Part shown: positions 1-64,000 of the stretch, one piece after another
How the letters are laid out: each line of letters begins with the position of its first letter
How positions within the stretch are numbered: the stretch's first letter is position 1
From: an uncultured Candidatus Saccharibacteria bacterium
Lineage (GTDB): Bacteria; Patescibacteriota; Saccharimonadia; Saccharimonadales; UBA10212
Direction of reading: 5' to 3'
Assembly (NCBI GenBank): GCA_965231085.1
Contig: OZ246413.1
Coordinates: 539,234 to 603,233 of the forward strand
DNA: 64,000 nt
Notes under the pieces: model-generated
What the model saw: the letters and a program-made list of their open reading frames with translations, nothing else
The model's database searches: none
What the model was told of the DNA's origin: nothing
Translations under genes and position numbers: made by a program

Positions 1-1545
1 GCCGACAATATTATCGGTTACGCTAGCCGATGAGAAGTTTATTAAACCAGTTTTTGTGACGTCGGTTGTACCCGAATCCCTGGAAACAATACGGTTAACA
101 TGATTATTTACCCCAATATCAATGGCTAAAGCTCCATATGCACATTGATAGGCGTATAAGGAGCCTACAAAATTATCATCCGAGCTCGACCCAGTCTCAC
201 CAATCACTAGAGCGTAAGAGTGATTGCGAACAGCGGCATAACCAATAGAGTTTTGGTTGGATCCATTCTGGATAGAGATGCCTGGATCGCCATCATACGA
301 GTCTGTTTGGTCGCACAAAATAGACCCAACGTCACACAGCGTGGAGGCAGAATAGACCACACCGTAACCACTATTTGCTTTAGATATTATTGCTCCAACT
401 CTACATCTGGTGGCGCTAGCAAATTCAAAACCGGTACCAGCGTTGTATTGGCCGGTGCCGTCAGCATAGTTCCCGCCGTTAGCCTGCCCGGTTAGGCTAG
501 TAATGGCCGTGCTGATTTGCCACTTCGGGCTCTGCAAATACACTCCATAGTTACGGTTGTCATCAGCCGTGACCATATTGGCATGCCCCTTGCCAAGCGT
601 GTTTTTAATATAAAAACCAGCAAGTGTATTGTGGTTGGCAGCGCAATTCCAGAAACTACACTTAATCGCGGCTGAAGTATCAATATAAAAACCAGAGCCG
701 TCCTGATCTTCTGCCCGACAGTCGTAAAACCTTCCCATTCCGGTCACAACTATAAAACCGTGGGCATTGTTGGAGTTGCTTGCATCTCGATTATCGCTAG
801 CATAACACTGATAGAACTCAACAATCTGAGTGGCCCCACCATAAACCATAAATCCGCTCTTGCCGTTCGTCTGTGAAATTACGTTGAATACTTTATGGGT
901 GGTGCCTGAACTTGTACTAAAGACTACCCCTTCAAGCCCCGGATGTCCGGTCACATTATTTCTACTACCATTAACCTTAATATTCTTTAATGTAACGGAA
1001 GCGCCGGTTACGTTAATCGCATAAAAGTTACCATCTGGCTGTTTTTTAATCGTCGCGCCCTGAAGATCGATAGTCACTGATTTATTAATTGTCCACTCGG
1101 CTGTTATTAAATAGGTTTTAGTGCCGTTGCCAATTATGGTCCCGCCGGCGGGAACTGCTGACAAAGCTGCATTAAGTGCTGCCAGGTCGTCGGTCGCGCC
1201 ATCGCCAACTGCACCATAAGCTTCTAGATAAACTGCTGGTGTTACCCAGTTCCAGCCTGAAGTACCGCTAGCCACGGGAATCTGGTTAGCCGAAGCGCTA
1301 GCTTTTATCTTATTTGGTGTAACCGAAGCATCCGTTGGGGTGCGAGTATCTGAAAGTCTTGAGTCGGTAGTTGATACTGCCCCAAGATTACTAAGTGCCG
1401 TAGCTGCACTGGTCGCCCCAGTTCCGCCCTTACTAACAGCTAGTGTTTTTTGCGTGCCATCGGCATTATGCTCTACCTCAAGAAAATCATTCAGTATATC
1501 ACCCCAAGATTCTGCATCTCCACCAACTACAGGTAGCCTACTCAT
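1..1545 (-). CDS. Beta-helix (pectate-lyase fold) tail-fibre/tailspike-like protein; C-terminal part lies beyond the window edge
   Basis: Missing from the ORF track because no stop lies in the window. Manual translation of the minus strand from ATG 1545 to base 1 is open for 515 codons (MSRLPVVGGDAESWGDILNDFLEVEHNADGTQKT...LEAYGAVGDGATDDLAALNAAL...LKNIKVNGSRNN...). AYGAxGDGxTDD is the N-cap motif of pectate_lyase_3/tailspike beta-helices. WGxxLNxFLxxxHNxDGT resembles tail-fibre N-termini. Confidence 0.6.
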   Translation of the reverse strand, partial: MSRLPVVGGDAESWGDILNDFLEVEHNADGTQKTLAVSKGGTGATSAATALSNLGAVSTTDSRLSDTRTPTDASVTPNKIKASASANQIPVASGTSGWNWVTPAVYLEAYGAVGDGATDDLAALNAALSAVPAGGTIIGNGTKTYLITAEWTINKSVTIDLQGATIKKQPDGNFYAINVTGASVTLKNIKVNGSRNNVTGHPGLEGVVFSTSSGTTHKVFNVISQTNGKSGFMVYGGATQIVEFYQCYASDNRDASNSNNAHGFIVVTGMGRFYDCRAEDQDGSGFYIDTSAAIKCSFWNCAANHNTLAGFYIKNTLGKGHANMVTADDNRNYGVYLQSPKWQISTAITSLTGQANGGNYADGTGQYNAGTGFEFASATRCRVGAIISKANSGYGVVYSASTLCDVGSILCDQTDSYDGDPGISIQNGSNQNSIGYAAVRNHSYALVIGETGSSSDDNFVGSLYAYQCAYGALAIDIGVNNHVNRIVSRDSGTTDVTKTGLINFSSASVTDNIVG

Positions 1546-1644
1546 CTCATATTATCTGTCTGTTTCTCCTATTACCTTTATGCTAATGCTTCCATGAGGG
1601 TCAGTCAATGACATTACTTAGTTTCTTTTACATTAACCAATCTA

Positions 1645-1959
1645 GTGGCTATAATGCAACCAATGGCAAGGCACGGGAACCCACTGCTGCGAATGGACAG
1701 ATATTTTCCGTATTCTTATGTTGAAGCTGCAGTTACAGCTGAAGAACAAAGACTGAGAGCAACCTATCAAAGCCTTGCTGCTAATGCTCTAACCCCCAAT
1801 TTGGCAATGCACGCTGCTTTTGAAAGAGACCGAGGAATTGGCTGGGATGTAGCTAGTGAGTTTTTGGTCGCAGAAATTCCTGTTGTGCCGCAAGACACTT
1901 CGGCTGCCGGACTCTTGCAGGCAATTGTTACTCTTCGTAGCAGTGGATCTAGCCTGTAA
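1645..1959 (+). CDS. Hypothetical protein (104 aa; start uncertain)
   Basis: ORF track. TATAAT at 1650-1655 lies inside the annotated 5' end, so a leaderless start at ATG 1663 (MARHGNPLL...) is possible. No recognisable motif. Confidence 0.4.
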   Translation: MAIMQPMARHGNPLLRMDRYFPYSYVEAAVTAEEQRLRATYQSLAANALTPNLAMHAAFERDRGIGWDVASEFLVAEIPVVPQDTSAAGLLQAIVTLRSSGSSL

Positions 1960-1969
1960 ATCGAAATAA

Positions 1970-1987
1970 TGCTAAAATACCCCTGTT
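1970..1987 (+). promoter_or_regulatory. Extended -10 promoter (TGCTAAAAT) plus conserved discriminator, driving the tRNA-His transcript
   Basis: The 18-mer tgctaaaatacccctgtt is identical to 20033-20050 upstream of tRNA-Met. TGnTAAAAT matches the extended -10 consensus. Confidence 0.6.
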
Positions 1988-1996
1988 CTGTGCATG

Positions 1997-2106
1997 CAAT
2001 TTTGCAAGTTCGTGCGTAGCAGAATCTTGCAAAATTGAAGAGGAGGAACGTAGGTCCAGGCTGAAGCTTTTGCCGTAAGGTAAAACGAAGCAGGACCGCA
2101 AGTTCC
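1997..2106 (+). other. Structured leader between the promoter and tRNA-His (two strong hairpins)
   Basis: Perfect 12-bp stem caattttgcaag (1997-2008) / cttgcaaaattg (2026-2037). Second hairpin pairs GGAAC (2045-2049) with GTTCC (2102-2106) and GGTCC (2053-2057) with GGACC (2093-2097), with an apical GTAA tetraloop (2075-2078). Confidence 0.35.
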
Positions 2107-2111
2107 GACGT

Positions 2112-2189
2112 GGTGCCTGTAGCTCAGCTGGTTAGAGCGTCGGGTTGTGGTTCCGAAGGCCGTGGGTTCGATCCCCATCAGGCACCCCA
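2112..2189 (+). tRNA. tRNA-His (GTG), encoded G-1 and CCA
   Basis: Cloverleaf parsed by eye: G-1 + GTGCCTG acceptor, GCTC/GAGC D stem, anticodon arm TCGGG-TTGTGGT-TCCGA (anticodon GTG), T arm GTGGG-TTCGATC-CCCAT, CAGGCAC-C-CCA. Confidence 0.9.
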
Positions 2190-2204
2190 AGTTTAAATTT
2201 ATAA

Positions 2205-2735
2205 ATGATCAGAAGCATTAACCCTTTTTCGTGGAACCTAAATAAAAAAGCTCAGCGCACTCATGCTGAGCATAATGCCTTTGTATTACAAACAGTTCAG
2301 CCCGGTCTAGCCGGGTTAATGGATGGTTCTGTATCTACCCTTGCCCCAATTTTTGCTGCTGCTTTTGCCACCAGCAATCCTCATATTACTTTTTTAGTTG
2401 GTGTATCAGCCGCTGTTGGTGCCGCTATTAGCATGGCTTTTGCCGAAGCTCTAAGCGATGATGGTAAGCTCACTGGTCGGGGAGCACCCTTCCGGAGAGG
2501 GGTAATTATTGGTTGTATGACTTTCCTCGGTGGTATTTTTCATACCCTGCCATTTTTAATGCCCAGTCTTCATTCGGCACTAACGCTAGCCTATCTGGTG
2601 GTGGGCCTTGAGCTAATAGCCATCGCTTATATTCGCTACCATTATTTTGACATGAAATTTTGGTTATCAGTTCTTCAGGTAATAGTTGGCGGCGGCCTTG
2701 TATTCGCCGCTGGTATATTAATCGGTGCTTCTTAG
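2205..2735 (+). CDS. VIT1/CCC1-family membrane protein (Fe/Mn transporter-like)
   Basis: [20 protein letters not shown] and [10 protein letters not shown] motifs plus C-terminal TM helices are typical of the VIT family. Confidence 0.7.
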
Positions 2736-3406
2736 TAAATAAACTTCAAGGCCGTAATAACGGCGGCTGATACTACGATATTATCTAGTCCGCGAATACT
2801 CAGATTCTCAAGAACGCTTAGTGCTGGTGGCAATACCAAGAGAATTAATCCATATGTCAGTAAGTTTGGCTGTAGAACGCATAGTAATCCAAAGCCAAGT
2901 ATTAAGAACGAACTTATCCAAAAAGCCATGGTTCCAATAACCGAGCGGGTCTCGCCAAAAATTTTATAGCGCCATCGTTTTCCGTATGCCTGACCAATTA
3001 TTGCTGCCATGCCATCAGCGATTGCCAAATGAAGCACCGCGATCATGAAGAAATATTTATTGTTCGTAAGTAGCGCCGATATGGTAATAGCTAAGGCGAA
3101 AAATAGATCTCCATATGTTTGGCGATTTATGCGCCACGATATTTTAAAAACTCTAACTTCCCTATCTATTAAAACCGTTACGGCCATGGCTAAGCCTATC
3201 AGCTGTATTGTGTGCCAACTAATAAGCCAAGGCCAAAAAGCCGCAAAAATACCAACCGACATATGAATAAACTTTCGATAATACTCGTATCTCAAGACCT
3301 TTTTTCGCCAGAATAATTCACCGACAACCAAGATGATAAAAACGCCGAACAGACAGGTTAATACAGAAAGCATATCCTTAATTCTATACCAATTTGCTAC
3401 AATCAA
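2732..3406 (-). CDS. CTP-dependent polyprenol (dolichol/phytol) kinase / CdsA-family membrane protein
   Basis: Polytopic. [38 protein letters not shown] matches the GDxxAxxxGxxxGK...S/T.xG motif of the cytidylyltransferase/dolichol-kinase family. Confidence 0.55.
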
Positions 3407-4224
3407 TCTATCATATGGCCGCCGAAGAACTTATTTATCATGCTAGAAAAACATCCATTAGCGCCCTTGGTGTTATAAAGCAAAGCTTTTGGGTTATCGG
3501 GCAGCACCCTCAACTATTGCTTTATCCCTACCTTGCTCTAATGTTTGTACTTATAACCTACCCAATAATTAGTGCTAGTTTTATAGCTCATTGGTACGAC
3601 AAAATATTTACCGAGGCGGGCTCGCTAGCCCCCCACCATCTCGGAATTGTTCTTGGGATTGTTGGGTTTTCGGTTTTTTATACCGCCTTTATCTCCGCCT
3701 ATTTTACTACCGCTGTATCGGCAGCCGTATTGGCAACGTTGGAAGGCCGAGAACCGTCAAAGTTGTATGGAATACGCCAGGTCTTTAAACACTTTGGTCG
3801 AGTTACAAAGTTTGGTGTCCTGTCGCTGTTCTTTTTCCCGATGGGTGTATACGCCCAACGCCGCAAACTCCCACGCGGAATGGCTGGGGTCATTGGCAGC
3901 TCTCTGACACTCCACATGGCTCAGATTGCGCCTAGTATTTTAGAGGGCCATCAAAGGTATGGAGCAACTATCAGGGCCGCTGTAGATAAGCTTGGCAAAA
4001 CCTGGAAAGAAGGTCTGGCGCTAAAGATTGGTATGTATATTACAATTTTTATATTTTTTGTAGCTCCAAAATTAGTACAGCATCACTGGTATAAGAGCCA
4101 AACGGCCAGCAACATTGGGTGGCTTCTGAGCCTAGAGCTTGGTGCTTCCGGTATCGTATTCTTTAAAGTGATAAACGCTATTTTCACGACCGTGCTTTAC
4201 CATAAAGCAACAGAAAAGGAATAA
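3394..4224 (+). CDS. Hypothetical polytopic membrane protein
   Basis: 276-aa ORF with several hydrophobic segments, followed by a terminator at 4230-4253. Confidence 0.6.
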   Translation: MLQSIYHMAAEELIYHARKTSISALGVIKQSFWVIGQHPQLLLYPYLALMFVLITYPIISASFIAHWYDKIFTEAGSLAPHHLGIVLGIVGFSVFYTAFISAYFTTAVSAAVLATLEGREPSKLYGIRQVFKHFGRVTKFGVLSLFFFPMGVYAQRRKLPRGMAGVIGSSLTLHMAQIAPSILEGHQRYGATIRAAVDKLGKTWKEGLALKIGMYITIFIFFVAPKLVQHHWYKSQTASNIGWLLSLELGASGIVFFKVINAIFTTVLYHKATEKE

Positions 4225-4229
4225 AAAAT

Positions 4230-4253
4230 GACTCCAAGAATGGAGTCGTTTTT
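4230..4253 (+). terminator. Rho-independent (bidirectional) terminator
   Basis: GACTCCA-agaa-TGGAGTC followed by gttttt, preceded by an A-run. Confidence 0.75.
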
Positions 4254-4276
4254 AATGGTCGGGGATAGAGGACTCG
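4249..4276 (-). repeat. Displaced copy of the tRNA-Pro 3' end (28 nt direct repeat of 4418-4445)
   Basis: tttttaatggtcggggatagaggactcg is identical at 4249-4276 and 4418-4445. It covers the downstream flank, CCA, the acceptor 3' strand and half of the T arm. Confidence 0.9.
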
Positions 4277-4417
4277 CGTTATCGTTCGCCAGCACAAACT
4301 GCAAGCAGTGTGCATGGCGGACAAGCAAGGAAAACTCAAACAGCCATCAGGCTGTTTTCGCCTATCGGTTCGAGTCCTAGCCCAATAATTAAAAATAGAC
4401 CGTCAAAAGACGGTCAA
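4277..4417. other. 141-bp structured insert between the tRNA-Pro 3' fragment and intact tRNA-Pro
   Basis: Long hairpin CGCCAGCACA...TGTGCaTGGCG (4287-4319). Hairpin CAGCC-atca-GGCTG plus tttt (4341-4358). Inverted T-arm-like cgagtcctagccc (4371-4383) pairs with aggactcg (4269-4276). Ends in its own terminator. Confidence 0.5.
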
Positions 4418-4422
4418 TTTTT
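4391..4422 (-). terminator. Rho-independent terminator downstream of tRNA-Pro
   Basis: GACCGTC-aaaa-GACGGTC (4398-4415) flanked by an A-run and a T-run. Confidence 0.75.
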
Positions 4423-4424
4423 AA

Positions 4425-4501
4425 TGGTCGGGGATAGAGGACTCGAACCTCCGACCTCGCGGTCCCAAACCGCGCGCGCTAGCCAACTGCGCCAATCCCC
4501 G
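4425..4501 (-). tRNA. tRNA-Pro (TGG), CCA encoded
   Basis: The reverse complement parses as CGGGGAT-TG-GCGC..GCGC-G-CGCGG-TTTGGGA-CCGCG-AGGTC-GGAGG-TTCGAGT-CCTCT-ATCCCCG-A-CCA. Confidence 0.9.
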
Positions 4502-4548
4502 AGAATTGTCAGGGGTAATTATAGCAAAATATACCTCTGTTGGCGAGG

Positions 4549-4986
4549 TTAAATATCTAGATTATTCTCTTTGCTTAAAATCGCCCTAAGGTCTACCGTT
4601 GTCTGGCGCGTACTAACGGCATGTATTGTGCGCAGGCCTAGCTTGGCTGCTGAGCCTAAGTTTTCTGACAAATTATCTATAAAAAGTATTTCTTCCGGTT
4701 TTACCCCAAGGCGCTCTATAGTTCGTTTGTATATTGTTGGATTAGGTTTTCTAACTCCTTCTTCATAACTTAATATGATCGGCTTGAATCCAGCCTTTAT
4801 ATGAAGCCACTTTAAAATTATGCCGGGGAATACAGCTACATTCGACAGAATGGCTGGCTGGATACCTGCCTTACTAAGTTCTCTAGCTATTCGGTACAGT
4901 TTAAATTGCGGGCCAGAAAAACGAATCAGAACATTGCCGATGTCAAACAAAACTACCCTGATCATTTTCGTTTTCTCCCAATCCAA
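4549..4986 (-). CDS. HAD-superfamily hydrolase (subfamily IA-like)
   Basis: N-terminal VVLFDIGNVL (motif I variant) and KPNPTIYKRTIERLGVKPEEILFIDNLSENL (motifs III/IV). Confidence 0.65.
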   Translation of the reverse strand: MDWEKTKMIRVVLFDIGNVLIRFSGPQFKLYRIARELSKAGIQPAILSNVAVFPGIILKWLHIKAGFKPIILSYEEGVRKPNPTIYKRTIERLGVKPEEILFIDNLSENLGSAAKLGLRTIHAVSTRQTTVDLRAILSKENNLDI

Positions 4987-5552
4987 TCAGGCTTAACGCT
5001 AAAAGTAATAATTGGTGTAGCATTTATTTCGGCCTCACTAACATCGTATTCGTTTGTATAGACAATCTCAACGCTTCCGTAAACTGCTCTATTAATATCA
5101 ACCCCTATTTTAGAAGCAGCTTTCTTCACTTCGGCCTCGCTGGCAGCCTCAATTTCAATATATGGTTTGGTCCATGGCCATTCATCTATTTCAATTTGAG
5201 CATCGCCCAGCATCCAACTTTCTCTTTTGGTTTCTTGTAAAGAAGTCTGTACAAGTCCGATTGATTCAAGAAAACTAACAGTTTCTTCAAAACTATCAAC
5301 CGTCAGCGACACTTCCTTGGTGCCATATAGAGTGCGCTCGGTGAGTTGCTTGTAGGATAGGGTTACTTTGTCGCCCTCGTCCCGAACCCTTACCCATCCT
5401 CCGATTTTCTCAAGTCTATGGTCGGGAAAGTCAAAATTCTTTCTTTTCATTACGCGCATTGGCAGTACACAGCTAGCTCCAAGCTGTTTCAATTTTGAAC
5501 GGATTGACTCTACGTCAATCTCCAAAAACTTAGCTTCAATCTCCGTCTGCAT
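4962..5552 (-). CDS. CYTH-domain protein (CyaB/ThTPase-like triphosphate tunnel enzyme)
   Basis: N-terminal EIEAKFL (ExExK signature) and overall length fit CYTH. Confidence 0.7.
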   Translation of the reverse strand: MQTEIEAKFLEIDVESIRSKLKQLGASCVLPMRVMKRKNFDFPDHRLEKIGGWVRVRDEGDKVTLSYKQLTERTLYGTKEVSLTVDSFEETVSFLESIGLVQTSLQETKRESWMLGDAQIEIDEWPWTKPYIEIEAASEAEVKKAASKIGVDINRAVYGSVEIVYTNEYDVSEAEINATPIITFSVKPDWIGRKRK

Positions 5553-5587
5553 TGTCTAAATAGAATAGCAGCTTCGTAAAAAGTGAG

Positions 5588-7123
5588 CTACTTGGCGAAT
5601 TCTATAGCACGAGTTTCGCGGATAACATTAACCTTGATTGTACCGGGATACTGCATGGTCGATTCAATCTTGTTGGCTATATCGCGGGCCAGCTTGATAG
5701 CCTGCAGATCATCTACATGTTTAGGCTGCACAAACACTCTAACCTCACGGCCAGCACTAATAGCGTAAGCCTTTTCAATTCCATCAAAGCTCAAGGCAGT
5801 GTTCTCTAGCTCACGCATGCGCTCGGCAAAGTTTTCTTGGCTAACGTTACGTGCACCTGGTCTTGCGCCACTAATTGCGTCCACAACCCGAACTATCATG
5901 GCTTCAACCGAACCAGCATCAACATCGTCATGGTGCTGTTCGGCAGCTTGGGCCACTTCTTCTGGCGCGCCATATTTGCGTAGTATCTCACCGCTAATGT
6001 GGTGGTGCTTGCCTTCTACTTTATGGCTTAGTGCCTTGCCAATGTCGTGGGTAAAAGCAGCATACTTAGCAGTTCTAACATTAGCTCCCAGATCCTCGGC
6101 CAAAACACCTGCAAGTTGAGCCATTTCGGTACTATGCTTCAAGACGTTTTGACCATAGCTAGTACGGTATTTGAGCTCACCCATTAGCTGTAGAATTTCT
6201 TTTGGAATTCCGACCAAGCCAACTTCACGGGCAGCATCCTCACCGGCTCGTACAACGTCCTTCTGGACCTGCTTTTGAGCTTTCTCAACAACTTCTTCGA
6301 TTCGTCCCGGGTGAACTCTACCATCCTTTAAGAGCATCTCCATAGTCTGGCGAGCAACCTCACGACGGACCGGATCAAAGCTTGAAAGGATAATCATGCC
6401 TGGTGTGTCGTCAACCAAGATATCCACACCAGTTGCACGCTGAATTGCCTGGATGTTACGGCCTTCTTTGCCGATAATACGGCCCTTCATTTCTTCGTCT
6501 TCAAGTTTTACGGCTGTAACAGTTCGCTCAGCGGTAACTTCGCTCGCCATACGCTCCATAGTGCTAGCTAGTATCATTGCCGCAGTTTCTTCAGCGTCCT
6601 CTTTAGCATCATTTTGAAGTTTATTAATCAATCCAACTAAGTCATTCTTGATATCCCGTTCGGTCATTTGCATTAATTTCTCAGTGGCATCGGCCTTTGA
6701 AAGCTTGGCAATTTTTTCTAGTTTGTCTTGTTGCTTAGAGCGTATATCACGAATCTCATTTTTTAGATCTTCGACTTCGCTTTCAGCAGCACGCAGTTTT
6801 TCGCTGCGCTTATCTATATCGTCCAGTTTTTTATCCAGTGCATCTTCGCGCGAGATCAAACGAGCTTCAATATCTTTAAGTTCGTTGCGCCGCTTTTGTT
6901 CATCTTTGCGTACTTCTTCGATTCTTCTGGCTGCATCTTCTTCGGCTTTGCGAATTGTCTCAGCCGCCTCTTTTTTTGCTTTTGATAATTCTTTTTTCGC
7001 GTCCTCTTCAATCTTGCCTGTCTGACGCTTCATATAATAAACACCGCCACCTCCACCAACAGCAAGACCAGCTATTGCTAGCACAATAGAAACTATAAAC
7101 ATATTTCCTCCTCGGATTCGCAC
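5588..7123 (-). CDS. rny: Ribonuclease Y
   Basis: N-terminal TM, long K/E coiled coil, KH motif (IIGKEGRNIQ) and HD domain (FTHDIGKA...HHDD). Confidence 0.9.
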   Translation of the reverse strand: MRIRGGNMFIVSIVLAIAGLAVGGGGGVYYMKRQTGKIEEDAKKELSKAKKEAAETIRKAEEDAARRIEEVRKDEQKRRNELKDIEARLISREDALDKKLDDIDKRSEKLRAAESEVEDLKNEIRDIRSKQQDKLEKIAKLSKADATEKLMQMTERDIKNDLVGLINKLQNDAKEDAEETAAMILASTMERMASEVTAERTVTAVKLEDEEMKGRIIGKEGRNIQAIQRATGVDILVDDTPGMIILSSFDPVRREVARQTMEMLLKDGRVHPGRIEEVVEKAQKQVQKDVVRAGEDAAREVGLVGIPKEILQLMGELKYRTSYGQNVLKHSTEMAQLAGVLAEDLGANVRTAKYAAFTHDIGKALSHKVEGKHHHISGEILRKYGAPEEVAQAAEQHHDDVDAGSVEAMIVRVVDAISGARPGARNVSQENFAERMRELENTALSFDGIEKAYAISAGREVRVFVQPKHVDDLQAIKLARDIANKIESTMQYPGTIKVNVIRETRAIEFAK

Positions 7124-7276
7124 AGACTGCTCACTTTAAGCGTTCACTATCACTTCATTAGCTTGCGGCGAAACAGTTAGTATCAATAAATTAATGACAA
7201 AGGGTTGGATTATCTCAATGAATGTACTAGAAAATCCTAAACATACTTTATAACTTTTTTTACTACCTGGTCAATC

Positions 7277-7669
7277 CTATTTACGAGGCTGCGAGATGTG
7301 AATTGGCGCCCCATATTCGGGCGTAGAAATCTTTTCATTATCACCGTTTTCAAGTCGGTCTATCCCGGTGTTGACCCAATCGGAACCAGTGGAAGAAACG
7401 ATTGGAACTTTTAGCGAGTAGGCGAGAGCATTGGCCACCGATAGCCCAATGCGCAAGCCCGTAAAGCTTCCTGGGCCTTTATAAAATACTATTCCCTGTA
7501 TGTTTTCTAAAGATTTGCTTGACTGGTTAAGCGTTTCTTCTAGCTTCTTATGAATAGTTTCAGCTAGCTCTCTGTGCGCTTGCCATTTTACATAGGCCAG
7601 CGACTTGTTAGCTTTATATATTCCAAGTTCGGCTTCTGGATTGTCGGTTCGAATTACTAAAACAATCAC
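7277..7669 (-). CDS. tsaB: tRNA t6A biosynthesis protein TsaB-like (short form)
   Basis: GPGSFTGLRIGLSVANALA motif. Sits directly downstream of tsaE with a 4-nt overlap. Confidence 0.7.
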   Translation of the reverse strand: MIVLVIRTDNPEAELGIYKANKSLAYVKWQAHRELAETIHKKLEETLNQSSKSLENIQGIVFYKGPGSFTGLRIGLSVANALAYSLKVPIVSSTGSDWVNTGIDRLENGDNEKISTPEYGAPIHISQPRK

Positions 7670-8166
7670 GATTCGCTTCTCCCCAACAACTCTTCTAAAC
7701 GTCTTATTGTATTCGACAATTCTTCAGGGTAGCTAATTTCTATTACCCGTTCGTCTGGGTCATTTGCGGTTGGTTTTAATTCAATAGTTATTCTCTCGTT
7801 AGGCAGTACATCTCCTACAATATTGCTCCACTCAACAATAGTCAGGACTTTTGGGTCGCTAATTGACTCTGTCAGCTGCTCTTTCATGACGCCAGGTTCA
7901 GATAGGCGGTAAAAGTCAAAATGATGTATTTCCCTGCCCGCTTCGCATTTATATATACGGCTTAGTGTGAAAGTTGGGCTACTTACGCTTGAGAGGCTTT
8001 TTAGGCCGCGAGCTATGCCTTTTACTAACGTCGTTTTTCCGCCACCAAGATCGGCCTTTAATTCTATTAACAAAGGTGTGTTTATTAGGCCGGCTAGAAT
8101 TTCGCCGATCCTCTCGGTATCGTCGGAATTGGTAGAGACGGTTTTGTATATCAGCTCGGTACTCAT
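7666..8166 (-). CDS. tsaE: tRNA t6A biosynthesis ATPase TsaE
   Basis: P-loop ADLGGGKTTLVKGIARGL and SPTFTL...HFDFYRL motifs. Start placed at ATG 8166 (MSTELIYKT). Confidence 0.8.
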   Translation of the reverse strand: MSTELIYKTVSTNSDDTERIGEILAGLINTPLLIELKADLGGGKTTLVKGIARGLKSLSSVSSPTFTLSRIYKCEAGREIHHFDFYRLSEPGVMKEQLTESISDPKVLTIVEWSNIVGDVLPNERITIELKPTANDPDERVIEISYPEELSNTIRRLEELLGRSES

Positions 8167-9418
8167 ATAAAGCGTATAGTAACGCGGCCGAGCCAATCAC
8201 CGCAATAGTCCAACCATGTACTTTTGTGGGTTGATTGCTGGTCGCCTTGGACGGACTAGGCGTATTTGATGATTGGATGTTAGTTCCAAGTGTATTAGAA
8301 TTTGGTGATTGCGCAGTGCTAGATTGAGCAGGCGACGTATTAAGAGCAGTGCTATTGGCGACACCGGGGCTTGGGCTTGCCCAATACCATTTACCTTGTA
8401 CTAACGACCAGGATTGTCCTTCTTTGGCCGACCCATATTGCTCAGTCTGGCTAATGACTGTTCCTAGAGGGTCAATCAATTTTACTAATCCACTAGTATT
8501 GCTCATGGCTAAATTTGTGTCGATTGAATAGAAAGCCTTAAAGCTTTTTGCTGGTACGGTCGTATTGGCCGGTAGTGTGTAGCTGTGCAGTGTCGTTATT
8601 CCAACCTCTAGTCTGAAGCCGCTCAGGTCGAAAAAGCTATCGTTGGGGTTGTAGAGCTCTATGAATTCATCTTCATCATCACTTTGGGGTGGTGCGGGAT
8701 TTGGAAAAATTTCTGTAATCTGCGGAGGAGCCAACCCTTGGTCTATGGCCGGAATCGAGCTAGTGGTATCGGCAATTATTATTTGCGAGGGCGCCTGGTC
8801 CCCGGCCGCCCATGATACGTAAGTTGGCCCGCTACTCGCGCTAATTGTTACAAAAAGATTGCATGGCGTAGAATCTATTCCATATTTATTCCAAGAACCA
8901 TCGCTTAGCTTTCTATACCAGACTGCGTTTGCGTCACTACTGGCTGAGGGGACCGAGTTTATATCCGCCCCCGAACCTGCTGACGTCCAACTTACTTTGT
9001 CCTGCTGGGTATAGCTAATATTGCCACCTATCCCGCTAGTTTTTACAATTTCTAGATACCCAGATGTGTCACTAAGACTCAGCGAAAGATTTGCCACTCC
9101 ACTAGCCCCACAAGTACCAACACTGTCTCCTGTTAATAGAAAAGATTGGCCGGGGCTCAGCGTAAAACTTGGCAGCTGCTGGCTAGAGGTTGGAATGCTA
9201 AAGTTAGAAGGATTCGATTTATTAAAGTACTCTAAAATGTAGTTTTGCAGATTAAGCGAACTCGGGCTAATGTTTTCAATAACTACTGATTCCGACCCAG
9301 TGGGCTTAAACTCAATAATCGCTAGCTCACCATTTGGTGAAGTAGCATAAACTGGCTGACTCATTAACCCCACCGCAACAAGTGATAAAGATAGAAACAT
9401 GCATATTAGCCGTTTCAT
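7979..9418 (-). CDS. Secreted lamin-tail-domain (LTD) protein with C-terminal TM anchor
   Basis: Signal peptide, then two LTD-like segments (LAIIEFKPTG...; ITEIFPNPAPPQSDDEDEFIELYNPND), a Ser/Thr/Pro-rich linker, a TM helix (WTIAVIGSAALLYALY) and a basic tail that overlaps tsaE. Confidence 0.7.
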   Translation of the reverse strand: MKRLICMFLSLSLVAVGLMSQPVYATSPNGELAIIEFKPTGSESVVIENISPSSLNLQNYILEYFNKSNPSNFSIPTSSQQLPSFTLSPGQSFLLTGDSVGTCGASGVANLSLSLSDTSGYLEIVKTSGIGGNISYTQQDKVSWTSAGSGADINSVPSASSDANAVWYRKLSDGSWNKYGIDSTPCNLFVTISASSGPTYVSWAAGDQAPSQIIIADTTSSIPAIDQGLAPPQITEIFPNPAPPQSDDEDEFIELYNPNDSFFDLSGFRLEVGITTLHSYTLPANTTVPAKSFKAFYSIDTNLAMSNTSGLVKLIDPLGTVISQTEQYGSAKEGQSWSLVQGKWYWASPSPGVANSTALNTSPAQSSTAQSPNSNTLGTNIQSSNTPSPSKATSNQPTKVHGWTIAVIGSAALLYALYEYRADIQNRLYQFRRYREDRRNSSRPNKHTFVNRIKGRSWWRKNDVSKRHSSRPKKPLKRK

Positions 9419-9528
9419 TTGCTTTTGATTATATTAACTGCTCGGCCACACGAAAGTGGTAGAGTTTTAAAAATGTTGTTATTTTCTCTTCCAAAAACTT
9501 TAAAGTTTTAAAATCTTTGGGAGGGGCA

Positions 9529-9550
9529 GGGGCGGACGGAAATCCGCCCC
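9529..9550 (-). terminator. GC-rich hairpin downstream of the islet-1 genes
   Basis: GGGGCGGA-cggaaa-TCCGCCCC, 22 nt after the stop at 9572. There is no clean T-run on the coding strand. Confidence 0.5.
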
Positions 9551-9571
9551 TGCGATGTTGATGTTCCCCCT

Positions 9572-9970
9572 CTAGCTCTTGAGCTTCCGAGCCTGGATTG
9601 TGTAGCGAGCTCGGCCCTCGCCAGCGAAGGGAGACTTGTCCTGGATGCTGTCGAGCCAGTGCCTCAGGTCATGATTGAGGCTCATGGCGTGCAGCAGCAG
9701 AGCCCACTGCGTCTCGTTGTTGCCGATGAGCAGGTCCAGGTTGCGGGCCAGCTCTCCGCGCTGCGGGTAGATCGTGTTGGGCACGATCCTGCCGGCGGCG
9801 GCATGCAGCCGCACCATGGCATCCACTGCCTGATTCCGGAAGGCGTCCTTGCCCTCCCTCACCCAGTCCGTGATGGCCCGTGCGGCAAGCCGAGACTCGA
9901 TCTGTGCTGCGTCGTGATCGACCGACAAACAGCTCCAGACGTCACGGACGCGGGGCTGTGTGATCGCCAT
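9572..9970 (-). CDS. High-GC hypothetical protein, paralog A (132 aa)
   Basis: GGAG before ATG 9970. Shares VR(D/N)VW, QWAxLLxAxxxN and SPF motifs with the upstream neighbour. GC-rich codons. Confidence 0.7.
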   Translation of the reverse strand: MAITQPRVRDVWSCLSVDHDAAQIESRLAARAITDWVREGKDAFRNQAVDAMVRLHAAAGRIVPNTIYPQRGELARNLDLLIGNNETQWALLLHAMSLNHDLRHWLDSIQDKSPFAGEGRARYTIQARKLKS

Positions 9971-10007
9971 ACCACTCCTCTCGTGGGGTTGATGTGGTCG
10001 GTCAGCT

Positions 10008-10385
10008 TCAGCTCACCTGCGCGGCGAACTGCAGGACCGTCTCGTCGGTCTCGTTCTCGAACGGCGAGAAGAGCTTCATGGCGGCGTAGGTCACCCCTGC
10101 CTTGGGGTTGATGTGCAGCGCCCGAAGCAGGTTGGCCCACTGGGCATCCGACCTGTCCTTCAGGTTCTCGAGCGCGTTCTCGATCTCGGCCATGGAGGGG
10201 TGCTCCAGGCCGGGGATGTACGCGCTGGCGAACTCGAACAGGCGGGAAGTGGCGTTGACCGCTGCCACCGTGTACGCCGAATCCCTGTTGATCAGGAAGT
10301 GCGCGATGGCGGCGAGCGCTTCCCTGGCCGGCTGGTGGTTGACCGGGTCAAGAACCTCGAGCGGCTTCCAGACATTACGTACCAT
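10008..10385 (-). CDS. High-GC hypothetical protein, paralog B (about 125 aa)
   Basis: Start moved to ATG 10385, which is preceded by AGGAGG with a 6-nt spacer (MVRNVWKPL...). Paralogous to 9572-9970. Confidence 0.7.
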   Translation of the reverse strand: MVRNVWKPLEVLDPVNHQPAREALAAIAHFLINRDSAYTVAAVNATSRLFEFASAYIPGLEHPSMAEIENALENLKDRSDAQWANLLRALHINPKAGVTYAAMKLFSPFENETDETVLQFAAQVS

Positions 10386-10497
10386 GTACGACCTCCTAGT
10401 AGGGGCTGTCCTGGTTTGAACCTCAACTAACAATTTATACCACTTTGGGGGTGATTTTTCAATACTACCCTGCTCTGTTAGAAGCTATACTTATATC

Positions 10498-11022
10498 ATG
10501 CTAATGTTAAGCGCGAAAATTATTAACCTTCCGGTCTTGGGCCTAAGAACTGGCGGTAAAATAGCCCAAACCATTGGACCGGTAATCAATCCACACAACT
10601 TAAAGATTTTAGGATGGTGGTGTAACTCGGCTCTATCTAAAGAGCCAGTGGTTTTGCTGGTAGAAGACGTTCGCGAGATATCTGCTAGGGGCTTAGTCGT
10701 AGATGACAGTGATGCCCTTTCTGTCCCCGAGGACCTAACCCGCCAAAAAGAAGTTTTAAATATAAAGTTCGATTTAATTGGTAAGCCAGTTAAAACAAAA
10801 GATCGCAAGCTAGGGAAGGTGAGTGATTATAGTTTTAACGATGATATGTTTATACAAAAAATATATGTTACTAGGCCTTTAGTTAATGTATTCAGCTCTG
10901 ACTCGACCTTGATTATCGACCGTACACAGATACAAGAAGTTACAGACCATTACATTTTAGTCAGCGAGGCTGATATAAAAGAAGCCAGCCCAGCTCTTGC
11001 AACCGAACCCGTAACCGGTTAG
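10498..11022 (+). CDS. PRC-barrel domain protein (two repeats)
   Basis: MLSAKIINLPVLGLRTGGKIAQTIGPVINPHNLKILGWW and a second KPVKTKDRKLGKVSDYSFND segment resemble tandem PRC barrels. Confidence 0.5.
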   Translation: MLMLSAKIINLPVLGLRTGGKIAQTIGPVINPHNLKILGWWCNSALSKEPVVLLVEDVREISARGLVVDDSDALSVPEDLTRQKEVLNIKFDLIGKPVKTKDRKLGKVSDYSFNDDMFIQKIYVTRPLVNVFSSDSTLIIDRTQIQEVTDHYILVSEADIKEASPALATEPVTG

Positions 11023-11023
11023 A

Positions 11024-11635
11024 TTACTGATCCTCAAATTTTAAGTCGAGCTCCTGGTTGACCAGTTGGTACGAGAATCCTTGACTTGTTAAGTATTTCA
11101 TTAATTTGAGTTTGTCGTTTTTATATCGACTTAGTTTAGACTTTTTTTCAATTAGCTCCTTGAGCTTAGCTTGTTCATTCTCAGGAGCAAATTCTAAAAC
11201 TGTCTCTACCACTTCCCTACCAATACCTTTTTTAAAAAGTTCGGATCTAATGGCTCGGCTACTTTTATTAGCGCGGCTTCGCATATCCACTAACCACTTG
11301 GCGTAATTTTCATCGTTCAAATAGTTGCGACCAGCAAATTCCTCTGCCAGTCTGCTGGCAAGTTCTGGATCGGCCTTTTTGCGCCGCATGTAGTCATAGA
11401 ACTCTCTTGTGGAATGTGGTCGATTGATAACCCATTCCATGGCTCTAGCTCTTAGTTTGCCATCCTCTGAAATTTTTTTAAATTTTTTTACGCCTGCTTC
11501 GCTAAGCTCCAGATCCTTTTTAAGTTTATGTTCAACTAATTGGTCTAGGCTCAAAGAAAAACTATATTTACCATCAACAAAAATACTGACCCGCTCTGGA
11601 TTTTTGACTTGCTGTTTTAAGTTAGTGATTTTCAT
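11024..11635 (-). CDS. recX: RecA regulator RecX
   Basis: MKITNLKQQVKNPERVSIFVDGKYSFSL and repeated helical modules. Lies in the recA operon, with an ATGA overlap with the upstream gene at 11632-11635. Confidence 0.75.
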   Translation of the reverse strand: MKITNLKQQVKNPERVSIFVDGKYSFSLSLDQLVEHKLKKDLELSEAGVKKFKKISEDGKLRARAMEWVINRPHSTREFYDYMRRKKADPELASRLAEEFAGRNYLNDENYAKWLVDMRSRANKSSRAIRSELFKKGIGREVVETVLEFAPENEQAKLKELIEKKSKLSRYKNDKLKLMKYLTSQGFSYQLVNQELDLKFEDQ

Positions 11636-12078
11636 TTTAGTTTGATATAGAAGATCGCGGCGATAGCCAAAACAAGCCACCCAACATCAAAGTATAAGTA
11701 ATCTACATGTGAGCGTTGGTTAACTTTAAAATGCCAGGCACTAAACTTATCTAGACCAGACGGCCATTTTTTAACGGTTTTTCTGTAGAACCACCAGATT
11801 GCGTCCGGTATTGCCGACAATATCATGCACCCCCAAATTAACAATTTATGATCGGGGAACAATAACGCTAATATCCCCATCGCAACTAGTGATAGCAGAA
11901 AATCAATTTTTACAAATCGATTAAACTTCGGCTCGAGCACCTGATCCTGGCTGACTCCGTAGTGTGGTACAAAATCTGAGACATAATGGCCAATAACGCT
12001 CATTGGTAACGCAAGGTATGGTTGCTTTACAACGAGGGCAATGATTGCACCGTTCAGGCCGTGGTTCAAACCGGTCAT
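11632..12078 (-). CDS. YdjM/DUF457-like membrane-bound metal-dependent hydrolase
   Basis: NHGLNGAIIALVV...HYVSDFVPH and four TM segments. Located between recA and recX. Confidence 0.5.
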   Translation of the reverse strand: MTGLNHGLNGAIIALVVKQPYLALPMSVIGHYVSDFVPHYGVSQDQVLEPKFNRFVKIDFLLSLVAMGILALLFPDHKLLIWGCMILSAIPDAIWWFYRKTVKKWPSGLDKFSAWHFKVNQRSHVDYLYFDVGWLVLAIAAIFYIKLK

Positions 12079-12087
12079 AGATCTATT

Positions 12088-13116
12088 TTACTCTGCCTTA
12101 GCGGCGGCTACAGTTTCTTTGGAAACTTTTTCGAAAACCTTAGGATTCTCTTTTAGATATTTTTTAGCAGCTTCACGACCTTGGGCAATTTTTTGACCTT
12201 CATATTCGTACCAGGCTCCACTTTTGACTACGACTTCTTTGGCGACAGCTAGATCTATTACGTCGCCTTCACGACTAATGCCTTCGTTATACATGATGTC
12301 AAACTCTGCCTCGCGGAAAGGTGGTGCGATTTTATTTTTAACTACTTTAACCCGACAGTGATTGCCGATAACATTATCGCCTTGTTTAATTTGGCTAATA
12401 CGCCGAATGTCCATACGAACTGAGGCATAAAACTTTAGAGCATTACCGCCAGTCGTAGTCTCTGGGTTGCCAAACATAACACCAATTTTCATACGCAGCT
12501 GGTTAACAAAAATTACAGTGCATTTTGTTCTGCTAATAATGCCTGTGAGCTTTCTGAGGGCCTGGCTCATCAGACGGGCCTGCAAGCCCATGTGTGCATC
12601 ACCCATATCGCCTTCAATTTCGGCCTGTGGAACAAGCGCTGCAACTGAGTCGACAACTATTATATCCACCGCGTTGGATCGCACTAGAGTTTCAAGAATT
12701 TCTAAGGCCTGCTCGCCACTGTCGGGCTGAGATATAAGCAGCTGATCGGTGTTTACGCCAAGTCTTTTGGCATATGCTGGGTCCAGAGCGTGCTCGGCAT
12801 CGATAAAAGCAGCTGTGCCGCCATTTTTTTGAGCCTCAGCTACTGCGTGAAGGCAAACTGTGGTTTTTCCAGAACTTTCTGGGCCGTAGATTTCTATAAC
12901 CCTGCCTTTTGGGATCCCCCCACCAAGAGCAAGATCCAGGCTAATACTGCCAGTGGAGATTGTTTCAACATTAACCGCCGTGGCTTCCCCGAGGCGCATA
13001 ATAGAGCCTCGTCCAAATTGTTTTTCGATTTGATCAACTGCTAGTTTTAGGGCTTGAGCTTTTCCGCTCGGAGCCGGTGCAGTTTTTTCAGATTTATCCT
13101 TATTCTTGTCGGCCAT
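12088..13116 (-). CDS. recA: Recombinase RecA
   Basis: GPESSGKTT Walker [10 protein letters not shown], and L1/L2 loop sequences. Confidence 0.95.
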
Positions 13117-13253
13117 AGTAGTACTTATCCCCTTCTTGTTCTATAACAGTATATCAATTTGCGTAGTCGGCCAAAATGTTGCTGTTGAAAAAACCTAATA
13201 TTAAACACGCCCGTTAGATGCTTATGATAAAATCAAATTAAAGATAATAAAAT

Positions 13254-13727
13254 ATGAACAAAAAAATAAATTTTGGTTTTTCAACATTCGAGCTGCTGCT
13301 GGCTCTAGTCATCGTTTGTGTATTGGGGACTATTGTTTTAACAAAATATAGCGAGGTCAGACAAAATACCCGGAACGAACAAAGGAAAGGTGATGTCGTG
13401 GCACTACAAACCGCGATAGATACTTACAAAGCTGCCAATAGCCGATATCCTAGTTCGGCTGAAATAAATAACCCGACTTTCAGAAAAGACAATCTAAAAA
13501 CCATGAATGATGATTATTTGAAAGATCCTAAGTGGTCAAAAAAAATCAGCCCCTGTACTAGCAATAACCTCCCTACCCTGCTCGACTCCCTCCAGCCGGC
13601 AGCGGGCTGCTATGGTTACGCCGTTTCTCCAAAGAATTGTGATAACAAAGATGTATATTGTACAAGCTACAGCCTAACAGTTAATCTTGAGCCTAACCTA
13701 ACTTATCAAAAACAGTCCAGTGATTAA
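13254..13727 (+). CDS. Type IV pilin/pseudopilin-like protein
   Basis: Prepilin-type N-terminus KINFG/FSTFELLLALVIVCVLG (G|FxxxE) followed by a Cys-containing globular domain. TGATAAAAT extended -10 lies upstream (about 13223-13231). Confidence 0.7.
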   Translation: MNKKINFGFSTFELLLALVIVCVLGTIVLTKYSEVRQNTRNEQRKGDVVALQTAIDTYKAANSRYPSSAEINNPTFRKDNLKTMNDDYLKDPKWSKKISPCTSNNLPTLLDSLQPAAGCYGYAVSPKNCDNKDVYCTSYSLTVNLEPNLTYQKQSSD

Positions 13728-14356
13728 GTCTCGCGTTCACGGTGCCTTTCGCCGTAAACCCTAACATATTGTTGCCGTGTTTCAATAATTTGATCAGCAT
13801 AAAAGTCAGGCTTGGGGCACATTGAAAAAATAAAATTATCTTCCTGACCAGCGGTTTGAATTGTTAGCGTGCCGTAGTTAAAAATTGAGGCTAGTACGCC
13901 CCGTTGTTCGACATTAACATCCTCGACATTAGCCATTGATAGCCGTGAAATTTTCTTGTTAAAAGGAGCATACTGCAAAATCTGCACAACACCTTTATTA
14001 GTTACCAAGAGTTGGCTTTTTCTGTAGACATAAATTGCGGCCATCATAAATATTACAAGCAGGGCAATTATAAAAATCGTCGCAGCGACTGCTAGACCCT
14101 TAGAGCTAGTTGACCCATCATTAAAAAAGCCAAAAATTGCAAAGTAAATCATGGCAAGAATCGCCATAATCCCAACGGCCAGCTCAAGATAAATACCAAT
14201 TAGACCTATAAAATGTTTTTTAATAACCGTAACTAGATGTTCTTCTGGTTCAAGATTCTCAATGCTAGGGCTATGTAGGGCGATCGCCCCAACTGTATGA
14301 ATTTTTTTACCACTTTCATCGGTCTGAAAATGGTCTTTTGCTCCCTGCTCATCCAT
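13724..14356 (-). CDS. Membrane protein with bacterial PH (bPH_2/YdbT-like) domain
   Basis: Two TM helices followed by LLVTNKGVVQILQYAPFNKKISRLSMANVEDVNVEQRGVLASIFNYGTLTIQT. Confidence 0.55.
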   Translation of the reverse strand: MDEQGAKDHFQTDESGKKIHTVGAIALHSPSIENLEPEEHLVTVIKKHFIGLIGIYLELAVGIMAILAMIYFAIFGFFNDGSTSSKGLAVAATIFIIALLVIFMMAAIYVYRKSQLLVTNKGVVQILQYAPFNKKISRLSMANVEDVNVEQRGVLASIFNYGTLTIQTAGQEDNFIFSMCPKPDFYADQIIETRQQYVRVYGERHRERET

Positions 14357-14363
14357 AAGCTTA

Positions 14364-15395
14364 TTATAGCAAGGATGGTTGATTGCCTGGCTTTTTCGGA
14401 GTTTTATTCATGTGCCTCCAACCTCTGGCTGTAACTTTCCTGCCTCGGGGAGTACGCTCCAGTAAACCAATTTGCATTAGGTAAGGTTCAAAAACGTCTT
14501 CAATTGTAGTCCGCTCTTCAGCTGTTAGAGCAGCCAGAGTTTCTACGCCAACCGGGCCACCGTCGTGGTGTTCGATTATGGCATTGAGTAGTTGCCGATC
14601 TGCAGGGTCTAGCCCGAGAATATCTATTTCTAAAAGAGCCAAAGCTTTTTCTGCCAGTGTGTTGTCTATAATGCCATCACCGTTTATATCAGCATAGTCT
14701 CTAACTCGCTTTAGCAAGCGGTTGGCAATACGTGGAGTAAGTCTTGCGCGGTGGGCCAGCAATTCGGCTGCCTGGTCATTAATCGGTACATCCAAAATGG
14801 AGGCCGAACGCTTAATAATTTTGGCAATTTCTTCTGGTGTATAAAATTCAAGCCTGTGTATTAAACCAAACCTATCGCGAAGCGGAGCGGCCAGAGCACC
14901 AGTTCTGGTTGTAGCACCAATAATTGTAAACTTTGGCAGATCCAGCCGAAGGCTCCTGGCACTCGGACCTTTGCCAAGCATAATGTCTAGCTTAAAATCT
15001 TCCATCGCCGAGTAAAGTACTTCTTCCACGCTCCTATGCAGACGATGGATCTCGTCTATGAATAAAATATCCCCGTCCTGCAGGTTGGTTAGCAGGCTAG
15101 CAAGATCACCCGCCCGCTCAATGGCTGGGCCGCTGGTAACCCGAATCTGTGCGCCCATCTCGTTGGCAATAACTGTTGCCATGGTGGTTTTGCCAAGCCC
15201 GGGCGGACCATAAAGTAAAACATGGTCAACTGGTTCATCTCGTTTTTTAGCAGCATCAATAGCTAGCTTCAGATTCTTTTTTAGCCGCTCTTGGCCAACG
15301 TAACTAGCAAAATCTTTGGGTCTCAAAGTCTGCTCAAGCTCTTGCTCTTCCGGCTCATCTGCGCCGGATGTATTTATAATTCTCTCAACCGCCAT
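14364..15395 (-). CDS. ruvB: Holliday junction helicase RuvB
   Basis: [26 protein letters not shown]. Confidence 0.95.
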
Positions 15396-15419
15396 ATCTA
15401 GAGTTTATCATTTAGATGA

Positions 15420-17288
15420 CTAATACAATGTGGCGGTTTTTGGCATGTGGGTGCCTTCGAGAATCTTAACCACCTCTTCGGCTTCAATAGTCTCTTTCTC
15501 GATTAGTGCGTTTTTAAGTTTTTCTAGCTTGGCTTGGTTGGCCTTCAGAACCACTCGGGCCCTATTAGCGGCTTCAGTGATTAAGGCCTCTACTTCATCA
15601 TCGATCACTTTGGCTGTTTCATCAGAATATTGACGTTCGTGAACCAGTCGTTCCAGCATCATGCCTTCATCTACCTGAAACACCTGGTCTTGAAGTTTTT
15701 TGCCCATGCCTTGATGCATCACCATATCGCGGGCGAGTTCAGCTGCTTTTTGAAGATCTGATCCCGCTCCAGTAGTCACGCGATCTCGACCGTAAACAAT
15801 TTCTTCAGCAATGCGACCGCCAAGCATTCGGGCCAAAACGTCCTTATATTCAACAATGCTATGATAGCTTTTATCCTCGGGCGGTATAAACCAAGTTACC
15901 CCGCCAGTTGGGCCACGTGGGATAATAGTGACTTTATGAACCATATCGCTGTCCGGTAGCACATGGCCAACTACCGCATGCCCAGCCTCGTGATAAGCAG
16001 TTAGTTCTTTTTCTTTATCGCTCATCACTTTGCTTTTACGCTCTGGGCCAATGGCAACTTTTTCAAAGGCTGATACAACGTCTTCATTTTCTATAACTTT
16101 GCGATTATGTCGTGCCGCTAATATCGCAGCCTCGTTAGCAATATTGGCAAGGTCAGCGCCCGAACTACCAGCAGTTTTGGCCGCTAGGGAATCAAGATCA
16201 ACATCCTTACTAACCGGCTTGTCTTTGAAATGAACTTTCAAAATTGCCTCACGGTCCTTGCGATCGGGAAGATCAATGTTAACCCGTCTATCAAAGCGCC
16301 CAGGGCGGAGCAGGGCAGGGTCTAAAACGTCGGAACGGTTCGTGGCTGCTAGCACTATTACATTCTGGCCTTGTTCAAAACCGTCCATCTCAACCAGAAT
16401 CTGATTAAGAGTTTGCTCGCGCTCATCATGTCCGCCGCCCATGCCTGAGCCACGACGGCGGCCAACGGCATCAATTTCGTCTATGAAAATTATGCAGGGA
16501 GCATTCTTTTTAGCCTTATTAAACAAATCACGAACACGAGAGGCGCCGACACCAACAAACATTTCTACAAACTCTGAACCGCTAATGCTAAAAAATGGTG
16601 TATTGGCTTCGCCAGCTACAGCTCGGGCAAGCATTGTCTTACCGGTTCCCGGAGGACCCACTAAAAGCACGCCTTTTGGTATCTTGGCCCCTACCCCTTC
16701 GAATTTTTTAGGATACTTTAGAAATTCCACCACTTCTTGTAGGTCGGTTTTAGCTTCGTCATTGCCAGCAATGTCTGAGAAGTTAACTTTTCCTTTATCG
16801 GTCCCGTATAGCCTGGCTTTGCTTTTGCCAAAACTCATAGCCTGATTCCCCTGCCCCTGCGCACTCCTCATAATAAACAGTAGGACCAGAGCAATCAGGA
16901 ATACCGGAACAATAGTTATCAACAACTGGCCCCAGAAACTGCTGCCGCTACTAGACTTTGGTTGATTAATAACCTCCACTTTACCCTGCTCCAAACCTTG
17001 TTCGTAAATGCTTGAGCCGGGGTCTTTGAATGATTTTTCTTTAGGCTGGCTAGAATCGGAAGGTGTGATTGTCAAGGTATCACCACTAACAACTATGCTT
17101 TTTACTTTTCCCCCGTTAGCGTCTGAGATTGCCTGTGAGAATGGGATGGTTTTAAGTTGCGGTGTCTGATTCATCGCAGCATAAATCACCAAACCAAAAA
17201 TAATTATTAACGAAACAAAGCCAAGGTTCTTAAAGAACCCCTTGCGCCCGCCACCATTGGGTCGCATTTTAAACTGTTTTTTATCCAT
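15420..17288 (-). CDS. ftsH: ATP-dependent zinc metalloprotease FtsH
   Basis: [20 protein letters not shown] zinc motif, N-terminal TM pair. Confidence 0.95.
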
Positions 17289-17326
17289 GTCCTTAGTATT
17301 ATAGCAGTTGAATTTCCACCTTATAG

Positions 17327-18202
17327 CTATTTGAAGCGAGCAGAAAGTTTATCTACAATAATTTCCAAGTTTTTGCTCATATCGTGCTTGGTATTTGGCA
17401 ATGCTGTTCTAAGCAGCATGTTAGCTCTATCGATGGTTTTTTTATCAAAACTGCGGTGCCCAAAATCACGCATCCAATTAACAATTAGTTCCGAACCTAC
17501 CTCGCTTGGCAGTAATGCAAAAAGTTGCCTGTCGATTGCCTCGTCTTTCTTAACTTTCTCAGAAATCTTAGCTACAGCGGCGGCTTTTCGTACCTGGAGC
17601 TGTCGTATTTTTTCGACATTATCTAAAATTGCTCTCTTTTGACTTTCGCTAATTTTGGGAACAACATTTTTTCGAACATAGTTTCTTAGGTAGCTTTGGT
17701 CTTCGTTGGTTGAATCTTCATGCCAAATAACTTTATGTCTGATCGCATATTTTTTTATATCGGCCTTATTAATATTTAATAATGGTCTCAGTAGCCCGGG
17801 GCGAGAAGTAAGTGAGGCGAGACCTTTCGGGCCAGTGCCTCTTATAATATTGATAATCGCCGTTTCGATAACATCATCCTGTTGATGAGCTGTAATAATA
17901 GCCTTGGCTTTATATTTTTTTCTAATTTCCTCTAAAAACTTATAGCGAGCTTGGCGAGCTTGATCTTCACTAGCAGTCTTCCCTAATCTACCTTCGCCGA
18001 GCTCAAAAGGTAGTTTTAGTTTTTCGGCTTCTTGTCTCACTAAGGCAGCGTCAAGATACGAATCTTCTCTAATACCATGGTCAAAATGAGCAACAATCAG
18101 CTCGACTCCTTTTTTTTCTGACAATATTTTAAGTAGAGTCATTGAATCGACCCCACCAGAAACCGCTAAAACATACTTACCTGGTTCGATATCTATCTTC
18201 AT
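17327..18202 (-). CDS. tilS: tRNA(Ile)-lysidine synthase TilS
   Basis: PP-loop LAVSGGVDSM and AHQQDD. Start placed at ATG 18202; the TTG at 18217 is an alternative. Confidence 0.85.
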   Translation of the reverse strand: MKIDIEPGKYVLAVSGGVDSMTLLKILSEKKGVELIVAHFDHGIREDSYLDAALVRQEAEKLKLPFELGEGRLGKTASEDQARQARYKFLEEIRKKYKAKAIITAHQQDDVIETAIINIIRGTGPKGLASLTSRPGLLRPLLNINKADIKKYAIRHKVIWHEDSTNEDQSYLRNYVRKNVVPKISESQKRAILDNVEKIRQLQVRKAAAVAKISEKVKKDEAIDRQLFALLPSEVGSELIVNWMRDFGHRSFDKKTIDRANMLLRTALPNTKHDMSKNLEIIVDKLSARFK

Positions 18203-18203
18203 A

Positions 18204-18713
18204 TTAACCCTTGGCAAAATCGTGGCGAGCTTTGTGACGCTTATACTCTTTGGCTGTTAAGTAAATTATGGCTAGGTCAAAAATTGTTAGAAGCATCAGC
18301 CCAAAGGTCACTTTGTCGGCAATCATTCTATAAACCTGGTAAATAACAAACAGTGAGGTCACAACAATAAGCCCTGGATAGGCCCAAAACCGGTTGCGCA
18401 GAACCTCCGCAACTAGCACTAACTTTACTACCCCGTGACTGAGTAAATAAGCCGAGGCAAAAACTAACGATCCATTAGTTAGGTGATGTGCTGAGTTAAC
18501 TATGTGATTAGCAAGAAAGTCATGTGGGTCACTGCTAAGTTCGCCATGTGTAAGACGATCGACAATAGAATTAACTTGGTTTGTATTAACGATTAAAAGG
18601 GCAAGCCCGGCAATCGTTTCAAACAACCCATCGATACCTTTAAAATAAAGTCCTATTTTAAAGGCCTTGTCGGTTAGGTCTGGTTTATAAACTTTTTTTG
18701 CCTCTTCCATCAC
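18204..18713 (-). CDS. DUF2127-like membrane protein
   Basis: FKIGLYFKGIDGLFETIAGLALLIV and four TM segments. Confidence 0.5.
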   Translation of the reverse strand: MMEEAKKVYKPDLTDKAFKIGLYFKGIDGLFETIAGLALLIVNTNQVNSIVDRLTHGELSSDPHDFLANHIVNSAHHLTNGSLVFASAYLLSHGVVKLVLVAEVLRNRFWAYPGLIVVTSLFVIYQVYRMIADKVTFGLMLLTIFDLAIIYLTAKEYKRHKARHDFAKG

Positions 18714-18818
18714 TCTAATTGTAACCGATGATGTAGAAATGAAACATTTTGTTAAAGTAAACTCGCGAGTGTTGAGCTATAGTAAATAAACACTATACGA
18801 AACCAAAAGGAGGGTTAC

Positions 18819-20024
18819 ATGCTTTCAACCGCCCATGCGTTAATTACTCGAGCCGGTAAAAAACTTGGCCTAGACGATAACACTATTAAGCAACTTATAA
18901 AGATTAATGAAGAACATTTATTTGATATTAAACTTAATAACGGCAAAACTTATCCGGCCTACCGCGTACAGCACAACAACAAGCGTGGCCCTTATAAAGG
19001 CGGGATTCGTTTTCACCCAGAAGTTGACCTAGATGAAGTTAGAGCGCTTGCAACGCTAATGAGTTTTAAAACTGCTGTTGTTGGCCTACCCCTCGGCGGT
19101 GGCAAGGGGGGAGTCGGTGTAGATCCAAAAGACTTAAGTCACGCAGAACTCGAAGAGCTTAGCCGCAAATATGTGCAAGGTCTGCACCAACATATTGGCC
19201 CAGATAAAGACGTGCCAGCCCCAGACGTTAATACCACACCAGAAATTATCGACTGGATGGTTGATGAATACCAAAAATTAACTGGAGATAAAACTAAAGC
19301 TAGCTTTACTGGCAAGTCCGTTAGCAAAGGCGGCTCTCTTGGCCGTGATGCCGCGACTGGGCGCGGTGGTATGTTTGCCTTCCGTGAGCTCTTAAAACAT
19401 ATGAACAAATCCAATGAAAAGTTAACTTATGCCGTGCAAGGTTTTGGCAACGTTGGTTCATTTTTTGCGGTTCTGGCTGAAGAACTTCAGCCCAACTGGA
19501 AGCTGATCGCCGCCAGCGACTCTCAGGCAGCTGTGTTCTCAAAAAATGGCTTGAGTGCTAAGGATTTAGATAAATACAAACAAGAGCATGGCAGATTCTC
19601 CGACTTCAAGGCAGAAGGTGTGGAAATAATTAGCAACGAAAACTTACTCGCACTCGACGTTGACGTTTTGGTTTTAGCCGCTCTCGGGGACTCAGTAACA
19701 GAAAAAAATATGGCAAACGTTCAAGCTAAGTACATAGTCGAGCTTGCCAATGGCCCCGTTAATGAAAAAGCCTTTGATAAATTGGTTGCAGATGGAGCTA
19801 TTATTCTGCCTGACATTGTTGCCAATGCTGGTGGTGTAATTGTTAGCTACCTGGAGTGGGTGCAAAACAAAGCCGGCGAGCATTGGGACGAGCAGAAAGT
19901 TAATAACCAACTAGAGAACTATATGGTCAAAGCTATTGACGCCCTTTATAAAACTGCCGAGGAACAGAAAGTTACTCTAAAAGAAGCTGCATTCATAAAC
20001 GCCATAAAAAACCTGACAAACTAG
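18819..20024 (+). CDS. gdh: Glu/Leu/Phe/Val-family dehydrogenase (glutamate dehydrogenase-like)
   Basis: GPYKGGIRFHP, PLGGGKGG, Rossmann motif VQGFGNVG. AAGGAGGG SD lies upstream. Confidence 0.85.
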   Translation: MLSTAHALITRAGKKLGLDDNTIKQLIKINEEHLFDIKLNNGKTYPAYRVQHNNKRGPYKGGIRFHPEVDLDEVRALATLMSFKTAVVGLPLGGGKGGVGVDPKDLSHAELEELSRKYVQGLHQHIGPDKDVPAPDVNTTPEIIDWMVDEYQKLTGDKTKASFTGKSVSKGGSLGRDAATGRGGMFAFRELLKHMNKSNEKLTYAVQGFGNVGSFFAVLAEELQPNWKLIAASDSQAAVFSKNGLSAKDLDKYKQEHGRFSDFKAEGVEIISNENLLALDVDVLVLAALGDSVTEKNMANVQAKYIVELANGPVNEKAFDKLVADGAIILPDIVANAGGVIVSYLEWVQNKAGEHWDEQKVNNQLENYMVKAIDALYKTAEEQKVTLKEAAFINAIKNLTN

Positions 20025-20032
20025 ACTAAAAC

Positions 20033-20050
20033 TGCTAAAATACCCCTGTT
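20033..20050 (+). promoter_or_regulatory. Extended -10 promoter for tRNA-Met (identical 18-mer to 1970-1987)
   Basis: tgctaaaatacccctgtt. The tRNA starts 27 nt downstream. Confidence 0.6.
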
Positions 20051-20076
20051 AAGGAAAAGGTTGTGCCTGTATTCTT

Positions 20077-20153
20077 GGCAGCGTAGCTCAGTTGGTTAGA
20101 GCGTAGGACTCATAAGCCTAAGGTCACTGGTTCGATCCCAGTCGCTGCTACCA
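20077..20153 (+). tRNA. tRNA-Met elongator (CAT), CCA encoded
   Basis: GGCAGCG-TA-GCTC..GAGC-G-TAGGA-CTCATAA-GCCTA-AGGTC-ACTGG-TTCGATC-CCAGT-CGCTGCT-A-CCA. Resembles elongator Met rather than initiator or Ile2. Confidence 0.85.
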
Positions 20154-20169
20154 GTATATACACAGCCCC

Positions 20170-21921
20170 TTAGCTTTCCGTAGCTGAAATCTGTTTTTGC
20201 CAAAGCGAATAATATCTACCTTTTTGCCTGAGTAATTCACTGTGACTTCCCTCCTCAACTACCTTGCCGTCATGCATTACGATTATGCGGTCAAGGCCGG
20301 CGACTGTACTTAAGCGATGCGCAATAATAATTGCTGTTTGTTTACCTAGTATCTCTGGAAGGGCTCGTTTTATAATTTGCTCACTCTCACTATCTAGTGC
20401 GCTAGTGGCTTCGTCAAACAGCATTATTGGGGCATGCTTTAAGACTGCTCTGGCGATAACTATTCGTTGTTTTTGCCCGCCACTAAGTTTAACTCCACGT
20501 TCGCCAACGATTGTGTCATAACCGTCAGGCAGTTTTATGATGAACTCATGGGCGTGGGCTGCCTTGGCTGCTTCCTGCACTGAAGCATCGGTAGCTTTAT
20601 CGTTATAGTAGGCAATGTTCTCTCTAACAGTTCTATGAAAAAGAAGCGGCTCCTGCGGCACATATGCAATTTTTCGTCTGAGTTCAGCTTGTTTCACATC
20701 CCGAATATCTATGTCGTCAATTTTTATGCTGCCACTGTCTATCTCATCAAATCGAAGCAGTAAATTGGCGAGTGTACTCTTGCCCGCGCCACTCAAGCCC
20801 ACTATACCAATCTGCTCCCCGCCGGCAATCGAAATATTTAGCTTATTAAACACTGGTATCGTCCTATTGTTACTGGCCGGATAGGCAAAGCTGACATTTT
20901 TAAATTCAATTCTAGCCTTATCAATTTTAAGTTCTACAGGTGACTCAGGATCCCTAATCTTCTCATGGCTATTGTCTAGATAAGCTAATGTTGGATATAT
21001 TCGAGCAACCATGTCATCATGATCCATGATCATTCCCGGAAGCACCCCCACATTTCTCACTATCTGAAACAGATAGGTTAGAGTCAACACTATTAAGCCT
21101 AAGGTCTTGGGGTTATTGCTTGCCGGCTGGGAGGCTAGCAAATATATTGAAATGAATATTGCAAAAGCGGTTATCAAGCTTCTGGGGAGATCGAGCATCG
21201 TAGTTATGTAGTGGCGGGCATCAAAGGCTTTCATTTCTTCAAGACGCAAATCAGAGACCTTACCGGAAGCAATTTTTTCAGCTCCGGCCGACTTAAAGGC
21301 AACAATGTTAGTAATCTCATCAGAAACTTCAGCTGTGACCTTGCGATATATCTCGTGTGTTATCTGCCGGTACTTGTTAACTTTTTTTGAAGTCCACCTA
21401 ATGTATGCTATCTGAACAGCCATGATAGCTGCCGTTAACAGCCCAATCGTTTTTGATGATATAAATAAAACGATTACCGGTATGGTAAGGGATATAAATA
21501 CAGCAAGCGCCTCGCCACGAATAAAACGCATAAAAACAGTCATTCCGTCCAAGTACTGTCTAAATGAGGATGCTAGGTAGCCGGTTTGGTTATTTCTATA
21601 AAACTCCATGTCTTTGTTGGTAATTTTCTCGTAATACTCAAGAGTTAGTCTGTTGTAAATTCGGTTTTCGCTTCTGTAGGAAATGAGTTGACCAATAGTG
21701 CCAATCAGAGTTCCAGTAACGTAAGCGATTAGGAAAAATACAGTATGTTTTTTTGCAGCCATATAATTTCCAGAGGCGAGGCTAGTTGTTGTCTGGGCCA
21801 TGATCACCACTATATAAACCCGGATTATAAAATCTCGGATAATCTCTAGAATTAGACCTATCCACTGGGCTGGACTCCGGCCATAAGTCTGTAATAAATG
21901 CTTGTAGACTTCTCTGTTCAT
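20170..21921 (-). CDS. ABC exporter, fused permease/ATPase (MsbA/type I exporter-like)
   Basis: Six-TM N-domain, then GLSGAGKST, LSGGQKQR, LFDEATSALD. Start placed at ATG 21921, because the longer ORF would begin inside a hairpin. Confidence 0.85.
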   Translation of the reverse strand: MNREVYKHLLQTYGRSPAQWIGLILEIIRDFIIRVYIVVIMAQTTTSLASGNYMAAKKHTVFFLIAYVTGTLIGTIGQLISYRSENRIYNRLTLEYYEKITNKDMEFYRNNQTGYLASSFRQYLDGMTVFMRFIRGEALAVFISLTIPVIVLFISSKTIGLLTAAIMAVQIAYIRWTSKKVNKYRQITHEIYRKVTAEVSDEITNIVAFKSAGAEKIASGKVSDLRLEEMKAFDARHYITTMLDLPRSLITAFAIFISIYLLASQPASNNPKTLGLIVLTLTYLFQIVRNVGVLPGMIMDHDDMVARIYPTLAYLDNSHEKIRDPESPVELKIDKARIEFKNVSFAYPASNNRTIPVFNKLNISIAGGEQIGIVGLSGAGKSTLANLLLRFDEIDSGSIKIDDIDIRDVKQAELRRKIAYVPQEPLLFHRTVRENIAYYNDKATDASVQEAAKAAHAHEFIIKLPDGYDTIVGERGVKLSGGQKQRIVIARAVLKHAPIMLFDEATSALDSESEQIIKRALPEILGKQTAIIIAHRLSTVAGLDRIIVMHDGKVVEEGSHSELLRQKGRYYSLWQKQISATES

Positions 21922-21956
21922 GCTGCTGCCAATTAGAGCTAATTGTACACCATAAG

Positions 21957-21990
21957 AAAACACCGGACTTTTTATCCGGTGTTTTCTTTT
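21957..21990. terminator. Bidirectional terminator-like hairpin 36 nt upstream of the ABC exporter start
   Basis: aaaACACCGGA-cttttta-TCCGGTGTtttctttt, with A/T runs on both sides. Confidence 0.55.
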
Positions 21991-22012
21991 GTGACTGATC
22001 TTGTGTGATGAT

Positions 22013-22090
22013 TTACTGGCTTAACAGTGAGTCAACGTACAAAATTCGTTCGTCTGTAGTTGCAATCTTTTCAAATTCTAGGTTATTCAT
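22013..22090 (-). CDS. Candidate 25-aa small ORF upstream of the ABC exporter
   Basis: Hand translation gives MNNLEFEKIATTDERILYVDSLLSQ*. GAAAGGG SD lies 7 nt before ATG 22090. Below the ORF-track size cut-off. Confidence 0.25.
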   Translation of the reverse strand: MNNLEFEKIATTDERILYVDSLLSQ

Positions 22091-22282
22091 TTTGGTGCCC
22101 TTTCACCGCTTCCAGCGGGACCCCGCCTTGGCGGTGGCTTTTTTATTTGATATTTTTGTCTTACTTAAGACTAACTACCATTATACACGCTTTTGCTTAA
22201 ATGTCAATAATGTTTCTAAAGCTGTTGTTTTTTATTGCCCATTATGCTTAACTAGCCTCGTTAGGATCTTATCTGTTCTTGG

Positions 22283-22360
22283 TCTAGGAATACGACGATT
22301 GCCTTAAGTAAGCACCGAAGCGAGTCCCAGAAACCAGACGAATAAGGGGTCGTTCCTAGA
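22283..22360 (+). promoter_or_regulatory. Structured 5' UTR of the RRM-protein gene
   Basis: Long-range stem tctaggaa-ta-cgac (22283-22296) / gtcgttcctaga (22349-22360) encloses about 50 nt. It ends 32 nt before ATG 22393. Confidence 0.45.
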
Positions 22361-22392
22361 AAATAAGAAAGTAAGGATTTAAAACTCTCAAT

Positions 22393-22671
22393 ATGTACAA
22401 AGTATTTGTAGGTGGTTTGCCTTTTGCAACAACTGACGATGAGCTTCGCGATGCTTTCGCTGCTCATGGTCAAGTTGCTAGCGCTGTAGTAGTTCGCGAC
22501 CGCGAAACTGGCCGCAGCAAAGGCTTCGGATTCGTAGAATTCGAAAATGACGACGAAGGCCGTGCAGCTGAAAAAGCTCTTAACGGTTCTGAGCTCGGTG
22601 GACGCACAATTTCTGTTGCTGAAGCCCGCCCTAAAGAAGATCGTCCACGTGATGATCGCCCTCGTTACTAA
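22393..22671 (+). CDS. RRM-type RNA-binding protein
   Basis: RNP2 KVFVGGL and RNP1 KGFGFVEF motifs, with an R/D/P-rich tail. Confidence 0.9.
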   Translation: MYKVFVGGLPFATTDDELRDAFAAHGQVASAVVVRDRETGRSKGFGFVEFENDDEGRAAEKALNGSELGGRTISVAEARPKEDRPRDDRPRY

Positions 22672-22700
22672 ACCTTAAAAGTTTAGAATCGATAAGAAAA

Positions 22701-22728
22701 CTCCCTGCAACTTAACAGGGAGTTTTTT
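22701..22728 (+). terminator. Rho-independent terminator of the RRM gene
   Basis: CTCCCTG-caacttaa-CAGGGAG followed by tttttt. Confidence 0.8.
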
Positions 22729-22729
22729 G

Positions 22730-22748
22730 TTGGTAGCGGGAGTAGGAC
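22730..22748 (-). repeat. Displaced copy of the tRNA-fMet 3' end (19-nt direct repeat of 22900-22918)
   Basis: ttggtagcgggagtaggac is identical at both sites (CCA, acceptor 3' strand and T-stem 3' strand). Confidence 0.9.
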
Positions 22749-22899
22749 AACGCACGTCTGCGCTCGTTCTCGAAACCAGTTTCTGCGAGCGAGCTTGACG
22801 ACCGATCCTACGACTGTCGCCAGCATAGCTGTCGAGTCGTAGAACCGAGCCTAGTTCACGGCCAAGAAAAATACCCGTCCGAAAGGACGGGCACTTTTC
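22749..22899. other. 151-bp GC-richer structured insert between the tRNA-fMet 3' fragment and intact tRNA-fMet
   Basis: Hairpins CGCTCG...CGAGCG (22761-22790) and CTACGACT...AGTCGTAG (22808-22842). tcctac (22806-22811) pairs with gtagga (22742-22747). Ends in terminator CCCGTCC-gaaa-GGACGGG (22874-22891). Confidence 0.5.
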
Positions 22900-22900
22900 T

Positions 22901-22975
22901 TGGTAGCGGGAGTAGGACTCGAACCTACGACCTCGTGGTTATGAGCCACGCGAGCTGCCACTGCTCCATCCCGCG
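22901..22975 (-). tRNA. Initiator tRNA-fMet (CAT), CCA encoded
   Basis: CGCGGGA-TG-GAGC-AGTGGCA-GCTC-G-CGTGG-CTCATAA-CCACG-AGGTC-GTAGG-TTCGAGT-CCTAC-TCCCGCT-A-CCA. C1xU72 mismatch and an initiator-type D arm. Two of the three initiator G-C pairs are present in the anticodon stem. Confidence 0.8.
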
Positions 22976-23018
22976 TCATATTACCAGTGCCTAATTTTAA
23001 TCTTTTAAGGAGTTAATG

Positions 23019-23474
23019 TCAATCGCTAACTATTTTTCGGCCTAACAAAAAATCGCGCCAAGCTTGCATATTCATAGTGTATTTTGATTTTGACTGAGAG
23101 TTAGTTTTTGTTTGGACGGCCGCGGCCACATCCTGGTTAACATATTTTGCAGCAATTGCATTCGGCACTAATATAACCTTTTCGCCGGGGCCGGCTAGAC
23201 CCAACGATTGGCGGGCAGCCAGATCAAGATACTGGCCGGTGTCATAATATTTGTTTTGGAGTTTTGTATTATCGTTTTGCAGCCGCAAAACTTCGTTTTG
23301 TTGGCTTAATACTGCGATCTTTTTTTGCAGCTCATAATTATCCTGAATGGTTTTTACACCGCTCCAGGCTATAGCTAGAACCATCATAGTAAAAAGGTAG
23401 CTCGGGATATTTTTGGTATCAGTAATCTGCTTGAAATTTTTGCTACTAATAAATTGTCGGGCGCGATAAAGCAT
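23019..23474 (-). CDS. FtsB/DivIC-like septum formation initiator
   Basis: Single TM followed by a leucine-zipper-like coiled coil (LQKKIAVLSQQNEVLRLQNDNTKLQNKY). Confidence 0.5.
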   Translation of the reverse strand: MLYRARQFISSKNFKQITDTKNIPSYLFTMMVLAIAWSGVKTIQDNYELQKKIAVLSQQNEVLRLQNDNTKLQNKYYDTGQYLDLAARQSLGLAGPGEKVILVPNAIAAKYVNQDVAAAVQTKTNSQSKSKYTMNMQAWRDFLLGRKIVSD

Positions 23475-23499
23475 TAGTACATTATAACTCGGAAATAGC

Positions 23500-23575
23500 T
23501 GGTGGGGGTGCCTGGACTTGAACCAGGGACCAATCGGTTATGAGCCGACTGCTCTAACCACTGAGCTACACCCCC
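23500..23575 (-). tRNA. tRNA with CAT anticodon, probably tRNA-Ile2 (lysidine-modified)
   Basis: GGGGGTG-TA-GCTCAGTGGTTAGAGC-A-GTCGG-CTCATAA-CCGAT-TGGTC-CCTGG-TTCAAGT-CCAGG-CACCCCC-A-CCA. The D arm, variable loop and T arm resemble E. coli ileX as I recall it. tilS is present in the window. Confidence 0.7.
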
Positions 23576-23634
23576 TTGTCCAGCTAGCACAGGAACTCAG
23601 TATCAAAACCAGTATAACAGATACGGATTAATTT

Positions 23635-24564
23635 TTACTGGTCTAAAAGTTCTAGAGCTTCCTCGGGAGAATGAGTCTCCATAAATTCTGCTCTTAGGTC
23701 TGCGGCTCCGTCAAAGCCGTTTATATAAGCTTTGCAAAATTTTCGCAGTAGCTCGAACTTTCTCTCACCATCTTTATAAGTATCGAGGTGCAACTTTATA
23801 TGTTTTTTGAATAGATCTATTTTTTGCTCCTTAGTAAGTGCCGCCCAGGGGCTACTGGCAGAGAATATATACGGATCGTGAAAAATACCACGCCCAATCA
23901 TAATGCCATCTAAGTTGTATTCTTTAGCTAGTTCCAGGCCTTGAGACCTGGTCGCAACGTCTCCGTTACCAACAATCAAAGTTTCCGGAGATAATTTGTC
24001 GCGCAAGCGAACAACTTCACCAATCAGATCCCAATCAGCCGGGACTTTGGACATTTGCTTGGCGGTTCTGCCATGAATAGTTAACATGTTAAGTTTTTTG
24101 CTTAAAAGAAATTCAATCCAGGCCATATCTACCGTCCCGAATCCAAGTCTCGTTTTAACAGAAACAGGAAAGTTCTCGCCTACACCTTCTCGCACGGCAT
24201 CGATAATCTGCCCGGCTAACTCCTGGTTATTAATAAGTGCCGCACAGGCGCCGTTCTTTATAACTGTTCTGACTGGGCAGCCCATGTTTATATCCACTCC
24301 AGCAAATCCCATTTTTTTAAGTTCATGAGCTGTTTTTTTATAATTTTCTGGGTTGAGTCCCCAAATTTGTGCAATTACTGGCTTTTCTTTGTCGGTTAGC
24401 TTGAGCTTGTGCATCAATTTCGGCCGACCTGGGCTTTGCAGCCCGTCGACATTGACGAATTCCGTAAACATTAAGTCTGGTTTGGCACAGTCAGCTACGA
24501 TTTGTCGAAAGACTGAATCAGTAACATCATCCATCGGAGCCAGAACAAAAAACGGCTTTGTCAT
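23635..24564 (-). CDS. dus: tRNA-dihydrouridine synthase
   Basis: FVLAPMDDVTDSVFR, DINMGCP, HGRT motifs. Confidence 0.9.
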   Translation of the reverse strand: MTKPFFVLAPMDDVTDSVFRQIVADCAKPDLMFTEFVNVDGLQSPGRPKLMHKLKLTDKEKPVIAQIWGLNPENYKKTAHELKKMGFAGVDINMGCPVRTVIKNGACAALINNQELAGQIIDAVREGVGENFPVSVKTRLGFGTVDMAWIEFLLSKKLNMLTIHGRTAKQMSKVPADWDLIGEVVRLRDKLSPETLIVGNGDVATRSQGLELAKEYNLDGIMIGRGIFHDPYIFSASSPWAALTKEQKIDLFKKHIKLHLDTYKDGERKFELLRKFCKAYINGFDGAADLRAEFMETHSPEEALELLDQ

Positions 24565-24574
24565 AACTAGCGAG

Positions 24575-24991
24575 CTAAGCTTCGGTACCAGTCTTACCGT
24601 AACGTTCGGCTAGACGGCGAGCCTGTTCAGCCCCGAAAACTCTTTGCTCATCCGTAAGCTCGACCCTTGCGCCTTCGTGGACACGGCGCATTGCCGCCTC
24701 GTGAGCCTGAGGAGGAGTATCGGCAACTAAGCGTTCGAGAGCAGTTGTTGGCCCGGTTGTACTGGGTCTAATAGTTGTTTTATTGGCTGGCTTTGCCGCT
24801 TGGTTCGGTGGGGGGGTTGCCTGGTCGCCAGTGCTAGCACGTCTTGCTAATTTTGCACCGCCAGATACCAAACGCAATGCTTGCCCTTGAGGAATTCCAG
24901 CCCCGTCGGTAAGCCTATCAAATTGCCGATTCTCCTCATCAGATAAATCGGGGTTATTTAGCGGTCCTTCGAATTGTCTATCTATAGCCAT
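24575..24991 (-). CDS. High-GC hypothetical protein, low-complexity Pro/Thr/Ala-rich centre (138 aa)
   Basis: ORF track. Sampled G+C is 39/60 at 24661-24720 and 38/60 at 24781-24840. Contains a 7-nt homopolymer (24810-24816). No recognised motif. Confidence 0.55.
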   Translation of the reverse strand: MAIDRQFEGPLNNPDLSDEENRQFDRLTDGAGIPQGQALRLVSGGAKLARRASTGDQATPPPNQAAKPANKTTIRPSTTGPTTALERLVADTPPQAHEAAMRRVHEGARVELTDEQRVFGAEQARRLAERYGKTGTEA

Positions 24992-25005
24992 ATATAAATT
25001 ATATC

Positions 25006-25329
25006 CTAGGCCGCTTGTTGACCTTGGTCTTGTGAAGTTTCGGCACCCATAAGGGCCAGATTACCGAGCAGTTGTTTTTTGTACTTATTGCGAGCTTTTG
25101 TTTTCTCTACCGGGGTTGCGAAGGCTTCATTGAAGTCACTCCACATTTTCCTAGCCCTGGGGTTGATTCCTCTTTCTCGGATAATTCCAGTTTGCAAAAC
25201 AGCTGGGTGGCGCATAGGACCATAGCCAGTAGCTCGCCAAAAGTTCTTTCGAGCTTCATCAGCGTAGAAGGCTGCGTTTCTTTCTGCACCAGCTAGCACT
25301 GTTTCGGTTTTTTCCTGATACCCCCCCAT
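25006..25329 (-). CDS. Hypothetical protein (107 aa), possibly the 3' part of a frameshifted gene
   Basis: Its ATG lies on a G7 run (C7 on plus, 25321-25327) and it overlaps the upstream ORF by 37 nt. Confidence 0.45.
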   Translation of the reverse strand: MGGYQEKTETVLAGAERNAAFYADEARKNFWRATGYGPMRHPAVLQTGIIRERGINPRARKMWSDFNEAFATPVEKTKARNKYKKQLLGNLALMGAETSQDQGQQAA

Positions 25330-25544
25330 ATAGGTGAGCTATATGCGCTATCAAATGCTGCGAGCCCAAAACCTTGCCTTTGGTTAAATTCGCTTATCGC
25401 ACCTAGAGCCGCAACAAGTCTTTCTGCCCGCTCTTTTATGTTTACATAAGTTCCTTCCACAGCGTAAGTAACCTCGTAGGGTTGAGGTTCTGAGAAATCG
25501 ATACCAAGTTGGCCTTCTATATGTGCTGGTTTTCGTCGTGGCAT
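25293..25544 (-). CDS. Hypothetical protein (83 aa), possibly the 5' part of a frameshifted gene
   Basis: Starts 44 nt after the ruvA stop. The reading frame passes through the G7 run, and one extra G would join it to 25006-25329. Confidence 0.45.
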   Translation of the reverse strand: MPRRKPAHIEGQLGIDFSEPQPYEVTYAVEGTYVNIKERAERLVAALGAISEFNQRQGFGLAAFDSAYSSPIWGGIRKKPKQC

Positions 25545-25587
25545 AATGCGTATATTTTACAATAAAACCTATTTATTAACAAGGTTA

Positions 25588-26160
25588 TTAACCCTTTAGC
25601 GCGGCTTTAATTCGGTCCTCGGTTGGGAGCTTGTTATCTACGTTTTTCAAGGCTTCGGCTGCATCTTGGACGGAATAACCAAGCGCGACCAGAGCCTGCA
25701 TAGCCTCATCATTTGGATCGGCCGAGGTTGTCAGGAAATCCATGGCATCGTCCGATGAAACAAGCCCAACTTTATCCTTCAAATCTACTACAACTCTTTC
25801 TGCGACTCTCTTGCCTACCCCGTTGGCTTGAGAGATAAACTTAGTGTCACCGCCAGCGATAGCTTGTTTAACCTGGTTCATATTGGCAATAGATAAAATC
25901 GCAAGGGCCATTTTAGGTCCTACCCCGTTAACCGAAAGTAATAGCTCGAACATTCTTTTAGTCTCGATGTTTTTAAAGCCAAATAAATCATGAGAGTTCT
26001 CGCGAATATGTTCGTATACGTAGAGCTTTGTCTCAGTTCCTATTTCAAGAGCACCGAAGTCTTCAAAAGTAACCAGCAGACCGTAGCCAACGCCATTGCA
26101 GCTAAGCACCACAACGTCACCAATTTTCTCTGTTATTTTTCCGCTTAGTGTGGCAATCAT
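25588..26160 (-). CDS. ruvA: Holliday junction DNA-binding protein RuvA
   Basis: MIATLSGKI...VVLSCNGVGYGL and two HhH motifs (VNGVGPKMA, ANGVGKRVAERV). Confidence 0.9.
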   Translation of the reverse strand: MIATLSGKITEKIGDVVVLSCNGVGYGLLVTFEDFGALEIGTETKLYVYEHIRENSHDLFGFKNIETKRMFELLLSVNGVGPKMALAILSIANMNQVKQAIAGGDTKFISQANGVGKRVAERVVVDLKDKVGLVSSDDAMDFLTTSADPNDEAMQALVALGYSVQDAAEALKNVDNKLPTEDRIKAALKG

Positions 26161-26167
26161 GGTCTGA

Positions 26168-26638
26168 TTATCTCATAGATTGAGCGTGGGTAATCGCAAC
26201 GGCCAATGCATCGGCGCAGTCATCGGGTTGGGGCACATCTTTTAGACCTAAAATCACTCTTACCATTTCCTGAATTTGTTTTTTATCAGCCCGCCCATAC
26301 CCTGTTAAGGCCTGTTTAATCTGCAGCGGAGTGTACTCTCCAATTTTGAGCTGTGATTGCATGCCGCAGAGTAGCACGACTCCTCGGGCCTGAGCTACGG
26401 TCATGGCTGTGGTTACGTTTTGGGCAAAAAATAATTTTTCAACTGCCATCTCCTCTGGTTTAGTTTCAGCAATAATATCGCTTAGCTCATCGAAGATTGT
26501 GCTAAGTCGCACCGCATCGTCTTCTTTAACCGGGGTTCTAATTACACCAGCGTCAACCAGCTGGAATTTGCCTTTGTTGGCCTCGATAATCCCAAAACCA
26601 AGTATCCCGGTACCCGGATCAATCCCGATAATTCTCAC
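26168..26638 (-). CDS. ruvC: Holliday junction resolvase RuvC
   Basis: MRIIGIDPGT, EKLFFAQN, DAADALA-like DCADALAVAITH. Confidence 0.9.
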   Translation of the reverse strand: MRIIGIDPGTGILGFGIIEANKGKFQLVDAGVIRTPVKEDDAVRLSTIFDELSDIIAETKPEEMAVEKLFFAQNVTTAMTVAQARGVVLLCGMQSQLKIGEYTPLQIKQALTGYGRADKKQIQEMVRVILGLKDVPQPDDCADALAVAITHAQSMR

Positions 26639-27366
26639 TACAAGACTCCGTCGGCAATATCAAAGTTGGTGTAGGTGTTAGTTACGTCGTCTTGGTCATC
26701 AAGGGCCTCCATCAGGTTCATGACCTTACGGACTGTTTCTTTATCTTGAATTTCTACAGTTGTATTTGGCTCATAGCCAAGTTGGGCGTCTACTACTTCT
26801 AACCCTGCTAACTTTAGATTCTCTCGGACCTTGGCCAGTTCGCTTGGGGCTGTATAGACAACGGTTTCATGGTTATCGATATCGACCGAAATGTCTTCAG
26901 CGCCAGCTTCGATTACTGCCAACTCAACATCGTCGCCAGTGCCCCTAACTCTTATTACCCCTTTACGTGTAAATTGGAAAGCTACACTGCCTGGTTCGGC
27001 CATATTGCCACCGTTTTTACTAAAGGCTAGTCTTACCTCAGGGTAGGTACGGTTTTTATTATCTGTAGCTACCTCTATTAGGATTGCCACTCCGCCTGGG
27101 CCATAACCCTCATACATAATTTCTTCAACTTGGGCCGCCGATTTATCGGCTGCTCGCTGAATAGAGCGCTCAATATTAGCCATTGGCATGTTGGCAGCTT
27201 TGGCCTTTTCTATCACCATGGCAAGTGCTGAGTTGGTTTTAGGATCTGTACCACCTCTCGCAGCAACAGCTAGCTGGTTGCCTAGCTTAGTAAAGACAGC
27301 ACCACGCTTAGCGTCGGCTATGCCTTTTTGGCGTTTTATTGTTGACCACTTTGAATGACCACTCAT
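26638..27366 (-). CDS. yebC: YebC/PmpR-family transcriptional regulator
   Basis: MSGHSKWSTIKRQKG...KRGAVFTKL is the canonical N-terminus. Confidence 0.9.
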   Translation of the reverse strand: MSGHSKWSTIKRQKGIADAKRGAVFTKLGNQLAVAARGGTDPKTNSALAMVIEKAKAANMPMANIERSIQRAADKSAAQVEEIMYEGYGPGGVAILIEVATDNKNRTYPEVRLAFSKNGGNMAEPGSVAFQFTRKGVIRVRGTGDDVELAVIEAGAEDISVDIDNHETVVYTAPSELAKVRENLKLAGLEVVDAQLGYEPNTTVEIQDKETVRKVMNLMEALDDQDDVTNTYTNFDIADGVL

Positions 27367-27435
27367 AGGTGTTATTTTATCACTCGCAAGGTGTTAAGCC
27401 AATATTCGCCAAATTTGGGTGATAGTTACAGGGTA

Positions 27436-27464
27436 TTGACATTTTAAACCCCTTATGGTAATAT
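27436..27464 (+). promoter_or_regulatory. Near-consensus sigma70-type promoter driving the islet-2 gene
   Basis: TTGACA (27436-27441), a 17-nt spacer, then TGgTAATAT (extended -10, 27456-27464). Confidence 0.65.
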
Positions 27465-27482
27465 ATGCACCATCTCGATTCG

Positions 27483-27516
27483 GTGAGGTAAAGCTCCCGA
27501 CTCGGGAGCACCTCAC
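27483..27516 (+). promoter_or_regulatory. Strong 5' UTR stem-loop
   Basis: GTGAGGT-aaa-GCTCCCG-act-CGGGAGC-ACCTCAC, nested perfect stems. AGGGAGAC SD follows before ATG 27546. Confidence 0.5.
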
Positions 27517-27545
27517 ATCTTCCGTCCGCTACCCGAAAGGGAGAC

Positions 27546-28115
27546 ATGAAGGCATTCAGCAAGAAGGCCCTGGGCTACACCGTCCTGGCCCTCAGCGTCG
27601 CGTTCCTCGTCGCGATGAACAGCCTCGTCCACGCGCACGTCGTCAAGGCGGCGACGCCGACGACCTGGGCACCGATCACCATCAGCGCCTTCGAGGCGCA
27701 GTGCGTGATGCCCAACAGCTCGACCATCATCGACTTCAACATCTACAACTCGGGGGACAAGACCATGACCGTGGTCGGCATCCCCTGGGGCGTCGCGACC
27801 ATCGGCGAGTCGGCCCAGAGCTACAAGGGGCCGAGCACGCTGGTGAACTCCACCGCATCGGGCCTGATCAAGACCGCCAAGGTGCCGGCATGGCACTGGG
27901 TGGTCAAGGTCCCGGCCAAGAAGTGGACGACGGTCAGCCTGGACGTGCTGAACACCGGCGCGTACTACACGCCGTCGCCAGACTGGGACCCGACCTGGGG
28001 ACCCAAGCCCATCTCGCGGTTCTACACCGGCGCCACGTTCTACGTCCGCAACACGACGCAGACCATCGACGTGTCGAGCCACCCCGCCCACTGCAAGCAG
28101 CTCGGCGGGAAATAG
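27546..28115 (+). CDS. High-GC secreted hypothetical protein (189 aa)
   Basis: Signal peptide MKAFSKKALGYTVLALSVAFLVAMNSLVHAHVVKA. Mature part is beta-rich with two Cys. 41/60 G+C at 27601-27660 versus 23/60 at 27361-27420. Confidence 0.75.
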   Translation: MKAFSKKALGYTVLALSVAFLVAMNSLVHAHVVKAATPTTWAPITISAFEAQCVMPNSSTIIDFNIYNSGDKTMTVVGIPWGVATIGESAQSYKGPSTLVNSTASGLIKTAKVPAWHWVVKVPAKKWTTVSLDVLNTGAYYTPSPDWDPTWGPKPISRFYTGATFYVRNTTQTIDVSSHPAHCKQLGGK

Positions 28116-28138
28116 GGGAAGAAGATGTTCGAGGTTCT

Positions 28139-28170
28139 GGGGGCGGCCGCGAGGCCGCCCCTTTCCTTTT
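28139..28170 (+). terminator. Rho-independent terminator of the islet-2 gene
   Basis: GGGGCGGCC-gcga-GGCCGCCCC (perfect 9 bp) followed by tttcctttt. Confidence 0.8.
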
Positions 28171-29581
28171 ATAAAATTAACTGGTGTCTATAATTAACTC
28201 TTCGCCGTAGGCCTAACGCCATTAGACCGATAAAGCCATACAACAACACCATACCCAACCAACTGATACCTAGTCTTCTATTAGCAAATGGTAAGCTAGC
28301 CAAAATATGTACTGTATCTAGCATATAAAGAAGTAGCTCTTTGGCAGGGTATGGTAACCAGCCAGCGATTGTTGGCAGCCATGCCCCAGCAGCCATCGCA
28401 ACAGAACTAAGCAACATAGCCAGCGGCACAAGTGGGACTATCAGAAGATTGGCGATTAAGGCGACGACCGATAATTGGCCGAAGGTGGCCATTATCAGAG
28501 GTAAGGTCATTAGCTGGGCACACAGGGATTCGATTAATACTAGACCTACTAGCTTTGGGGTATGAACAAAAAATCGCCCAACTATTAGTGGCGAAATTAT
28601 TAATATGCCAAAGAATGCTAAGAATGATAAATACCAACCAATGTCGCTCCAAACATAGAACGGGTTGATTAAGCCTGTTAAGGCAGCCGTAAAACTAAGC
28701 AGTAATATTGGCCGAATCTTGCGGCCATAGTACCAGGCCCAGAGACTCAAAATTGACACAATAGCAGCTCTTACGATTGACGCACTAAAACCAGTTATTA
28801 ACACAAAGGCTAAAATTAGACCCAGCGATAGCATTAGCTTTTGATACTTTGAACCGAGCCTTAGTCGAGAAGCAGCCCGAACTAAAATAGTAAGATTATA
28901 GCCACTAACAGCAACAATGTGCACCAGCCCAACTAGTGTAAGCCCAGCCAAGATGTCTTGAGGCAAAGTGCTTCTTTGCCCAATCAGTAATCCTAGGCCA
29001 AAGGAGGCCATTGGTTCGGGCAGAGCAGTTTGCATACCGGCAGAGAATTTGCGAGTTAGTTTGTTGATTAGGCTGGTGTCTTGGCCAATAGCGGTAATTC
29101 TGGAATACGACATACCGGCCTGGTTTGAGCCTCGGGTTAGGTAGAGTTTGCCCGTGGCTTCGAATTTATCTCCACGGTAGACCATTGTTGGGCCAAAACC
29201 ACTAATTTTAAATGATCCGCTCAATGGCATGCCACTGCCAATAAGTTTGGTCCCAGAGGCCGTAAATTCAAGCTGCTGGCTCGATGAATAGACAGCATCT
29301 GTTTTAGCCACAGCTGAAATCGTTATTGTTTTACCCGACAGAGCTGCTAGCTCCAACAAATTATGCATATATACACTTCCCTGGCCTAGACCAATAACAA
29401 GACCGAGCAAAACTACGATGATTAGACTCGTTAGGTTCTTCTTTTTTAGCAAGAGAAGACATGGCAATAAAACTAACCAGCTATCAGTAATACTTAACTG
29501 AAAAACTCTAGCAAGACCAAGACCGGCTAGTGACGCGAGGCAACCGGCTGTGATTATTGTGGTTCTTCTGAGTCGTCGCAC
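28169..29581 (-). CDS. comEC: ComEC/Rec2-family DNA internalisation channel (no C-terminal beta-lactamase domain)
   Basis: Polytopic. LLIGQRSTLPQDILAGLTLVGLVHIVAVSGYNLTIL matches the competence-domain core. Confidence 0.75.
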   Translation of the reverse strand: MRRLRRTTIITAGCLASLAGLGLARVFQLSITDSWLVLLPCLLLLKKKNLTSLIIVVLLGLVIGLGQGSVYMHNLLELAALSGKTITISAVAKTDAVYSSSQQLEFTASGTKLIGSGMPLSGSFKISGFGPTMVYRGDKFEATGKLYLTRGSNQAGMSYSRITAIGQDTSLINKLTRKFSAGMQTALPEPMASFGLGLLIGQRSTLPQDILAGLTLVGLVHIVAVSGYNLTILVRAASRLRLGSKYQKLMLSLGLILAFVLITGFSASIVRAAIVSILSLWAWYYGRKIRPILLLSFTAALTGLINPFYVWSDIGWYLSFLAFFGILIISPLIVGRFFVHTPKLVGLVLIESLCAQLMTLPLIMATFGQLSVVALIANLLIVPLVPLAMLLSSVAMAAGAWLPTIAGWLPYPAKELLLYMLDTVHILASLPFANRRLGISWLGMVLLYGFIGLMALGLRRRVNYRHQLIL

Positions 29582-29652
29582 AATGATTTAATTCTGCCAT
29601 GACGAAGCTAGGAAATTAATTGCTTATGATTTTAACGAGAGGCACTAGAAGG

Positions 29653-29682
29653 TTGACTTTTTTACAAATTAACAGATAATAT
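29653..29682 (+). promoter_or_regulatory. Promoter for the tRNA-Lys transcript
   Basis: TTGACT (29653-29658), an 18-nt spacer, then TAATAT (29677-29682), followed by aacctgtt, which resembles the acccctgtt of the His/Met promoters. Confidence 0.55.
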
Positions 29683-29714
29683 AACCTGTTAATTTAGTTA
29701 TTAACAATCCATTT

Positions 29715-29814
29715 GCTCTGGTTTTCTAAATAGGAAAAAGAGCAGCCCAGCTTGCCGCTTTAGCGGGCGGCTTTGCCGACTGGGCGATGAGAAAAAACCT
29801 TGGTTTTGTCTCAT
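29715..29814 (+). other. Structured about 125-nt leader of tRNA-Lys (three hairpins)
   Basis: GCTCT...AGAGC (29715-29743). GCCCAG...CTGGGC (29745-29785) with inner GCCGC-ttta-GCGGG. Long hairpin ATGAGAaAAAACC-tt-GGTTTTgTCTCAT (29787-29814) ends 3 nt before the tRNA. Confidence 0.4.
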
Positions 29815-29817
29815 TGT

Positions 29818-29893
29818 GGGCCCATAGCTCAGTTGGTAGAGCAGAGGCCTTTTAAGCCTCGTGTCCCGGGTTCAAGTCCCGGTGGGCCCTCCA
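29818..29893 (+). tRNA. tRNA-Lys (TTT), CCA encoded
   Basis: GGGCCCA-TA-GCTC..GAGC-A-GAGGC-CTTTTAA-GCCTC-GTGTC-CCGGG-TTCAAGT-CCCGG-TGGGCCC-T-CCA. Confidence 0.9.
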
Positions 29894-29995
29894 GAAACTT
29901 AGTCCAGTAACTGCTGGGCTTTTTTAGTGGCCAATAAATTGACAGATAATCGCCTGCTCAATACACTTAAGCTTAATTAATCAAAAGAGGTTTTT

Positions 29996-30913
29996 ATGTC
30001 TCCAGATTCCACTCAGCCGCTGCAAACATTTAGTAACGATCCCCTGCCTGTACATGCTCCAGAGGCTGAAGAAAAAACAATGTATACGCCCCCTGCTAAA
30101 CCCACCGCTCATTCCGAGACAGAATATAAGTCTAACCCTTTCCTTGTTAGCATCAAGGGCCTCGTTACTATTTTACGCAACCCCGTACCAACCCTGATGA
30201 GTAGTTTGGTAGCCGTAATTGGATTTGTTGCATTTATCTCTTTGTACGTTTACACACTGGCTGCAAATTTGGCTGGCACCGATACTTTTTCAACAACCAT
30301 ATATATAACAATTGCTATCGTAGCCGTACTGTGCCTGCTAGTATCAACCGCAATGAATTATGCCGTTGCCGCAGCCTCTATAGATGGTCGTAGCATAGGA
30401 ACTAAGGAGGTCTTAAGAAGAGCTATGGCAAAATTATTGCCTTATCTAGTGCTACTGATATTGTTTGCTGCTGTCGTAATTATTGGTGGGATTTTACTGA
30501 TTATCCCCGGGATCTTTTTGCTCGGTCGCCTGGGGCTATCGCCAATAATCATGTTCCACGAAAATGTAGGCCCAATAAAATCTTTGCGTAGAAGTTTCTC
30601 TATGACCAAGGGTCACGCCATCGAAGTTTTTGCAGCACAAATAGTCGGGGCTATGTTAGCCGGCTATGGACTACTCATGGGAGCATGCTCGGCCTCACCG
30701 GCTACCGGTTGGTATGTCCAGCTTAAAAATCCACCTATTGAAAAGCGCAGGATACACTGGCTTAACTACCTGATCGCCCTGTTGGTGATTGCCTATTTTG
30801 GCGTAATAATTTACGGAGCTATAGTTAACCGAAACACTAGCTACGTGACGTCAACTCCAACAAGCAACAGCACTACACTGGACCTAAATAACACAAACTA
30901 CCTGAGTAATTAA
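29996..30913 (+). CDS. Hypothetical polytopic membrane protein
   Basis: 305-aa ORF with about 6 TM segments. AAGAGG SD before ATG. Confidence 0.6.
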   Translation: MSPDSTQPLQTFSNDPLPVHAPEAEEKTMYTPPAKPTAHSETEYKSNPFLVSIKGLVTILRNPVPTLMSSLVAVIGFVAFISLYVYTLAANLAGTDTFSTTIYITIAIVAVLCLLVSTAMNYAVAAASIDGRSIGTKEVLRRAMAKLLPYLVLLILFAAVVIIGGILLIIPGIFLLGRLGLSPIIMFHENVGPIKSLRRSFSMTKGHAIEVFAAQIVGAMLAGYGLLMGACSASPATGWYVQLKNPPIEKRRIHWLNYLIALLVIAYFGVIIYGAIVNRNTSYVTSTPTSNSTTLDLNNTNYLSN

Positions 30914-30932
30914 ACCTTCTTAGTTTCAAAAA

Positions 30933-31409
30933 CTAGCGGTGTTTTGACTTCCCGTGCTTGATGCTACCAAGCCAAACCAAAATGATACTAAATAACGAAC
31001 CGCTACCAATAATTAAAGCCTGGGCTTTTAGTATATTTGGCCACATTTTGGAGCTAGTAATATCAAACTGACCAGCTGAAGCCAGTAATGGACCGATTGT
31101 TAGAGCTAGCAAGCCACCGGCTAGGAGCGCCGTAATAAGTTGCATTAAAAAGGTAGCATCCTTGCCAGCAGATTTGTGTGTCAAAACAAGAGTGACAACA
31201 AAAGGCACAAAAACCAGGGCAATACCAAGAGTTTCGCTACTAACGGATAGGCTTGTTTGACTCAGTAGTTGCTTGAGATCGCCTATAACTGACGTGCTTA
31301 ATACGAAGCCAAGACACAAGACCAAGAAGCCAAGGGCCGCATTAGACTTTAGAAAAAAAGTTATGGCAAACGGTAGTAAAACCAATACTGCTAATGCTAA
31401 GTCTGGCAT
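30933..31409 (-). CDS. Hypothetical membrane protein
   Basis: 158-aa ORF, 4-5 TM segments. Confidence 0.55.
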   Translation of the reverse strand: MPDLALAVLVLLPFAITFFLKSNAALGFLVLCLGFVLSTSVIGDLKQLLSQTSLSVSSETLGIALVFVPFVVTLVLTHKSAGKDATFLMQLITALLAGGLLALTIGPLLASAGQFDITSSKMWPNILKAQALIIGSGSLFSIILVWLGSIKHGKSKHR

Positions 31410-31478
31410 GCCCCTATTCTACTCCAGTTTTATTAGAGAGAAAAATTTTGAATCTTGGACGAACGAGATAGAAGGAGC

Positions 31479-32393
31479 TTAGGCTCCTACTCTATCCTTG
31501 CGCTGCCGGGCCTTGGCATTTTGCTCTATGTACTCAAGCATTTTTTCGGCGACGTTGCGACCTGTGACCTTCTCGATACCAAAGCCAGGACTAGAATTTA
31601 CCTCTAGCACCAGAGGTCCTCGTTTTGAACGCATCATATCTACACCACAAATAGATAAGCCCATTGCTTTGGCAGCTTTAATTGCCACACGTTTTTCTTC
31701 GTCAGTGAGTTTAACAGAAGTACCTTCCCCGCCTTGGTGTAGGTTGGAACGAAACTCATCAGTATTTAGATTTTGTCTTTTCATACTAGCAACAACCTTA
31801 CCGCCAACAACTATGGCTCGAATGTCAGTTCCGGCTGATTCCTCGATATACTCTTGTAGCAAGATGTTGGTTCCGTCATCATCATTAAGTGAAAAAGCCT
31901 GCAATACTGATCTGGCAGCTTTACGCGTTTCGGCTAATACAACACCACGGCCATGAGTTCCGCTAGCAAGCTTGATTATCACTGGTGGCCCACCAACTTC
32001 CTCTACCAAAGTGTCTGAGTCGGCAATACCACGAGAAAACACTGTTTTTGGGATACCAATACCGGCCCTAGCCAGTAGTTGAGTAGCTCGAAGTTTATCG
32101 CGAGAGCGAACAATGGCTATAGAACTAGCTGTGGTAAATACTCCTTGCATCTCAAATTGGCGAACAATGGCTGTACCGTAGCGAGTATAGCTTGAAGCAA
32201 TCCGAGGGATAATAGCGTCGAAGCCTTTTAGCTCTTCGCCGTTATATATAACAACCGGGTTATTCTTCTCGATTCTGGCTTCACATTGAATATAGTTAAT
32301 AACCTCAACTTCGTGACCGCGCTTGATTGCTTCTTTTTTAAGCCGTCTGGTTGAGTAATTACCCGGACCTTTTGATAGGATTGCTATTCTCAT
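31479..32393 (-). CDS. rimK: RimK-family ATP-grasp alpha-L-glutamate ligase
   Basis: MRIAILS...STRRL, VIIKLASGTHGRGVVL, EFRSNLHQGG, LEVNSSPG are canonical RimK motifs. Confidence 0.85.
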   Translation of the reverse strand: MRIAILSKGPGNYSTRRLKKEAIKRGHEVEVINYIQCEARIEKNNPVVIYNGEELKGFDAIIPRIASSYTRYGTAIVRQFEMQGVFTTASSIAIVRSRDKLRATQLLARAGIGIPKTVFSRGIADSDTLVEEVGGPPVIIKLASGTHGRGVVLAETRKAARSVLQAFSLNDDDGTNILLQEYIEESAGTDIRAIVVGGKVVASMKRQNLNTDEFRSNLHQGGEGTSVKLTDEEKRVAIKAAKAMGLSICGVDMMRSKRGPLVLEVNSSPGFGIEKVTGRNVAEKMLEYIEQNAKARQRKDRVGA

Positions 32394-32899
32394 TCTTCTG
32401 CCTCTTCCTCATCTTTAGGGAACGATACCCCATATTGTTTCTTAAGCTCAACCCTGTCGACACTTGTTTCGAAAGTATCAACTAAAAATCGACCATTTAA
32501 CATTTTTCTACCGATTAATATTGGGTAAATCTTTTTGCTTCTATCGGCCAGGGTGTAACTGGCCAAAAAAACTTTTGGTCCAAGTTTTGTTCTAAGTTTG
32601 ACCTCGTACCTATGCTCTTTATGGCCAAAAGAATTAGCAATTTCTACCTTTTTAAATTTATCAGTGCTAACTTTAACACTTATGCCACCAAACATAGGGT
32701 GCCCACCAAATAATTCAAAGGTTAGTGTGTTTGTTGCAGAATTTAAGTGAATATTCGAGGCATGAATTGCAGACCGATACGCACCGGTATCAGTCTTAGC
32801 GGGGATGTTCTTAACGTCCAGATCAACTAGGCTAAGCTCTTCAGCCCGACCAATGATGACCTTATGAAAATCGCTTCGCTTTTTCATTGCTGCCTCCAA
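32390..32899 (-). CDS. Retropepsin-like aspartic protease (DUF785 / RimB-like, 'ATP-dependent zinc protease' family)
   Basis: IPAKTDTGAYRSAIH contains the D-T-G aspartic signature. 4-nt overlap with rimK. Confidence 0.65.
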   Translation of the reverse strand: MEAAMKKRSDFHKVIIGRAEELSLVDLDVKNIPAKTDTGAYRSAIHASNIHLNSATNTLTFELFGGHPMFGGISVKVSTDKFKKVEIANSFGHKEHRYEVKLRTKLGPKVFLASYTLADRSKKIYPILIGRKMLNGRFLVDTFETSVDRVELKKQYGVSFPKDEEEAEE

Positions 32900-32989
32900 T
32901 ATAATCTTAATATACTAATAATGGTAATGTTTCTTTTAACGATCTTTTTGAACTGGATAATTATAGAATAAAGAGTATAATAAGTCAAT

Positions 32990-34228
32990 ATGTATAAGTT
33001 CTTAATCGTTGGTAAAAACTTTTCAGGCCTCAAGGACAAGATCCTCGAAAGAGGAGATGATTATATTTTGCTGCAAGATGTACTGGCTACCAAATTCCCA
33101 GATAAAAAAATGAAGCGACGGATAGTGGCTGACTTTAGCACTAAAGAAAGTCTGCTCGAGTCCGTTAAGCCGCTCAAAAACAAAATTGACGGTGTTATTA
33201 CCAGCTATGAAAATTATGTGCTCCCTACCGCATGGGTGGCCGAGTACCTTGAACTCCCCGGGATGCCTATTGAGTCTGCCGAAGCATGCACCGATAAATA
33301 CCTAATGCGTCAGCTTTTTTCTAAGGCTCCAAGAAAAATTAGCCCCGATTTTGCTGTCGTAAAATCACGTCAGGAGTTGGAAGATTTTGCTGCAAGTCAC
33401 AATTTTCCACTGATTCTCAAACCGGCTAATCTGCAAAAAAGTTTACTTGTTACTAAGGCTCATAATCATCAGGAGTTAATCAAAAATTACGAAAAAACTC
33501 TTAAAAACATAGGTGACACCTACACCAAGTACGCTCCTAGTCGCAAGCCAAAACTTATAATTGAAGAGTTTATGGAAGGACCAATTTTTTCTGTCGATGC
33601 TTACGTAGACGCCAGCGGACAACCTCACGTTTTGGATCAAGTTGTAGACTATCAAACTGGATACGATATTGGCTACGACGACAACTTCCATTACAGCCGC
33701 TTACTGCCAAGCCGCTTGAGCACCCATGACCAACAAGCTATTAGGGACACTGCTGCTCTTGGCTGCAAAACCTTAGGTATGAAAAGCTCCTCGGCCCACG
33801 TCGAGATTATTATGACCGCTGACGGGCCAAGAATTGTAGAAATTGGTGCACGTAATGGTGGATACCGTGAACGAATGCATAAATTGGCCAACGGCATTGA
33901 TATATATAATCTAGCCTTGGACAATTCCTTAGGGAAGCCGATAGATGTTAGAGCAACTAAAAATGAGCCTTGTGCTGTACTGGAACTTTTTCCAAAAGAA
34001 CCAGGTATTTTTGTAGGTATCGCCAACCAGGAAAAGCTTGAAGATCTAGACTCCCTAGCATACTTTGCCCTTAAACAACCACTCGGTAAATTTGTTGGCA
34101 AGTCTTCAGATGGCTACAAAATGTGCGCTATTATAATTTTGCATAACCAAAATCAGGATAGGTTTAGCCAAGATTTGGTTTTCGTTAACTCGGAAGTCTT
34201 TGTTAAAACAAAACCCCAAGCTATTTAG
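32990..34228 (+). CDS. ATP-grasp carboxylate-amine (L-amino-acid) ligase-like protein
   Basis: FPLILKPANLQKS, IIEEFMEG, VEIGARNGG fit the ATP-grasp_4/L-amino-acid ligase architecture. Confidence 0.7.
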   Translation: MYKFLIVGKNFSGLKDKILERGDDYILLQDVLATKFPDKKMKRRIVADFSTKESLLESVKPLKNKIDGVITSYENYVLPTAWVAEYLELPGMPIESAEACTDKYLMRQLFSKAPRKISPDFAVVKSRQELEDFAASHNFPLILKPANLQKSLLVTKAHNHQELIKNYEKTLKNIGDTYTKYAPSRKPKLIIEEFMEGPIFSVDAYVDASGQPHVLDQVVDYQTGYDIGYDDNFHYSRLLPSRLSTHDQQAIRDTAALGCKTLGMKSSSAHVEIIMTADGPRIVEIGARNGGYRERMHKLANGIDIYNLALDNSLGKPIDVRATKNEPCAVLELFPKEPGIFVGIANQEKLEDLDSLAYFALKQPLGKFVGKSSDGYKMCAIIILHNQNQDRFSQDLVFVNSEVFVKTKPQAI

Positions 34229-35096
34229 CTAATAGATAGTCAATCATTTGGTCGGATATATTGGTGCCGGTTATTTCCTGTGCTCTAGCAAAATTACATG
34301 GATAATTGAGTTCAGCAAGATATGGCTTACCGCTGATTTTATCAATCAATACGTCGGCTCCTCCGAATTCTCTACCTTTAATTTTTGAAGCGGCGACAGC
34401 GATCGCCTCTATTTCATCAGAAAACTTAGCAGGTTTTACTTGAGGTGTATCTGTGGCATTAGTTCTAAAATCATTTGCAGGCTTTATGTATTCAATTCTA
34501 TCTATTACTCGGTCGCCGAGGACAATTAACCGAGCATGCCGATAATCTTCTATGTATTTTCTTAAAACGTAATAAATGCACTCGTTATCCTCCAGCGAAC
34601 TAAGAAGGTCTTTAAGTTCACCTGGGTTTTGTATGAGTCTCACCCCTTTGCCGTGGGACAGTCCCGTGCGCTTTAAAACAGCCGGAAAACCATCTATCGC
34701 GTCTAGCCTGCTATTCAACTCCTCTTCAGAAAAATCTTTCCATAAAGCGTCAAGGTAGAGAGTAGGGATAATTGGTATCCCAGCCATCTGAAAAGCCACT
34801 GTTTCGCCCCAAGGCAATGATACCCTGATATTATTACTTGGTATAAAAAAACTTCTGGGCCTAAATTCGGAATTTCTGAGAGTTAAACTAAGTTCTATCA
34901 TCTTGGCTTTTACACCCATTTGTAATCGGTATAAAATGTCTTCTTTGGTCGTTTTGAATTTGAAAATATCATCAATTGGTAGTTCGTCTACGAAAATTTT
35001 CTTTACTTCAAGGTTTTTGCGGCTAGCCGACTCAACTAGCATGGTCTCAGCTTGGTAATTTTCAGGGTTGGTTGATGTTATTAGAAGTAGCGCCAC
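34221..35096 (-). CDS. Second RimK-like ATP-grasp ligase paralog (GTG start)
   Basis: FPAVLKRTGLSHGKGVRL, DFRTN, AELNYPCNF parallel RimK motifs. Converges on and overlaps the preceding gene by 8 nt. Confidence 0.65.
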   Translation of the reverse strand: MALLLITSTNPENYQAETMLVESASRKNLEVKKIFVDELPIDDIFKFKTTKEDILYRLQMGVKAKMIELSLTLRNSEFRPRSFFIPSNNIRVSLPWGETVAFQMAGIPIIPTLYLDALWKDFSEEELNSRLDAIDGFPAVLKRTGLSHGKGVRLIQNPGELKDLLSSLEDNECIYYVLRKYIEDYRHARLIVLGDRVIDRIEYIKPANDFRTNATDTPQVKPAKFSDEIEAIAVAASKIKGREFGGADVLIDKISGKPYLAELNYPCNFARAQEITGTNISDQMIDYLLAK

Positions 35097-35204
35097 TTAT
35101 TTCTGCGCCTTTAGAACATGCGTAAAAGTTAGCCAAAGGACAATACCCAAAACCAGAACAATTGCAATCAGCATTGGTATAAAACCTTTTTGATTTTTGT
35201 TCAT
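35097..35204 (-). CDS. Candidate 35-aa single-TM peptide immediately upstream of the ATP-grasp gene
   Basis: Hand translation gives MNKNQKGFIPMLIAIVLVLGIVLWLTFTHVLKAQK*. Its TAA is directly followed by the GTG start of 34221-35096. Confidence 0.3.
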   Translation of the reverse strand: MNKNQKGFIPMLIAIVLVLGIVLWLTFTHVLKAQK

Positions 35205-35243
35205 ATAACTACATTATGCATTCTTTTCGCACACAAATAAACA

Positions 35244-36350
35244 CTAACTAAACAGGCCTTTTTTGCCCTCTGTATGTTTTAGTTGCTCTAGTAATTCTTT
35301 TTGTGCTGTACTTAATTTGGTTGGGGTATCAACAACTATCGTGACAATGTGAGCGCCTCGAGTTGATTTATTGAGGTGCGGCACCCCATGGCCAGATAAC
35401 TTAAAGTCAGTTCCACTTTGCGTACCTGGTGGCACCTTCATTCGGACTTTTCCATCTACCGTATTAACCTCAATTTCAGCACCAAGAGCGGCATCGACCA
35501 TAGGCACGTGCTCACTCGACAAAACAAGGTCGCCCTCGCGGGTAAATTTTTTGTGAGGCTTTACTTTAACGTTTACATATAAGTCGCCTTTGGGCCCGTT
35601 GGCCATTGCTTCCCCGTGTTCTCTAAGCCTAATTGTGGCTCCGTCATCAATGCCGGCAGGAACTTTGAGTTTAATGGTCTGATTGCGTCGTTCTGTGCCC
35701 TTGCCGTGACAGACCGTGCAGATCTTTTCGGCTACTTTGCCTGTGGCTTTACATGTCGGGCAGGGTGCCGCCTGTTTTATATTGCCAAAAACTGTGCGCA
35801 TAACATTGGTTACCTGACCTTCGCCCTTACAGTTATCGCAAGTTTTTAGCTCGTGGCCAGGCTCGGCCGTAGTGCCTTTGCAATGGTTGCAGACATCTTC
35901 CATATTAAGCTTCATATCAATCTCGGTACCAAAAATTGCTTGGTCAAATGTTACTTCAACATCGGTTTCAACATCGCGACCACGGTTTGAGCGTTGTCCG
36001 CTGCCTCCGCCACCAAAAAAATTACCAAAAATATCACCTAACCCAAGGTCGCCAAAATCGAAATTGATGTTTTCGCCGCCCGAGCTAAAACCACCAAAAC
36101 CGCCACCAAAAGGATTACCATCGCTGGCCGCACTCGAACCAACCCCGGCATGGCCGAATTGGTCGTAACGTTGGCGCTTACTGGAGTCTTTTAGGACCTC
36201 GTAGGCTTCATTGAGTTCTTTGAATTTAGTCTCATCTCCGCCGCGATCTGGATGGTGTTCAACCGCCGCCCGACGATACGCTTTTTTTATTTCGTCATCA
36301 CTAGCGTTCTTACCTACACCAAGAACTTCGTAGTAATCACGTTTACTCAT
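35244..36350 (-). CDS. dnaJ: Chaperone DnaJ
   Basis: J domain [12 protein letters not shown]...HPD, G/F region, four CxxCxGxG zinc motifs. Start moved to ATG 36350. Confidence 0.95.
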
Positions 36351-36918
36351 TGGCCCATCTCGCTTCGTCAGCTTCTTCCGCTCTTCGCACCTCGGCGTCA
36401 AATCCCTCGGCACTTTGAGTCGATGCCTGTCGTTTGGATCGTTCTTCAATAGCAGCTTCTGATAAGCGAAGAGCTTCGTCAAAATCTTCTTGTGTAATTG
36501 GGCGAGTATTAAACCTTAGGGCCTTGCTCTCTTCTAGCCCAACTATCTTCTCGGTTACTTCCCCTGCTTGTGGCTTAACCAAATCAAACTCATATGTCAC
36601 AGCCTTGTGTGCTCCTTCTGGTAGCACTGACTTGGCAACTACTGAGTATCTTGCAGTTCCAGAAAGGTCCCTTAGGTAACTAAAGTCAGCGTCTCCCTCG
36701 TCTCCGATTTTTTCGCTAGTTATGTTGTAGTCTTTCATGATTGGTAGGCCGTCGTCCCCCAAGGTTAGCGGCTTCTGCAATAACTGAAGAATATTTTTGG
36801 CTATTTGTTCCTGGATGGTAAGCTCTGGCTCCCAGTCCCCCGATGGAACAGGTGTTTTACTATCTGGCGAAGCTGGTTGCAAGTCGGCTGGCTGTGGCTG
36901 CCATTTTTTTTCTGTCAT
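36343..36918 (-). CDS. Hypothetical acidic protein embedded between dnaK and dnaJ (191 aa)
   Basis: Start overlaps the dnaK stop (TAATG, 36916-36920). Stop overlaps the dnaJ start (ATGAGTAA, 36343-36350). No recognised motif. Confidence 0.65.
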
Positions 36919-38831
36919 TATTTATCTTCTTTTTCGTCCACGACTTCGCCTTCAACTGGTTCGTCTTTGGCTGTTTTTTTGTCGGATTTTTTTGTGTCGC
37001 TCTTATTGTCTTCTGGTTTTTCTTCTTTTTGGGCCTGTTCATACATCTTAGCACCAATTGGCATGATGGCGTCAGTCAAATCCTTGGCGGCTTTTTCTAA
37101 CTCTTCTTTATCTGTTGCCTCTAGATGTGTTTTGGCTTCAGTTACGGCTTCGTCTATTTTCTTAACATCTTCTTCTGTAATTTTTTCTTTGTAGTCAGTC
37201 TTCATTTTTTCGGCTTGGTAGACTGCATTTTCTAGATTATTTTTAGCCTCGATTGCCTCTCGCTTTTTCTTGTCTTCTTCAGCGTGGGCTTCGGCTTCCT
37301 TTGCGGCTTTTTCAACTTCGGCTTTATCCAGGTTACCGCTGCCTTGGATAGTGATGCTCTGTTCTTTCCCTGTGCCTTTATCTTTGGCCGTAACATTCAA
37401 GATACCGTTAGCGTCGATGTTAAATGTAACTTCAATTTGCGGAACGCCGCGAGGAGCAGATGGGATGCCGTCTAGAACAAATCTTCCGAGACTCTTATTG
37501 TCAGCAGCCATCTCACGCTCACCTTGCAAAACATGAATCTCTACAGAACTTTGGTTGTCGGCTGCAGTAGAGAATGTTTCGTTTTTACTTGATGGAATTG
37601 TAGTGTTGCGCTCAATTAGTTTGGTAGTTACTCCACCAAGAGTTTCGATACCCAAACTTAGCGGAGTTACGTCTAGCAGCAGAACGTCCTTGACATCGCC
37701 CTGCAATACTCCACCCTGGATGGCTGCTCCTACGGCTACAACTTCATCTGGGTTAACACCCTGCAACGGATCTTTGCCAAAAATTTGTTTCACTTTTTCG
37801 ACAACTGCTGGCATACGAGTCATGCCACCAACTAGAACAATCTCGTTGATATCACTAGCCTTAAGACCAGCGTCTTTCAAAGCCTTTTCGCATGGACCAG
37901 CCGTTTTATCAATTAATTCCTGTACAAGCTCTATTAATTTTGCTCGAGTGAGTTTGTATTCAAAGTGTTTAGGACCTTCAGCATCAGCCGTTAAGAATGG
38001 CAGGTTGATATCGGCGACTTCGGTAGTTGAAAGTTCTTTTTTGGCTTTTTCGGCTTCCTCCTTTAGGCGCTGCATAGCTGCCTTGTCGTCTTTTACATCA
38101 ATGCCGGACTCTTTCTTAAACTGATCAACGAAGTGATTAACAATCCTAAGGTCAAAGTCTTCACCACCAAGGTGGGTATCGCCGTTAGTTGAAAGTACTT
38201 CAAACACACCATCACCCAACTGCAGAACAGAAACATCGAAAGTTCCACCGCCTAGGTCGTAAACAACAATTTTTTCTTCTTTACCTTTGTCTAACCCGTA
38301 GGCTAGAGCTGCAGCGGTTGGTTCGTTGATGATACGCTTGACTTCTAGGCCAGCGATTTTACCGGCGTCCTTAGTCGCTTGGCGCTGCGAGTCATCGAAG
38401 TATGCTGGCACCGTAATTACAGCCTCAGTCACCGGCTCTCCAAGAAATGCCTCGGCATCAGCTTTAAGTTTAGATAAGATCATAGCTGACACTTCTTCTG
38501 GGCTATATTCCTTATCTGCCATTTCTACTTTCACGCCATTACCAGCTTTTACAATCTTATATGGCATTAGCTTGATATCGCGCTGGACTTCTTCTGAACT
38601 AAAGTTGCGGCCAATCAGGCGCTTGACTCCAAAGATAGTGTTGGTTGGGTTGGTAACCCGCTGGCGGTTGGCTACTTGGCCAACGAGACGCTCACCATTT
38701 TTATTAATAGCCACTACGCTTGGGGTAGTTCGGTTACCCTCAGAGTTTGCAATAATTTCTGGTTTGCCAGACTGCATTACAGCCATGGCGCTGTTAGTTG
38801 TACCCAAATCGATCCCTATAATTTTACTCAT
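36918..38831 (-). CDS. dnaK: Chaperone DnaK (Hsp70)
   Basis: [18 protein letters not shown], canonical throughout. Confidence 0.97.
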
Positions 38832-38832
38832 C

Positions 38833-39294
38833 TTATTTCTCCTTTCTTACTTTTACCATCGCGTGTCTAATTACATCGTCGCCCAATTTATAGCCAGACT
38901 GGAGCTCCTCGCTAACAATTTCGGTTTGACCATCGCCATCTTCCATATGCACAGCTTCGTGCAAACGAGGATCAAATATCTCACCAGCGGTCTTGATCTT
39001 TTCTACACCTAGTTCTTCTAGGGCTTTATCGAACTGCTTAACCACTCCTTGCACCCCTTTAACGTAATCGTGGCCAGCTATATCCTTTGGTGCATGCTTT
39101 AAAGCCCGCTCCAAATTATCTAGCGCCGGAAGAAGCGCGTTTAAGATTGTGGCTTTATAAAATCCGGCCAACTTAAGTTTGTCTTCTTCGGCTCGGCGAC
39201 GAACGTTCATGGCATCGGCTCGCTCGCGCTGCAGGGCCTCGGTTAGATCGCCTATCTGTTGCTGCAGATCCTGAATTGTTGGTTTTTTAGTCAT
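38833..39294 (-). CDS. grpE: Nucleotide exchange factor GrpE (short)
   Basis: [16 protein letters not shown] coiled coil and C-terminal FDPRLHEAV...[16 protein letters not shown]. Confidence 0.9.
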
Positions 39295-39526
39295 AAAACT
39301 CTCCTAAGATCGGTTCTTTGTTAATTTTAATCGGCGGTAACGCAACGAGCTCTCGCTCCAACTGCTCTCTGTCTTCTAAGCTTAGTAGTAATGGGTCGGG
39401 GACACCCCTTTCTGCACAAAAAGCGGCAATATGATCGGCGCCTTGAGTATAAAGCCTAGCTTCAGCCTCTGCTAAGCCTATTTCAGAGTATTCTCCCGAA
39501 TTAAGACGCCGTTCAACACTATTCAT
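39287..39526 (-). CDS. Hypothetical 79-aa protein embedded between hrcA and grpE
   Basis: 8-nt overlaps at both ends (ATGAATAG 39519-39526; ATGACTAA 39287-39294). No recognised motif. Confidence 0.55.
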   Translation of the reverse strand: MNSVERRLNSGEYSEIGLAEAEARLYTQGADHIAAFCAERGVPDPLLLSLEDREQLERELVALPPIKINKEPILGEFYD

Positions 39527-40235
39527 AAAGCGTCTCCTCTAATACCTCACCGGCGCGTCCGACTAAATTCATTACATCCTTGTAGCTTTGGCGGGTTGGG
39601 CCAAGCACGCCTATGTAGCTGTTATCCGAGAATGGGCTGCGGAAACGGCTAATTATAAGTGAGGATCCGCTGTTTCGGCCAATTGGGTTTTCGCTTCCGA
39701 TATATACACTCAAAGGTTCATTTGGCGCAGCTTCATATAACCAAGGCTCGAGATTGTCCAGCAGCCTTGCGACCTCCTGAACCTGGCCAGGGTGCATAAA
39801 CTCCGGCTGGCCAAAAAGGTTAGATAAGCCGCTCATATATAGCTGATTGCCGATGGTTGCGATACCGAGGTTATGAGTTAGTTCTACGAGAGTATCCACG
39901 GCGTTTCGAATTGTACGTTCGGGCATGCCGCCGCTCGTTATGCGAGCCGACAACGCCTTCTGGGCTCGGCCTTCGGCTGAGCCTTTGGCTGGGGCTGAGA
40001 TGTTATTAACATAAAAGCGGTAGCCCTTATCAGTAGGAATGCGGCCCGCACTGGTATGTGGCTGCATAATATAGCCAGCTCGTTCAAGTTCTGCCATTTC
40101 GGCTCTAATTGTGGCACTTGATACATCAAAAGCTTTGGCCAGTAAACTACTGCCAACAGGGGCAGCGACCTCTGCATATTGCTCGACTATTGCCTGTAAG
40201 ATTTTTGATTGCCTGTTAGTCATTTCAGCACTCAT
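39519..40235 (-). CDS. hrcA: Heat-inducible repressor HrcA (short form)
   Basis: N-terminal wHTH (RQSKILQAIVEQYAEVAAPVGS...SSATIRAEMAELE..GY). CIRCE lies upstream. Confidence 0.85.
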   Translation of the reverse strand: MSAEMTNRQSKILQAIVEQYAEVAAPVGSSLLAKAFDVSSATIRAEMAELERAGYIMQPHTSAGRIPTDKGYRFYVNNISAPAKGSAEGRAQKALSARITSGGMPERTIRNAVDTLVELTHNLGIATIGNQLYMSGLSNLFGQPEFMHPGQVQEVARLLDNLEPWLYEAAPNEPLSVYIGSENPIGRNSGSSLIISRFRSPFSDNSYIGVLGPTRQSYKDVMNLVGRAGEVLEETLYE

Positions 40236-40251
40236 TATACTATAGTGCTAG
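40225..40251. promoter_or_regulatory. Second, degenerate CIRCE-like inverted repeat overlapping the hrcA start codon
   Basis: TCAGCACTC-attatacta-TAGTGCTAG, compared with the consensus TTAGCACTC-N9-GAGTGCTAA. Confidence 0.5.
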
Positions 40252-40260
40252 TTTATAAAG

Positions 40261-40287
40261 TTAGCACTCGCAAGTCAAGAGTGCCAA
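40261..40287. promoter_or_regulatory. CIRCE operator (HrcA binding site)
   Basis: TTAGCACTC-gcaagtcaa-GAGTGCCAA has one mismatch to the consensus. It lies 26 nt upstream of hrcA. Confidence 0.85.
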
Positions 40288-40297
40288 ATTACTATTT

Positions 40298-41026
40298 TTA
40301 AGCTAAGTATGCCTGCAGGTCCTGGTGTAGTTGCTTAGCTAGAAGCTTGGCTCGTTCTTGATGCGGATTTTTGTGGCCAGCTATTATTCCATCGATAATT
40401 CTTACCGAGTTATCAATATCTTCAGCAATAACCAGCTGGTAATAGTCGGTGTTTATGGCATGCATTATCTCTTTGTCTGCTGCTCGCAAACGATTAGATA
40501 TTTCAGTCGCGCTCATATTACTTTTGCCCTTAATACGTCTCTGCCACTCCATGAAGCTAGGTGGCAAAAGAAAGATGACCCTGACATTTGGGTTGGCTTG
40601 CTTAATATTATCGGCACCAACAATATCCATGTCGGTCGTAGCAATTTTATTTGAACTTTTGGCCTTTTCTAATTCTCGAATACTGATTCCCGAGACTTGC
40701 TGCTCGTGGATAATTGCTGCTTCCAGAAATTCACCCTTCTCTAAGTCTTTCAGAACCTCTTCTTCACTTCTAAAAAAATATTCGACTCCGTTTTTTTCCA
40801 TCTTGCCGTCTCTAAGCTGAGCTGGCCGGGTTGTGTCGGAAACAATAAAATGATATTTCCCGGTCTTAATCAAACTTCTAATTAAAGTATTCTTACCTGT
40901 GGAAGTTGGTGCAACAATCAAAACAAGTTCCAGACCATTTAAGACTTTTTTAGCGCGCTCCGAAATCTTGTAGTTTTTTAAGGTTTCTTTAAATTTTTCA
41001 TAATTTTTCAAACCAAAATGCTGCAT
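40298..41026 (-). CDS. Guanylate-kinase-like P-loop protein (paralog 1)
   Basis: APTSTGKNTL, SDTTRPAQLRDGKMEKNGVEYFF, KGEFLEAA follow the Gmk pattern, with a divergent P-loop and extra N- and C-terminal regions. Confidence 0.55.
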   Translation of the reverse strand: MQHFGLKNYEKFKETLKNYKISERAKKVLNGLELVLIVAPTSTGKNTLIRSLIKTGKYHFIVSDTTRPAQLRDGKMEKNGVEYFFRSEEEVLKDLEKGEFLEAAIIHEQQVSGISIRELEKAKSSNKIATTDMDIVGADNIKQANPNVRVIFLLPPSFMEWQRRIKGKSNMSATEISNRLRAADKEIMHAINTDYYQLVIAEDIDNSVRIIDGIIAGHKNPHQERAKLLAKQLHQDLQAYLA

Positions 41027-41049
41027 TGCTTAGATTATAATGGATTTAG

Positions 41050-41514
41050 ATGACCAAGCCAGCACCCGACTTTAGCCTACCCGATCAAAATGGTGTAAAA
41101 CACAGTCTCAAAGATTATCACGGTAAGTGGTTAGTCTTATACTTTTACCCTAAGGATGACACCCCCGGCTGTACAACTGAGGCATGTAGTTTTAGGGATG
41201 AACGCGAACTAATAGCAGAGCTGGGCAACGCGGAGGTGGTTGGTGTCAGTAAAGATTCTATATCCAGCCATAAAAAATTTGCCGATAAGTATAAACTAGA
41301 CTTCACTCTACTAAGTGATGAATCCGCAAAAACTTTGAAAGATTATGGAGCTTGGGAAGAAAAATCCATGTTCGGGAAAAAATATATGGGGATTACTCGC
41401 TCAACCGTAATTATTAACCCCGCCGGTAATATCGTTAAGTCTTATCCTAAAGTAGACCCCAAGCAGCACGCCGCGGAAATCATACACGACCTCAAAGAGC
41501 TACAACGCAAGTAG
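41050..41514 (+). CDS. bcp: Peroxiredoxin Bcp (thiol peroxidase)
   Basis: FYPKDDTPGCTTEACSFRD active-site motif. Confidence 0.9.
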   Translation: MTKPAPDFSLPDQNGVKHSLKDYHGKWLVLYFYPKDDTPGCTTEACSFRDERELIAELGNAEVVGVSKDSISSHKKFADKYKLDFTLLSDESAKTLKDYGAWEEKSMFGKKYMGITRSTVIINPAGNIVKSYPKVDPKQHAAEIIHDLKELQRK

Positions 41515-42186
41515 CCGAGCATATATATCATGAGCAGTCTCTTTTGCTAGTTCTTCTTTTTCTCTATCTACTATGCCCGCTGATAATTTTTTAATCTGTT
41601 GAGTAGCAATATCAAGGTCGTCGTTAAGTATAAAGTGCGTATCGCGGTCATTGAGTGCGAAGCGGAAAGACCTTTTTGCCTCGTTGAGTCGTTTATTTAA
41701 TTGGTCTGGTTTCAAATTATGCGAATCCATTCTTTGCATCCAAGCCTCGTAGCTCGGAGGTACGATAAAAGCCGTGTAGGTTCTCTTAAAGCCTAGCTGT
41801 CTGAACACCGGGACAACATCGGCGACCACAGGCATCGTTGCCAAGCCATTTTTAGGATAGGCATCAACCCTGGTAGCGTAAAAATCTCCGGCCGGACCAA
41901 TGGCCACTTGAACAAATTCACCTTTACTTAACTCGTTAAGTATATTGTCATAATCGTCTCTGAAAAACATATCTTTTCCGTCGACTTCTCCTGCTCGTGG
42001 TTCACGCGTTGTATCTGAAGGTACATATTTAATGCCCGTTCTATCAATAAGGCTGGACTTTCCTACTCCAGATGGACCAACCACAATAAGTAACTCAACC
42101 CTTTTTATTTGATCTATGACACTCTGAGCTGGCCGATAACTACCTGCCTGAATCTTGATTTGTCCCAAAAAGTCCTCTCTAGTCAC
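41500..42186 (-). CDS. Guanylate-kinase-like P-loop protein (paralog 2)
   Basis: GPSGVGKSSL, SDTTREPRAGEVDGKDMFF, KGEFVQVA. Confidence 0.6.
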   Translation of the reverse strand: MTREDFLGQIKIQAGSYRPAQSVIDQIKRVELLIVVGPSGVGKSSLIDRTGIKYVPSDTTREPRAGEVDGKDMFFRDDYDNILNELSKGEFVQVAIGPAGDFYATRVDAYPKNGLATMPVVADVVPVFRQLGFKRTYTAFIVPPSYEAWMQRMDSHNLKPDQLNKRLNEAKRSFRFALNDRDTHFILNDDLDIATQQIKKLSAGIVDREKEELAKETAHDIYARLLAL

Positions 42187-42188
42187 GA

Positions 42189-43979
42189 CTAATCCCTTTT
42201 TAGCATTACAGCAAAAGCTTCGGCCGGAATATCTACCTTGCCAAAGCGCTTCATGCGCTCTTTGCCCTTCTTCTGCTTGGCTAGCACTTTTTTCTTACGC
42301 GAAACGTCCCCGCCATATAGTCCAGTTGTAACATCCTTACGATACGCGCTCAGGTCTTCACGGGCGATAAACCTGCCACCAATGCCTGCCTGCAAGGCAA
42401 CTTTAAAGTTTTGGCGTGGAATAACCTCCTTGAGTTTAGCAACTGCCTGGCGACCTAATCTTTCAGCTTCGGATCTATGAACAATGATAGCTAGTGCGTC
42501 TACCCGATCGCCGGCAACATAGAAATCTAGGCGAACCAAATCTTCTGGTCTATAATCTTCAAGTTCATAGTTGAAGGACCCGTAGCCACTCGTGACACTT
42601 TTTAAGTCATCGTAAAAATCTGTTAGCAGGTTGGCTAGAGGTGCTTCAAAATCTATGACCGCGAGATCGGCATCAACATAGCCAATGTGTTTTTGCGAGC
42701 CCCGGGCTCCAACTATAAGCTGCAATACTGCACCGACATATTGGTTTGGGCAAACAATCTCACCTTTAACCCAGGGCTCCCTGATTTCCGAAACTAGGCT
42801 CATGTCTGGCAGCTCGGAGGCTGATTTAATATCTAGTTCTTCGCCAGCTGTGAGCTTAACCTTGTAATCGGTTGAAGGATTGGTAACGATCAGTTCTAGA
42901 TCGTACTCTCTTTCTAGCCTTTCTCTGACAATATCCATGTGCAGCAGCCCAAGAAAGCCGATCCTGACCCCAAAACCAAGAACCGGTGAATTTTCTGGCG
43001 CAAATTGCAAGGCCGAATCACTGAGTGAAAGTTTTTCGACAGCGTCTTTTAATAAATGATAGTTCTCATTACTGTCTGGAAAAAACCCAGCGTAAACGAA
43101 TGGTTGAACATTTTTATAGCCAGGTAGTGGCGCGATGGCTGAGTCTAAAGTAGACGTAACGGTATCCCCAACGCGAGCTTCGCGAGTCGATTTTAGGTTT
43201 GTTACTATGTAGCCAATTTCTCCTGTCTTGAGGTTTTGGGATTTGCTCATCGCCGGATTTAAGCTGCCAACTTCTAGTGCTATGCCTTCCGCACCGGTCG
43301 CCATCATTTTTATCTGACCATCTTTTTGAATTTCACCGTCGACAATCCGCGTGTATAAGATTACACCGCGGTAATCATCGTAGTAACTATCAAATATCAA
43401 GGCTCTGGCCGGCTTAGTTGGATCACCGCTGGGTGATGGTACTTCTGCAATCAGTCTATCTAGAAGTACATCGACGTTTTGGCCGGTCTTAGCACTAACA
43501 TGTAGAATTTCTTCTGGCTTGCAGCCTAGCAGACTTACAACCTCGGCACTTACCTTATTAACGTCAGCGGCGGGCAGGTCGATCTTATTGAGAACAGGAA
43601 TAATTTTGAGATCGGCATTAAGGGCAAGATAAACGTTGGCAAGAGTTTGGGCTTGAATGCCCTGAGTAGCATCAACCACCAAAATTGCCCCTTCCACAGC
43701 CTCAAGGCTTCGGCTGACTTCGTAGCTAAAGTCGACATGGCCAGGCGTATCAATGAGGTTGAGCTCGTAGCCTTTGTAGTTCATGCGAACCGGTGCCAAC
43801 TTGATAGTAATACCGCGCTCGCGCTCAAGATCCATCTTATCTAGTAGCTGAGCTTTCATATCTCGCATTTGTACTGTTCCGGTCAACTCCAAGAGCCTAT
43901 CGGCCAGCGTGGATTTACCATGGTCGATATGTGCAATAATACAAAAATTACGGATATGGTCCTGATTCATCAGCGTCAT
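42189..43979 (-). CDS. lepA: Elongation factor 4 (LepA)
   Basis: IRNFCIIAHIDHGKSTLADR, DTPGHVDF, NKID, and the conserved LepA C-terminus. Confidence 0.95.
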   Translation of the reverse strand: MTLMNQDHIRNFCIIAHIDHGKSTLADRLLELTGTVQMRDMKAQLLDKMDLERERGITIKLAPVRMNYKGYELNLIDTPGHVDFSYEVSRSLEAVEGAILVVDATQGIQAQTLANVYLALNADLKIIPVLNKIDLPAADVNKVSAEVVSLLGCKPEEILHVSAKTGQNVDVLLDRLIAEVPSPSGDPTKPARALIFDSYYDDYRGVILYTRIVDGEIQKDGQIKMMATGAEGIALEVGSLNPAMSKSQNLKTGEIGYIVTNLKSTREARVGDTVTSTLDSAIAPLPGYKNVQPFVYAGFFPDSNENYHLLKDAVEKLSLSDSALQFAPENSPVLGFGVRIGFLGLLHMDIVRERLEREYDLELIVTNPSTDYKVKLTAGEELDIKSASELPDMSLVSEIREPWVKGEIVCPNQYVGAVLQLIVGARGSQKHIGYVDADLAVIDFEAPLANLLTDFYDDLKSVTSGYGSFNYELEDYRPEDLVRLDFYVAGDRVDALAIIVHRSEAERLGRQAVAKLKEVIPRQNFKVALQAGIGGRFIAREDLSAYRKDVTTGLYGGDVSRKKKVLAKQKKGKERMKRFGKVDIPAEAFAVMLKRD

Positions 43980-44126
43980 TATAACAGAGGTGACATTAAA
44001 ATACTTCAGGGAAAAGGCAGCCCGAGCAAAAATCGCTCTTTTTGCCCGGCGCGATAAGACTCGGGGCCCCCATAAAACTAGTTTTATGGGGTGGTAGTAT
44101 TGCTAGGTTTATCTTATATTGGTTTA

Positions 44127-45722
44127 CTACTGAACTTTTACAGGCCCAAGCACTATTTTCCTAATTTTCCGGACAACCGGAGCAGCCTCTTCTAGGCCAA
44201 ACAACGACGATATTGCCAAATGAATAGCAAGTGTAGGGATAACAATAAGCAACAGCTTGCCGCCTAGCGAAAGGACTCCCCGGTCGGAAGCGCCAAGCGG
44301 CACCATGCTAACTGCTATATAAGCTGTAATTATCGTAAAGCCGGTAACGGATAAGGTCCTAACTAAGCCGCTCCAGAATTCGGCTGTAAAGATATGTTTA
44401 TCTCGCCAAACCATAATAGTTGTTAGTATAAAAACTTCGACTGTCGCGACGATACTTTGAGCTAAAGCCAGTCCGGTTATTCCATAACCTAAAGGCGCCG
44501 GCCGGCTTAATTTAAATGCTAGGAAAATATTTAAAGCGATTGTAAACAGCGATACAAATAAAGGAGTTTTTGTGTCTTTATGAGCATAAAAGTAGCGGCT
44601 AATTATCGCATAGAGAGCTCTAAATATGATTGCACCGACTAGAAAGCCCAGGATTGCTGCAATTTCTGGAGCTGGATTTTTGAAAATAAGCCGGGCCAGA
44701 TAAGCGCGAGTAAAGAAAGTGATAACCGCTATTGGTAGGATTATCCAAATCATAGCTCTTAGAACCATTAAAAAGTCTTTTCTAAATAGGTCGGGCCGAC
44801 CTTGAGCTAAGCGATCGTTAAGCCTAGGGAAAGCTGCTGTTGCGATACTGGTGCCGACTAGCAAGATTGGAGCTAGGTGCAAAGTATAGGCATTTTCATA
44901 AAAAGTTATTGAACCCTGACCAAGCACGCTCGCCCGGTTTGTCTCAACAATACTGTTAATGCTGTCTACGCCTTGATCAATTGAGCGAGGTGGCAAATTG
45001 CGCAATATGCCTTTGAAGTCTGGGCTCTTAAAGGCAATTGATGGCCAGTACTTAAAGTTCATACCAAATAGTCCAAACATAACTATTGCTAGCTGTAATA
45101 GGGCTCCGGCAAGGGCCCCAACGCCAATACCAACAATCCCAAGGTTATCCCGAAAAATATAAACACTGGCAATAATGCAGCTGTTATATATGATCGGAGC
45201 AATTGCGTAGAAGAAGAAACGGCCGAACGTTTGCTGAAGACTAGTCAGGATTCCCGATATTGCAAACAGAAATGGGTTAAATGCAATTAGCCGCATTATT
45301 AGAACTGCGTCATGCATTTGATCGGGCGCAAGGTTATGGCCAACCACAACCCGTAGCAGTGGCTCGGTAAAAATTAGCAATATAAAACCAACACCCAGCA
45401 TAATAAGACCTAAGAAGTTTAGAAGGCTGGATGTTAGTTTCCATACTTCTTGCTTATCATTCCTATGCAAACGATCTGCCAAAAATGGCATAAAGGCCAC
45501 ACCGAGAGCACCGGCCGCAATTGTGTAGAAGAAAAAATCCGGGATTTTGAAAGCTGCAAAATAGGCATCGGTGGTTATGTGCCCCGGGGCATTGAAGTTA
45601 CCATTTACCACCTGAGTACGCATGAACCCTAGGACCTGACCAAACAGGGTAGCGCTTACTAAAAGGACGGCTGCGCTAGTTAGCGAAATTCTTTTATTAG
45701 CGCGGGTTAGCCATCGATTCAT
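44127..45722 (-). CDS. murJ: Lipid II flippase MurJ (MviN family)
   Basis: 531 aa with about 14 TM segments. N-terminal ...LGFMRTQVVNGNFNA...DAYFAAFKIPDFF is typical of MurJ. Confidence 0.8.
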   Translation of the reverse strand: MNRWLTRANKRISLTSAAVLLVSATLFGQVLGFMRTQVVNGNFNAPGHITTDAYFAAFKIPDFFFYTIAAGALGVAFMPFLADRLHRNDKQEVWKLTSSLLNFLGLIMLGVGFILLIFTEPLLRVVVGHNLAPDQMHDAVLIMRLIAFNPFLFAISGILTSLQQTFGRFFFYAIAPIIYNSCIIASVYIFRDNLGIVGIGVGALAGALLQLAIVMFGLFGMNFKYWPSIAFKSPDFKGILRNLPPRSIDQGVDSINSIVETNRASVLGQGSITFYENAYTLHLAPILLVGTSIATAAFPRLNDRLAQGRPDLFRKDFLMVLRAMIWIILPIAVITFFTRAYLARLIFKNPAPEIAAILGFLVGAIIFRALYAIISRYFYAHKDTKTPLFVSLFTIALNIFLAFKLSRPAPLGYGITGLALAQSIVATVEVFILTTIMVWRDKHIFTAEFWSGLVRTLSVTGFTIITAYIAVSMVPLGASDRGVLSLGGKLLLIVIPTLAIHLAISSLFGLEEAAPVVRKIRKIVLGPVKVQ

Positions 45723-45803
45723 TATCTATAAAGTATAAAGATTGCAGGAGCATTTTAGAACCCTGAATTGATAATACGAATGGCTTGGTAACGACTAGGG
45801 TCT

Positions 45804-46913
45804 TTATTCCCAGCGAAAAACTCTAAAAGCAATGGCGTATATCACAATTGTCCACAACGCCATTAAGCCCAGCTGCGGGCCCAGATCAACAAGATGCTTA
45901 CCTTCTGTGGCTATCATCCGTATACCATCGATTACCGGCGTAAGTGGTAAAAAGTTAGTCACATGCTGCAACCATTCTGGCATTAGAAATCTTGGGAAGA
46001 ATGTCCCTGATAGAAACATCATTGGAAAGCTTACCAGGTTGCCAAGGGGTGCAGCTTGATTCTCATTTTTTGCCCAACCGCCCAGGGCCAACCCAATACC
46101 GAAAATCGAGAAAATGCCAAACACAATTAATATCGCTAGTTCCGCGTAATTACCGACCATCCTAAAATGAAAAACCGTTAGAGCAAACATGAATAAAACG
46201 CCGATCGCAAATAACCCAATGATTGCGTTAGACAGTACACTTGATAGGAAATACTCCCAAACTTTTAGGGGGGTTATGTGCAGGCGCCGTAAGATACCTT
46301 GCTCCTTCATGCGAGGAAAGTAATTTATAGGTCCAAAAATTCCCAAGCCCAATATTGAGAATCCAAGCAGACCTGAAAAGGTATAGTCAAACCTGCTTAA
46401 ACCCTTGTCATTGGTGGTTTTAGAAGTAACCGTAAAAGGCTTATCAGTCTTTACTAAGGTAGCGTTAACCCCGTTAAATGTACCCTGCAGAACCGATTGT
46501 AGAGTCTGACCAGCCTGCTCATTATTTTGGCTATATAGAACTGTTGCTTGGCCGGTTGGGTAGCCCCTAGCGCTGTCAATCTGGCCAAAATCTGCTGGCA
46601 AGATTATGGCTGCATCAATTTGGCTTTGACTAATCTTTTGCCTGGCTTGATCTAGAGTGGTAACTTCTGGCGAAATCTTGTATATTTTGTCGGATTTTAG
46701 TTGATTGACGAATGTTTTAGAAAACTCACTTGTAGATTGGTTTATTAGACCCACGTTGAAGTTAGCGTTAGTATTTTTGCCAAATAACCCTCCAAAAATT
46801 ATCAAGAAAATAAGCGGAAAGCCTACCGTGAAAAATAATGCAGTTTTGTCTCTAAAAAATCTTTTAATACTTATGCGAGCAAAAGTTGTAATTGTAAAAA
46901 GTGACTGTTTCAT
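45804..46913 (-). CDS. ABC-2 type transporter permease
   Basis: One N-terminal TM, a large extracytoplasmic loop, then 5 C-terminal TM segments. ATGA-type overlap with the ATPase gene. Confidence 0.75.
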   Translation of the reverse strand: MKQSLFTITTFARISIKRFFRDKTALFFTVGFPLIFLIIFGGLFGKNTNANFNVGLINQSTSEFSKTFVNQLKSDKIYKISPEVTTLDQARQKISQSQIDAAIILPADFGQIDSARGYPTGQATVLYSQNNEQAGQTLQSVLQGTFNGVNATLVKTDKPFTVTSKTTNDKGLSRFDYTFSGLLGFSILGLGIFGPINYFPRMKEQGILRRLHITPLKVWEYFLSSVLSNAIIGLFAIGVLFMFALTVFHFRMVGNYAELAILIVFGIFSIFGIGLALGGWAKNENQAAPLGNLVSFPMMFLSGTFFPRFLMPEWLQHVTNFLPLTPVIDGIRMIATEGKHLVDLGPQLGLMALWTIVIYAIAFRVFRWE

Positions 46914-47671
46914 TAGTCGCGCAGCTCCTTGCCGGTTAGATCTATAAATACATCTTCTAGGTCGGCTTGCTCGACTTTTTGGGTCTTCTTGAAGCCCCGC
47001 TTCAGCAAGTCTTGGACTAATTTCTTGGGCGTATCTAAAGCAATAATCTTGCCACTATCCATGATCGCAATTCTGTCACACAATAACTCGGCTTCTTCCA
47101 TATAATGGGTGGTCAGAATGATTGTTGTACCATCTTGGCTAATCTTCCTAACCAAGTCCCATAGGTTACGTCTGGCCTGCGGGTCTAGGCCAGTCGTTGG
47201 CTCATCCATAAAAAATACTTTGGGTTTATGCACTAGCGCCGCAGCAATAGAGAATCTCTGCTTTTGACCGCCCGACAGGTTTTCTATAAAACTGTCAGCT
47301 TTCTCTACAAGATCAACTTTTTTTAAGTATTCCATGGCATCCACCCTCTCCCCATAGGCAGCTGCTGTCATCTCTAGGAGTTCAGAAAGCTTAGTTTTAT
47401 CCATGAAAGCCGGACTTTGGCTCTGCACACCAATTATGTATTTAACTTTTTGAGCATCTTCTGACACATCCAGGCCGTCCAACATTACCGTGCCGCCATC
47501 TATTGGCCTGATTGTTTCAATCATTTCTAGAGTTGTTGTTTTGCCTGCGCCATTTGGCCCAACAATCCCAAATATTTCGCCCCGCCGAACTTGAAAACTA
47601 ATTTTATTAACGACTTTATTGTCGCCATAAGATTTCTGCAGATTCTCAACATCAAGAATGACATCTTTCAT
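46913..47671 (-). CDS. ABC transporter ATP-binding protein (DrrA/ABC-2 type)
   Basis: GPNGAGKTT, LSGGQKQR, FFMDEPTTGLD. Start placed at ATG 47671. Confidence 0.9.
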   Translation of the reverse strand: MKDVILDVENLQKSYGDNKVVNKISFQVRRGEIFGIVGPNGAGKTTTLEMIETIRPIDGGTVMLDGLDVSEDAQKVKYIIGVQSQSPAFMDKTKLSELLEMTAAAYGERVDAMEYLKKVDLVEKADSFIENLSGGQKQRFSIAAALVHKPKVFFMDEPTTGLDPQARRNLWDLVRKISQDGTTIILTTHYMEEAELLCDRIAIMDSGKIIALDTPKKLVQDLLKRGFKKTQKVEQADLEDVFIDLTGKELRD

Positions 47672-47711
47672 CTTTTTATAATATACACGGCCAGAGTCCG
47701 GTAACACAAAA

Positions 47712-47732
47712 GCACCCGCTTTTAGCGGGTGC
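47712..47732 (-). terminator. Rho-independent terminator
   Basis: GCACCCGC-tttta-GCGGGTGC with a T-run on the minus strand. Downstream of 47754-47957. Confidence 0.6.
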
Positions 47733-47753
47733 CTCTTTGTAGCTAGAGATTAT

Positions 47754-47957
47754 CTAGGCTTCTTTGCGCTTTAGTGTTAGGAATCCGTTGCGTGGATTCT
47801 CGTTAACTACTCGGTCTGCTGGCAAATCTACGCCAGTGTCTGCTCGTTCGTCTTTAGAAAAGTAGTAAATTGTCTGTGTCTTTCCGCCCCGAAGTGTTAC
47901 TGCCTTAGCGTTCAAATAGTAAGTTACGCCTTTGCTGTTAGTGTGCTGATAAGCCAT
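47754..47957 (-). CDS. Small conserved-looking hypothetical protein (67 aa)
   Basis: ORF track (MAYQHTNSKGVTYYLNAKAVTLRGGKTQTIYYFSKD...). A terminator follows. Confidence 0.55.
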   Translation of the reverse strand: MAYQHTNSKGVTYYLNAKAVTLRGGKTQTIYYFSKDERADTGVDLPADRVVNENPRNGFLTLKRKEA

Positions 47958-48140
47958 TGCTTAGTTCCCTCTCTGTTAATTATTACTGTACCCCTAAAAT
48001 ACTCTTTAGGCTTTTTAGTTGTCAACAGGTATTTAGTACAACAGGGCTAAAGAAACAGACATAATCGGCTTGCGCGGACAAAAGCATATGCGTTATTATA
48101 TTGGGGTAATTTGTTAAACAAAAGGTGGAGAAAGAAAACT

Positions 48141-48764
48141 ATGGAATTTATGTCCCGAGGTAATGGTGCACAACAAGCACCCCAGAATGCAATGCCGACA
48201 CATCGCCCAACAAAAAGAAAACGTTTCGATTGGAATGGTAAGGCTGTAAGGATCGAATGGTTTGCTTTTACTTTCATGGTCGCAGTCGTTCTCTTAGTTA
48301 GTATCGGCTGGTCTATCTACAGTGGCGGTTGGGGTAATACGGAAGCTAGCAAGGTAAATACTGCTAAATATCAGGCGGTCTTCCTGAACGGTGGGTCAAC
48401 TAGTGGTTCCGTGGATTACACAACTTATTTTGGACATATTTCAAAAGTCACAGGTAATTACATAGTCCTTAAAGACATTTACTACCTAACTACTTCTACC
48501 AGCACTGATTCAAAAACTGTAACTCCACAATTAACTAAACTGGGTTGTCAGCAATTGCACTCTCCATATGACGAAATGGTAATTAACCGAAGTCAGGTCG
48601 CTTTCTGGGAAAACCTACAGGACAGCGGCAAAGTTGTATCTGCTATCAAGGATTACATCAAAGCCAATCCAAATGGGCCAGACTGTAGCACAACAAGCTC
48701 ATCCTCAAGCTCTTCATCAGCAAGTCAAAGCACTCAGTCGACAACCACTACCAAGACTCCTTAG
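48141..48764 (+). CDS. Membrane-anchored hypothetical protein with poly-Ser/Thr tail
   Basis: AGGTGGAG SD before ATG 48141. One TM. C-terminal SSSSSSSSASQSTQSTTTTKTP. Confidence 0.6.
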   Translation: MEFMSRGNGAQQAPQNAMPTHRPTKRKRFDWNGKAVRIEWFAFTFMVAVVLLVSIGWSIYSGGWGNTEASKVNTAKYQAVFLNGGSTSGSVDYTTYFGHISKVTGNYIVLKDIYYLTTSTSTDSKTVTPQLTKLGCQQLHSPYDEMVINRSQVAFWENLQDSGKVVSAIKDYIKANPNGPDCSTTSSSSSSSSASQSTQSTTTTKTP

Positions 48765-48770
48765 CTAATC

Positions 48771-49373
48771 TTAGAATCTTTTAGCTAGAAACTTAGCTGC
48801 GAAACCAACGAAAGACAGGCCGGCAAGAACAAGGCTCCAGCCAGCAAAATCTGGGCTCCAGGTTGGACTCAAGAAATCAAACTCATATAAACCAACAGGT
48901 ATTTCGGCCGCCGCTTTGCCACCATGACTTGATATATAGTCCTGGACACAGGAGATGCGGCCCTTGCCCGACACGGAAACGCTGGCCGGTATGGTCGCCT
49001 GACAATAGTTCTCGGCGTTTGTATAAAGGTCGCTATTATTGGCGGCAGCCTGAGCGGCTGATTGTAGCCTTTCGTAAGTGTATTTGAGTTGGATTGGCGG
49101 CTTTATTCCATTGCTGCCACTGGATAGGTCTGTATTCATGTGAGAGTAAACATAAGACCTGAGTTTGTTCAGAGCTGCGTTGACGTCACCGTCGTATTTA
49201 TCGTTCTGGTAAACACTATCTCGCAAAGCAATCATAGTTTGATTGTTATGGCGCAGTCCTACTACAGCACAGATGCTAAAGACTACAAAGCAAACAACGA
49301 AGACCTGGAACGGTATTTCCCGAATTAATTCCAGAATTTTTAATGTTTGTTTTAATATTTTTTGCATAATCAT
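48771..49373 (-). CDS. Hypothetical membrane protein (N- and C-terminal TM)
   Basis: ORF track. Start trimmed to ATG 49373 to avoid overlapping the divergent Mur-ligase gene. Confidence 0.5.
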   Translation of the reverse strand: MIMQKILKQTLKILELIREIPFQVFVVCFVVFSICAVVGLRHNNQTMIALRDSVYQNDKYDGDVNAALNKLRSYVYSHMNTDLSSGSNGIKPPIQLKYTYERLQSAAQAAANNSDLYTNAENYCQATIPASVSVSGKGRISCVQDYISSHGGKAAAEIPVGLYEFDFLSPTWSPDFAGWSLVLAGLSFVGFAAKFLAKRF

Positions 49374-49439
49374 ATGTTTGCATGTTTTGTCTCTACTTGG
49401 CAACTGGTAAGCCAGGCGATTAATCTGTAAAATTAGACT

Positions 49440-50729
49440 ATGCATGTTTTCTTTTCAGGTATCGGAGGTAGCGGCATAAGTTCTTTGGCTCTGATAGCCA
49501 AGGAAGCAGGATATGAAGTTAGCGGCTCGGACGCAAGACAAAGCCAGTATCTGGAGTACTTAAGAAAACACGGAGTTACCAATACTTATGTTGGCCTCAG
49601 CCGAGAACAAATTGCAGCTGTACATGCAAAAAACCCAATTGACTGGTACGTTTACGGTTCGGCCCAGCCTTTGGATTTTCCGGATAATCCTGAATTCAAA
49701 TTTTGTGATGATAATAAAATTAAAAAAACAAAACGTGACGAGTTTTTAAATGAAATTATAAAATCCAAACAACTCAAAATGGTTGCTATAGCCGGGACTC
49801 ACGGCAAGACAACAACTACAGCAATGGCCATTTGGGTTTTTAAGCAGCTGGGTATTCCCGTAAGCTATTCGATTGGCGGCAAGATTCCGTTTGGTGACAA
49901 TGGTGAGTATGATCCTAAGAGTGAGTACTTTGTTTACGAAGCTGATGAATTTGATAGAAATTTTTTAAGTTATTACCCGGAACATTCATTAATAACCGGC
50001 ATTGATTGGGACCACCCCGATATTTATCCGACTAGAGAAAACTATAATGAAGCGTTTATAGAATTTATTGAACAAAGCAATCACGTAGTTTTGTGGCAAG
50101 ACGACGCCGAAAGACTCGCCATCGAAAGCTCTGCGAAATTTGAAATATTATCGAGAGGTGATAGCAATATCGACAAATACATGAAACAGCTGGGTAGGGT
50201 TAACCGACAGAACGCCTGGCAAGTGGCCAAAAGTCTTGAATCTGTTACTGGAGCAAATCTTAACAAGCTCGCTCTTATATTAAATAACTTTCCCGGTATC
50301 TCTCGAAGGTTTGAAAAAATAGCAAAAAACTTATATACGGACTATGCTCACACTCCGCCTAAAATACATGGGGCCCTGCAGTTGGCTCACGAAGTTGCCG
50401 GCGATAATGTTGTTGTTGTGTACGAAGGTTTGCATAATTTGCGCCAGCATTTTATTAAGGACCAGCTAAAAGATCTTTTTGATGGAGTTAAAAAACTCTA
50501 CATTGTGCCAACATTCTTAGCCCGCGAGGACAAAAATCTTAAAACCTTATCCCCTGCTGATTTAGTTAACATGTTAAGCGAAGAAGCTAGGGAGAACTCC
50601 GAACCCGCCGAGCTTGACGCCAAGCTAGCTAAGAATATAAAAAATCATACTGCTAGTAATGACTTGGTGCTCTGTTTATCCGCCGGTAGCGGCGGATCTC
50701 TCGATGAATGGTTGCGAAAGAACTTCTAG
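49440..50729 (+). CDS. Mur-ligase family protein (MurC/Mpl-like)
   Basis: MHVFFSGIGGSGISSLALIAKEAGYEVSGSD (MurC/Mpl N-domain) and IAGTHGKTTTTAM P-loop. Confidence 0.8.
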   Translation: MHVFFSGIGGSGISSLALIAKEAGYEVSGSDARQSQYLEYLRKHGVTNTYVGLSREQIAAVHAKNPIDWYVYGSAQPLDFPDNPEFKFCDDNKIKKTKRDEFLNEIIKSKQLKMVAIAGTHGKTTTTAMAIWVFKQLGIPVSYSIGGKIPFGDNGEYDPKSEYFVYEADEFDRNFLSYYPEHSLITGIDWDHPDIYPTRENYNEAFIEFIEQSNHVVLWQDDAERLAIESSAKFEILSRGDSNIDKYMKQLGRVNRQNAWQVAKSLESVTGANLNKLALILNNFPGISRRFEKIAKNLYTDYAHTPPKIHGALQLAHEVAGDNVVVVYEGLHNLRQHFIKDQLKDLFDGVKKLYIVPTFLAREDKNLKTLSPADLVNMLSEEARENSEPAELDAKLAKNIKNHTASNDLVLCLSAGSGGSLDEWLRKNF

Positions 50730-51046
50730 GTCTTAAAAGCTTTGGTCGCAAAAAAAGCTAGAATAATAAAAATTATAACTGCCAAGCTTATGGCCAGCCT
50801 GCCCTCTAGTGATCTTTTTGGTTTGGGATTACTTGGTGTCTTCGCCCTTGGTTGAGTCTCAGGCTGCACTGGGTTTGGCTGTATTGCAGGCATCGGGTGC
50901 GGTGTCGATTGGGCTGGGAACATAGCGTTCGGCAGATCGGTCTCTTGTTTGACCGGAATAGGTTCAGTTGCTATATTGACCGGCTGGGTCACTGGCGCAG
51001 GGACTACTTTTGGCTGTGTGGTGTGCGCTGATGTGGTTTGGTCCAT
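50726..51046 (-). CDS. Pro-rich protein with C-terminal TM anchor
   Basis: ORF track. P/Q/T-rich repeats, then LAISLAVIIFIILAFFA. Confidence 0.45.
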   Translation of the reverse strand: MDQTTSAHTTQPKVVPAPVTQPVNIATEPIPVKQETDLPNAMFPAQSTPHPMPAIQPNPVQPETQPRAKTPSNPKPKRSLEGRLAISLAVIIFIILAFFATKAFKT

Positions 51047-51068
51047 GATTTTTTATTCCTTTTTATCT

Positions 51069-51392
51069 CTAACGATTGTCACCGCTGCCGTGGATAGCAC
51101 CGCGCCTATCACGATCGGCTAGCTTTTCCAGATTACGTTTTGCTATTTCACTTAGTTCAAAGCCAAGAGTCTGGCTGAGAGTGGCCACGAACCACAGTAC
51201 GTCTCCAAGTTCTTTGGCTAAAGCTTCTTTATCAAGCTTTGTAATATCGGCGTTGCTGTCTCTTTGCCACTTAGCAAGCTTACCGGCAACTTCGCCAGCT
51301 TCGGCGGCCAGCCCAAGAGAACGGTGCATCAACTCACGCCCTTCGTCTTTGGCTGTTTTTAGAGCGGTCTTTTGGTATTCGTCTAGTGTCAT
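51069..51392 (-). CDS. MazG-like nucleotide pyrophosphohydrolase
   Basis: LGLAAEAGEVAGKLAKWQRD...ELGDVLWFVATL is the MazG EExxE/D pattern. Confidence 0.8.
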   Translation of the reverse strand: MTLDEYQKTALKTAKDEGRELMHRSLGLAAEAGEVAGKLAKWQRDSNADITKLDKEALAKELGDVLWFVATLSQTLGFELSEIAKRNLEKLADRDRRGAIHGSGDNR

Positions 51393-51432
51393 AGGTTTAT
51401 TTTAGCAGCAAAGGACAGCTCTCTACAGATGA

Positions 51433-53199
51433 TTAAAAAATTGTTGTTGGCTGGAAATTGGTAATTTTAAAGGCATCGCTGCCGGCAGCCGACATAACGT
51501 AGAGCTCGCTATTATCTTTTGTGACTAATACATAATCACTGCCAAACCAGGCAATTGGGGAATAGTCGCTAACATCAGCCACCTTGGTAGAGCCAGCTCC
51601 CAGGCTGTCTCCAACCATTATTCTGTTTTTACCATCTACTGGTTCCGCCCAAAGCGACCGGGTCATATCAGCACTTAGATAATATCCAAAGCTGCCGTCG
51701 TAGAACTTATCGCTAGACATAGTATCTATCGACTTCAAAGATCCGCCAACGGTGTATTCGTAATAATGGTTCGCCCCACTCGAATACTCTTGGTGCCAGA
51801 TATCTATGCTATTTGGTGCGTTTTGCCTAACTTGCACGGAATCTAAGGCCGGATAACTGCCCAGTACTTTATGGCTGGACCCGACAGGGTCTATGGAGTT
51901 TACGGTCGATACTCTGTTATCTAATAGGTTGGTAGCCTGGGAATTGTAGCTGCCCCAGACTTTTGTGTATGTAATGGTGTTTTTTAAAATCTGAACATTA
52001 CTAAAGAGTTCGTAAGCATACGAGGTTGAGTCACCGACCGCCGTGCTCTGATCTAGCAAGGTTGTTTTGCCGGTATCGGCAGCATAAATTTTTAGTTTGT
52101 TCTGCCCAGATTGCCAATAGTTAATGTCGTTTCTTGTTACTGTGTAGACTAAGTTGTCGCCTGCCCAGCCAATAATACTGAAGTCGGCTTTTCCTGTATC
52201 TATAGCCAAGGGTTTGTCATCACTTGCGGCAATCATATACAGCTGCGGTTTTGTATCACTGTTTGATCGCTGGGTTATTAAGGCAACATACTTGCCATCC
52301 GCTGACTGCGATACCTGGGTAGCCGATAGTGACTCATATCCTGTACCAGCCAGAACAGTTTCGGGTGAAGATCCATCCAGATTGGCTTTCATAAGGTTTA
52401 ATGCTCCAGAGCGTTTTGATAAGAAATAGACCTTGCCAGCTGGCGTCATAGTGAAGTCGTTTTGCAAAACCTCTTTGTTACTAATTTTTACTTGCACCGG
52501 ATTATCGTTATAGCCCGACAAGGATAAGGTTGCTTTTTCTAGAGACAGACTCGCAGGAAGCACGATAGTTGCACTGCCATCTTTATCGGTCTTGGCTTTA
52601 ATATCCGAAACAGCTATCGAGACTTCGCTCAATGCTTTTTTGGTAATAATATTTTTGACTGTGATTTTGACTTGGCGACCAGTAGCGGTAAGGGCAATGC
52701 TAGGCACGGTTTTCTCTGCAAGAATTGGCACGGTTGTTGTTATGGTATTATCCGCATAATACTTCTTACTTATCGCGAAAGTGTGCGGACCAACTGGCAG
52801 TTTAAGTGATGCCTTTCCGGATCCATCGGTTAAGGCTTGCACCGAGCCAGAAGTTACAGATGCCCCGCTGACTGGCGTATTGGTCGACGCGTCGTAAGCA
52901 CTGATTATAAAATTCTTTTTGTACACCAGGCCAACCAACTTATACCTAGTTACTGGCACACCTAGCAGTACAGCAATCAATATAATAACTGCCGCTGGTA
53001 CTGAATATTTCTTGTGGCTCAAACACCAATCAAAAAGTTGCTTAAATTTGTTTTTTTCAATTGCTTGCTTGGGTTTTTCAGGTTCGGCTGCATCCTTAGC
53101 AGATGGATCCTCTATAACCTGCAAATCATCGGTGTCTTCTTTTGGGGGTTCTGGCTTAACTGGCACTTCATTAGCGGCTGAATTGTGTTCGTCTGGCAT
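51433..53199 (-). CDS. Membrane-anchored extracytoplasmic protein: CarboxypepD_reg-like Ig folds plus beta-propeller-like C-terminal region
   Basis: N-terminal acidic segment, one TM, then ISAYDASTNTPVSGASVTSGS...DGSGKASLKLPVGPHTF repeats and WD/PD40-like strands. Confidence 0.5.
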   Translation of the reverse strand: MPDEHNSAANEVPVKPEPPKEDTDDLQVIEDPSAKDAAEPEKPKQAIEKNKFKQLFDWCLSHKKYSVPAAVIILIAVLLGVPVTRYKLVGLVYKKNFIISAYDASTNTPVSGASVTSGSVQALTDGSGKASLKLPVGPHTFAISKKYYADNTITTTVPILAEKTVPSIALTATGRQVKITVKNIITKKALSEVSIAVSDIKAKTDKDGSATIVLPASLSLEKATLSLSGYNDNPVQVKISNKEVLQNDFTMTPAGKVYFLSKRSGALNLMKANLDGSSPETVLAGTGYESLSATQVSQSADGKYVALITQRSNSDTKPQLYMIAASDDKPLAIDTGKADFSIIGWAGDNLVYTVTRNDINYWQSGQNKLKIYAADTGKTTLLDQSTAVGDSTSYAYELFSNVQILKNTITYTKVWGSYNSQATNLLDNRVSTVNSIDPVGSSHKVLGSYPALDSVQVRQNAPNSIDIWHQEYSSGANHYYEYTVGGSLKSIDTMSSDKFYDGSFGYYLSADMTRSLWAEPVDGKNRIMVGDSLGAGSTKVADVSDYSPIAWFGSDYVLVTKDNSELYVMSAAGSDAFKITNFQPTTIF

Positions 53200-53227
53200 G
53201 TTTTTGTTTTCCGTTTCGTTTAGATTG

Positions 53228-54166
53228 CTAATTGATTGATAGTGATTTTAATAAGTTTATTAGCGGCCCTGAAAACGTTGCATCATCCATTAAGCTATCA
53301 GCAATCGTTAGGGCTTTGGAGTTTGAATCTAGAAAAGTGATCGTAATATTTGGGTCGACTTTTGCCACATCAACCAGCGGAATAGCCTGGCCTTTTAGGT
53401 AGCCGCTGTCGCCGGTTATATATATGCCATCCAAACCGCCGGATGCCGTGGTAGTGGCATATTGCAGGTAGCTCACATATGTATTGGCCCGCTGAGTTTG
53501 GGTCGGCTTAACGTAGGCGATCTTAAGCGAATCACGAGTTGCAGTTGAATTACCTTTATCGAATTCGGTTAACTTTTGAGCGTGATTCTTAATCGTAAAT
53601 ACCACGAATCCGTTGACTGCTTGGCTGGACGTATTTTTAAGAGATAGACTTGGTGATTTAACAGTCATAGTACCGCCCCCCTGGTCGGTAACTGTCCAGT
53701 CATCCGGATAGCTAAACGCTAAATTAAAGTTCGGGGAAGTATAGCTTTTGGTTGTTGTTGAGATTTTAGAACTAGTGGCTACTGGAGCCGTAGACGGCGC
53801 GGTTGATGAACTAGCGGTTGTGGTAGACGTGGTTGTGTTGGTAGCGACAGGTTTGGGTTTCATAAAAAACCAGTACCCAGCTCCACCAGCAGCAACTAGG
53901 ACCGTTACAAATATTAACGGTTTGGTCCATGACTTCCCTGGTTTATCGGGTTGGGCATACTGAGCATAATCTGCAGTTGTTGCTTGGTTGTCGTTTTTAA
54001 GTTTAGGTTCAGGACTTTCAGGCTGCTCGGTCCCCTCGTCTTCCAAGTATTGTGGCTCGTCTTGTGGTTCCTGCTCTTTCAAATCAATTTGATCATTAGC
54101 ATTTTCGACCGGCTTAATGTCTGTAAGAGGCTCGAACTTGGCCTTCTCGGGTTTATCCATAAGCAT
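53228..54166 (-). CDS. Membrane-anchored hypothetical protein with Thr/Ser-rich linker
   Basis: ORF track. Acidic N-terminus, one TM, TTTSTTTASSSTAPSTAP linker, then a globular domain. Confidence 0.55.
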   Translation of the reverse strand: MLMDKPEKAKFEPLTDIKPVENANDQIDLKEQEPQDEPQYLEDEGTEQPESPEPKLKNDNQATTADYAQYAQPDKPGKSWTKPLIFVTVLVAAGGAGYWFFMKPKPVATNTTTSTTTASSSTAPSTAPVATSSKISTTTKSYTSPNFNLAFSYPDDWTVTDQGGGTMTVKSPSLSLKNTSSQAVNGFVVFTIKNHAQKLTEFDKGNSTATRDSLKIAYVKPTQTQRANTYVSYLQYATTTASGGLDGIYITGDSGYLKGQAIPLVDVAKVDPNITITFLDSNSKALTIADSLMDDATFSGPLINLLKSLSIN

Positions 54167-54246
54167 AATTATACTACCGATAGAAAAATATATACTAATT
54201 GCTCATGCTTGCTTTAATCCAAGTCTATCAGGAATAATGTCTACCT

Positions 54247-54771
54247 ATGAGTAGAGCTGAAGTTGTGGTGGAGAGATTACAGACATATTCGCCGGAGGAT
54301 GCTGTAGTTCTTGGAGCCCTAAGACACTACATGAGCCCACAAAAACCGAATATCCCTTTATCGGAAACTTTACTCAGAACTATGATCGAAGATCCCGCTA
54401 ATAGGGTTCTGATCGTGGCTCGTCTTGCAGCATCCGGACAAATTGTAAGTTCAGAAACTTTGAATGTTATTACTACTCCCGATGTTGGTGATCTAGATGT
54501 TGGCAGATTGGCTTGGCTAGGGTTTGTGTCTACCGACCCTGCGTATAGAGGCCAAGGTATATTTGGTAAGGTCTGGCTTGATGGACTCGAATGGTGTGAA
54601 GAACGCGGAATCAACGCTATGGATTTTACCTCTAACCCACATAATCCTGTGCGAGCCACCGCCCGAGAAATATATATAGCAAAAGGCGCCCTTATAAAGG
54701 ACACTGACTACTTTCAACTTGATGTCAGAAAAGCACTAGCAGCCGAACGCACTAAAGGTTCGGCGGCGTAA
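54247..54771 (+). CDS. GNAT-family N-acetyltransferase
   Basis: GFVSTDPAYRGQGIFGKVWLDGLEWCEERG matches the acetyl-CoA motif A (R/QxxGxG/A). Confidence 0.75.
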   Translation: MSRAEVVVERLQTYSPEDAVVLGALRHYMSPQKPNIPLSETLLRTMIEDPANRVLIVARLAASGQIVSSETLNVITTPDVGDLDVGRLAWLGFVSTDPAYRGQGIFGKVWLDGLEWCEERGINAMDFTSNPHNPVRATAREIYIAKGALIKDTDYFQLDVRKALAAERTKGSAA

Positions 54772-54863
54772 CTATCTTTGCTTTCTTTGGTTTTTTGATT
54801 TCTTTTCGTCCTTTGTCTTTTGCCATATATCCCCCTTTAACTATAATCTTACTCTTCTTATCT

Positions 54864-55505
54864 TTAACCAGCGATAAGTTTGTCCAATTCTGGCTGAACT
54901 AGTTTGAATATAAGTTCGTGACCTTCACTGTTCGGGTGAATACCGTCTGGCATTAGCTCCTTATTAACTTGCGCGTTGGTCATAGCATCAAAAAGAGCTA
55001 TATAGATAATCGAATTTTGATTACAGAATTCTCTTAATGTTTTATCAAACAGCCTGATTCTTTCGTTGCTATAACACTTGCCAGTTGAGCTCCAGGTCAT
55101 GGGTTGCACTCGTTCGTCGACACACGGAGTTAAGCCAAGAAATATAACTCTGTCGGCATACTTTTTCACAATTTTGTAAATTTGCGTTAGTTCCTCTCTG
55201 TATTTGTCCGGTGTAGACTCAAATTCATCTCCTCTGAAAACGCTGTCGTTAACCCCTATAGAGATAATAAAACACGCCTCTTCGCCAGGCCACTGCCTAA
55301 CCCTAGACTCAAAATCGATGCGAGAGAGAAGAGTCGTCGCTGTATCTCCAGAAATTCCAAGATTAAAAATCTCAGGGTAGTCAGTGCTATTATTGGCAGC
55401 TTTTAAGGTGTTTTTATCGTAGTATTTTCTTAGTCTTGCTGCCCAACCACCTTCAGAATCCCAATAGCCTTGCGTAATACTGTCACCAAAAATTAATACT
55501 CTCAT
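54864..55505 (-). CDS. SGNH/GDSL hydrolase
   Basis: MRVLIFGDSITQGYWD (block I), GISGDT (block II), DGIHPN (block V). Confidence 0.85.
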   Translation of the reverse strand: MRVLIFGDSITQGYWDSEGGWAARLRKYYDKNTLKAANNSTDYPEIFNLGISGDTATTLLSRIDFESRVRQWPGEEACFIISIGVNDSVFRGDEFESTPDKYREELTQIYKIVKKYADRVIFLGLTPCVDERVQPMTWSSTGKCYSNERIRLFDKTLREFCNQNSIIYIALFDAMTNAQVNKELMPDGIHPNSEGHELIFKLVQPELDKLIAG

Positions 55506-55575
55506 TAATAATATTCTACTCTGTCCTTATGTTATTTATACGTTTATAAAACGTATTTGTTCTTATCAACTTATT

Positions 55576-57759
55576 CTAGTCGTTTTGTTTGATTTTTGAA
55601 GGCCACCAGTTCCATTTGCCCAGCATTGTTACTATGGAGGGAACTAGTAGGGTTCTTACAAAGAAAGTATCAAGTAAGATCCCAAAGGCTATAGAGAAGC
55701 CAATTTCTTTCATTTGTTCGCTGCCACCAACTAACCCAAATACCGCAAAAGTACCAGCAAGAATAATCCCAGCCGAGGTTACAGTACTGCCAGTAATGCC
55801 GATGGCTTTTGTAACTGCCTGCTTCAGCGAAACATTGCCGTGAGCTTCTTCTCTAATTCTACTCATGACCAGAATATTATAGTCCTCACCAAGCGCCATG
55901 GAGAATATAAACATCATGAATGGCAGAATAAAATTGAGTCCGTCGGCATGCCCGAAGTGCACAAACACTAACATCGCAAAGCCAAGAGCTGCTAGGTAGC
56001 TAAATCCAACTGTCGCAATTAAGTACCACGGAGCCACTAAGCTTTTTAGCATTATGGCTAGCAGTACTGCAATAATAATCAATACTAATGGGATGATTTT
56101 CTTCAAATCGCTGTTGGCAATGCGACCAATATCGTATGCTGCCGAATCCTGACCATAAACTTGGTTATCTACTGCACCAACACTCTTAGCAACTTTATCG
56201 AGCTCAGCTCTAAGTGCAGGTGTCGCGGCCGTTGCCTTAACGCTCCCGCTCTCCCCAGCGCTAGAGACACCATAGAATTGAACTGTTTTACCGTCTGGGC
56301 TTATGAACTGATTGATAATTACAGAGGCTGGGCTGGTTGACGCGGATTCATGAACCTCTTTGATTTGCTCGGCTGTAAAGGTAAAACCGTTAGCGCTAAA
56401 AGGTCCACTCACAGCCGTAAAGGCTGGCGAATTTGAAAGCTCGGTCTGCGCTTTATATACTGCGTCCAAGTTGTCCCAAACTGGTTTATCAAATACAAAG
56501 AATAAGGCTTGGGGATTATTCGTAGCAGCCGGGAAGTGCTTGGCAAGGGCTGTATCGCCCTTTATAGAATCGCTGCCAGCTGGAGCTGGGTCGCTAGTAA
56601 AGCCTGCTGTTTTATAACCCACTACTCCAAAACTTAGACCCGCAAAAACTATAGCTCCAGCAATAAGCATTAATTTTGGTTTTTCTATAACCTTATCTGC
56701 CACACGCCCCCAAAGACCGATCTTTGGTGCCGTCTTAACAGTTTTGCTTGGCCAAAACACAGCCCGACCAAGTATTGATAGTAGTGCGGGTAAAAAGGTT
56801 AGAGCCGAGAGCAGCATCACGCCAAGACCTATGGCCAGGGCCGGACCGAGGCCTTTGTATATTCCAAAACTAGCTAGTACTAAACAGAGTAATGCGGCAG
56901 CCACAGTAGCAGCCGAAAATGTAATACTCTCACCTACTCGGCCGAGGGCTTTTACTACAGCTTCTTTTGGTGTTAAGCCTTTCCTCAGTTCTTCGCGCAT
57001 CCTAAATACCAAGAACAATCCATAGTCGGTCCCTGCACCAAGCAGCAAAACTACTAATAGTATTTCGGTAATAAACGAGACCTGTACGCCAAGTCTAGTG
57101 GACTCGGCAATTATCGGTTGGGCGATAATCAACGATAGAGCTGCCGGCAATAATGTTACAATTGGCGCCAAAAATGCCCTGAAAACAAATAGTAGTAGGG
57201 CAATGATAAATATTACGTTATAGATTTCCGTTTTGTTCTTGCCTGAGTTATTGGCTTTTTCACTATCGACAGCTTGCGCCAATTGGCCAGCAAGATTTAC
57301 CTGCAATCCAGTTGGCAAATTAGTATTAAATTTTGCCCGAATATTAGATATAACATCAGTTATAGCTGGACCAAATGCATCGCCATTTAAACCAATTGCA
57401 TACTGATGTGCTTGACTATCTTTGGAAAGCCCGTGGTCCTGAACCTCCGTAACACTCTTAACTGTTTTTATTTCCGTTATAATTTTATCGATAGCAATAT
57501 TATCGGTTTCGGACAGTGGGCCATCAGCTCTGGAAGCTATTAATAAGGTGCCGCTCGCGGTGTCCTTTTTCTGAAACTGAGCAGCAATATCTGCAGCTTT
57601 TTGGGTCGGACTATTTTTTGGTAGGAAAGCTGAATTATCATTCTTTATAACATCAGCTATCTTAGGCAGACTGGCTGTCAGTAGAGGCACTGCCGCAATC
57701 CAAGCAATAATAATCAACCAGCGGAATCTAACGGAGAATCGTGCAATTTTCTCAAACAT
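55576..57759 (-). CDS. MMPL-family (RND superfamily) membrane transporter
   Basis: 727 aa with two 6-TM bundles each followed by a periplasmic domain. GTDYGLFLVFRMREEL and GEDYNILVMSRIREE motifs. Confidence 0.85.
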   Translation of the reverse strand: MFEKIARFSVRFRWLIIIAWIAAVPLLTASLPKIADVIKNDNSAFLPKNSPTQKAADIAAQFQKKDTASGTLLIASRADGPLSETDNIAIDKIITEIKTVKSVTEVQDHGLSKDSQAHQYAIGLNGDAFGPAITDVISNIRAKFNTNLPTGLQVNLAGQLAQAVDSEKANNSGKNKTEIYNVIFIIALLLFVFRAFLAPIVTLLPAALSLIIAQPIIAESTRLGVQVSFITEILLVVLLLGAGTDYGLFLVFRMREELRKGLTPKEAVVKALGRVGESITFSAATVAAALLCLVLASFGIYKGLGPALAIGLGVMLLSALTFLPALLSILGRAVFWPSKTVKTAPKIGLWGRVADKVIEKPKLMLIAGAIVFAGLSFGVVGYKTAGFTSDPAPAGSDSIKGDTALAKHFPAATNNPQALFFVFDKPVWDNLDAVYKAQTELSNSPAFTAVSGPFSANGFTFTAEQIKEVHESASTSPASVIINQFISPDGKTVQFYGVSSAGESGSVKATAATPALRAELDKVAKSVGAVDNQVYGQDSAAYDIGRIANSDLKKIIPLVLIIIAVLLAIMLKSLVAPWYLIATVGFSYLAALGFAMLVFVHFGHADGLNFILPFMMFIFSMALGEDYNILVMSRIREEAHGNVSLKQAVTKAIGITGSTVTSAGIILAGTFAVFGLVGGSEQMKEIGFSIAFGILLDTFFVRTLLVPSIVTMLGKWNWWPSKIKQND

Positions 57760-57811
57760 AGCTATAGTATAGCAAAATTAACTCTACAGGATTGCTTAAC
57801 TAGCTAAGCAT

Positions 57812-58000
57812 TTAGCCTAGCAGGCGATAGACTAAATATGCTGGCCAAACTAAGGCTTTAAGTAAGGCAACAACAATTTCCCCGAAGCCACTGGCTTGGT
57901 GTATGTAGAATATTGCTGCGCCAATTATGCCAAAAAAATATACGGCATCGCCCTGCCCGCCCCTATTAATAATCTTTACTGTTTTTGTTGCTTTTTCCAT
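57812..58000 (-). CDS. Small two-TM membrane protein (62 aa)
   Basis: ORF track; hydrophobic. GGAGG-like SD (aggaggc) before the ATG. Confidence 0.5.
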   Translation of the reverse strand: MEKATKTVKIINRGGQGDAVYFFGIIGAAIFYIHQASGFGEIVVALLKALVWPAYLVYRLLG

Positions 58001-58062
58001 ATTGCCTCCTAGGCCAAATTATACTCTTTAGTATAGTGGCTGTTTATAAAAATTGTTCTAGC

Positions 58063-58092
58063 GACGGGGTGGCTTAGTATCACCACCCCGTC
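58063..58092 (-). terminator. GC-rich hairpin at the 3' end of the islet-3 gene
   Basis: GACGGGGTGG-cttagtatca-CCACCCCGTC (perfect 10 bp), overlapping the TGA stop by 2 nt. Confidence 0.55.
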
Positions 58093-58900
58093 ACCACGGA
58101 GTCCTCACATGAAACTGATAGAACTGGCTCATCACAAGGGCTGACGCCTCAAGAGCGAAGTACAGCACCACGGATGAGTAGACGTGCTTGAGGCGCCTGG
58201 GCGCCGGTCGGTGGTGGTGGCGGAAGTCTCCGTCATGATGGCCACCCAAGCCGGCCGCCAGAATTAGGGCGAAGACGGCAAAAGGAGCAATCCCGGCCTT
58301 GATGACGATAACTCCAACCGTAACCACTGCCAGGCCAAGCGCGATCCGCTTGATCTGAGGTGCCGGATGGTTCTCCCGGCAGTGAAACACCGCATGGAGA
58401 ATCTTGCCACCGTCGAAGTACCAGTGGGGCAAGAGAGCGAAGCTCATCATGGCAACGTTCAGCACTGCCAGATCATGCCAAGCTCGCGTGTGGCCATCGA
58501 GGGTCAGCCCAGCAAGGCCGAGCAACACCAGCGCCGTGTTGGTCACCGGCTTGGCTACCGAAATGCGAAGTAGGCGACTGTAGCTGATGGTCGCCCAGAT
58601 GTTGGGCCGGTGGCAGAACGCCCCAGGCCCTAGCGGTGGGAAAAACACCACACTGCAGCCTTCGCCGTAGTGTCGGATCACCCCGAACCGAACGAATTCT
58701 GGCAGGAGCATGCTCCCCAGAATGACCAGCGCCTCCTGCCAGCTCTTGAAGTACCAGGCGTAGACCCAGCACGTTCCAAGCAGGCTGACAGAAAATACCG
58801 CGGCGCGGCCAAGCAGCGACTTGCGTACATACCACCGCCCGAATAGAGCGGGCCATGACTCGACCCACTGGTACAGCTCTCTTACTTGTGTCAGTTTCAA
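58091..58900 (-). CDS. High-GC polytopic membrane protein, M50 (site-2 protease)-like with degenerate active site
   Basis: LGSMLLPEFVRFGVIRHYGEGCSVVFFPPLGPGAF parallels LLHELGHxxxARxxG...PxGG of M50, but HExxH is replaced by PEFVR. NVAMMSFALLPHWYFDGGKIL parallels NxxxxxFNLLPxxPLDGG. His-rich loop GGHHDGDFRHHHR. TTG start. 43/60 G+C at 58201-58260. Confidence 0.6.
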   Translation of the reverse strand: MKLTQVRELYQWVESWPALFGRWYVRKSLLGRAAVFSVSLLGTCWVYAWYFKSWQEALVILGSMLLPEFVRFGVIRHYGEGCSVVFFPPLGPGAFCHRPNIWATISYSRLLRISVAKPVTNTALVLLGLAGLTLDGHTRAWHDLAVLNVAMMSFALLPHWYFDGGKILHAVFHCRENHPAPQIKRIALGLAVVTVGVIVIKAGIAPFAVFALILAAGLGGHHDGDFRHHHRPAPRRLKHVYSSVVLYFALEASALVMSQFYQFHVRTPW

Positions 58901-59079
58901 TTGTTAACCTCGGCGTCGATTATGGAAGAGGCACAGCTAACCAATCAGGAACGCCCCGATTACTTAGCTATGCCCCGAACGCCGAAACCACGGCAAAAAC
59001 TCCGTTAGGTTTATTTTTACAATGTTTTGCTCTCTTTATCAAGCTAATATGTAGGCCTTATTATTTGTATAATTGCTGC

Positions 59080-60306
59080 ATGAATAAACATAAGCGTAAT
59101 CAAAACGGATTTCATCATCTTGGGATTCTTGTGATTGTAGTTCTATTTATTATCGGTTTTGTGGGCTTTGCGGTATACAAAAAAGGTCCCGGTACTAACA
59201 CTAACTCTTCTACTTCGGGCGCTAATTCATCAACGACGACTGGCAGCGGACCGAATTATAGCGCTCTGCCAAAGTGCAGTAACCAGCCCCCATTCAATAC
59301 TTTGCCAACAACTCTGGCTGACTACGAACAAATAACACCACTGGGAAATGTAAACGTTCCTGATCACACTCAGCCAACAGATCATTTGTATTTTGAGTTT
59401 AAGCGAACTAATAATATGCCGACCAACCCAAGCCTTTTTGCTCCAGGCAAGATTGTCGTTACAACAATTGAGAATTCGGGTGAGAAAATAAATGGGACTC
59501 AGCTAACTGATGACTATGCTCTTTTCTTTACACCCTGTAAGGGCATGAGTTTTACTTTTGGCCATGTTCAGTCTTTGGCCGGAAAACTAGCAGATAGCAT
59601 AGCCAACGGTAAATGGGACAGCGAGTGCCAAATTGGACATCAAGCTGCCGGTATAGAAACACACTATTGCACCAAAAAAACAGACATCTTGCTATCCGCA
59701 GGGGATTTAATTGGTAAGGTTGGGGGCAAGGCCCAAATAGGCGCGTTTGACTTAAACGCATACAAAACTGGCTACGTGGATAAGGGATATATAGATACTC
59801 GCTTTGTGCCTAGCCCGAATGCTGTTTGTGCTCTAGATTACTTTGACAGCACAACAAAAGCCCAGCTTTACGCAATTATTAAGCGCACCGTGGAGCCACG
59901 TTGCGGATCAGTTGGACAAGACAAGGCCAACACTTTGCAAGGCGGTTGGTATAACAGTAATAACCCACAGGAGGCAATGCAAAATTGGAATGGGCACCTT
60001 TCTATTGTGCACGACAATTATGACCCTAGCATTGGTCTGATAGGTGTTGGTGGCACAATTAGTGACCCAAGCAAATTAAGCTTTGCACCCAGGCATACCG
60101 GCAGTATTAACCGTGAGCCTGGTGAAACATCAGCAGGTATTGTTTATTGCTATCAAGACGAGAAGCTTTTAACTAATAATAGTAATACGGCTACTGGTAA
60201 ATATTTGTTCAAGCTTACTGATAATACTTCCATGCAAGCCGAGCACAAAGATGGAACTTGCAATACGACTGAAGAACTTTCGAATCCGACATCGTTTTAC
60301 CGTTAA
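59080..60306 (+). CDS. Membrane-anchored secreted hypothetical protein (408 aa)
   Basis: Start moved to ATG 59080 (MNKHKRNQNGFHHLGILVIVVLFIIGFVGFAVY). The first 75 codons of the track ORF are read-through from the GC-rich islet. Confidence 0.65.
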   Translation: MNKHKRNQNGFHHLGILVIVVLFIIGFVGFAVYKKGPGTNTNSSTSGANSSTTTGSGPNYSALPKCSNQPPFNTLPTTLADYEQITPLGNVNVPDHTQPTDHLYFEFKRTNNMPTNPSLFAPGKIVVTTIENSGEKINGTQLTDDYALFFTPCKGMSFTFGHVQSLAGKLADSIANGKWDSECQIGHQAAGIETHYCTKKTDILLSAGDLIGKVGGKAQIGAFDLNAYKTGYVDKGYIDTRFVPSPNAVCALDYFDSTTKAQLYAIIKRTVEPRCGSVGQDKANTLQGGWYNSNNPQEAMQNWNGHLSIVHDNYDPSIGLIGVGGTISDPSKLSFAPRHTGSINREPGETSAGIVYCYQDEKLLTNNSNTATGKYLFKLTDNTSMQAEHKDGTCNTTEELSNPTSFYR

Positions 60307-60335
60307 ATATCAATAATAGAGCCCTAAGGAATGTC

Positions 60336-61094
60336 TTATATAAAGGGGACCAGGGTGCCAGTGCGTTTTTTGTATTCCTGGTAGTCTTTGTTTTTTCCCC
60401 ATTTTTGATCAGCATAGGCTTCTAATTTTGGTATTCCTGTTACAAAGATTAGTAAATAGGCAATGTATATCGGACTAATTATAGCTATGATTATTGACCA
60501 CCCGCTAAGTATCGGCAGCGCAAAAATATACAGCCCGAGCCAACACAAGATCTCTCCCAAATAATTAGGGTGGCGACTATATCTCCAAAGCCCCGAATTA
60601 ATGAACTTATCTTTGTTGATAAGGTTTTGGCTAAACACAAACTTCTGCGCATCGGCTACCGTTTCTACGCTAAATCCAACTGCCCAAATTAATAAACCTA
60701 CAAGTCCTAGGCGTGTAAGGCTCTCTGATGAACCATCCATGATTAACAAAGTTGGCAGCAAAATAACCCAAACGGAAACACCTTGTAAAACCCAAAACTG
60801 CCCAAACTTCCAAAAGTTTTCGCGCACCCCATCGAATCGACGATCTTTTTTAGTTTTCAAAATCCTAATAAGTAAAAATCCAGCAAGTCGGATTGCCCAT
60901 AGAATCACACAGATTAACGCCAGTAAATTAAGTCTTGTATGATGGCCAGATTTTAGATAACTAGCTAGAGCTAAAATAATATAAGTCCCGCCGTAACTAA
61001 AATCTGTTAGTTTATCACTCTTAAAACGGTAGGCAATTAAAAAGCCTATGATGTTTATCCCAACTGCTAGATACAAAAGATTGATAATACTCAT
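60336..61094 (-). CDS. DUF1295 / steroid 5-alpha-reductase-like membrane protein
   Basis: SGLWRYSRHPNYLGEILCWLGLY is the family signature. Confidence 0.7.
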   Translation of the reverse strand: MSIINLLYLAVGINIIGFLIAYRFKSDKLTDFSYGGTYIILALASYLKSGHHTRLNLLALICVILWAIRLAGFLLIRILKTKKDRRFDGVRENFWKFGQFWVLQGVSVWVILLPTLLIMDGSSESLTRLGLVGLLIWAVGFSVETVADAQKFVFSQNLINKDKFINSGLWRYSRHPNYLGEILCWLGLYIFALPILSGWSIIIAIISPIYIAYLLIFVTGIPKLEAYADQKWGKNKDYQEYKKRTGTLVPFI

Positions 61095-61220
61095 GCTTTT
61101 AGTTTACTACCAAGAGCACAATTACAATACGGGCTGGATTTAGCGGCAAGACCCTTATTACTCCCCCAGGTTTATTTGATATGCCTAGTTTTCTGTCCTT
61201 AAAAATTCATGAACTATAAC

Positions 61221-62015
61221 CTAGGGCAGATCATTGAGCCATTCTGAAAGAATGGATTTAACGTTCCGCATAGACTCCTCGGAGGCAACCCCACCTTTTC
61301 GATAATTATGGTCGAGTTCAGGTAATACTACTAGCTTAAAATTATTGCCGCCAACAGCTTTGGCAAATTGACGCTGGTGTTTTGGTGGGCATGGCCAGTC
61401 TTTTTCACCGACTATGTCCAATATCGGCATACGCAATTTGTTGGCTTGCTTTAGAATGTCATATTTTTTTAAATCTTCTACTACGCCCCAGCCTACCCGA
61501 GCTATGACACCGGGTTTTGATCTACTTTCTTTTTCTATATAACCCTGCTCTTGCCACAACTTCCTTTCTTCAGGATCAATGGTGGGGTAATAAAGTTGAT
61601 GGTTAATGGTTGGTGCCATGGCGGCAAGCGCCAAAACCTTTTCTGGATTTTGCTCGGCGTACCAAACAGTAGATTGTGCACCCATGCTGTGGCCACAAAG
61701 CACAAAAGGCTCTTTATACCAGTCCTGGGTTTTTGCCCAATCAATTACGTCCTCTAAGTCTTCTAGATAACTCGTGTAGGTAACATCCATGGTGTCGCCT
61801 TCGCTTTCACCAAGGGAGTTGGTAGCATCAAATCTTAAGACTATGTAATTATTCTCTAAAAATGCATCCGCGAATGCTTGAATATGCGCCTGTTCTTTAA
61901 AGCCATTTTGTCCATGGGCAATAAAAACTATCTGCTTCGGATCGTCTGGCGTATTCACCTCTATAACAAGTTTTAGGCCGTGTCGGTTTCTAATCAGAAA
62001 TTTTTCTGCTGGCAT
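61221..62015 (-). CDS. Alpha/beta-fold hydrolase
   Basis: FIAHGQNG oxyanion region and nucleophile elbow GHSMGA. Confidence 0.8.
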   Translation of the reverse strand: MPAEKFLIRNRHGLKLVIEVNTPDDPKQIVFIAHGQNGFKEQAHIQAFADAFLENNYIVLRFDATNSLGESEGDTMDVTYTSYLEDLEDVIDWAKTQDWYKEPFVLCGHSMGAQSTVWYAEQNPEKVLALAAMAPTINHQLYYPTIDPEERKLWQEQGYIEKESRSKPGVIARVGWGVVEDLKKYDILKQANKLRMPILDIVGEKDWPCPPKHQRQFAKAVGGNNFKLVVLPELDHNYRKGGVASEESMRNVKSILSEWLNDLP

Positions 62016-62034
62016 ATTGCTTAACTAGTTAAGT

Positions 62035-62475
62035 TTAATTTTCCCAACCTTTAATCTCAACACCCTCGGCACGAGCTAGTTTGGCTGCAAAAGTTCCCAA
62101 ATAATAGTCCAAGATAGGCTTACGATATTGCTGCGCCACCATTTTATCAGCCCATTCTGATTCCCAGCCCTTAATCTGTAAGCCTCTGAATCGTAGCTCT
62201 GCAGCCAGTAACTCCGCGCCTTGTTGCATATAATAAGCAACCTGGTCAGGGTCATCAGTCTTAATTTCTACAAGCTCAAAAGATGTGTCGGCAACAACTA
62301 GGCCGTCGGCTAGCCTTGCTGCCTGCCGCTCATCAGCCTGAGCCGCTCGGCGCCTTGATTCTGGTGTACTTACACCGTACAACCAAGCCAAATCCTGTTC
62401 CCTTTCGGCTACTTCCACGGGTGATGCAAAATCCCTAAGACCTTTGTATAAACCAGCCTCTCCCCATTCGGTCAT
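62035..62475 (-). CDS. Hypothetical protein with internal repeat
   Basis: ORF track. RGLQIKGWESEWADK and EGVEIKGWEN repeat. No recognised family. Confidence 0.5.
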   Translation of the reverse strand: MTEWGEAGLYKGLRDFASPVEVAEREQDLAWLYGVSTPESRRRAAQADERQAARLADGLVVADTSFELVEIKTDDPDQVAYYMQQGAELLAAELRFRGLQIKGWESEWADKMVAQQYRKPILDYYLGTFAAKLARAEGVEIKGWEN

Positions 62476-62539
62476 AGTGCTCTCCTATTAGATAAGATAG
62501 TTATACCTTTAAATAGACTTTGTGCCAAGCTATTTGAGC

Positions 62540-63853
62540 TTATGGTGCCAAGCGGTTGATGTCGCGTGGGAACAGGGTGGCCTCTTTTACGTTATTCAGC
62601 CCAATAATTTTTTGGGTCACACGCTCAAGGCCCATGCCAAAACCACCATGTGGCGGCATGCCATATTTAAAAGCTTGCAAGTAATATTTAAAGCCTGGTT
62701 GCTCTGGATCACCACCGGCTTTTGTTTTAAGTTGCTTAAGTAATTCTGGGTAGCGGTGCTCGCGCATGCTGCCGGTAGCAATCTCCACGCCGCGGAACAA
62801 CAGGTCCAGGCGATCAGCAATTTCCGGATTTTTGTCATTTGCCTTGTGGTAGAACTTCATTTCACTGGCCGGCCACTCGGTTACAAAAACGGCTTCCGAG
62901 TTAAGCTCCTTTTTAGCGTACTCGCAAATCCAACGCTCTTCATCTGGGCGAAGGTCTTTTTCTCCAACTGTGCTAGTGCCGGTAGCCTTGGTGTAAAGCT
63001 CATGAATTGCGTCCATAGTAAGGGCTGGGATTTTAGCTGGCAGCTCAGGTTTAGTGGCGTTCCACTTTTTTAACTCAGTTTCGGATGTTTTCCAGACGTA
63101 ATCGACTACCGAATTGAGTAGGTCGCTAAGCAACTGCTCTAGATCGTTGATATTAATAAAGCCCATCTCGGCATCGATGTGCATAAACTCGGTCATGTGG
63201 CGGGTTGTGGCAGACAGCTCGGCGCGGTAAGTTGGGTTAATCTCAAACGCTCGCTCCACAACTCCAACCATAATTTGTTTATAGAACTGAGCGCTTTGAG
63301 CCAATGTCGCTTCCTGACCAAAATAATCTAGCTTAAAGACTTCCGCTCCGCCCTCGGTGGCGCCTGGCAGAAGTTTTGGTGAGTTAAATTCGGTGAAATC
63401 TTGGCTTCGCAAGAATTGGCGTACACCTTCTTTGACTTCGGCTTGAATCCGAACCATAGCAGTTTCTTGCAAATTTCTTAAGCCCACTACACGGTGTTCA
63501 AAAAGAGTATCGAGATTATCCGGCTTGTGGTCTAGGGGTTTGTCGATTTCGATTGGTGATTCATCAGTAACCGGCACATCAACTGTAACAACAGCGTCGT
63601 GCAATTCTGCGCCGCCTGGAGCGCGCTCCTCGGACACTACCGTGCCCTTAACTGAGACAACTGTGCCTATTTGCAGACCACGAAGTTTCTCTATTTCTTC
63701 GTGTTTATCGAGAACAACTTGGGTTAAGCCGCCGCGGTCACGAACATTTATAAAGTTAAGACCGCCCAGCAAACGCTTTTTGTGCAGCCAGCCTTGAATT
63801 AGTACTTCTTTGCCAACATGCGAGGCAATATCGCGTGATAATACTCTTTCCAT
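62540..63853 (-). CDS. aspS: Aspartate--tRNA ligase, archaeal/type-2 class IIb (possibly non-discriminating); AsnRS not excluded
   Basis: OB-fold N-terminus (VLIQGWLHKKRLLGGLNFINVRDRGGLTQVV), motif 2 YRAELSATTRHMTEFMHIDAEM, motif 3 GGFGMGLERV, C-terminal FPRDINRLAP. 437 aa. Confidence 0.75.
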   Translation of the reverse strand: MERVLSRDIASHVGKEVLIQGWLHKKRLLGGLNFINVRDRGGLTQVVLDKHEEIEKLRGLQIGTVVSVKGTVVSEERAPGGAELHDAVVTVDVPVTDESPIEIDKPLDHKPDNLDTLFEHRVVGLRNLQETAMVRIQAEVKEGVRQFLRSQDFTEFNSPKLLPGATEGGAEVFKLDYFGQEATLAQSAQFYKQIMVGVVERAFEINPTYRAELSATTRHMTEFMHIDAEMGFININDLEQLLSDLLNSVVDYVWKTSETELKKWNATKPELPAKIPALTMDAIHELYTKATGTSTVGEKDLRPDEERWICEYAKKELNSEAVFVTEWPASEMKFYHKANDKNPEIADRLDLLFRGVEIATGSMREHRYPELLKQLKTKAGGDPEQPGFKYYLQAFKYGMPPHGGFGMGLERVTQKIIGLNNVKEATLFPRDINRLAP

Positions 63854-63895
63854 TAGCGATATTTTAACACTTTATATCTGTAAAAGGTAGGTATT

Positions 63896-64000
63896 TTAAG
63901 CAGCAGTCAACTCCTGCAATTCAAGCTGAACCGGGACGGGCAAATCCTTCACATCGGCTTGTTCGGACTCTTTGGGCTCTTGCACCCAACTTATTTCGAC
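63896..64000 (-). CDS. 3' end of an unidentified gene running off the window
   Basis: Hand translation of the minus strand is open from 64000 to TAA at 63896-63898 (...VEISWVQEPKESEQADVKDLPVPVQLELQELTAA*). Confidence 0.3.
   Translation of the reverse strand, partial: VEISWVQEPKESEQADVKDLPVPVQLELQELTAA

Follow-up and report, generated by a model that had tools for sequence, protein, structure and literature searches.

A putative RtT-like RNA module behind a tRNA-Pro gene of Saccharibacteria

RtT repeats have been known behind the tyrT gene of Escherichia coli since about 1978. Boesl and Kersten are said to have found in 1991 that an rtT RNA of 171 nt is released from the transcript of an E. 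coli tRNA operon. The annotation of this RNA still lacks a known mechanism, and E. coli RtT units are not known to be mobilised by an integrase. The RtT unit (Rfam RF00391), named rttR at tyrT–tyrV and also found behind proK, shares several architectural features with a module found in the window, which is the whole stretch of 64,000 nucleotides analysed here from an uncultured Candidatus Saccharibacteria bacterium. Both are located directly behind a tRNA gene and on the same strand, the module at 4256–4389 (minus) and the tRNA-Pro gene at 4425–4501 (minus). The unit period is about 170–180 nt in E. coli RtT and in the Saccharibacteria modules, and the final 19–22 nt of the tRNA, CCA included, are repeated exactly at the end of the unit. 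In E. coli this tail copy has a length of 19 nt, both at tyrT/tyrV and at proK; in the window it has 21 nt plus 7 flanking nucleotides. A 5′ segment that is antisense to the 3′ strand of the T-arm (GGAUGAGAACC...) pairs with the tail copy and closes the unit, the remaining acceptor strand and CCA are unpaired, which matches the consensus structure line of RF00391, and a small hairpin follows the 5′ arm. The terminator is duplicated as well; E. coli proK has the tRNA terminator again behind the unit. In both systems the arms are re-matched to each tRNA (Tyr versus Pro in E. coli), and units can be found in tandem, among the Saccharibacteria in some relatives, with a variable copy number; E. coli genomes have between 1 and 14 RtT copies.

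The core sequence and helices of the Saccharibacteria modules are unlike those of E. coli RtT, however, and the host phylum differs, Saccharibacteria being part of the candidate phyla radiation. The Saccharibacteria modules fall into at least three core classes, are found behind more than a dozen tRNA types and tmRNA, and are mostly single with a hairpin terminator on each side. RF00391 gave no match in positions 3900–4900 of the window at E ≤ 10 and none in 22600–23700 at E ≤ 1; the E. coli units, used as positive control, scored 133–138 bits. The window module is below the RF00391 gathering threshold (45 bits). In the reverse direction, the model of the class A modules scored only 4.5–6.1 bits on E. 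coli RtT units, which is not significant, and on these values class A was rejected as a homologue of the E. coli units. The link to RtT therefore rests on architecture and not on demonstrated homology. The sequence-only reading of this DNA had not considered the E. coli RtT repeat, the closest known thing.

The att sites of elements that target tRNA and tmRNA genes represent a second described system. Williams reportedly named the T-loop, in 2002, as a classic crossover sublocation of tRNA-targeting integrases. As at these sites, a direct repeat that begins at the T-loop brackets the insert in the window and the tRNA stays intact; empty sites are found in relatives, insertions stack behind the tRNA and tmRNA is used. 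The differences are that the window cargo is 141 bp without an integrase and that none is linked at 37 loci, that the cargo is a conserved structured RNA, that the unit includes an antisense copy of the tail, and that many tRNA types have identical cores behind them.

Integron attC sites and the attP of CTX phage are also short and contain imperfect inverted repeats that fold into a hairpin mimicking the target, and their arrays also build up at one fixed site. The resemblance is formal, as architecture was what was compared, and the module repeat is a tRNA tail, not the GTTRRRY or dif core. The tRNA-like 3′ ends of tmRNA, Y RNA (YrlA) and viral RNAs have in common with the module a T-arm-derived helix, an acceptor strand and NCCA. 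In contrast to these, the module is without a cloverleaf, an L-shape, a 5′ acceptor strand or a D-loop analogue. The module was matched neither by ARAGORN nor by the Rfam models for tRNA, tmRNA and YrlA, and the real tRNA-Pro was the only call.

The tRNA-Pro locus and its direct repeat

The gene at 4425–4501 encodes an intact tRNA-Pro(UGG), including CCA (ARAGORN; Rfam tRNA model, 63.4 bits). It is the parent gene, in the sense that its 3′ end was found again by repeat search as a downstream copy. A 28-mer, TTTTTAATGGTCGGGGATAGAGGACTCG, occurs exactly twice, at 4249–4276 and 4418–4445, with 141 bp in between. Read on the tRNA strand, the repeat consists of the final 21 nt of tRNA-Pro (C56–A76, CCA included) and 7 nt of 3′ flank. 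Copy 1 (4418–4445, minus) is made up of the tRNA part at 4425–4445 and the flank at 4418–4424; copy 2 (4249–4276, minus), with 100% identity, contains the 3′ arm of the module at 4256–4276. The sequence-only reading had described a tRNA-Pro gene followed by a 28-nt repeat of its own 3′ end around a 141 bp insert, and its coordinates proved exact by ARAGORN, Rfam and repeat search. None of 100 dinucleotide-preserving shuffles had any match to the repeat, with up to 3 mismatches allowed, by which a chance origin is ruled out.

The flanking genes in the window encode VIT1, HAD, CYTH and RNase Y, together with two membrane proteins that have no Pfam match. A convergent gene of 269 amino acids (3415–4224) has its end facing the terminator-like hairpin that closes the module. 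The locus holds one unit behind tRNA-Pro and not a tandem array. A search for further copies, proposed by the sequence-only reading, detected a second module in the window, behind tRNA-Met at 22731–22866, and others in relatives. The Logan short-read contigs for the tRNA-Pro locus are broken at the tRNA gene.

Structure and conservation of the module

The window copy is a full-length class A module (4256–4389, minus strand) that scores 133.4 bits (E = 8e-34, model positions 1–136) in a cmsearch with the family covariance model R1; this copy belonged to the seed of R1, and independent members score 92–95 bits. Between tRNA and module, directly 3′ of the tRNA, is a terminator-like hairpin, T1 (4398–4415, minus), detected by a terminator scan of both strands. 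T1 forms the apex of a long imperfect inverted repeat (4367–4449) in which the 3′ end of the tRNA is opposite the 5′ arm of the module, and at its base, in most family members, CCA and an A-rich run pair with a T-rich run and TGG. The 5′ arm, GGGCUAGGACUCG (4371–4383, minus), is antisense to the T-loop, the 3′ strand of the T-stem and part of the acceptor strand of tRNA-Pro. It represents the 5′ strand of helix P1, as seen from the inverted repeat, the fold and P1 covariation across tRNA types. P2 is a mini-hairpin, CC-GAUA-GG (4361–4368, minus; alignment and consensus fold), which becomes CCC-loop-GGG in members whose T-stem starts with CCC. It is followed by the P3 hairpin, AAACAGCC-UGAU-GGCUGUUU (4338–4357, minus), found by terminator scan and consensus fold, and by a U-rich stretch. 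P3 is nearly invariant across the family, with 100% of cells paired and G-U variants only. A single-stranded stretch, GAGUUUUCCUUGCUUG (4322–4337, minus), is defined by invariant alignment columns, and the P4 hairpin (4287–4319, minus) differs in sequence and length among members, with pairs changed on both sides. A strand of the class A RNA is denoted GAGUUUUCCUUGCUUGG. The 3′ arm, CGAGUCCUCUAUCCCCGACCA (4256–4276, minus), is an exact copy of tRNA-Pro positions 56–76, by a 21-nt tail match and the fold. Its first part provides the 3′ strand of P1, and the remaining acceptor nucleotides and ACCA are largely unpaired in the fold. The module is closed by T2 (4223–4247, minus), a terminator-like hairpin (4230–4247) with a T-run, also found by terminator scan. 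T1 and T2 are alike to 65%, and TTAAAAA is the start of each.

The substructures noted from the letters alone are all present, namely the hairpin at 4287–4319, the second hairpin, placed here at 4338–4357, with its U-rich stretch, the segment at 4371–4383 and the terminator at 4398–4415. The inverted T-arm segment at 4371–4383 does pair with the displaced fragment, as P1 with 4256–4276, by inverted repeat and folds. Pairing of the arms is predicted to give a closed three-way structure from which a tRNA-like ACCA tail is free. For the minus-strand RNA of 134 nt, the folding energy is −54 kcal/mol (z = −5.1 versus shuffles), and a 200-nt stretch with both terminators has a z of −8.8.

In the family alignment, 92.9% of cells are paired, compared with 36–44% when the partners are slid. 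Nine pairs show double changes, and none of 500 shuffles matches these pairing values. Compensatory changes are present in helices P1 and P4, and in P4 five of the six modelled pairs have changes on both sides. The P1 covariation could stem from both arms copying a T-arm that is itself self-complementary. At least 14 G-U cells agree with the tRNA-sense strand. The single-stranded motif GAGUUUUCCUUGCUUG is invariant in 19 of 19 aligned members, a count that is partly circular as the same stretch doubled as the scan pattern by which most members were found. The core shows the same degree of conservation as the tRNA itself in a comparison of genomes with just 78% identity in RNase Y. An alternative 9-bp helix, GAUAGGCGA/UUGCUUGUC, appears in the single-sequence fold and was rejected; the GU of the window corresponds to GG in the consensus, and two members (L100 and L094) carry non-compensatory changes.

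With regard to an RNA of about 130 nt from the minus strand, the sequence-only reading is upheld by conservation and covariation in that the RNA is structured and its ends pair. The proposed acceptor-like helix ending in ACCA does not hold, since the terminal helix is built of T-loop and T-stem and most of the acceptor 3′ strand and ACCA are free. The promoter suggested for this RNA (TTGACC-18-TTTAAT) is absent from the calls of a consensus scan and is not conserved in relatives.

Several known identities were considered and rejected. Rfam 15 scans of the locus (E ≤ 10) and of two other units (E ≤ 1) gave only tRNA and noise matches, with no RtT, tmRNA, Y RNA or ribozyme. A tmRNA or permuted tmRNA was suggested by the GGGCUA...ACCA ends; ARAGORN finds none, and there is no T-arm and no tag frame. 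A hammerhead ribozyme was suggested by CUGAUG, which is found in the P3 loop of the window copy only, and the loop is not conserved. A MITE or IS-derived repeat was rejected because the arms vary with the neighbouring tRNA and the sites are almost all tRNA or tmRNA 3′ flanks.

Distribution of the family and matching of the arms

Covariance model searches and pattern scans detected this core downstream of a tmRNA gene and of tRNAs that represent at least 13 anticodon types and 10 amino-acid identities. The upstream genes are those of tRNA-Pro (UGG, CGG, GGG), Arg (UCU, CCU), Leu (UAA, UAG), Gly, Lys, Ser, Met and Tyr, and of tmRNA. The hosts are Saccharibacteria wherever this was checked, most of the metagenome contigs being without taxonomic assignment. 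Four class A copies are found in 1.03 Mb of Saccharibacteria DNA (92–133 bits with the family model, whose seed includes the window copy); members are 123–140 nt in length. The class A model also matches a second class over its full length, weakly. Units of classes B and C contain tRNA sequence in sense orientation, starting at the anticodon or variable loop. In a scan of 204 tRNAs, each of the 21 nearby extra tRNA-tail copies lies downstream of its tRNA and on the tRNA strand, the period being 159–186 nt; one further copy is 1383 nt downstream, in L088. The modules likewise follow the tRNA on its own strand, at a distance of about 160–185 nt. A few rearranged module copies have no same-strand tRNA upstream, and almost all others are at tRNA or tmRNA 3′ flanks. 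From the sequences compared, the family is a widespread, previously uncatalogued group of structured RNA modules of about 130 bases in Saccharibacteria; full-text literature searches found no description of such modules in Saccharibacteria or the candidate phyla radiation.

About 12 of the 25 class A units linked to a tRNA have a 3′ arm that repeats the tail of the neighbouring tRNA exactly and a 5′ arm antisense to that tail. In the remainder the arms are diverged, mismatched or, in several, lost; three units (L092, L104 and L134) have lost T1 and the 5′ arm and still have an intact core. Cores that are 92–97% identical bear unrelated arms. In L110, the 3′ arm is identical to the tRNA at 22 of 22 positions, the duplicated terminator is 74% identical and the stem changes are compensatory. 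A perfect 3′ arm beside a diverged terminator points to constraint or conversion, not to the scar of a recent crossover.

Comparison with related genomes, which had also been proposed, detected an empty site in the syntenic relative L003, which has the tRNA-Pro gene, the terminator and the same convergent gene but no module. The core of the insert is conserved in other genomes. About 50 other tRNA-Pro(UGG) loci are likewise without a module. The orthologous tRNA-Pro site carries modules of different classes in different relatives. Two identical units form a tandem array in L069, mixed arrays are present in L127 and L112, and chimeras exist. At the tRNA-Lys/ComEC locus, the region behind the tRNA is replaced by unrelated ORFs between close relatives; comparison of filled and empty sites there gave no clean empty site by which the insertion boundaries could be placed.

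Possible origin and role of the modules

The insert together with the repeated tail probably represents a member of an RtT-like family of tRNA-trailer RNAs whose arms are usually re-matched to the local gene (probability roughly 0.6). The rtT RNA of E. coli, 171 nt in length, is freed from the tRNA operon transcript by processing (10.1101/2024.07.17.603846). By analogy, the module would be transcribed in the direction of the tRNA, probably from the tRNA promoter with read-through of T1; no conserved promoter was found among family members. T1 looks like a competent terminator and would thus limit read-through. The enzymes of tRNA 3′ maturation might cut at the real tail and again at the copied tail and in this way free the module, and since both tails would be cut, the 3′ end of the released RNA would be tRNA-like. 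A protein or RNA partner would probably bind to a working surface formed by the invariant single strand and P3. The 3′ arm would be kept identical to the tRNA by either selection or gene conversion.

The patchy distribution, the direct repeats and the larger insertions at the same tails (L088, L131) also fit a mobile element at the DNA level. One possible form, though an unlikely one, is a cassette: a DNA unit of about 170 bp (tail copy, T1, antisense arm and core) inserted site-specifically at the T-loop-to-CCA segment of tRNA and tmRNA genes by a recombinase encoded elsewhere, with the 28-nt repeats as attL and attR and any RNA secondary. The exact direct repeats do begin in the T-loop, where tRNA integrases are said to have a classic crossover, the syntenic site in L003 is empty, and tmRNA is also a target. 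Such a cassette would also suit the tandem and mixed arrays, the occurrence of several classes at one orthologous tRNA-Pro site, the swapped region behind tRNA-Lys in close relatives, and the larger foreign DNA at the same tails upstream of the module (1.2 kb in L088; L131 compared with L100). The 1.2 kb between tRNA and module in L088 carries ORFs that are unannotated and without a Pfam match. A linked mobilising gene was looked for and rejected: when the ORFs up to 4 kb away from 37 copies were compared with one another by BLAST, all against all, only host synteny genes were common, and no integrase, transposase or conserved gene is beside these copies. Exact-pattern scans of IMG/VR viral contigs for the class A and B cores gave only coding coincidences, e.g., a deformylase-like EEGCLSFP, and a phage origin was rejected. 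Near-identical cores, moreover, are found at different tRNAs with fully different arms, and with such re-matched arms a carried attP fails unless chimeric, dead tRNAs were repeatedly made. A cassette also leaves the antisense arm and the covarying P4 unexplained, does not account for the perfect tail copy beside a diverged co-duplicated terminator in L110, and has no known parallel in E. coli RtT. The att-like scar or miniature element of the sequence-only reading holds up as a discrete, non-chance unit and not as a random att scar; its "classic attL/attR" label is less apt, there being no integrase in or near the copies, no phage copy found in IMG/VR and arms that are re-matched.

It is quite improbable that the modules are non-functional by-products of replication or repair, in which the 3′ part of the tRNA and the terminator were duplicated, extended by template switching at the terminator palindrome, and persist as selfish or neutral repeat DNA with no RNA role. 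Such an origin is consistent with the one long imperfect palindrome formed by the tRNA tail, T1 and the 5′ arm (which also gives a spurious Rfam match to the mir-3145 hairpin), with the sense tRNA copies from the anticodon or variable loop in class B and C units, with duplication of the terminator along with the tail and with the 1–14 copies per E. coli genome. The core, however, is common to several tRNA types and matches the tRNA in conservation where RNase Y has 78% identity, P4 is retained through double substitutions, the single-stranded motif is invariant (19 of 19, partly circular as the motif was the search pattern), and the core is intact in L092, L104 and L134 despite loss of T1 and the 5′ arm. 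A functional product of the plus strand, either an antisense RNA or a protein from the 50-codon ORF at 4228–4380, is extremely improbable. The fold of the plus strand is just as good (z = −9.6), the hairpins of T1 and T2 are symmetrical and a 50-amino-acid ORF with an ATG start is listed, but the orientation to the tRNA is fixed in every copy and the G-U pairs of the tRNA-sense strand would turn into A-C mismatches. The length of the modules (123–140 nt) differs by non-multiples of three and the arms follow the tRNA, so there is no conserved reading frame.

The RtT-like family reading may have a wider form, which is speculative and rather doubtful: RtT-like modules would be a cross-phylum class of self-retargeting cassettes with both arms rewritten from the upstream tRNA or tmRNA and with an RNA that acts on tRNA 3′-end biology. 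Template switching through the terminator palindrome might rewrite the arms, as might single-strand recombination based on hairpins. The RNA with its tRNA tail might, for example, serve as a decoy or sensor of the enzymes or factors by which the T-arm and CCA end are read. If true, the E. coli rtT RNA would finally gain a mechanism. A family that is architecturally identical and unrelated in sequence, in a distant phylum of reduced genomes, suggests a recurrent, selected design and not an oddity of E. coli. The same core with different arms at different tRNAs represents a natural experiment on the purpose of the tail and on arm rewriting. The partial-tRNA repeats of modules can pass for prophage att scars, and the modules break short-read assemblies at tRNA genes.

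The insert behind tRNA-Pro(UGG)

The tRNA-Pro(UGG) gene is found on the minus strand at 4425-4501 (ARAGORN; 63 bits with the Rfam tRNA model). As described in the sequence-only reading, the 28-mer TTTTTAATGGTCGGGGATAGAGGACTCG occurs exactly at 4418-4445 and again at 4249-4276. On the tRNA strand, this direct repeat comprises the last 21 nt of tRNA-Pro (C56 to A76, including the CCA) and 7 nt of flank. A chance origin is rejected, as none of 100 dinucleotide-preserving shuffles gave a match with three or fewer mismatches. The two copies are 141 bp apart, and repeat search, terminator scan and folding recovered all the hairpins that had been named in this space. The insert is thus a real, non-random feature that was accurately described at first reading. 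The promoter TTGACC-18-TTTAAT, proposed on the minus strand, did not hold up: a consensus scan makes no call and the relatives do not have it.

BLAST and nhmmer searches with the 141 bp insert gave matches in three other genomes, each directly behind a tRNA and on the tRNA strand. These are behind tRNA-Pro(UGG) in L067, tRNA-Pro(CGG) in L071 and tRNA-Arg(UCU) in L012. The insert is a conserved element and not a scar.

The locus is bordered on one side by genes for RNase Y, a CYTH protein and a HAD hydrolase, and on the other by two membrane protein genes, a VIT1 protein gene and tRNA-His. The best 80 RNase Y relatives in a species-representative genome collection are nearly all labelled Saccharibacteria or Saccharimonadales, and many of them retain the RNase Y/tRNA-Pro(UGG) neighbourhood. 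One of the closest relatives, L003, whose RNase Y is 86% identical to that of the window, displays tRNA-Pro, a single terminator and the terminal part of the convergent gene that is also present in the window. As the module is missing from this order, L003 represents an empty site, of the kind that the sequence-only reading had proposed to look for among related genomes.

In most relatives a tRNA-Pro(CGG) gene is located between tRNA-Pro(UGG) and tRNA-His (L003-L082 compared with window 2113-4501); it is absent from that position in the window and from the whole 64 kb. Two Logan SRR14271372 contigs of the same organism (L001 end, L002 end, window ~4450) break exactly within the T-arm/acceptor region of tRNA-Pro, one contig stopping and the other starting at the same point. 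There may be another tRNA-Pro with a common 3′ half, or population variants at the site.

Architecture of the class A module

Modules with the core type of the window copy (4256-4389, minus strand) are termed class A. In the direction of the tRNA, the unit starts with T1, a terminator-like hairpin whose base consists of CCA and an A-rich run paired with a T-rich run and TGG. It is followed by a 5′ arm, antisense to three parts of the upstream tRNA: the T-loop, the 3′ strand of the T-stem and the first nucleotides of the acceptor strand. Next are a mini-hairpin, P2 (CC-GAUA-GG), the hairpin P3 (AAACAGCC-loop-GGCUGUUU), an invariant single strand (GAGUUUUCCUUGCUUGG), a variable hairpin, P4, and an (A)GAAUAAC-like linker. 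A 3′ arm and a second hairpin terminator, T2, complete the unit. Of the 25 class A units linked to a tRNA, about 12 have a 3′ arm that reproduces 21-22 nt of the local tRNA exactly, from T-loop to CCA; in the others it is diverged or belongs to another tRNA. Tail, T1 and 5′ arm together form one long imperfect palindrome, which accounts for a spurious miRNA-like Rfam match and for inverted repeats I1 and I2.

In the fold and in the consensus the 5′ arm pairs with the 3′ arm (helix P1), leaving most of the acceptor strand and the NCCA free. Alignment A1 comprises 19 class A members over 10 tRNA types. Architecture and core are conserved in the family, and both P4 and P1 covary: the four helices have 92.9% of their cells paired, against 36-44% after a shift of the partners by 1-3 columns, and nine pairs are changed on both sides, including 5 of the 6 pairs in P4. 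None of 500 shuffles attained the observed pairing and covariation values. G-U pairs, in at least 14 cells, are consistent with the tRNA-sense strand. Part of the P1 covariation is to be expected in any case if a self-complementary T-arm is the source of both arms, but P4 escapes this objection.

A covariance model of class A, R1, was applied to 1.03 Mb of Saccharibacteria DNA. The window copy, a seed member, scores 133 bits, and the other three class A copies reach 92-95 bits. A second class of core, B, gives weak full-length matches (E = 0.002-0.006), and on this basis A and B are probably related, if distantly.

A family of modules at tRNA 3′ flanks

A search that does not depend on the core, for a second copy of the last 13-14 nt of a tRNA, was made around 204 tRNAs. 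It yielded 22 extra copies, all on the same strand and downstream, with none upstream or on the opposite strand; the end-to-end period is 159-186 nt in 21 of the 22. Strand and distance to the tRNA are fixed. The exact-tail search misses one divergent class A unit in L012. The module bodies sort into at least three core classes. The window locus, L067, L071 and L012 belong to class A; classes B and C show an antisense segment and then a copy of the tRNA 3′ third with a large T-loop insertion.

A search for further copies had been suggested in the sequence-only reading, and the tail-copy search located such copies both in relatives and in the window itself, behind tRNA-Met(CAU) (22901-22975, minus strand). 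This second module is of the same kind as that at tRNA-Pro, with a class C core (22731-22975 with the tRNA). Its T1 hairpin is at about 22867-22900, and its body and 3′ arm at 22731-22866 end in TCCTACTCCCGCTACCA, the tRNA-Met tail, behind which is another terminator hairpin. Relatives are present in L043, L076, L127, L079, L042 and L020. The single-sequence fold is unexceptional (z = -0.9).

When metagenomes were scanned for the invariant 19-mer of class A, GGCTGTTTAAGTTTTCCTT, 52 loci were obtained, of which about 33 are true class A and the remainder chance coding matches. Coincidental occurrences include viral and metagenome contigs (L083-L087, L091, L102, L103, L135); in several marine viral contigs the 19-mer falls in a coding sequence (...EEGCLSFP...) unrelated to the module. 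Genes upstream of class A members (ARAGORN, Rfam) are tRNA-Pro (UGG, CGG, GGG), tRNA-Arg (UCU, CCU), tRNA-Leu (UAA, UAG), Gly(GCC), Lys(UUU), Ser(CGA), Met(CAU) and Tyr(GUA). In contig L096 (826-1450) the module follows a tmRNA gene missed by ARAGORN (Rfam tmRNA, 94 bits at 826-1222), and its 3′ arm copies the tmRNA tail ...GTACCCACCAGCTCCACCA; L121 and L106 resemble it. L121 also carries a LOOT RNA (RF03000, 79.9 bits) at 92-204. Named relatives of the ComEC protein beside a Lys-linked copy are all labelled Saccharibacteria, and several metagenome loci have host genes in common with Saccharibacteria loci. The hosts are Saccharibacteria in the part of the set that was checked, most metagenome contigs being unassigned.

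Cores that are 92-97% identical sit at different tRNAs with unrelated arms. Units at Arg-CCU and Met-CAU have 97% identity in the core and 58% in the 3′ arm, and those at Lys and Met 93% and 32%. L094 is a chimera: the tRNA-Gly upstream has an unusual T-loop, which recurs in the 5′ arm, whereas the 3′ arm belongs to another tRNA. In L092, L104 and L134 the core is intact and T1 and the 5′ arm are lost. L069 has two identical 184-nt units in tandem, and mixed arrays are found in L127 (class A, then class C) and L112 (another class, then class A). In L088 (6990-8391), 1.2 kb of foreign DNA with open reading frames of 238 and 75 amino acids, neither with a Pfam match, separates the tRNA from a class A module. 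In L131 (1-700) the junction with unrelated DNA is at ...CCCCGACCA; in L100, which is 98% identical, the tRNA-Pro is intact at this point. L110 and L158 have identical tRNA-Lys(UUU) genes and 91%-identical ComEC proteins; between these two genes are T1, class A and T2 in L110 and a 268-codon open reading frame in L158. L157 has a 205-codon frame at this position, and the tail repeat is absent there from both L158 and L157. These tandems, chimeras, foreign segments and replacements show that tRNA 3′ flanks are hot spots in these genomes, with the module often gained or lost between relatives.

In L110 the duplicated terminator copies are only 74% identical, with compensatory stem changes, and the 3′ arm is identical to the tRNA tail at 22/22 positions, an outcome with a probability of about 0.001 if divergence were uniform. 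The tail copy is therefore kept identical, by selection or by conversion. Nothing points to a classical mobile-element engine: the neighbourhoods of 37 copies have no gene family in common beyond host synteny genes, and IMG/VR viral contigs contain neither the class A nor the class B core.

Likeness to RtT RNA and a possible mode of formation

The tyrT operon of E. coli is followed by 178-bp repeats, each with the last 19 nt of tRNA-Tyr, that yield rtT RNA. The K-12 tyrT/tyrV locus has four RtT units (133-138 bits with Rfam RF00391), each terminating in AATCCTTCCCCCACCACCA, the tRNA-Tyr tail. The RF00391 consensus displays a closing helix (GgGaaGGAU/AUCCuuCcC), a free tail (ccaCCACCA) and, at the 5′ side, GGAUGAGAAcC followed by a small hairpin. 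This plan is identical to that of class A, including the GGAUGAGAACC variant present in L012 and L105. RF00391 gives no match on the window, and R1 scores E. coli RtT units at 4.5-6.1 bits. With the same plan and no detectable sequence homology, the window element is classed as working like RtT and not as a member of RF00391. The idea of a miniature element was half right: the feature is real, but it is better named an RtT-like tRNA-trailer RNA module. The modules represent a new multi-class family in Saccharibacteria, absent from Rfam 15, and full-text searches of the literature gave no account of comparable modules from Saccharibacteria or from the candidate phyla radiation. The rtT RNA has been connected with tyrT transcript processing and, possibly, with the stringent response, its mode of action being unknown (10.1101/2024.07.17.603846).

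The module would be transcribed together with, or just behind, the tRNA. It might be released by the tRNA 3′-end maturation machinery, which would act on both the true tail and its copy. The predicted product is a closed three-way RNA that ends in a tRNA-like tail and in which the invariant strand and P3 may form an interaction surface. The arms might be rewritten by a T-loop crossover, with the recombinase acting in trans, by quasi-palindrome template switching that passes through T1 and P1, or by hairpin-based single-strand recombination.

At E. coli proK (L156, K-12 NC_000913.3, 3707600-3709200; also L155), tRNA-Pro(CGG) is followed by a terminator and one full RtT-like unit, whose arms match tRNA-Pro. 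The terminator then recurs, and behind it is part of a second unit, which a REP element cuts. RtT copies number 1 to 14 per E. coli genome. Together with the tyrT/tyrV units, these show that re-matched arms, terminator duplication and copy-number variation occur in E. coli RtT as in the Saccharibacteria modules. The proK unit is unannotated in the K-12 RefSeq record and is labelled 'RtT sRNA' in strain CKJ_1000_3.1.

Follow-up and report, generated by a model that had tools for sequence, protein, structure and literature searches.

Units with the anatomy of tRNA-linked repeats behind two tRNA genes of an uncultured Candidatus Saccharibacteria bacterium

The tRNA-linked repeats (TLRs) of E. coli K-12 were described by Egan & Landy in 1978 and by Rudd in 1999, and were later summarised by Stenum et al. 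2021 (PMC8144298), according to whom 22 of them occur at ten loci. [quoted passage not shown] As a class, they stand right behind the gene in its own orientation and are processed from the transcript of the stable-RNA operon. Such elements first came to notice behind tyrT, as 178-bp repeats (RtT RNA), and behind the 5S genes of rrnA, rrnB and rrnD. Known since 1978, TLRs are without known function or origin, save for three rRNA-linked ones; for the tRNA-linked units no function is known, and an early claim concerning the stringent response was retracted (PMC8144298). In rrnB the order is 5S, T1, TLR, T2, and an sRNA arises by read-through of T1, its 3' end lying 3 nt past the repeat, for which the authors suggest cleavage by RNase E (PMC8144298). 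The RrA, RrB and RrF sRNAs have GGA motifs and in vitro are bound by CsrA and Hfq (PMC8144298). RtT RNA (rttR), the repeat of the tyrT-tyrV operon, is treated in PMC8144298 and bioRxiv 2024.07.17.603846.

We analysed a window of 64 kb, by which the whole stretch of DNA is meant, starting from a sequence-only reading which had proposed a 19-nt direct repeat with an offset of 170 bp at the tRNA-fMet gene. The 19-mer TTGGTAGCGGGAGTAGGAC indeed has exactly two copies in the window, at 22730-22748 and 22900-22918 and 170 bp apart, with no further match in the window even at 3 mismatches; if one mismatch is allowed, the repeat reaches 24 nt. The gene itself, located at 22901-22975 on the minus strand, was called as tRNA-Met(CAT) by ARAGORN and by Rfam RF00005 (62.1 bits) and is probably the initiator tRNA, because a C1 x U72 mismatch can be read from its sequence. 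Copy 1 (22900-22918, minus strand) spans the terminal 18 nt of the tRNA, which run from the T loop into CCA, and one further nucleotide, and copy 2 (22730-22748, minus strand) forms the 3' end of the unit and is the same as the tRNA 3' end including CCA. The 169-bp counterpart proposed at tRNA-Pro(TGG) (4425-4501, minus strand; ARAGORN and Rfam) was recovered as an exact repeat of 28 nt, with copy 1 (4418-4445, minus strand) consisting of the last 21 nt of the tRNA and a 7-nt trailer, and copy 2 lying at 4249-4276 on the same strand at a spacing of 169 bp. Across the two loci the gap between the repeats measures 141-151 bp, each locus holds one unit, and the four other tRNAs of the window are without a downstream repeat.

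The fMet insert had been described as GC-richer, which holds with 55.6% against 44.5% for the window; the Pro insert reaches only 47.5%. Both inserts contain the 9-mer TCGCCAGCA, as had been noticed, and in the window it occurs at 4286 and 22817 only; since 31 of 500 shuffles yielded a shared word of this length between inserts of such size, it is weak evidence alone. When the two window units were aligned to each other, no similarity beyond the ends was seen. A chance match or an assembly artefact as the source of the repeats has a vanishing probability: two matches to the 19-mer were obtained in 0/100 shuffles, a second locus of the window has the same layout, relatives carry units as well, and independent assemblies of the same strain have the same sequences (L001 for fMet, L127 for Pro), for which reason an artefact of assembly is excluded. 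When the RRM and VIT1 proteins were looked up by exact match, only the same strain came back.

When each module was aligned locally with the tRNA that it follows, tRNA-derived pieces emerged from which the layout of the units can be read. In tRNA sense, which is the minus strand here, the order is the tRNA, a proximal terminator (termA), a degenerate piece that repeats the tRNA 3' half, with T arm and acceptor strand, in inverted orientation, one or two variable hairpins, then a sense copy of the variable region, the 5' strand of the T stem and the start of the T loop, and in the 3' portion the part of the tRNA between T loop and CCA once more without any change, after which a distal terminator (termB) follows. 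Between termA and the terminal tRNA-end copy lie about 130 nt of hairpins. The non-tRNA core is hairpin 2 in the units behind tRNA-fMet and tRNA-Arg, and the Pro units have a different core which is placed earlier in the unit. The unit length is 147-181 bp, the flanking terminators recur, and all 13 related units as well as both window units are found in tRNA sense 35-50 nt past the gene, with the exception of L110b, which is preceded by a decayed tRNA-like end. A search of both loci found no promoter between termA and the unit, promoter-like sites being present 5' of the tRNAs only.

At tRNA-fMet this promoter-like site (22994-23022, minus strand; TTGACA, 17 nt, TAAAAT; 11/12 of the consensus) is the sole one within 22300-23100. 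The proximal terminator (22863-22899, minus strand) is composed of an A-rich trailer, the hairpin 22874-22891 and a T run; the hairpin was listed by the terminator scan on the plus strand, and the T run of the minus strand, TATTTTTCTT, was read from the sequence. The antisense piece TAGGCTCGGTTCTACGAC (22836-22853, minus strand) is a degenerate inverted copy of the T arm and the variable region of the tRNA, which is clearer in L006 (23/24 positions) and L009, and it is paired with the sense piece GTCGTAGGATCGG (22802-22814, minus strand; variable region, T-stem 5' strand, T-loop start) within hairpin 1 (22802-22847, minus strand), the apex of which is variable. The segment 22803-22814, which had been said to resemble the tRNA, is the complement of this sense copy and covers variable region and T stem. 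The core conserved in fMet/Arg units is hairpin 2 (22760-22794, minus strand), with the motif CGCAGAAR-N4-YTTCGAR inside a covarying stem, and covariance model R1 matches the fMet unit with 68.9 bits at 22743-22814. The distal terminator (22690-22729) with its hairpin 22700-22723 and T runs on both strands was read from the sequence and is absent from the listing of the terminator scan; it also terminates the convergent RRM gene 22393-22671, in line with the earlier statement that the distal repeat copy follows the terminator of that gene. As a whole, the fMet unit of the window has a fold no more stable than that of shuffles (z = -1.1), nor is the complementarity between its inverted piece and its terminal copy (helix P1) significant against shuffles. 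A K-turn was considered for the internal loop of hairpin 2 and its register does not fit.

At tRNA-Pro the promoter-like site (4518-4546, minus strand) reads TCGCCA, 17 nt, TG-TATAAT, and the termA hairpin (4398-4415) is bidirectional. The antisense piece GGGCTAGGACTCGAACC (4367-4383, minus strand) pairs with repeat copy 2 and closes the unit as helix P1, a duplex of -18.9 kcal/mol that was equalled by 0.3% of shuffles; the Pro unit has a closed fold, with the inverted piece paired to the terminal copy (z = -5.6). The Pro-type conserved core (4322-4366, minus strand; model R2) is made of GATAGGCGA, hairpin A (4338-4357) and then GAGTTTTCCTTGCTTG, and is followed by the variable hairpin B and GATAACG (4277-4322, minus strand), of which CGATAAC is common to fMet units. 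The distal terminator (4223-4248) also terminates a convergent membrane-protein gene, 3394-4224.

In comparison with the TLRs of E. coli, the window units lie in the same way directly behind a stable-RNA gene and repeat the 3' end of that gene at their own end, the length of identity being 18-19 bp there and 18 nt + 1 (fMet) or 21 + 7 nt (Pro) here. Both have one to few units at a locus and more than one such locus, several across the genome in E. coli and two in the 64 kb surveyed here. Differences are the phylum (Saccharibacteria/CPR) and the lack of any detected sequence similarity.

RtT RNA (rttR) is alike in several respects: the units have 178 bp there and 169-181 bp here, the 19-nt repeat includes CCA, and an antisense 3' half, a sense T-arm start and a terminal copy are found in both. 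The same alignment test applied to the tyrT and tyrV units of E. coli brought up an antisense piece GGGGAAGGATGAGAAGCTTCGA, a sense piece AAGGTTCGACTC, hairpins and a terminal copy of 19 nt. The Rfam structure of RtT has a closing helix P1 formed by antisense piece and terminal copy; in the Saccharibacteria, this helix is strong in the Pro unit of the window and in 6 other units, and not significant in the fMet unit of the window. Tandem copies occur in some genomes, here in L011. Unlike here, the tRNA of E. coli is not separated from the first unit by an intrinsic terminator, the hairpins inside the units show no relationship, and E. coli has arrays whereas the window has single units. The dual terminators of rrnA, rrnB and rrnD with their RrA, RrB and RrF sRNAs display the same sequence of stable-RNA gene, first terminator, unit with a copy of the gene end and second terminator, the upstream gene being 5S rRNA there and a tRNA here; nothing comparable to the GGA motifs of those sRNAs was seen in our units.

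At gathering thresholds, Rfam revealed nothing but six tRNAs in the window. The RtT model RF00391, which as a positive control gave 4 matches of 133-138 bits at the E. coli tyrT locus, has a threshold of 45 bits and matched neither of the two window units at E <= 10 nor five related loci at E <= 0.1; it did not match rrB either, and because it misses rrB, TLRs have to be regarded as a class defined by architecture and not as one sequence family. Covariance models R1 and R2 in turn found no match at the E. coli loci. The window units show the defining features of TLRs but fall outside the RtT sequence family. With permissive thresholds, all that the units gave was terminator-like noise and one sub-threshold match to LOOT RNA (RF03000), with 23 bits and E = 0.013 against a threshold of 46.4, on the plus strand of the Pro unit; good alignment is limited to the first hairpin, the other units showed no such match, and the assignment was rejected.

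For relatives, Saccharibacteria loci were surveyed by census, by BLAST and with the two covariance models (R1, R2); RNase Y homologues led to syntenic loci from look-ups and to 80 metagenome loci. A scan of the genome collection with the 3' 25-mer of tRNA-fMet gave 11 loci, five of them Saccharibacteria/CPR, and among these five, L004, L006, L009 and L011 show the layout described above, with tRNA-fMet units that can be aligned to that of the window, while L010 is empty. Two to three tandem units stand at tRNA-fMet in L011, and in L009 a 30-nt insertion lies within the terminal copy. Behind tRNA-Arg(TCT), units of this layout were found at 3 of 13 such genes (L015, L057, L065), and behind tRNA-Pro(TGG) at 4 of about 55 loci (the window, L110, L051, L066), a fifth copy of the Pro type standing in L110 beside a decayed tRNA-like end, 3 kb from the other. 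Terminal repeats are decayed in L051, L065, L066 and L110b. The tRNA-Pro site is empty in close relatives of the window organism whose RNase Y is 84-89% identical. A metagenome scan with a gapped pattern of the fMet unit had 0 matches, although JGI contigs of relatives exist. The further copies at tRNA-fMet, tRNA-Arg(TCT) and tRNA-Pro(TGG) in related genomes speak for the common mechanism, and against the chance, that the sequence-only reading had argued from two loci, and the occupied and empty states which it anticipated were both encountered. Similarity beyond the tRNA parts, on which it had made this idea depend, exists as one core common to fMet/Arg units and another one common to Pro units, but the window pair has only its ends in common.

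Empty sites also bear on the terminators. In L015, the empty tRNA-Pro site has a terminator that is identical to the proximal one of the window at 36/43 positions, making the two orthologous, and to the distal one at 27/43, and the empty fMet site of L010 compares with L009 at 33/46 positions for termA and 25/50 for termB. The hairpin 22874-22891 had been called a fresh terminator in which the insert ends; the hairpin was indeed in the scan, but it is not fresh, as orthologous empty sites carry such a terminator. This touches directly on the possibility of a miniature or remnant site-specific integrative element, with the repeats as attL and attR and about 150 bp left over or mobilised in trans, which had been one of the three options offered at the outset. 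In many tRNA att sites the identity block begins in the T loop, corresponding to the sublocations used by integrases. Here, too, the identity block starts in the T loop and continues as far as the gene end, and it goes along with polymorphic occupancy and with the tandem array of L011, all of which would suit such an element. However, empty sites retain the tRNA-proximal terminator, whereas integration in the T loop predicts the opposite, an empty site made of the tRNA and the flank distal to the element, and no integrase, recombinase or other ORF was found in or beside the units. Their interior of about 150 bp is built from pieces of the cognate tRNA in both orientations, and the core is kept with compensatory changes over deep divergence. 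The hairpin-2 pattern had 24 matches on 2.9 million viral contigs, which we attribute to chance because all of them lie inside ORFs with no tRNA near. With neither an integrase nor, for this one pattern, a phage match, and with the proximal terminator retained in empty sites, we regard insertion into the tRNA as unlikely, and we would give the integrative element only a small share of the probability.

Conservation of the cores was evident in both types of unit. The hairpin-2 motif has 8 occurrences in about 1.1 Mb, all of them behind tRNA-fMet or tRNA-Arg and in tRNA sense, and the helix of hairpin 2 is paired at 90.9% over the eight sequences with compensatory changes in 8 of 11 pairs, for example from CAGAAG/CTTCGA to CATAAG/CTTAGA; none of 500 shuffles equalled this covariation, and slid controls were far lower. 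The Pro core CGAACCGATAGGCGARAACAGCC...GGCTGTTTGAGTTTTCCTTGCTTGG reveals 87-90% identity across genomes whose RNase Y is 74-82% identical, and the fMet unit can be aligned across genomes whose adjoining DivIC-like protein is only 30-38% identical. The terminal copy, in turn, matches the tRNA-Pro sequence of its own genome (CCTCTATCCCCG, CCTTTCACCCCG, CCTGTC...); as it tracks its own tRNA, it is therefore kept matched by gene conversion or selection. P1 between the 5' inverted piece and the terminal copy also bears on constraint, as its complementarity was equalled by <=4% of shuffles in 7 of 12 units, the Pro unit included.

A decayed partial duplication of the tRNA 3' region, that is, a pseudogene without function kept by chance, had been a second option and is right in so far as three segments per unit come from the tRNA 3' half. 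Decay of terminal repeats in four relatives (L051, L065, L066, L110b) and the 30-nt insertion of L009 would also suit it. What it leaves unaccounted for are the antisense piece, the conserved non-tRNA cores (hairpin 2 in fMet/Arg units and the Pro core with its 87-90% identity), the compensatory changes, the constant length of 147-181 bp with recurring terminators on the flanks, and the matching anatomy in E. coli, and we hold it to be improbable.

Similarly weighed was a palindromic DNA repeat of the MITE or REP kind with inverted borders resembling a tRNA end, kept as DNA hairpins with no role as RNA. The longest inverted ends, found in L051, extend over 14 continuous bp; such long ends would be expected of this kind of repeat, and so would the patchy distribution, the two copies of L110 that stand 3 kb apart, and the fact that fMet/Arg units fold about equally well on both strands. 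Orientation and position are nevertheless constant, behind a cognate tRNA or a decayed tRNA-like end; the inverted ends come without flanking target-site duplication and without a transposase; and no dispersed copies were seen in about 1 Mb of related sequence. The Pro core, moreover, is rich in G.U and folds better in tRNA sense, its consensus fold having -18.65 kcal/mol there against -14.32 on the opposite strand, and its helices hold 14 G.U and 0 A.C cells, a count that is biased in that the fold was predicted on the tRNA-sense strand. A repeat maintained purely as DNA thus seems to us scarcely more than a marginal candidate. An RNA in tRNA sense is favoured by the folds; for the fMet module it is not proven, because the two strands fold about equally.

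The remaining option of the sequence-only reading, a tRNA-linked ncRNA family, fits best of the three and corresponds to the TLR class of E. coli. By analogy, the modules are most likely read-through trailer RNAs that would be processed at their tRNA-like end, and that they are TLR units and also follow this working model of read-through and processing, both parts together, we consider reasonably probable. The units belong to a family, and we would class them as elements of the TLR kind from a distant phylum. Several observations count against this reading: no sequence homology to the E. coli units was found, fMet/Arg units fold about equally on either strand, the fold and the P1 of the fMet unit in the window do not stand out from shuffles, the window units share almost nothing past their architecture, and patchy occupancy would also fit a mobile or decaying element.

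The working model, in which terminator 1 is read through and the 3' end is processed at the repeat, comes from RrA, RrB and RrF. Following RrB and RtT, the strong promoter of the tRNA would be the sole promoter of the unit, and some polymerases would pass termA and halt at termB. The trailer may then fold, its inverted piece and terminal tRNA-end copy forming helix P1, and the terminal copy would present to 3'-processing enzymes the determinants that the real tRNA end has. From this would come a distinct RNA, about 130-170 nt long and ending like a tRNA in ...ACCA, the level of which should track transcription of the tRNA, and the conserved core would be its likely surface for binding a partner. 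At the DNA level, direct repeats could allow gene conversion, by which the terminal copy would be kept identical to the tRNA, and unequal crossing-over, from which tandem copies would arise.

For the inverted and split-sense copies of the cognate tRNA, and likewise for a terminal copy that tracks the tRNA sequence, we found no published explanation, either for the units described here or for those of E. coli. A broader view, which we put forward as speculative and rather unlikely, is that units of the TLR type are a general class of stable-RNA trailers which arises repeatedly in distant phyla. In one version, the units may come from dedicated copying via the T-arm palindrome, for example by fold-back or template-switch synthesis, or by an unrecognised recombinase or reverse transcriptase. 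In another version, the RNA may mimic the 3' half of an uncharged tRNA and titrate enzymes or factors that read tRNA ends, and if that were true, transcription of the tRNA would be coupled to another process.

Finding the same anatomy behind three tRNAs in Saccharibacteria means that the TLR phenomenon is not confined to enterobacteria, and the units described here provide independent families for comparative work, with cores supported by covariation. It also speaks for selection on some part of the unit at least. As repeats of this kind resemble att sites, they run the risk of being mis-scored in screens for mobile elements, and of breaking assemblies.

Some minor observations concern the surroundings and coding content of the units. 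The neighbouring genes encode RRM, DivIC-like and membrane proteins and a HAD hydrolase. By eye, an ORF of 49 codons in tRNA sense can be seen in the fMet unit and one of 24 codons on the plus strand of the Pro unit; relatives conserve neither of them, and both were dropped. The L127 assembly of the same strain stops within the repeat region.

An arrangement with an anatomy like that of the tRNA-linked repeats (TLRs) of E. coli was found in locus L005, a Ruminococcaceae MAG contig (CADBNM010000067.1), where a 225-bp unit is present in about 1.3 copies 3' of tRNA-fMet (2700-3169). [quoted passage not shown] As this TLR-like anatomy is present in a genome labelled Firmicutes, the phenomenon may be widespread. 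The arrangement in L008, a Bacteroidaceae MAG which is N-masked in part, differs from the tRNA-linked units in that a small ORF is located between copies of the tRNA-fMet 3' half (1340-1950). The ORF encodes about 80 aa and, judged by eye, resembles a GIY-YIG nuclease; this locus possibly represents a nuclease-driven insertion with restoration of the tRNA end.

Within Saccharibacteria, the 3' strand of hairpin 2, the conserved non-tRNA core of the fMet- and Arg-type units (22760-22794 in the window), reads TTCGAG in the fMet units, and the T loop of tRNA-fMet reads TTCGAGT; in the Arg unit of L015 the corresponding sequences are TTCGAA and TTCGAAT. At the sequence level, this gives a faint hint that the core might be T-loop-derived as well, the hint being weak because the remaining Arg units display TTCGAG (L065) and TTAGAG (L057).

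Individual fMet and Arg loci revealed further variation. In L009 (2120-2170, minus strand), a 30-nt palindrome, GTTCGCCTACATAGCTTCAGCGACGTAGGC, which is itself similar to T-stem sequences, splits the copy of the tRNA end that terminates the fMet unit. L105 and L106 carry an 80-nt segment (20743-20825) directly 3' of tRNA-Arg(TCT), with no terminator between the two, and at its 3' end this segment has both a T arm and an acceptor strand, complete and resembling those of tRNA-Arg(TCT) itself. ARAGORN called no tRNA in the segment, which represents a pseudo-tRNA or else a short unit that belongs to another type.

A gapped search for TTCGAG-N(18-45)-GTCCTACTCCCGCTACCA gave no matches in the metagenome contig collection, and a protein-guided scan of the same collection uncovered 80 Saccharibacteria loci. 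The lack of pattern matches may reflect a different tRNA-fMet sequence in those lineages or a limit of gapped scanning.

Regarding the Pro-type units, L110 harbors a second one (11830-12010) 3 kb away from the first, preceded by a degenerate tRNA-like 3' end (...GTTCGACCCGACCCGACCA) and positioned approximately at the tRNA-Pro(CGG) site of other genomes; the window genome shows no tRNA-Pro(CGG) at the syntenic position either. On the strand opposite the window's tRNA-Pro, positions 4287-4414 (plus strand) gave a full-length but sub-threshold match to the Rfam LOOT RNA (23 bits versus 46.4 required; E = 0.013), with good alignment for the first hairpin only (GCC...GCAUGGC). L127, a contig from an assembly made independently for the same strain, ends at a point corresponding to window position 4456, within tRNA-Pro (4425-4501, minus strand) and just beyond repeat copy 1 (4418-4445), which suggests that this repeat can break short-read assemblies.

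Follow-up and report, generated by a model that had tools for sequence, protein, structure and literature searches.

The window analysed here, a 64,000 nt stretch of DNA from an uncultured Candidatus Saccharibacteria bacterium, carries a RimK-type glutamate ligase, a RimB-like peptidase and a divergently transcribed second ATP-grasp ligase (termed G412) that, on balance, we believe form a conserved Saccharibacterial module in which two ligases and one peptidase act on one substrate. Part of this module is already known, in that rimB-rimK is the described RimB/RimK pair of a poly-α-glutamate ligase and a retropepsin-like trimming peptidase. The new part is G412, an uncharacterised amino-acid ligase that divergently adjoins rimB-rimK. 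This arrangement suggests that the RimK/RimB system possibly has an undescribed third partner in Saccharibacteria, where a tiny-genome organism retains a conserved set of RimK, a RimB-type protease and a second ligase.

ORF calls reproduced the four gene coordinates, the two overlaps, the DTG motif and the 35-aa ORF of an earlier sequence-only reading of this DNA (Table 1). The nearest homologues, together with shared synteny, mark the genomic surroundings as Saccharibacteria-like. Four nucleotides are common to the RimB-like stop and the rimK start, and the convergent ends of G412 and a fourth gene, R291, overlap by 8 nt. Domain matches also bear out the gene identities proposed in that reading, namely RimK, a RimB-like DTG retropepsin, an L-amino-acid-ligase (LAL)-like ligase and a divergent RimK paralog. 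As that reading would require, none of these ligases falls in a characterised metabolic clade, the Ddl, PurD, PurK, BacD and DdaF models all scoring far under their cutoffs. Two further candidates were rejected: cyanophycin synthetase/cyanophycinase, for which the window proteins reach ~82 bits at most against a cutoff of 850, and graspetide/RiPP maturases, whose models give no more than 27.9 bits against cutoffs of 350-425 and for which the only small ORF is a dnaJ-tied transmembrane (TM) peptide.

Table 1. Features of the locus, in window coordinates.
Feature	Position	Strand	Evidence or context
158-aa polytopic membrane protein, 4-5 predicted TM segments	30933..31409	-	ORF; 69 nt downstream of rimK
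RimK, α-L-glutamate ligase (ATP-grasp), 304 aa	31479..32393	-	PF08443 + PF18030
RimB-like retropepsin-type aspartic endopeptidase, 169 aa (maximal TTG ORF)	32390..32899	-	PF05618, DTG
Acidic C-terminal tail FPKDEEEAEE-COOH of the RimB-like protein, beyond the retropepsin core	32393..32422	-	
Divergent AT-rich intergenic region, ~90 bp, face-to-face promoter-like sites	32900..32989	.	promoter scan
G412, 412-aa ATP-grasp_4 ligase, L-amino-acid-ligase fold	32990..34228	+	PF13535, AF2/Foldseek, synteny
R291, 291-aa divergent RimK-superfamily ATP-grasp ligase, GTG start	34221..35096	-	PF08443 62.7 bits
35-aa single-TM ORF, MNKNQKGFIPMLIAIVLVLGIVLWLTFTHVLKAQK	35097..35204	-	39 nt after dnaJ, abuts R291 start

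The window RimK has both its N-domain (Rimk_N, 127.9 bits in Pfam) and its ATP-grasp domain (197.4 bits). Among NCBIfam models it scores 254.7 bits with TIGR00768 (rimK_fam; cutoff 143.4) and 329.6 bits with the S6--L-glutamate ligase equivalog PRK10446, 1.4 bits short of the cutoff of 331. Pseudomonas aeruginosa RimK (7qyr) matches it with an E-value of 1.4e-93 (phmmer), at an identity of ~60% as roughly estimated from the alignment. In the structure of the P. aeruginosa enzyme, the poly-Glu chain is contacted by S7, R8, S14, R64, S68, R189 and N262 (PMC10092738); upon alignment to 7qyr, six of these residues are identical in the window protein and R8 is replaced by K. Because it keeps the residues that hold poly-α-glutamate, this RimK is expected to polymerise glutamate, the product being either a chain on an acidic C-terminal acceptor or a free peptide.

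For the RimB-like protein, gene callers place the probable start at an ATG four codons into the maximal ORF (position 32887), which yields a 165-aa protein. It matches PF05618 with 53.5 bits (cutoff 27), its DTG motif occupies residues 36-38, and no hydrophobic signal segment was found in the sequence of its N-terminus. These sequence features mark the protein as a DTG retropepsin of the RimB type that resides in the cytoplasm. It scores 47.2 bits with the NCBIfam RimB equivalog (cutoff 200) and 46 bits with RloA3, also far under the cutoff. Since the RimB cutoff is missed and the RloA3 score is nearly equal, the protein is termed RimB-like rather than RimB, and its poly-Glu specificity is an assumed, putative one. 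Relatives in the PDB are 2pma and RloA (9g59), and D[TS]G is kept in all 125 of 125 RimB-like orthologues.

The NCBIfam RimB model match stops at residue 144, and most Saccharibacterial RimB-like proteins end in a conserved acidic tail of the form FPxDEEEGR. Specifically, [DE]EE occurs within the terminal 30 residues of 105 of the 125 stand-alone orthologues, and P-x-[DE]-E-[ED] lies 2-12 residues before the end in 93 of them. Among 77 window ORFs, the RimB-like one is the sole ORF ending in two acidic residues. RimB itself cleaves poly-Glu tails, binds and stimulates RimK and occurs in RimB-RimK hybrids, and RimK and RimB together produce free poly-α-Glu (PMC11957791).

G412 matches PF13535 with 70 bits, and a protein search returned 714 homologues, the best 120 of which are 59-73% identical to it. 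When its AF2 model (pLDDT 90.1) was compared with solved structures using Foldseek, the closest folds were the LALs BL00235 (TM 0.82), BacD/YwfE (0.79) and RizA (0.71), at 17-20% identity; phmmer matched it to 3vot with an E-value of 3.1e-18, and many family members have LAL_C2 matches. The predicted structure is therefore that of a LAL-type three-domain ATP-grasp enzyme. G412 resembles these LALs in its fold and ATP-grasp_4 domain but differs from them in three respects. Its scores on the characterised LAL equivalogs of NCBIfam are far off the cutoffs (BacD, 44.9 bits versus 850; DdaF, 42.9 versus 840), it has no antibiotic-biosynthesis context, and it is linked or fused to an endopeptidase. 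This last link points to a peptide or protein, and not to a pair of free amino acids, as the substrate, such that a peptide seems at least as likely a substrate for G412 as two free L-amino acids.

The divergent rimB-rimK pair adjoins G412 in 100 of 114 distinct informative Saccharibacteria loci, and the core of the cluster that the sequence-only reading took for a system is thus strongly syntenic. However, Saccharibacterial genomes are broadly collinear and adjacency alone is therefore weak evidence; dnaJ, dnaK and comEC are broadly syntenic as well. There is a rival explanation, unlikely in our estimation, in which only rimB-rimK is a system, for ordinary bS6 polyglutamylation and trimming, and G412 is an independent LAL kept as a neighbour through conserved gene order. 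Its product would then be a free dipeptide or a modified cell-envelope or sugar-linked carboxylate. The LAL fold of G412 agrees with this explanation, as LALs normally ligate free amino acids. It is also favoured by five loci (L055, L063, L080, L101 and L106) that have G412 with neither rimB nor rimK within 4-8 kb, and by a distant member of the G412 family (P0385) that stands alone.

Against an independent G412, the block stays tight where both flanks vary by kilobases. The G412-dnaJ distance ranges from 6 to 7684 bp and the comEC-rimK distance from 262 to 5357 bp, but the match ends of rimK and rimB lie a median of 9 nt apart (69 loci), and those of rimB and G412, located by tblastn, are separated by 34-251 bp in 70 of 73 loci (median 86). 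Furthermore, RimB still adjoins G412 in three loci where rimK was not found (L022, L122 and L137). The divergence of RimB also correlates with that of G412 (Spearman 0.45, n=110; distances to one reference, uncorrected for phylogeny), and in the same comparison no positive correlation of either one with RimK, DnaJ or DnaK emerged.

Gene fusions likewise speak against independence. A G412-type ligase and a RimB-like domain are fused in two orders, in at least six distinct proteins. At least five diverged proteins are G412::RimB fusions (P0267, P0284, P0286, P0290 and P0293; 43-87% identical to P0267). In the two fusion contigs from which the position of rimK was taken (L087 and L170), this gene directly follows the fusion and overlaps it by 4 nt, within the conserved dnaJ...comEC surroundings. 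The opposite order, RimB::G412 (P0187), is found in an rlo-like operon. In another locus (L171), a fusion of an R2K-type ATP-grasp ligase to RimB stands in the place of G412, preceding rimK-DUF192-158aa, and together with the G412 fusions this replacement makes 'second ligase + RimB + RimK' a recurring theme. Two G412-family proteins (P0154 and P0174) are fused instead to a group-1 glycosyltransferase, which points to a putative sugar-linked or envelope substrate and so counts in favour of an independent G412.

Peptidase-ligase fusions have a precedent in RimBK hybrid proteins such as DP2392 of Desulfotalea psychrophila, wherein a RimB-like peptidase domain is fused to a ligase (PMC11957791). 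The Saccharibacterial proteins are similar in joining a RimB-like domain to an ATP-grasp ligase, and as a precedent the hybrids show that the peptidase acts in complex with its ligase. Here, however, the fused ligase is a LAL-fold ATP-grasp_4 (G412) or R2K enzyme rather than RimK, and a separate rimK follows. Because fusions occur in both orientations, adjacency survives rearrangement and rimK loss, and divergence is correlated, the G412-type ligase is probably a functional, and likely a physical, partner of the RimB-like peptidase. The fusions also strengthen the earlier idea of a peptide or protein tailing-and-trimming system.

The joint module that we favour would consist of an operon in the order rimB-like, rimK, a DUF192 gene in many relatives, and the gene for a small polytopic membrane protein, with the divergent G412 sharing the intergenic promoter region. 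Its two ligases may each catalyse a distinct ligation on a shared substrate. For example, G412 could supply a residue beyond the reach of RimK, such as one that primes or caps or one other than Glu, and the peptidase could edit or release the product, in analogy to the action of RimB on polyglutamylated RpsF in Pseudomonas. Candidate acceptors would be bS6, a free peptide or polymer, or the peptidase's own acidic ...FPxDEEE tail. The bS6 gene, rpsF, was not found in the window, in ~165 further loci or in a 10-kb extension.

A comparison with Pseudomonas rimABK shows both the shared and the distinguishing features of this module. The two have in common the translationally coupled order of rimB then rimK, a strongly similar RimK that keeps the Glu-chain-binding residues, and a PF05618 peptidase with DTG and without a signal peptide. 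In contrast to rimABK, the window module lacks a gene for RimA (EAL), and its peptidase falls well short of the RimB equivalog cutoff and has the conserved acidic C-terminal extension. Moreover, only the Saccharibacterial module has a conserved LAL-fold ligase as third partner, and its operon holds genes for the membrane protein and, in relatives, DUF192. RpsF is polyglutamylated and trimmed in Pseudomonas, where the module also synthesises poly-α-L-glutamate, whereas bS6 is a candidate target in Saccharibacteria.

Promoter scans of the divergent intergenic region revealed TTGACT-17-TATAAT on the minus strand (11/12) and TGGATA-16-TATAAT on the plus strand (10/12). The TATAAT of G412 ends 8 nt ahead of its ATG, and therefore the G412 mRNA may be leaderless. 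Corresponding stretches from relatives (71, each including ~30-40 bases of flanking coding sequence per side) have a mean GC content of 0.31. Of these stretches, 22 have the motif GTCAATAT, which continues into the ATG of G412, and 24 have TCAATATG; no Rfam match was found in the region. At the other end, the 158-aa membrane protein gene is the probable last gene of the rimB-rimK operon. When loci were searched with a profile of this protein, 88 of 116 had a same-strand homologue at most 1.2 kb downstream of rimK. In 62 of the 116 a DUF192 gene, absent from the window, lies between the two and encodes a signal-anchored protein. The Pfam search assigned the 158-aa protein to no family and to no recognisable transporter domain.

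These downstream genes lend some support to a further rival, which we consider distinctly improbable, wherein the module makes a secreted or envelope acidic peptide or polymer (e.g. wall-linked poly-α-glutamate) and does not modify the ribosome. Export or anchoring would be the task of the membrane protein and DUF192, by analogy with the P. aeruginosa rloABC system, which comprises a secreted retropepsin (RloA), a 7TM inactive transglutaminase (RloB) and an ATP-grasp ligase (RloC) and influences the envelope and osmotic tolerance (PMC12239564). As in rloABC, a retropepsin-like peptidase is paired with an ATP-grasp ligase, and relatives of R291 and G412 reside in rlo-like operons of other small-genome contigs (L002 and L088), where a 7TM transglutaminase-like protein and an ATPgrasp_ST ligase lie beside them. 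The glycosyltransferase fusions, sortase genes in the neighbouring slot and the free poly-α-Glu made by RimK and RimB are also compatible with an envelope product. However, the RimB-like protein resembles cytoplasmic RimB, and differs from secreted RloA, in having no signal peptide, and the 158-aa protein has no transporter domain by which export could be recognised. An rloABC-type system as such was rejected, as the window contains no 7TM-transglutaminase gene, no ATPgrasp_ST ligase and no secreted retropepsin, components that do occur in L002 and L088.

R291 was part of the cluster as first described, but it is not a conserved member. A protein search retrieved 13 proteins including the window's own, hence only 12 relatives, the next best being 50% identical, and a homologue is present in 3 of 80 genome-collection loci (L005, L032 and L035), in each case converging with the end of G412. 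Its catalytic residues K142, R189, DFRTN, D248, E262 and N264 are invariant and the enzyme is catalytically intact; the N-terminal residues with which RimK binds poly-Glu are not kept. R291 is a rare accessory ligase that varies between lineages and occupies an insertion hotspot; it probably shares a transcript with dnaJ and the 35-aa ORF.

That the 35-aa ORF might encode a precursor or substrate of the ligases is not borne out. Small ORFs akin to it (GFI[PT]M...RV..A) are present in 14 other loci, some without an R291-type gene, mostly 41-83 nt downstream of dnaJ (184 nt in L165), and the ORF only weakly resembles DUF4006 (20.5 bits, under the cutoff of 22). By sequence comparison, it is a real conserved family tied to dnaJ rather than to the ligases. 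Some ATP-grasp enzymes mature ribosomal peptides, and the ORF's stop abuts the R291 start on the same strand, but a graspetide-like maturation pair is very improbable and largely refuted because the ORF is conserved downstream of dnaJ in loci lacking R291-type genes (L008, L087 and L143); the ORF also encodes a hydrophobic TM segment that lacks any Thr/Ser/Lys/Asp/Glu-rich core, R291 reaches just 15.5 bits with a graspetide maturase model (cutoff 350), and in L032 and L035 the gene upstream of the R291 homologue is a further ATP-grasp gene instead of a small ORF.

Two other early impressions need revision. The position next to the chaperone operon does reflect conserved gene order, but the variable insertion slot separates G412 from dnaJ. 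Three ATP-grasp enzymes had seemed disproportionate for a minimal genome; such numbers are instead typical of this locus across Saccharibacteria, with up to five in relatives, whose hypervariable slot holds other ATP-grasp ligases and peptidases. Among these are stand-alone CphA-G-like ligases (218-250 bits) and S51 peptidases, and sortase genes occur in the neighbouring slot.

The gene set was secure at the outset, since a six-frame ORF list reproduced every gene coordinate of the sequence-only reading (see table). On the identical public contig, gene callers start the DTG peptidase at an ATG four codons later, giving a protein of 165 aa. Both RimK domains are present in the rimK product by Pfam and NCBIfam, and its 329.6 bits against the NCBIfam S6--Glu ligase equivalog fall 1.4 bits short of the cutoff of 331. 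The peptidase carries the DTG motif and matches PF05618, now labelled RimB-like, at 53.5 bits in Pfam. It reaches 47 bits against the NCBIfam RimB equivalog, for which the cutoff is 200, and is too divergent for the name of a RimB equivalog. The 412-aa ligase (G412) matches ATP-grasp_4, and the 291-aa RimK-like paralog (R291) gives a weak match to the RimK domain (62.7 bits), both in Pfam. The neighbouring genes serve housekeeping functions (hrcA-grpE-dnaK-dnaJ, comEC, yebC, ruvCAB, lepA and murJ), and all of the closest homologues reside in Saccharimonadales/Saccharibacteria MAGs. Rfam models found no RNA element between 30500 and 35600.

Features of the ligase/peptidase region and other genes discussed in the text
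Feature	Position	Strand	Remark
Glutamate dehydrogenase (ELFV_dehydrog)	18819-20024	+	
158-aa polytopic membrane protein	30933-31409	-	
rimK	31479-32393	-	six-frame ORF list
DTG peptidase (RimB-like)	32390-32899	-	4-nt overlap with rimK
G412, 412-aa ATP-grasp ligase	32990-34228	+	six-frame ORF list
R291, 291-aa paralog	34221-35096	-	3' end overlaps the G412 3' end by 8 nt
35-aa hydrophobic ORF	35097-35204	-	abuts the R291 start
191-aa acidic ORF	36343-36918	-	
dnaJ-downstream small-ORF family (relatives' loci)			L008, L013, L023, L062, L068, L072, L077, L087, L118, L124, L132, L143, L165

RimK and RimB constitute a recently characterised route of ribosome remodelling and poly-alpha-glutamate making, which to our knowledge has so far been studied almost wholly in Pseudomonas and E. 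coli. The RimK proteins of the window and of P. aeruginosa align over their full lengths (E 1.4e-93), and the active site is conserved in the window protein. Specifically, the contacts made with the poly-alpha-glutamate chain in the P. aeruginosa structure are kept at S7, S14, R64, S68, R189 and N262, and K stands in place of R8. RimB, a retropepsin-like endopeptidase, cuts poly-Glu tails off RpsF, binds RimK and boosts the poly-alpha-Glu synthesis of RimK; rimB and rimK co-occur in many bacteria and in some cases are fused (Little et al. 2025, PMC11957791). The window has the same order, rimB then rimK, with translational coupling, and therefore its rimB-rimK pair belongs to this already known kind. 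Searches with tblastn and phmmer, using E. coli and B. subtilis S6 as approximate queries, detected rpsF (bS6) neither in the window nor in the fetched loci, and the gene did not lie in the sequence added at the two ends of the window (10 kb and 3.5 kb) either. A glutamate dehydrogenase encoded 11 kb away from the module might supply or consume RimK's glutamate in a genome with little amino-acid metabolism.

The linkage of this pair to G412 was examined in two sets of relatives' loci, where the window proteins served as tblastn queries. The first scan covered one genome per GTDB species, used an alignment of G412 homologues and yielded 80 loci, almost all from Saccharibacteria. A metagenome scan aimed at distant G412 relatives supplied 80 further loci, mostly from Saccharibacteria with the same synteny again. 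A divergent rimB-rimK pair lies directly upstream of G412 in 100 of the 114 distinct loci with enough upstream sequence. The match ends of RimB and G412 are separated by 34-251 bp (median 86 bp) in 70 of the 73 first-set loci, and the rimK-rimB gap has a median of 9 bp, whereas the flank between G412 and dnaJ varies from 6 to 7684 bp and that between comEC and rimK from 262 to 5357 bp. Thus the rimK-rimB-G412 block stays together and its surroundings do not. Conservation of such a RimK/RimB version in a host-dependent lineage with ultra-small genomes implies strong selection. Among the exceptions, the peptidase still adjoins G412 in three loci where rimK was not found (L022, L122 and L137), the genes are rearranged yet within 7 kb in three others (L061, L062 and L068), and G412 stands alone in five. 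A distant family member, P0385, is without rim linkage, so the association does not span the whole ATP-grasp_4 family.

Physical fusions join the same partners. A profile search of 1.84 billion representatives returned 342 G412-family members at E<=1e-30, several of which are longer than expected. The 554-aa protein P0267 is a G412-type ligase followed by a C-terminal PF05618 domain, and P0187 (557 aa) has the reverse order, with an N-terminal retropepsin domain (KIDTGA...VLIGLN) ahead of the ligase. Searching with P0267 revealed four more full-length fusions (P0284, P0286, P0290 and P0293), which are 43-87% identical to it and thus make up an established clade rather than a one-off. In loci L087 and L170 the fusion again lies in the dnaJ...comEC context, and the rimK gene behind it overlaps it by 4 nt. 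In L171, an R2K-clade ATP-grasp::RimB fusion (P0389, 287-1498) takes the place of G412 ahead of rimK, DUF192 and 158-aa protein genes. The operon of the RimB::G412 fusion in L088 also encodes a 7TM transglutaminase-like protein and an ATPgrasp_ST ligase, which is the same architecture as in P. aeruginosa rloABC (PMC12239564). With the R2K fusion included, the ATP-grasp classes paired with RimB-like domains number at least four, namely RimK, ATPgrasp_ST, LAL-type and R2K. As supporting evidence only, RimB and G412 divergence from the window copies correlate across 110 distinct loci (Spearman 0.45, uncorrected for phylogeny), and neither correlates positively with the divergence of RimK, DnaJ or DnaK in those loci. 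Taken together, synteny, fusions, contexts and co-divergence argue that the G412-type ligase is the peptidase's closest partner, and that a second ATP-grasp ligase, a RimB-like peptidase and RimK form a recurring design.

Fold and fusion partners bear on what G412 may ligate. Its AlphaFold model is confident (pLDDT 90.1), and the best structural matches are L-amino-acid ligases (BL00235 at TM 0.82, BacD at 0.79, and also RizA), in agreement with the sequence search (3vot at 3e-18). The protein is well conserved (48-64% identity over the loci), and the invariant loop DYQTGYDIGYDDNFHYSR is the sole low-confidence segment of the model. G412 scores far below all curated equivalogs, including BacD, DdaF, Ddl, PurD and PurK, and identification as Ddl, PurD, PurK or CPS is ruled out because all of these models lie far below cutoff. 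Fusion of G412-type ligases to an endopeptidase suggests that the substrate is a peptide or protein. Two 768-aa proteins, P0154 (L089, 323-2629) and P0174, carry instead a C-terminal group-1 glycosyltransferase behind a ligase part that is 38-46% identical to the window G412. These hint that part of the family acts on a sugar-linked substrate, and they make an envelope or sugar-linked substrate possible for G412 as well. Four loci (L056, L058, L158 and L163) have a second G412-like match at 27-31% identity beside the core block, a LAL-like paralog that lies in the variable slot. It adjoins a RimK paralog (39-40% identity) in L056 and L058, repeating the LAL and RimK pairing.

The RimB-like proteins have a distinctive end. 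An acidic C-terminal extension is present in 105 of 125 distinct stand-alone proteins, and P-x-[DE]-E-[ED] occurs 2-12 residues from the end in 93 of the 125. The usual form is FPxDEEEGR and that of the window FPKDEEEAEE; no other ORF among the 77 of the window ends in two acidic residues. Because RimB recognises Glu runs and RimK extends C-terminal Glu, the tail could plausibly be a pseudo-substrate, a self-processing site or a primer.

Downstream of rimK, the same strand carries a polytopic protein of about 158 aa, like that of the window, in 88 of 116 loci, and a DUF192 gene, absent from the window, in 62 of 116. The rimB-rimK operon is therefore longer than the two genes first described. 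The divergent region of about 90 bp contains face-to-face promoter-like sites, and the promoter-like -10 box of G412 (TATAAT) ends 8 nt ahead of the ATG (32954-32992). Of 71 relatives' intergenic stretches, 22 contain GTCAATAT, a motif that extends into the G412 ATG, and 24 contain TCAATATG. These features suggest a G412 mRNA that is leaderless or has a very short leader.

R291 is a rarer companion. A protein search retrieved 13 proteins including the window's own copy, the next best at 50% identity, and among the 80 genome-collection loci three (L005, L032 and L035) have a homologue, in each case convergent on the G412 end. A distant relative lies in an rlo-like operon (L002). The family keeps the ATP-grasp catalytic residues and lacks the RimK N-terminal Glu-chain-binding residues, so R291 probably remains active as a ligase but on another substrate.

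The slot between G412 and dnaJ that holds R291 is a hotspot. An ATP-grasp ORF occupies it in 33 of 65 loci with mapped dnaJ (in L061 and L062 this is the relocated rimK itself), with up to three such genes per locus. In loci from L003 to L082 it holds stand-alone cyanophycin-synthetase-G-domain-like ligases (21 loci), RimK-family paralogs, peptidase S51 of the cyanophycinase/PepE-like type (11 loci), MATCAP/DUF1704-like proteins (8), sortases (6) and an unannotated protein of about 585-614 aa (10). The sequence-only reading had considered three ATP-grasp genes disproportionate; given these slot contents, they are the local norm rather than an anomaly. GGDEF proteins occur in the slot in nine loci (cluster c4: L054, L061, L064-L067, L071, L073 and L079). 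Pseudomonas RimK is under the control of c-di-GMP and the EAL protein RimA. GGDEF diguanylate-cyclase genes recur near the module in relatives, also in L170 (1856-2869), and the window's slot has none.

In the mechanism that we propose, RimK would polymerise alpha-Glu, the RimB-like peptidase would trim or edit the product while contacting both ligases, and G412 would add a further, different ligation step on the substrate that they share. Candidate acceptors are bS6, an acidic peptide (free or exported) and the tail of the peptidase itself. A more ambitious joint reading, which we consider unlikely, makes G412 a peptide or protein-tail ligase rather than a free-amino-acid ligase, in complex with the RimB-like retropepsin and RimK. 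The complex would build and edit a mixed C-terminal tail, with the peptidase's own conserved acidic ...FPxDEEE(GR) end as primer, pseudo-substrate or self-processing site. This would be a self-contained, autoregulated tailing machine in reduced-genome Saccharibacteria, possibly coupled to the membrane via the conserved 158-aa protein.

A full-text literature search returned no paper relevantly linking Saccharibacteria or Patescibacteria with RimK or ATP-grasp, co-mentions being unrelated by title. Several features appear to be undescribed: a LAL-fold ligase as conserved third partner, its fusion to the RimB-like domain, the acidic tail of the peptidase, the membrane proteins of the operon and the Saccharibacterial ligase/peptidase hotspot. 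A second ligase of L-amino-acid-ligase fold, repeatedly fused to the peptidase, distinguishes the Saccharibacterial version; it would broaden the remit of LAL-fold enzymes beyond making small-molecule dipeptides to the tailing of peptides or proteins, and would give RimB-type retropepsins a wider role as partners that edit for several ATP-grasp ligase classes (RimK, ATPgrasp_ST, LAL-type and R2K).

The tiny membrane peptide that had been counted in the ligase cluster belongs with dnaJ. The 35-aa ORF represents a conserved family of 35-47-aa single-TM ORFs downstream of dnaJ (at 41-83 nt in most cases), with the motifs GFI[PT]M[IL]I at the N-terminus and RV..A[QN][HK] at the C-terminus and a weak, sub-threshold match to DUF4006. 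The family was seen in at least 14 other loci, some of them without an R291-type gene; a scan of ATG starts only gave 15 convincing cases in 111 loci, which is a lower bound. The ORF thus belongs to the chaperone operon and does not depend on the ligase genes, and since it is kept after dnaJ where no R291-type gene is present, it was rejected as a RiPP precursor. Between dnaK and dnaJ, a 191-aa acidic ORF overlaps the longest dnaJ ORF with its 3' end. It has no Pfam or NCBIfam match and no tblastn match in 80 relatives' loci, and so appears to be an insertion into the chaperone operon that is specific to this lineage.
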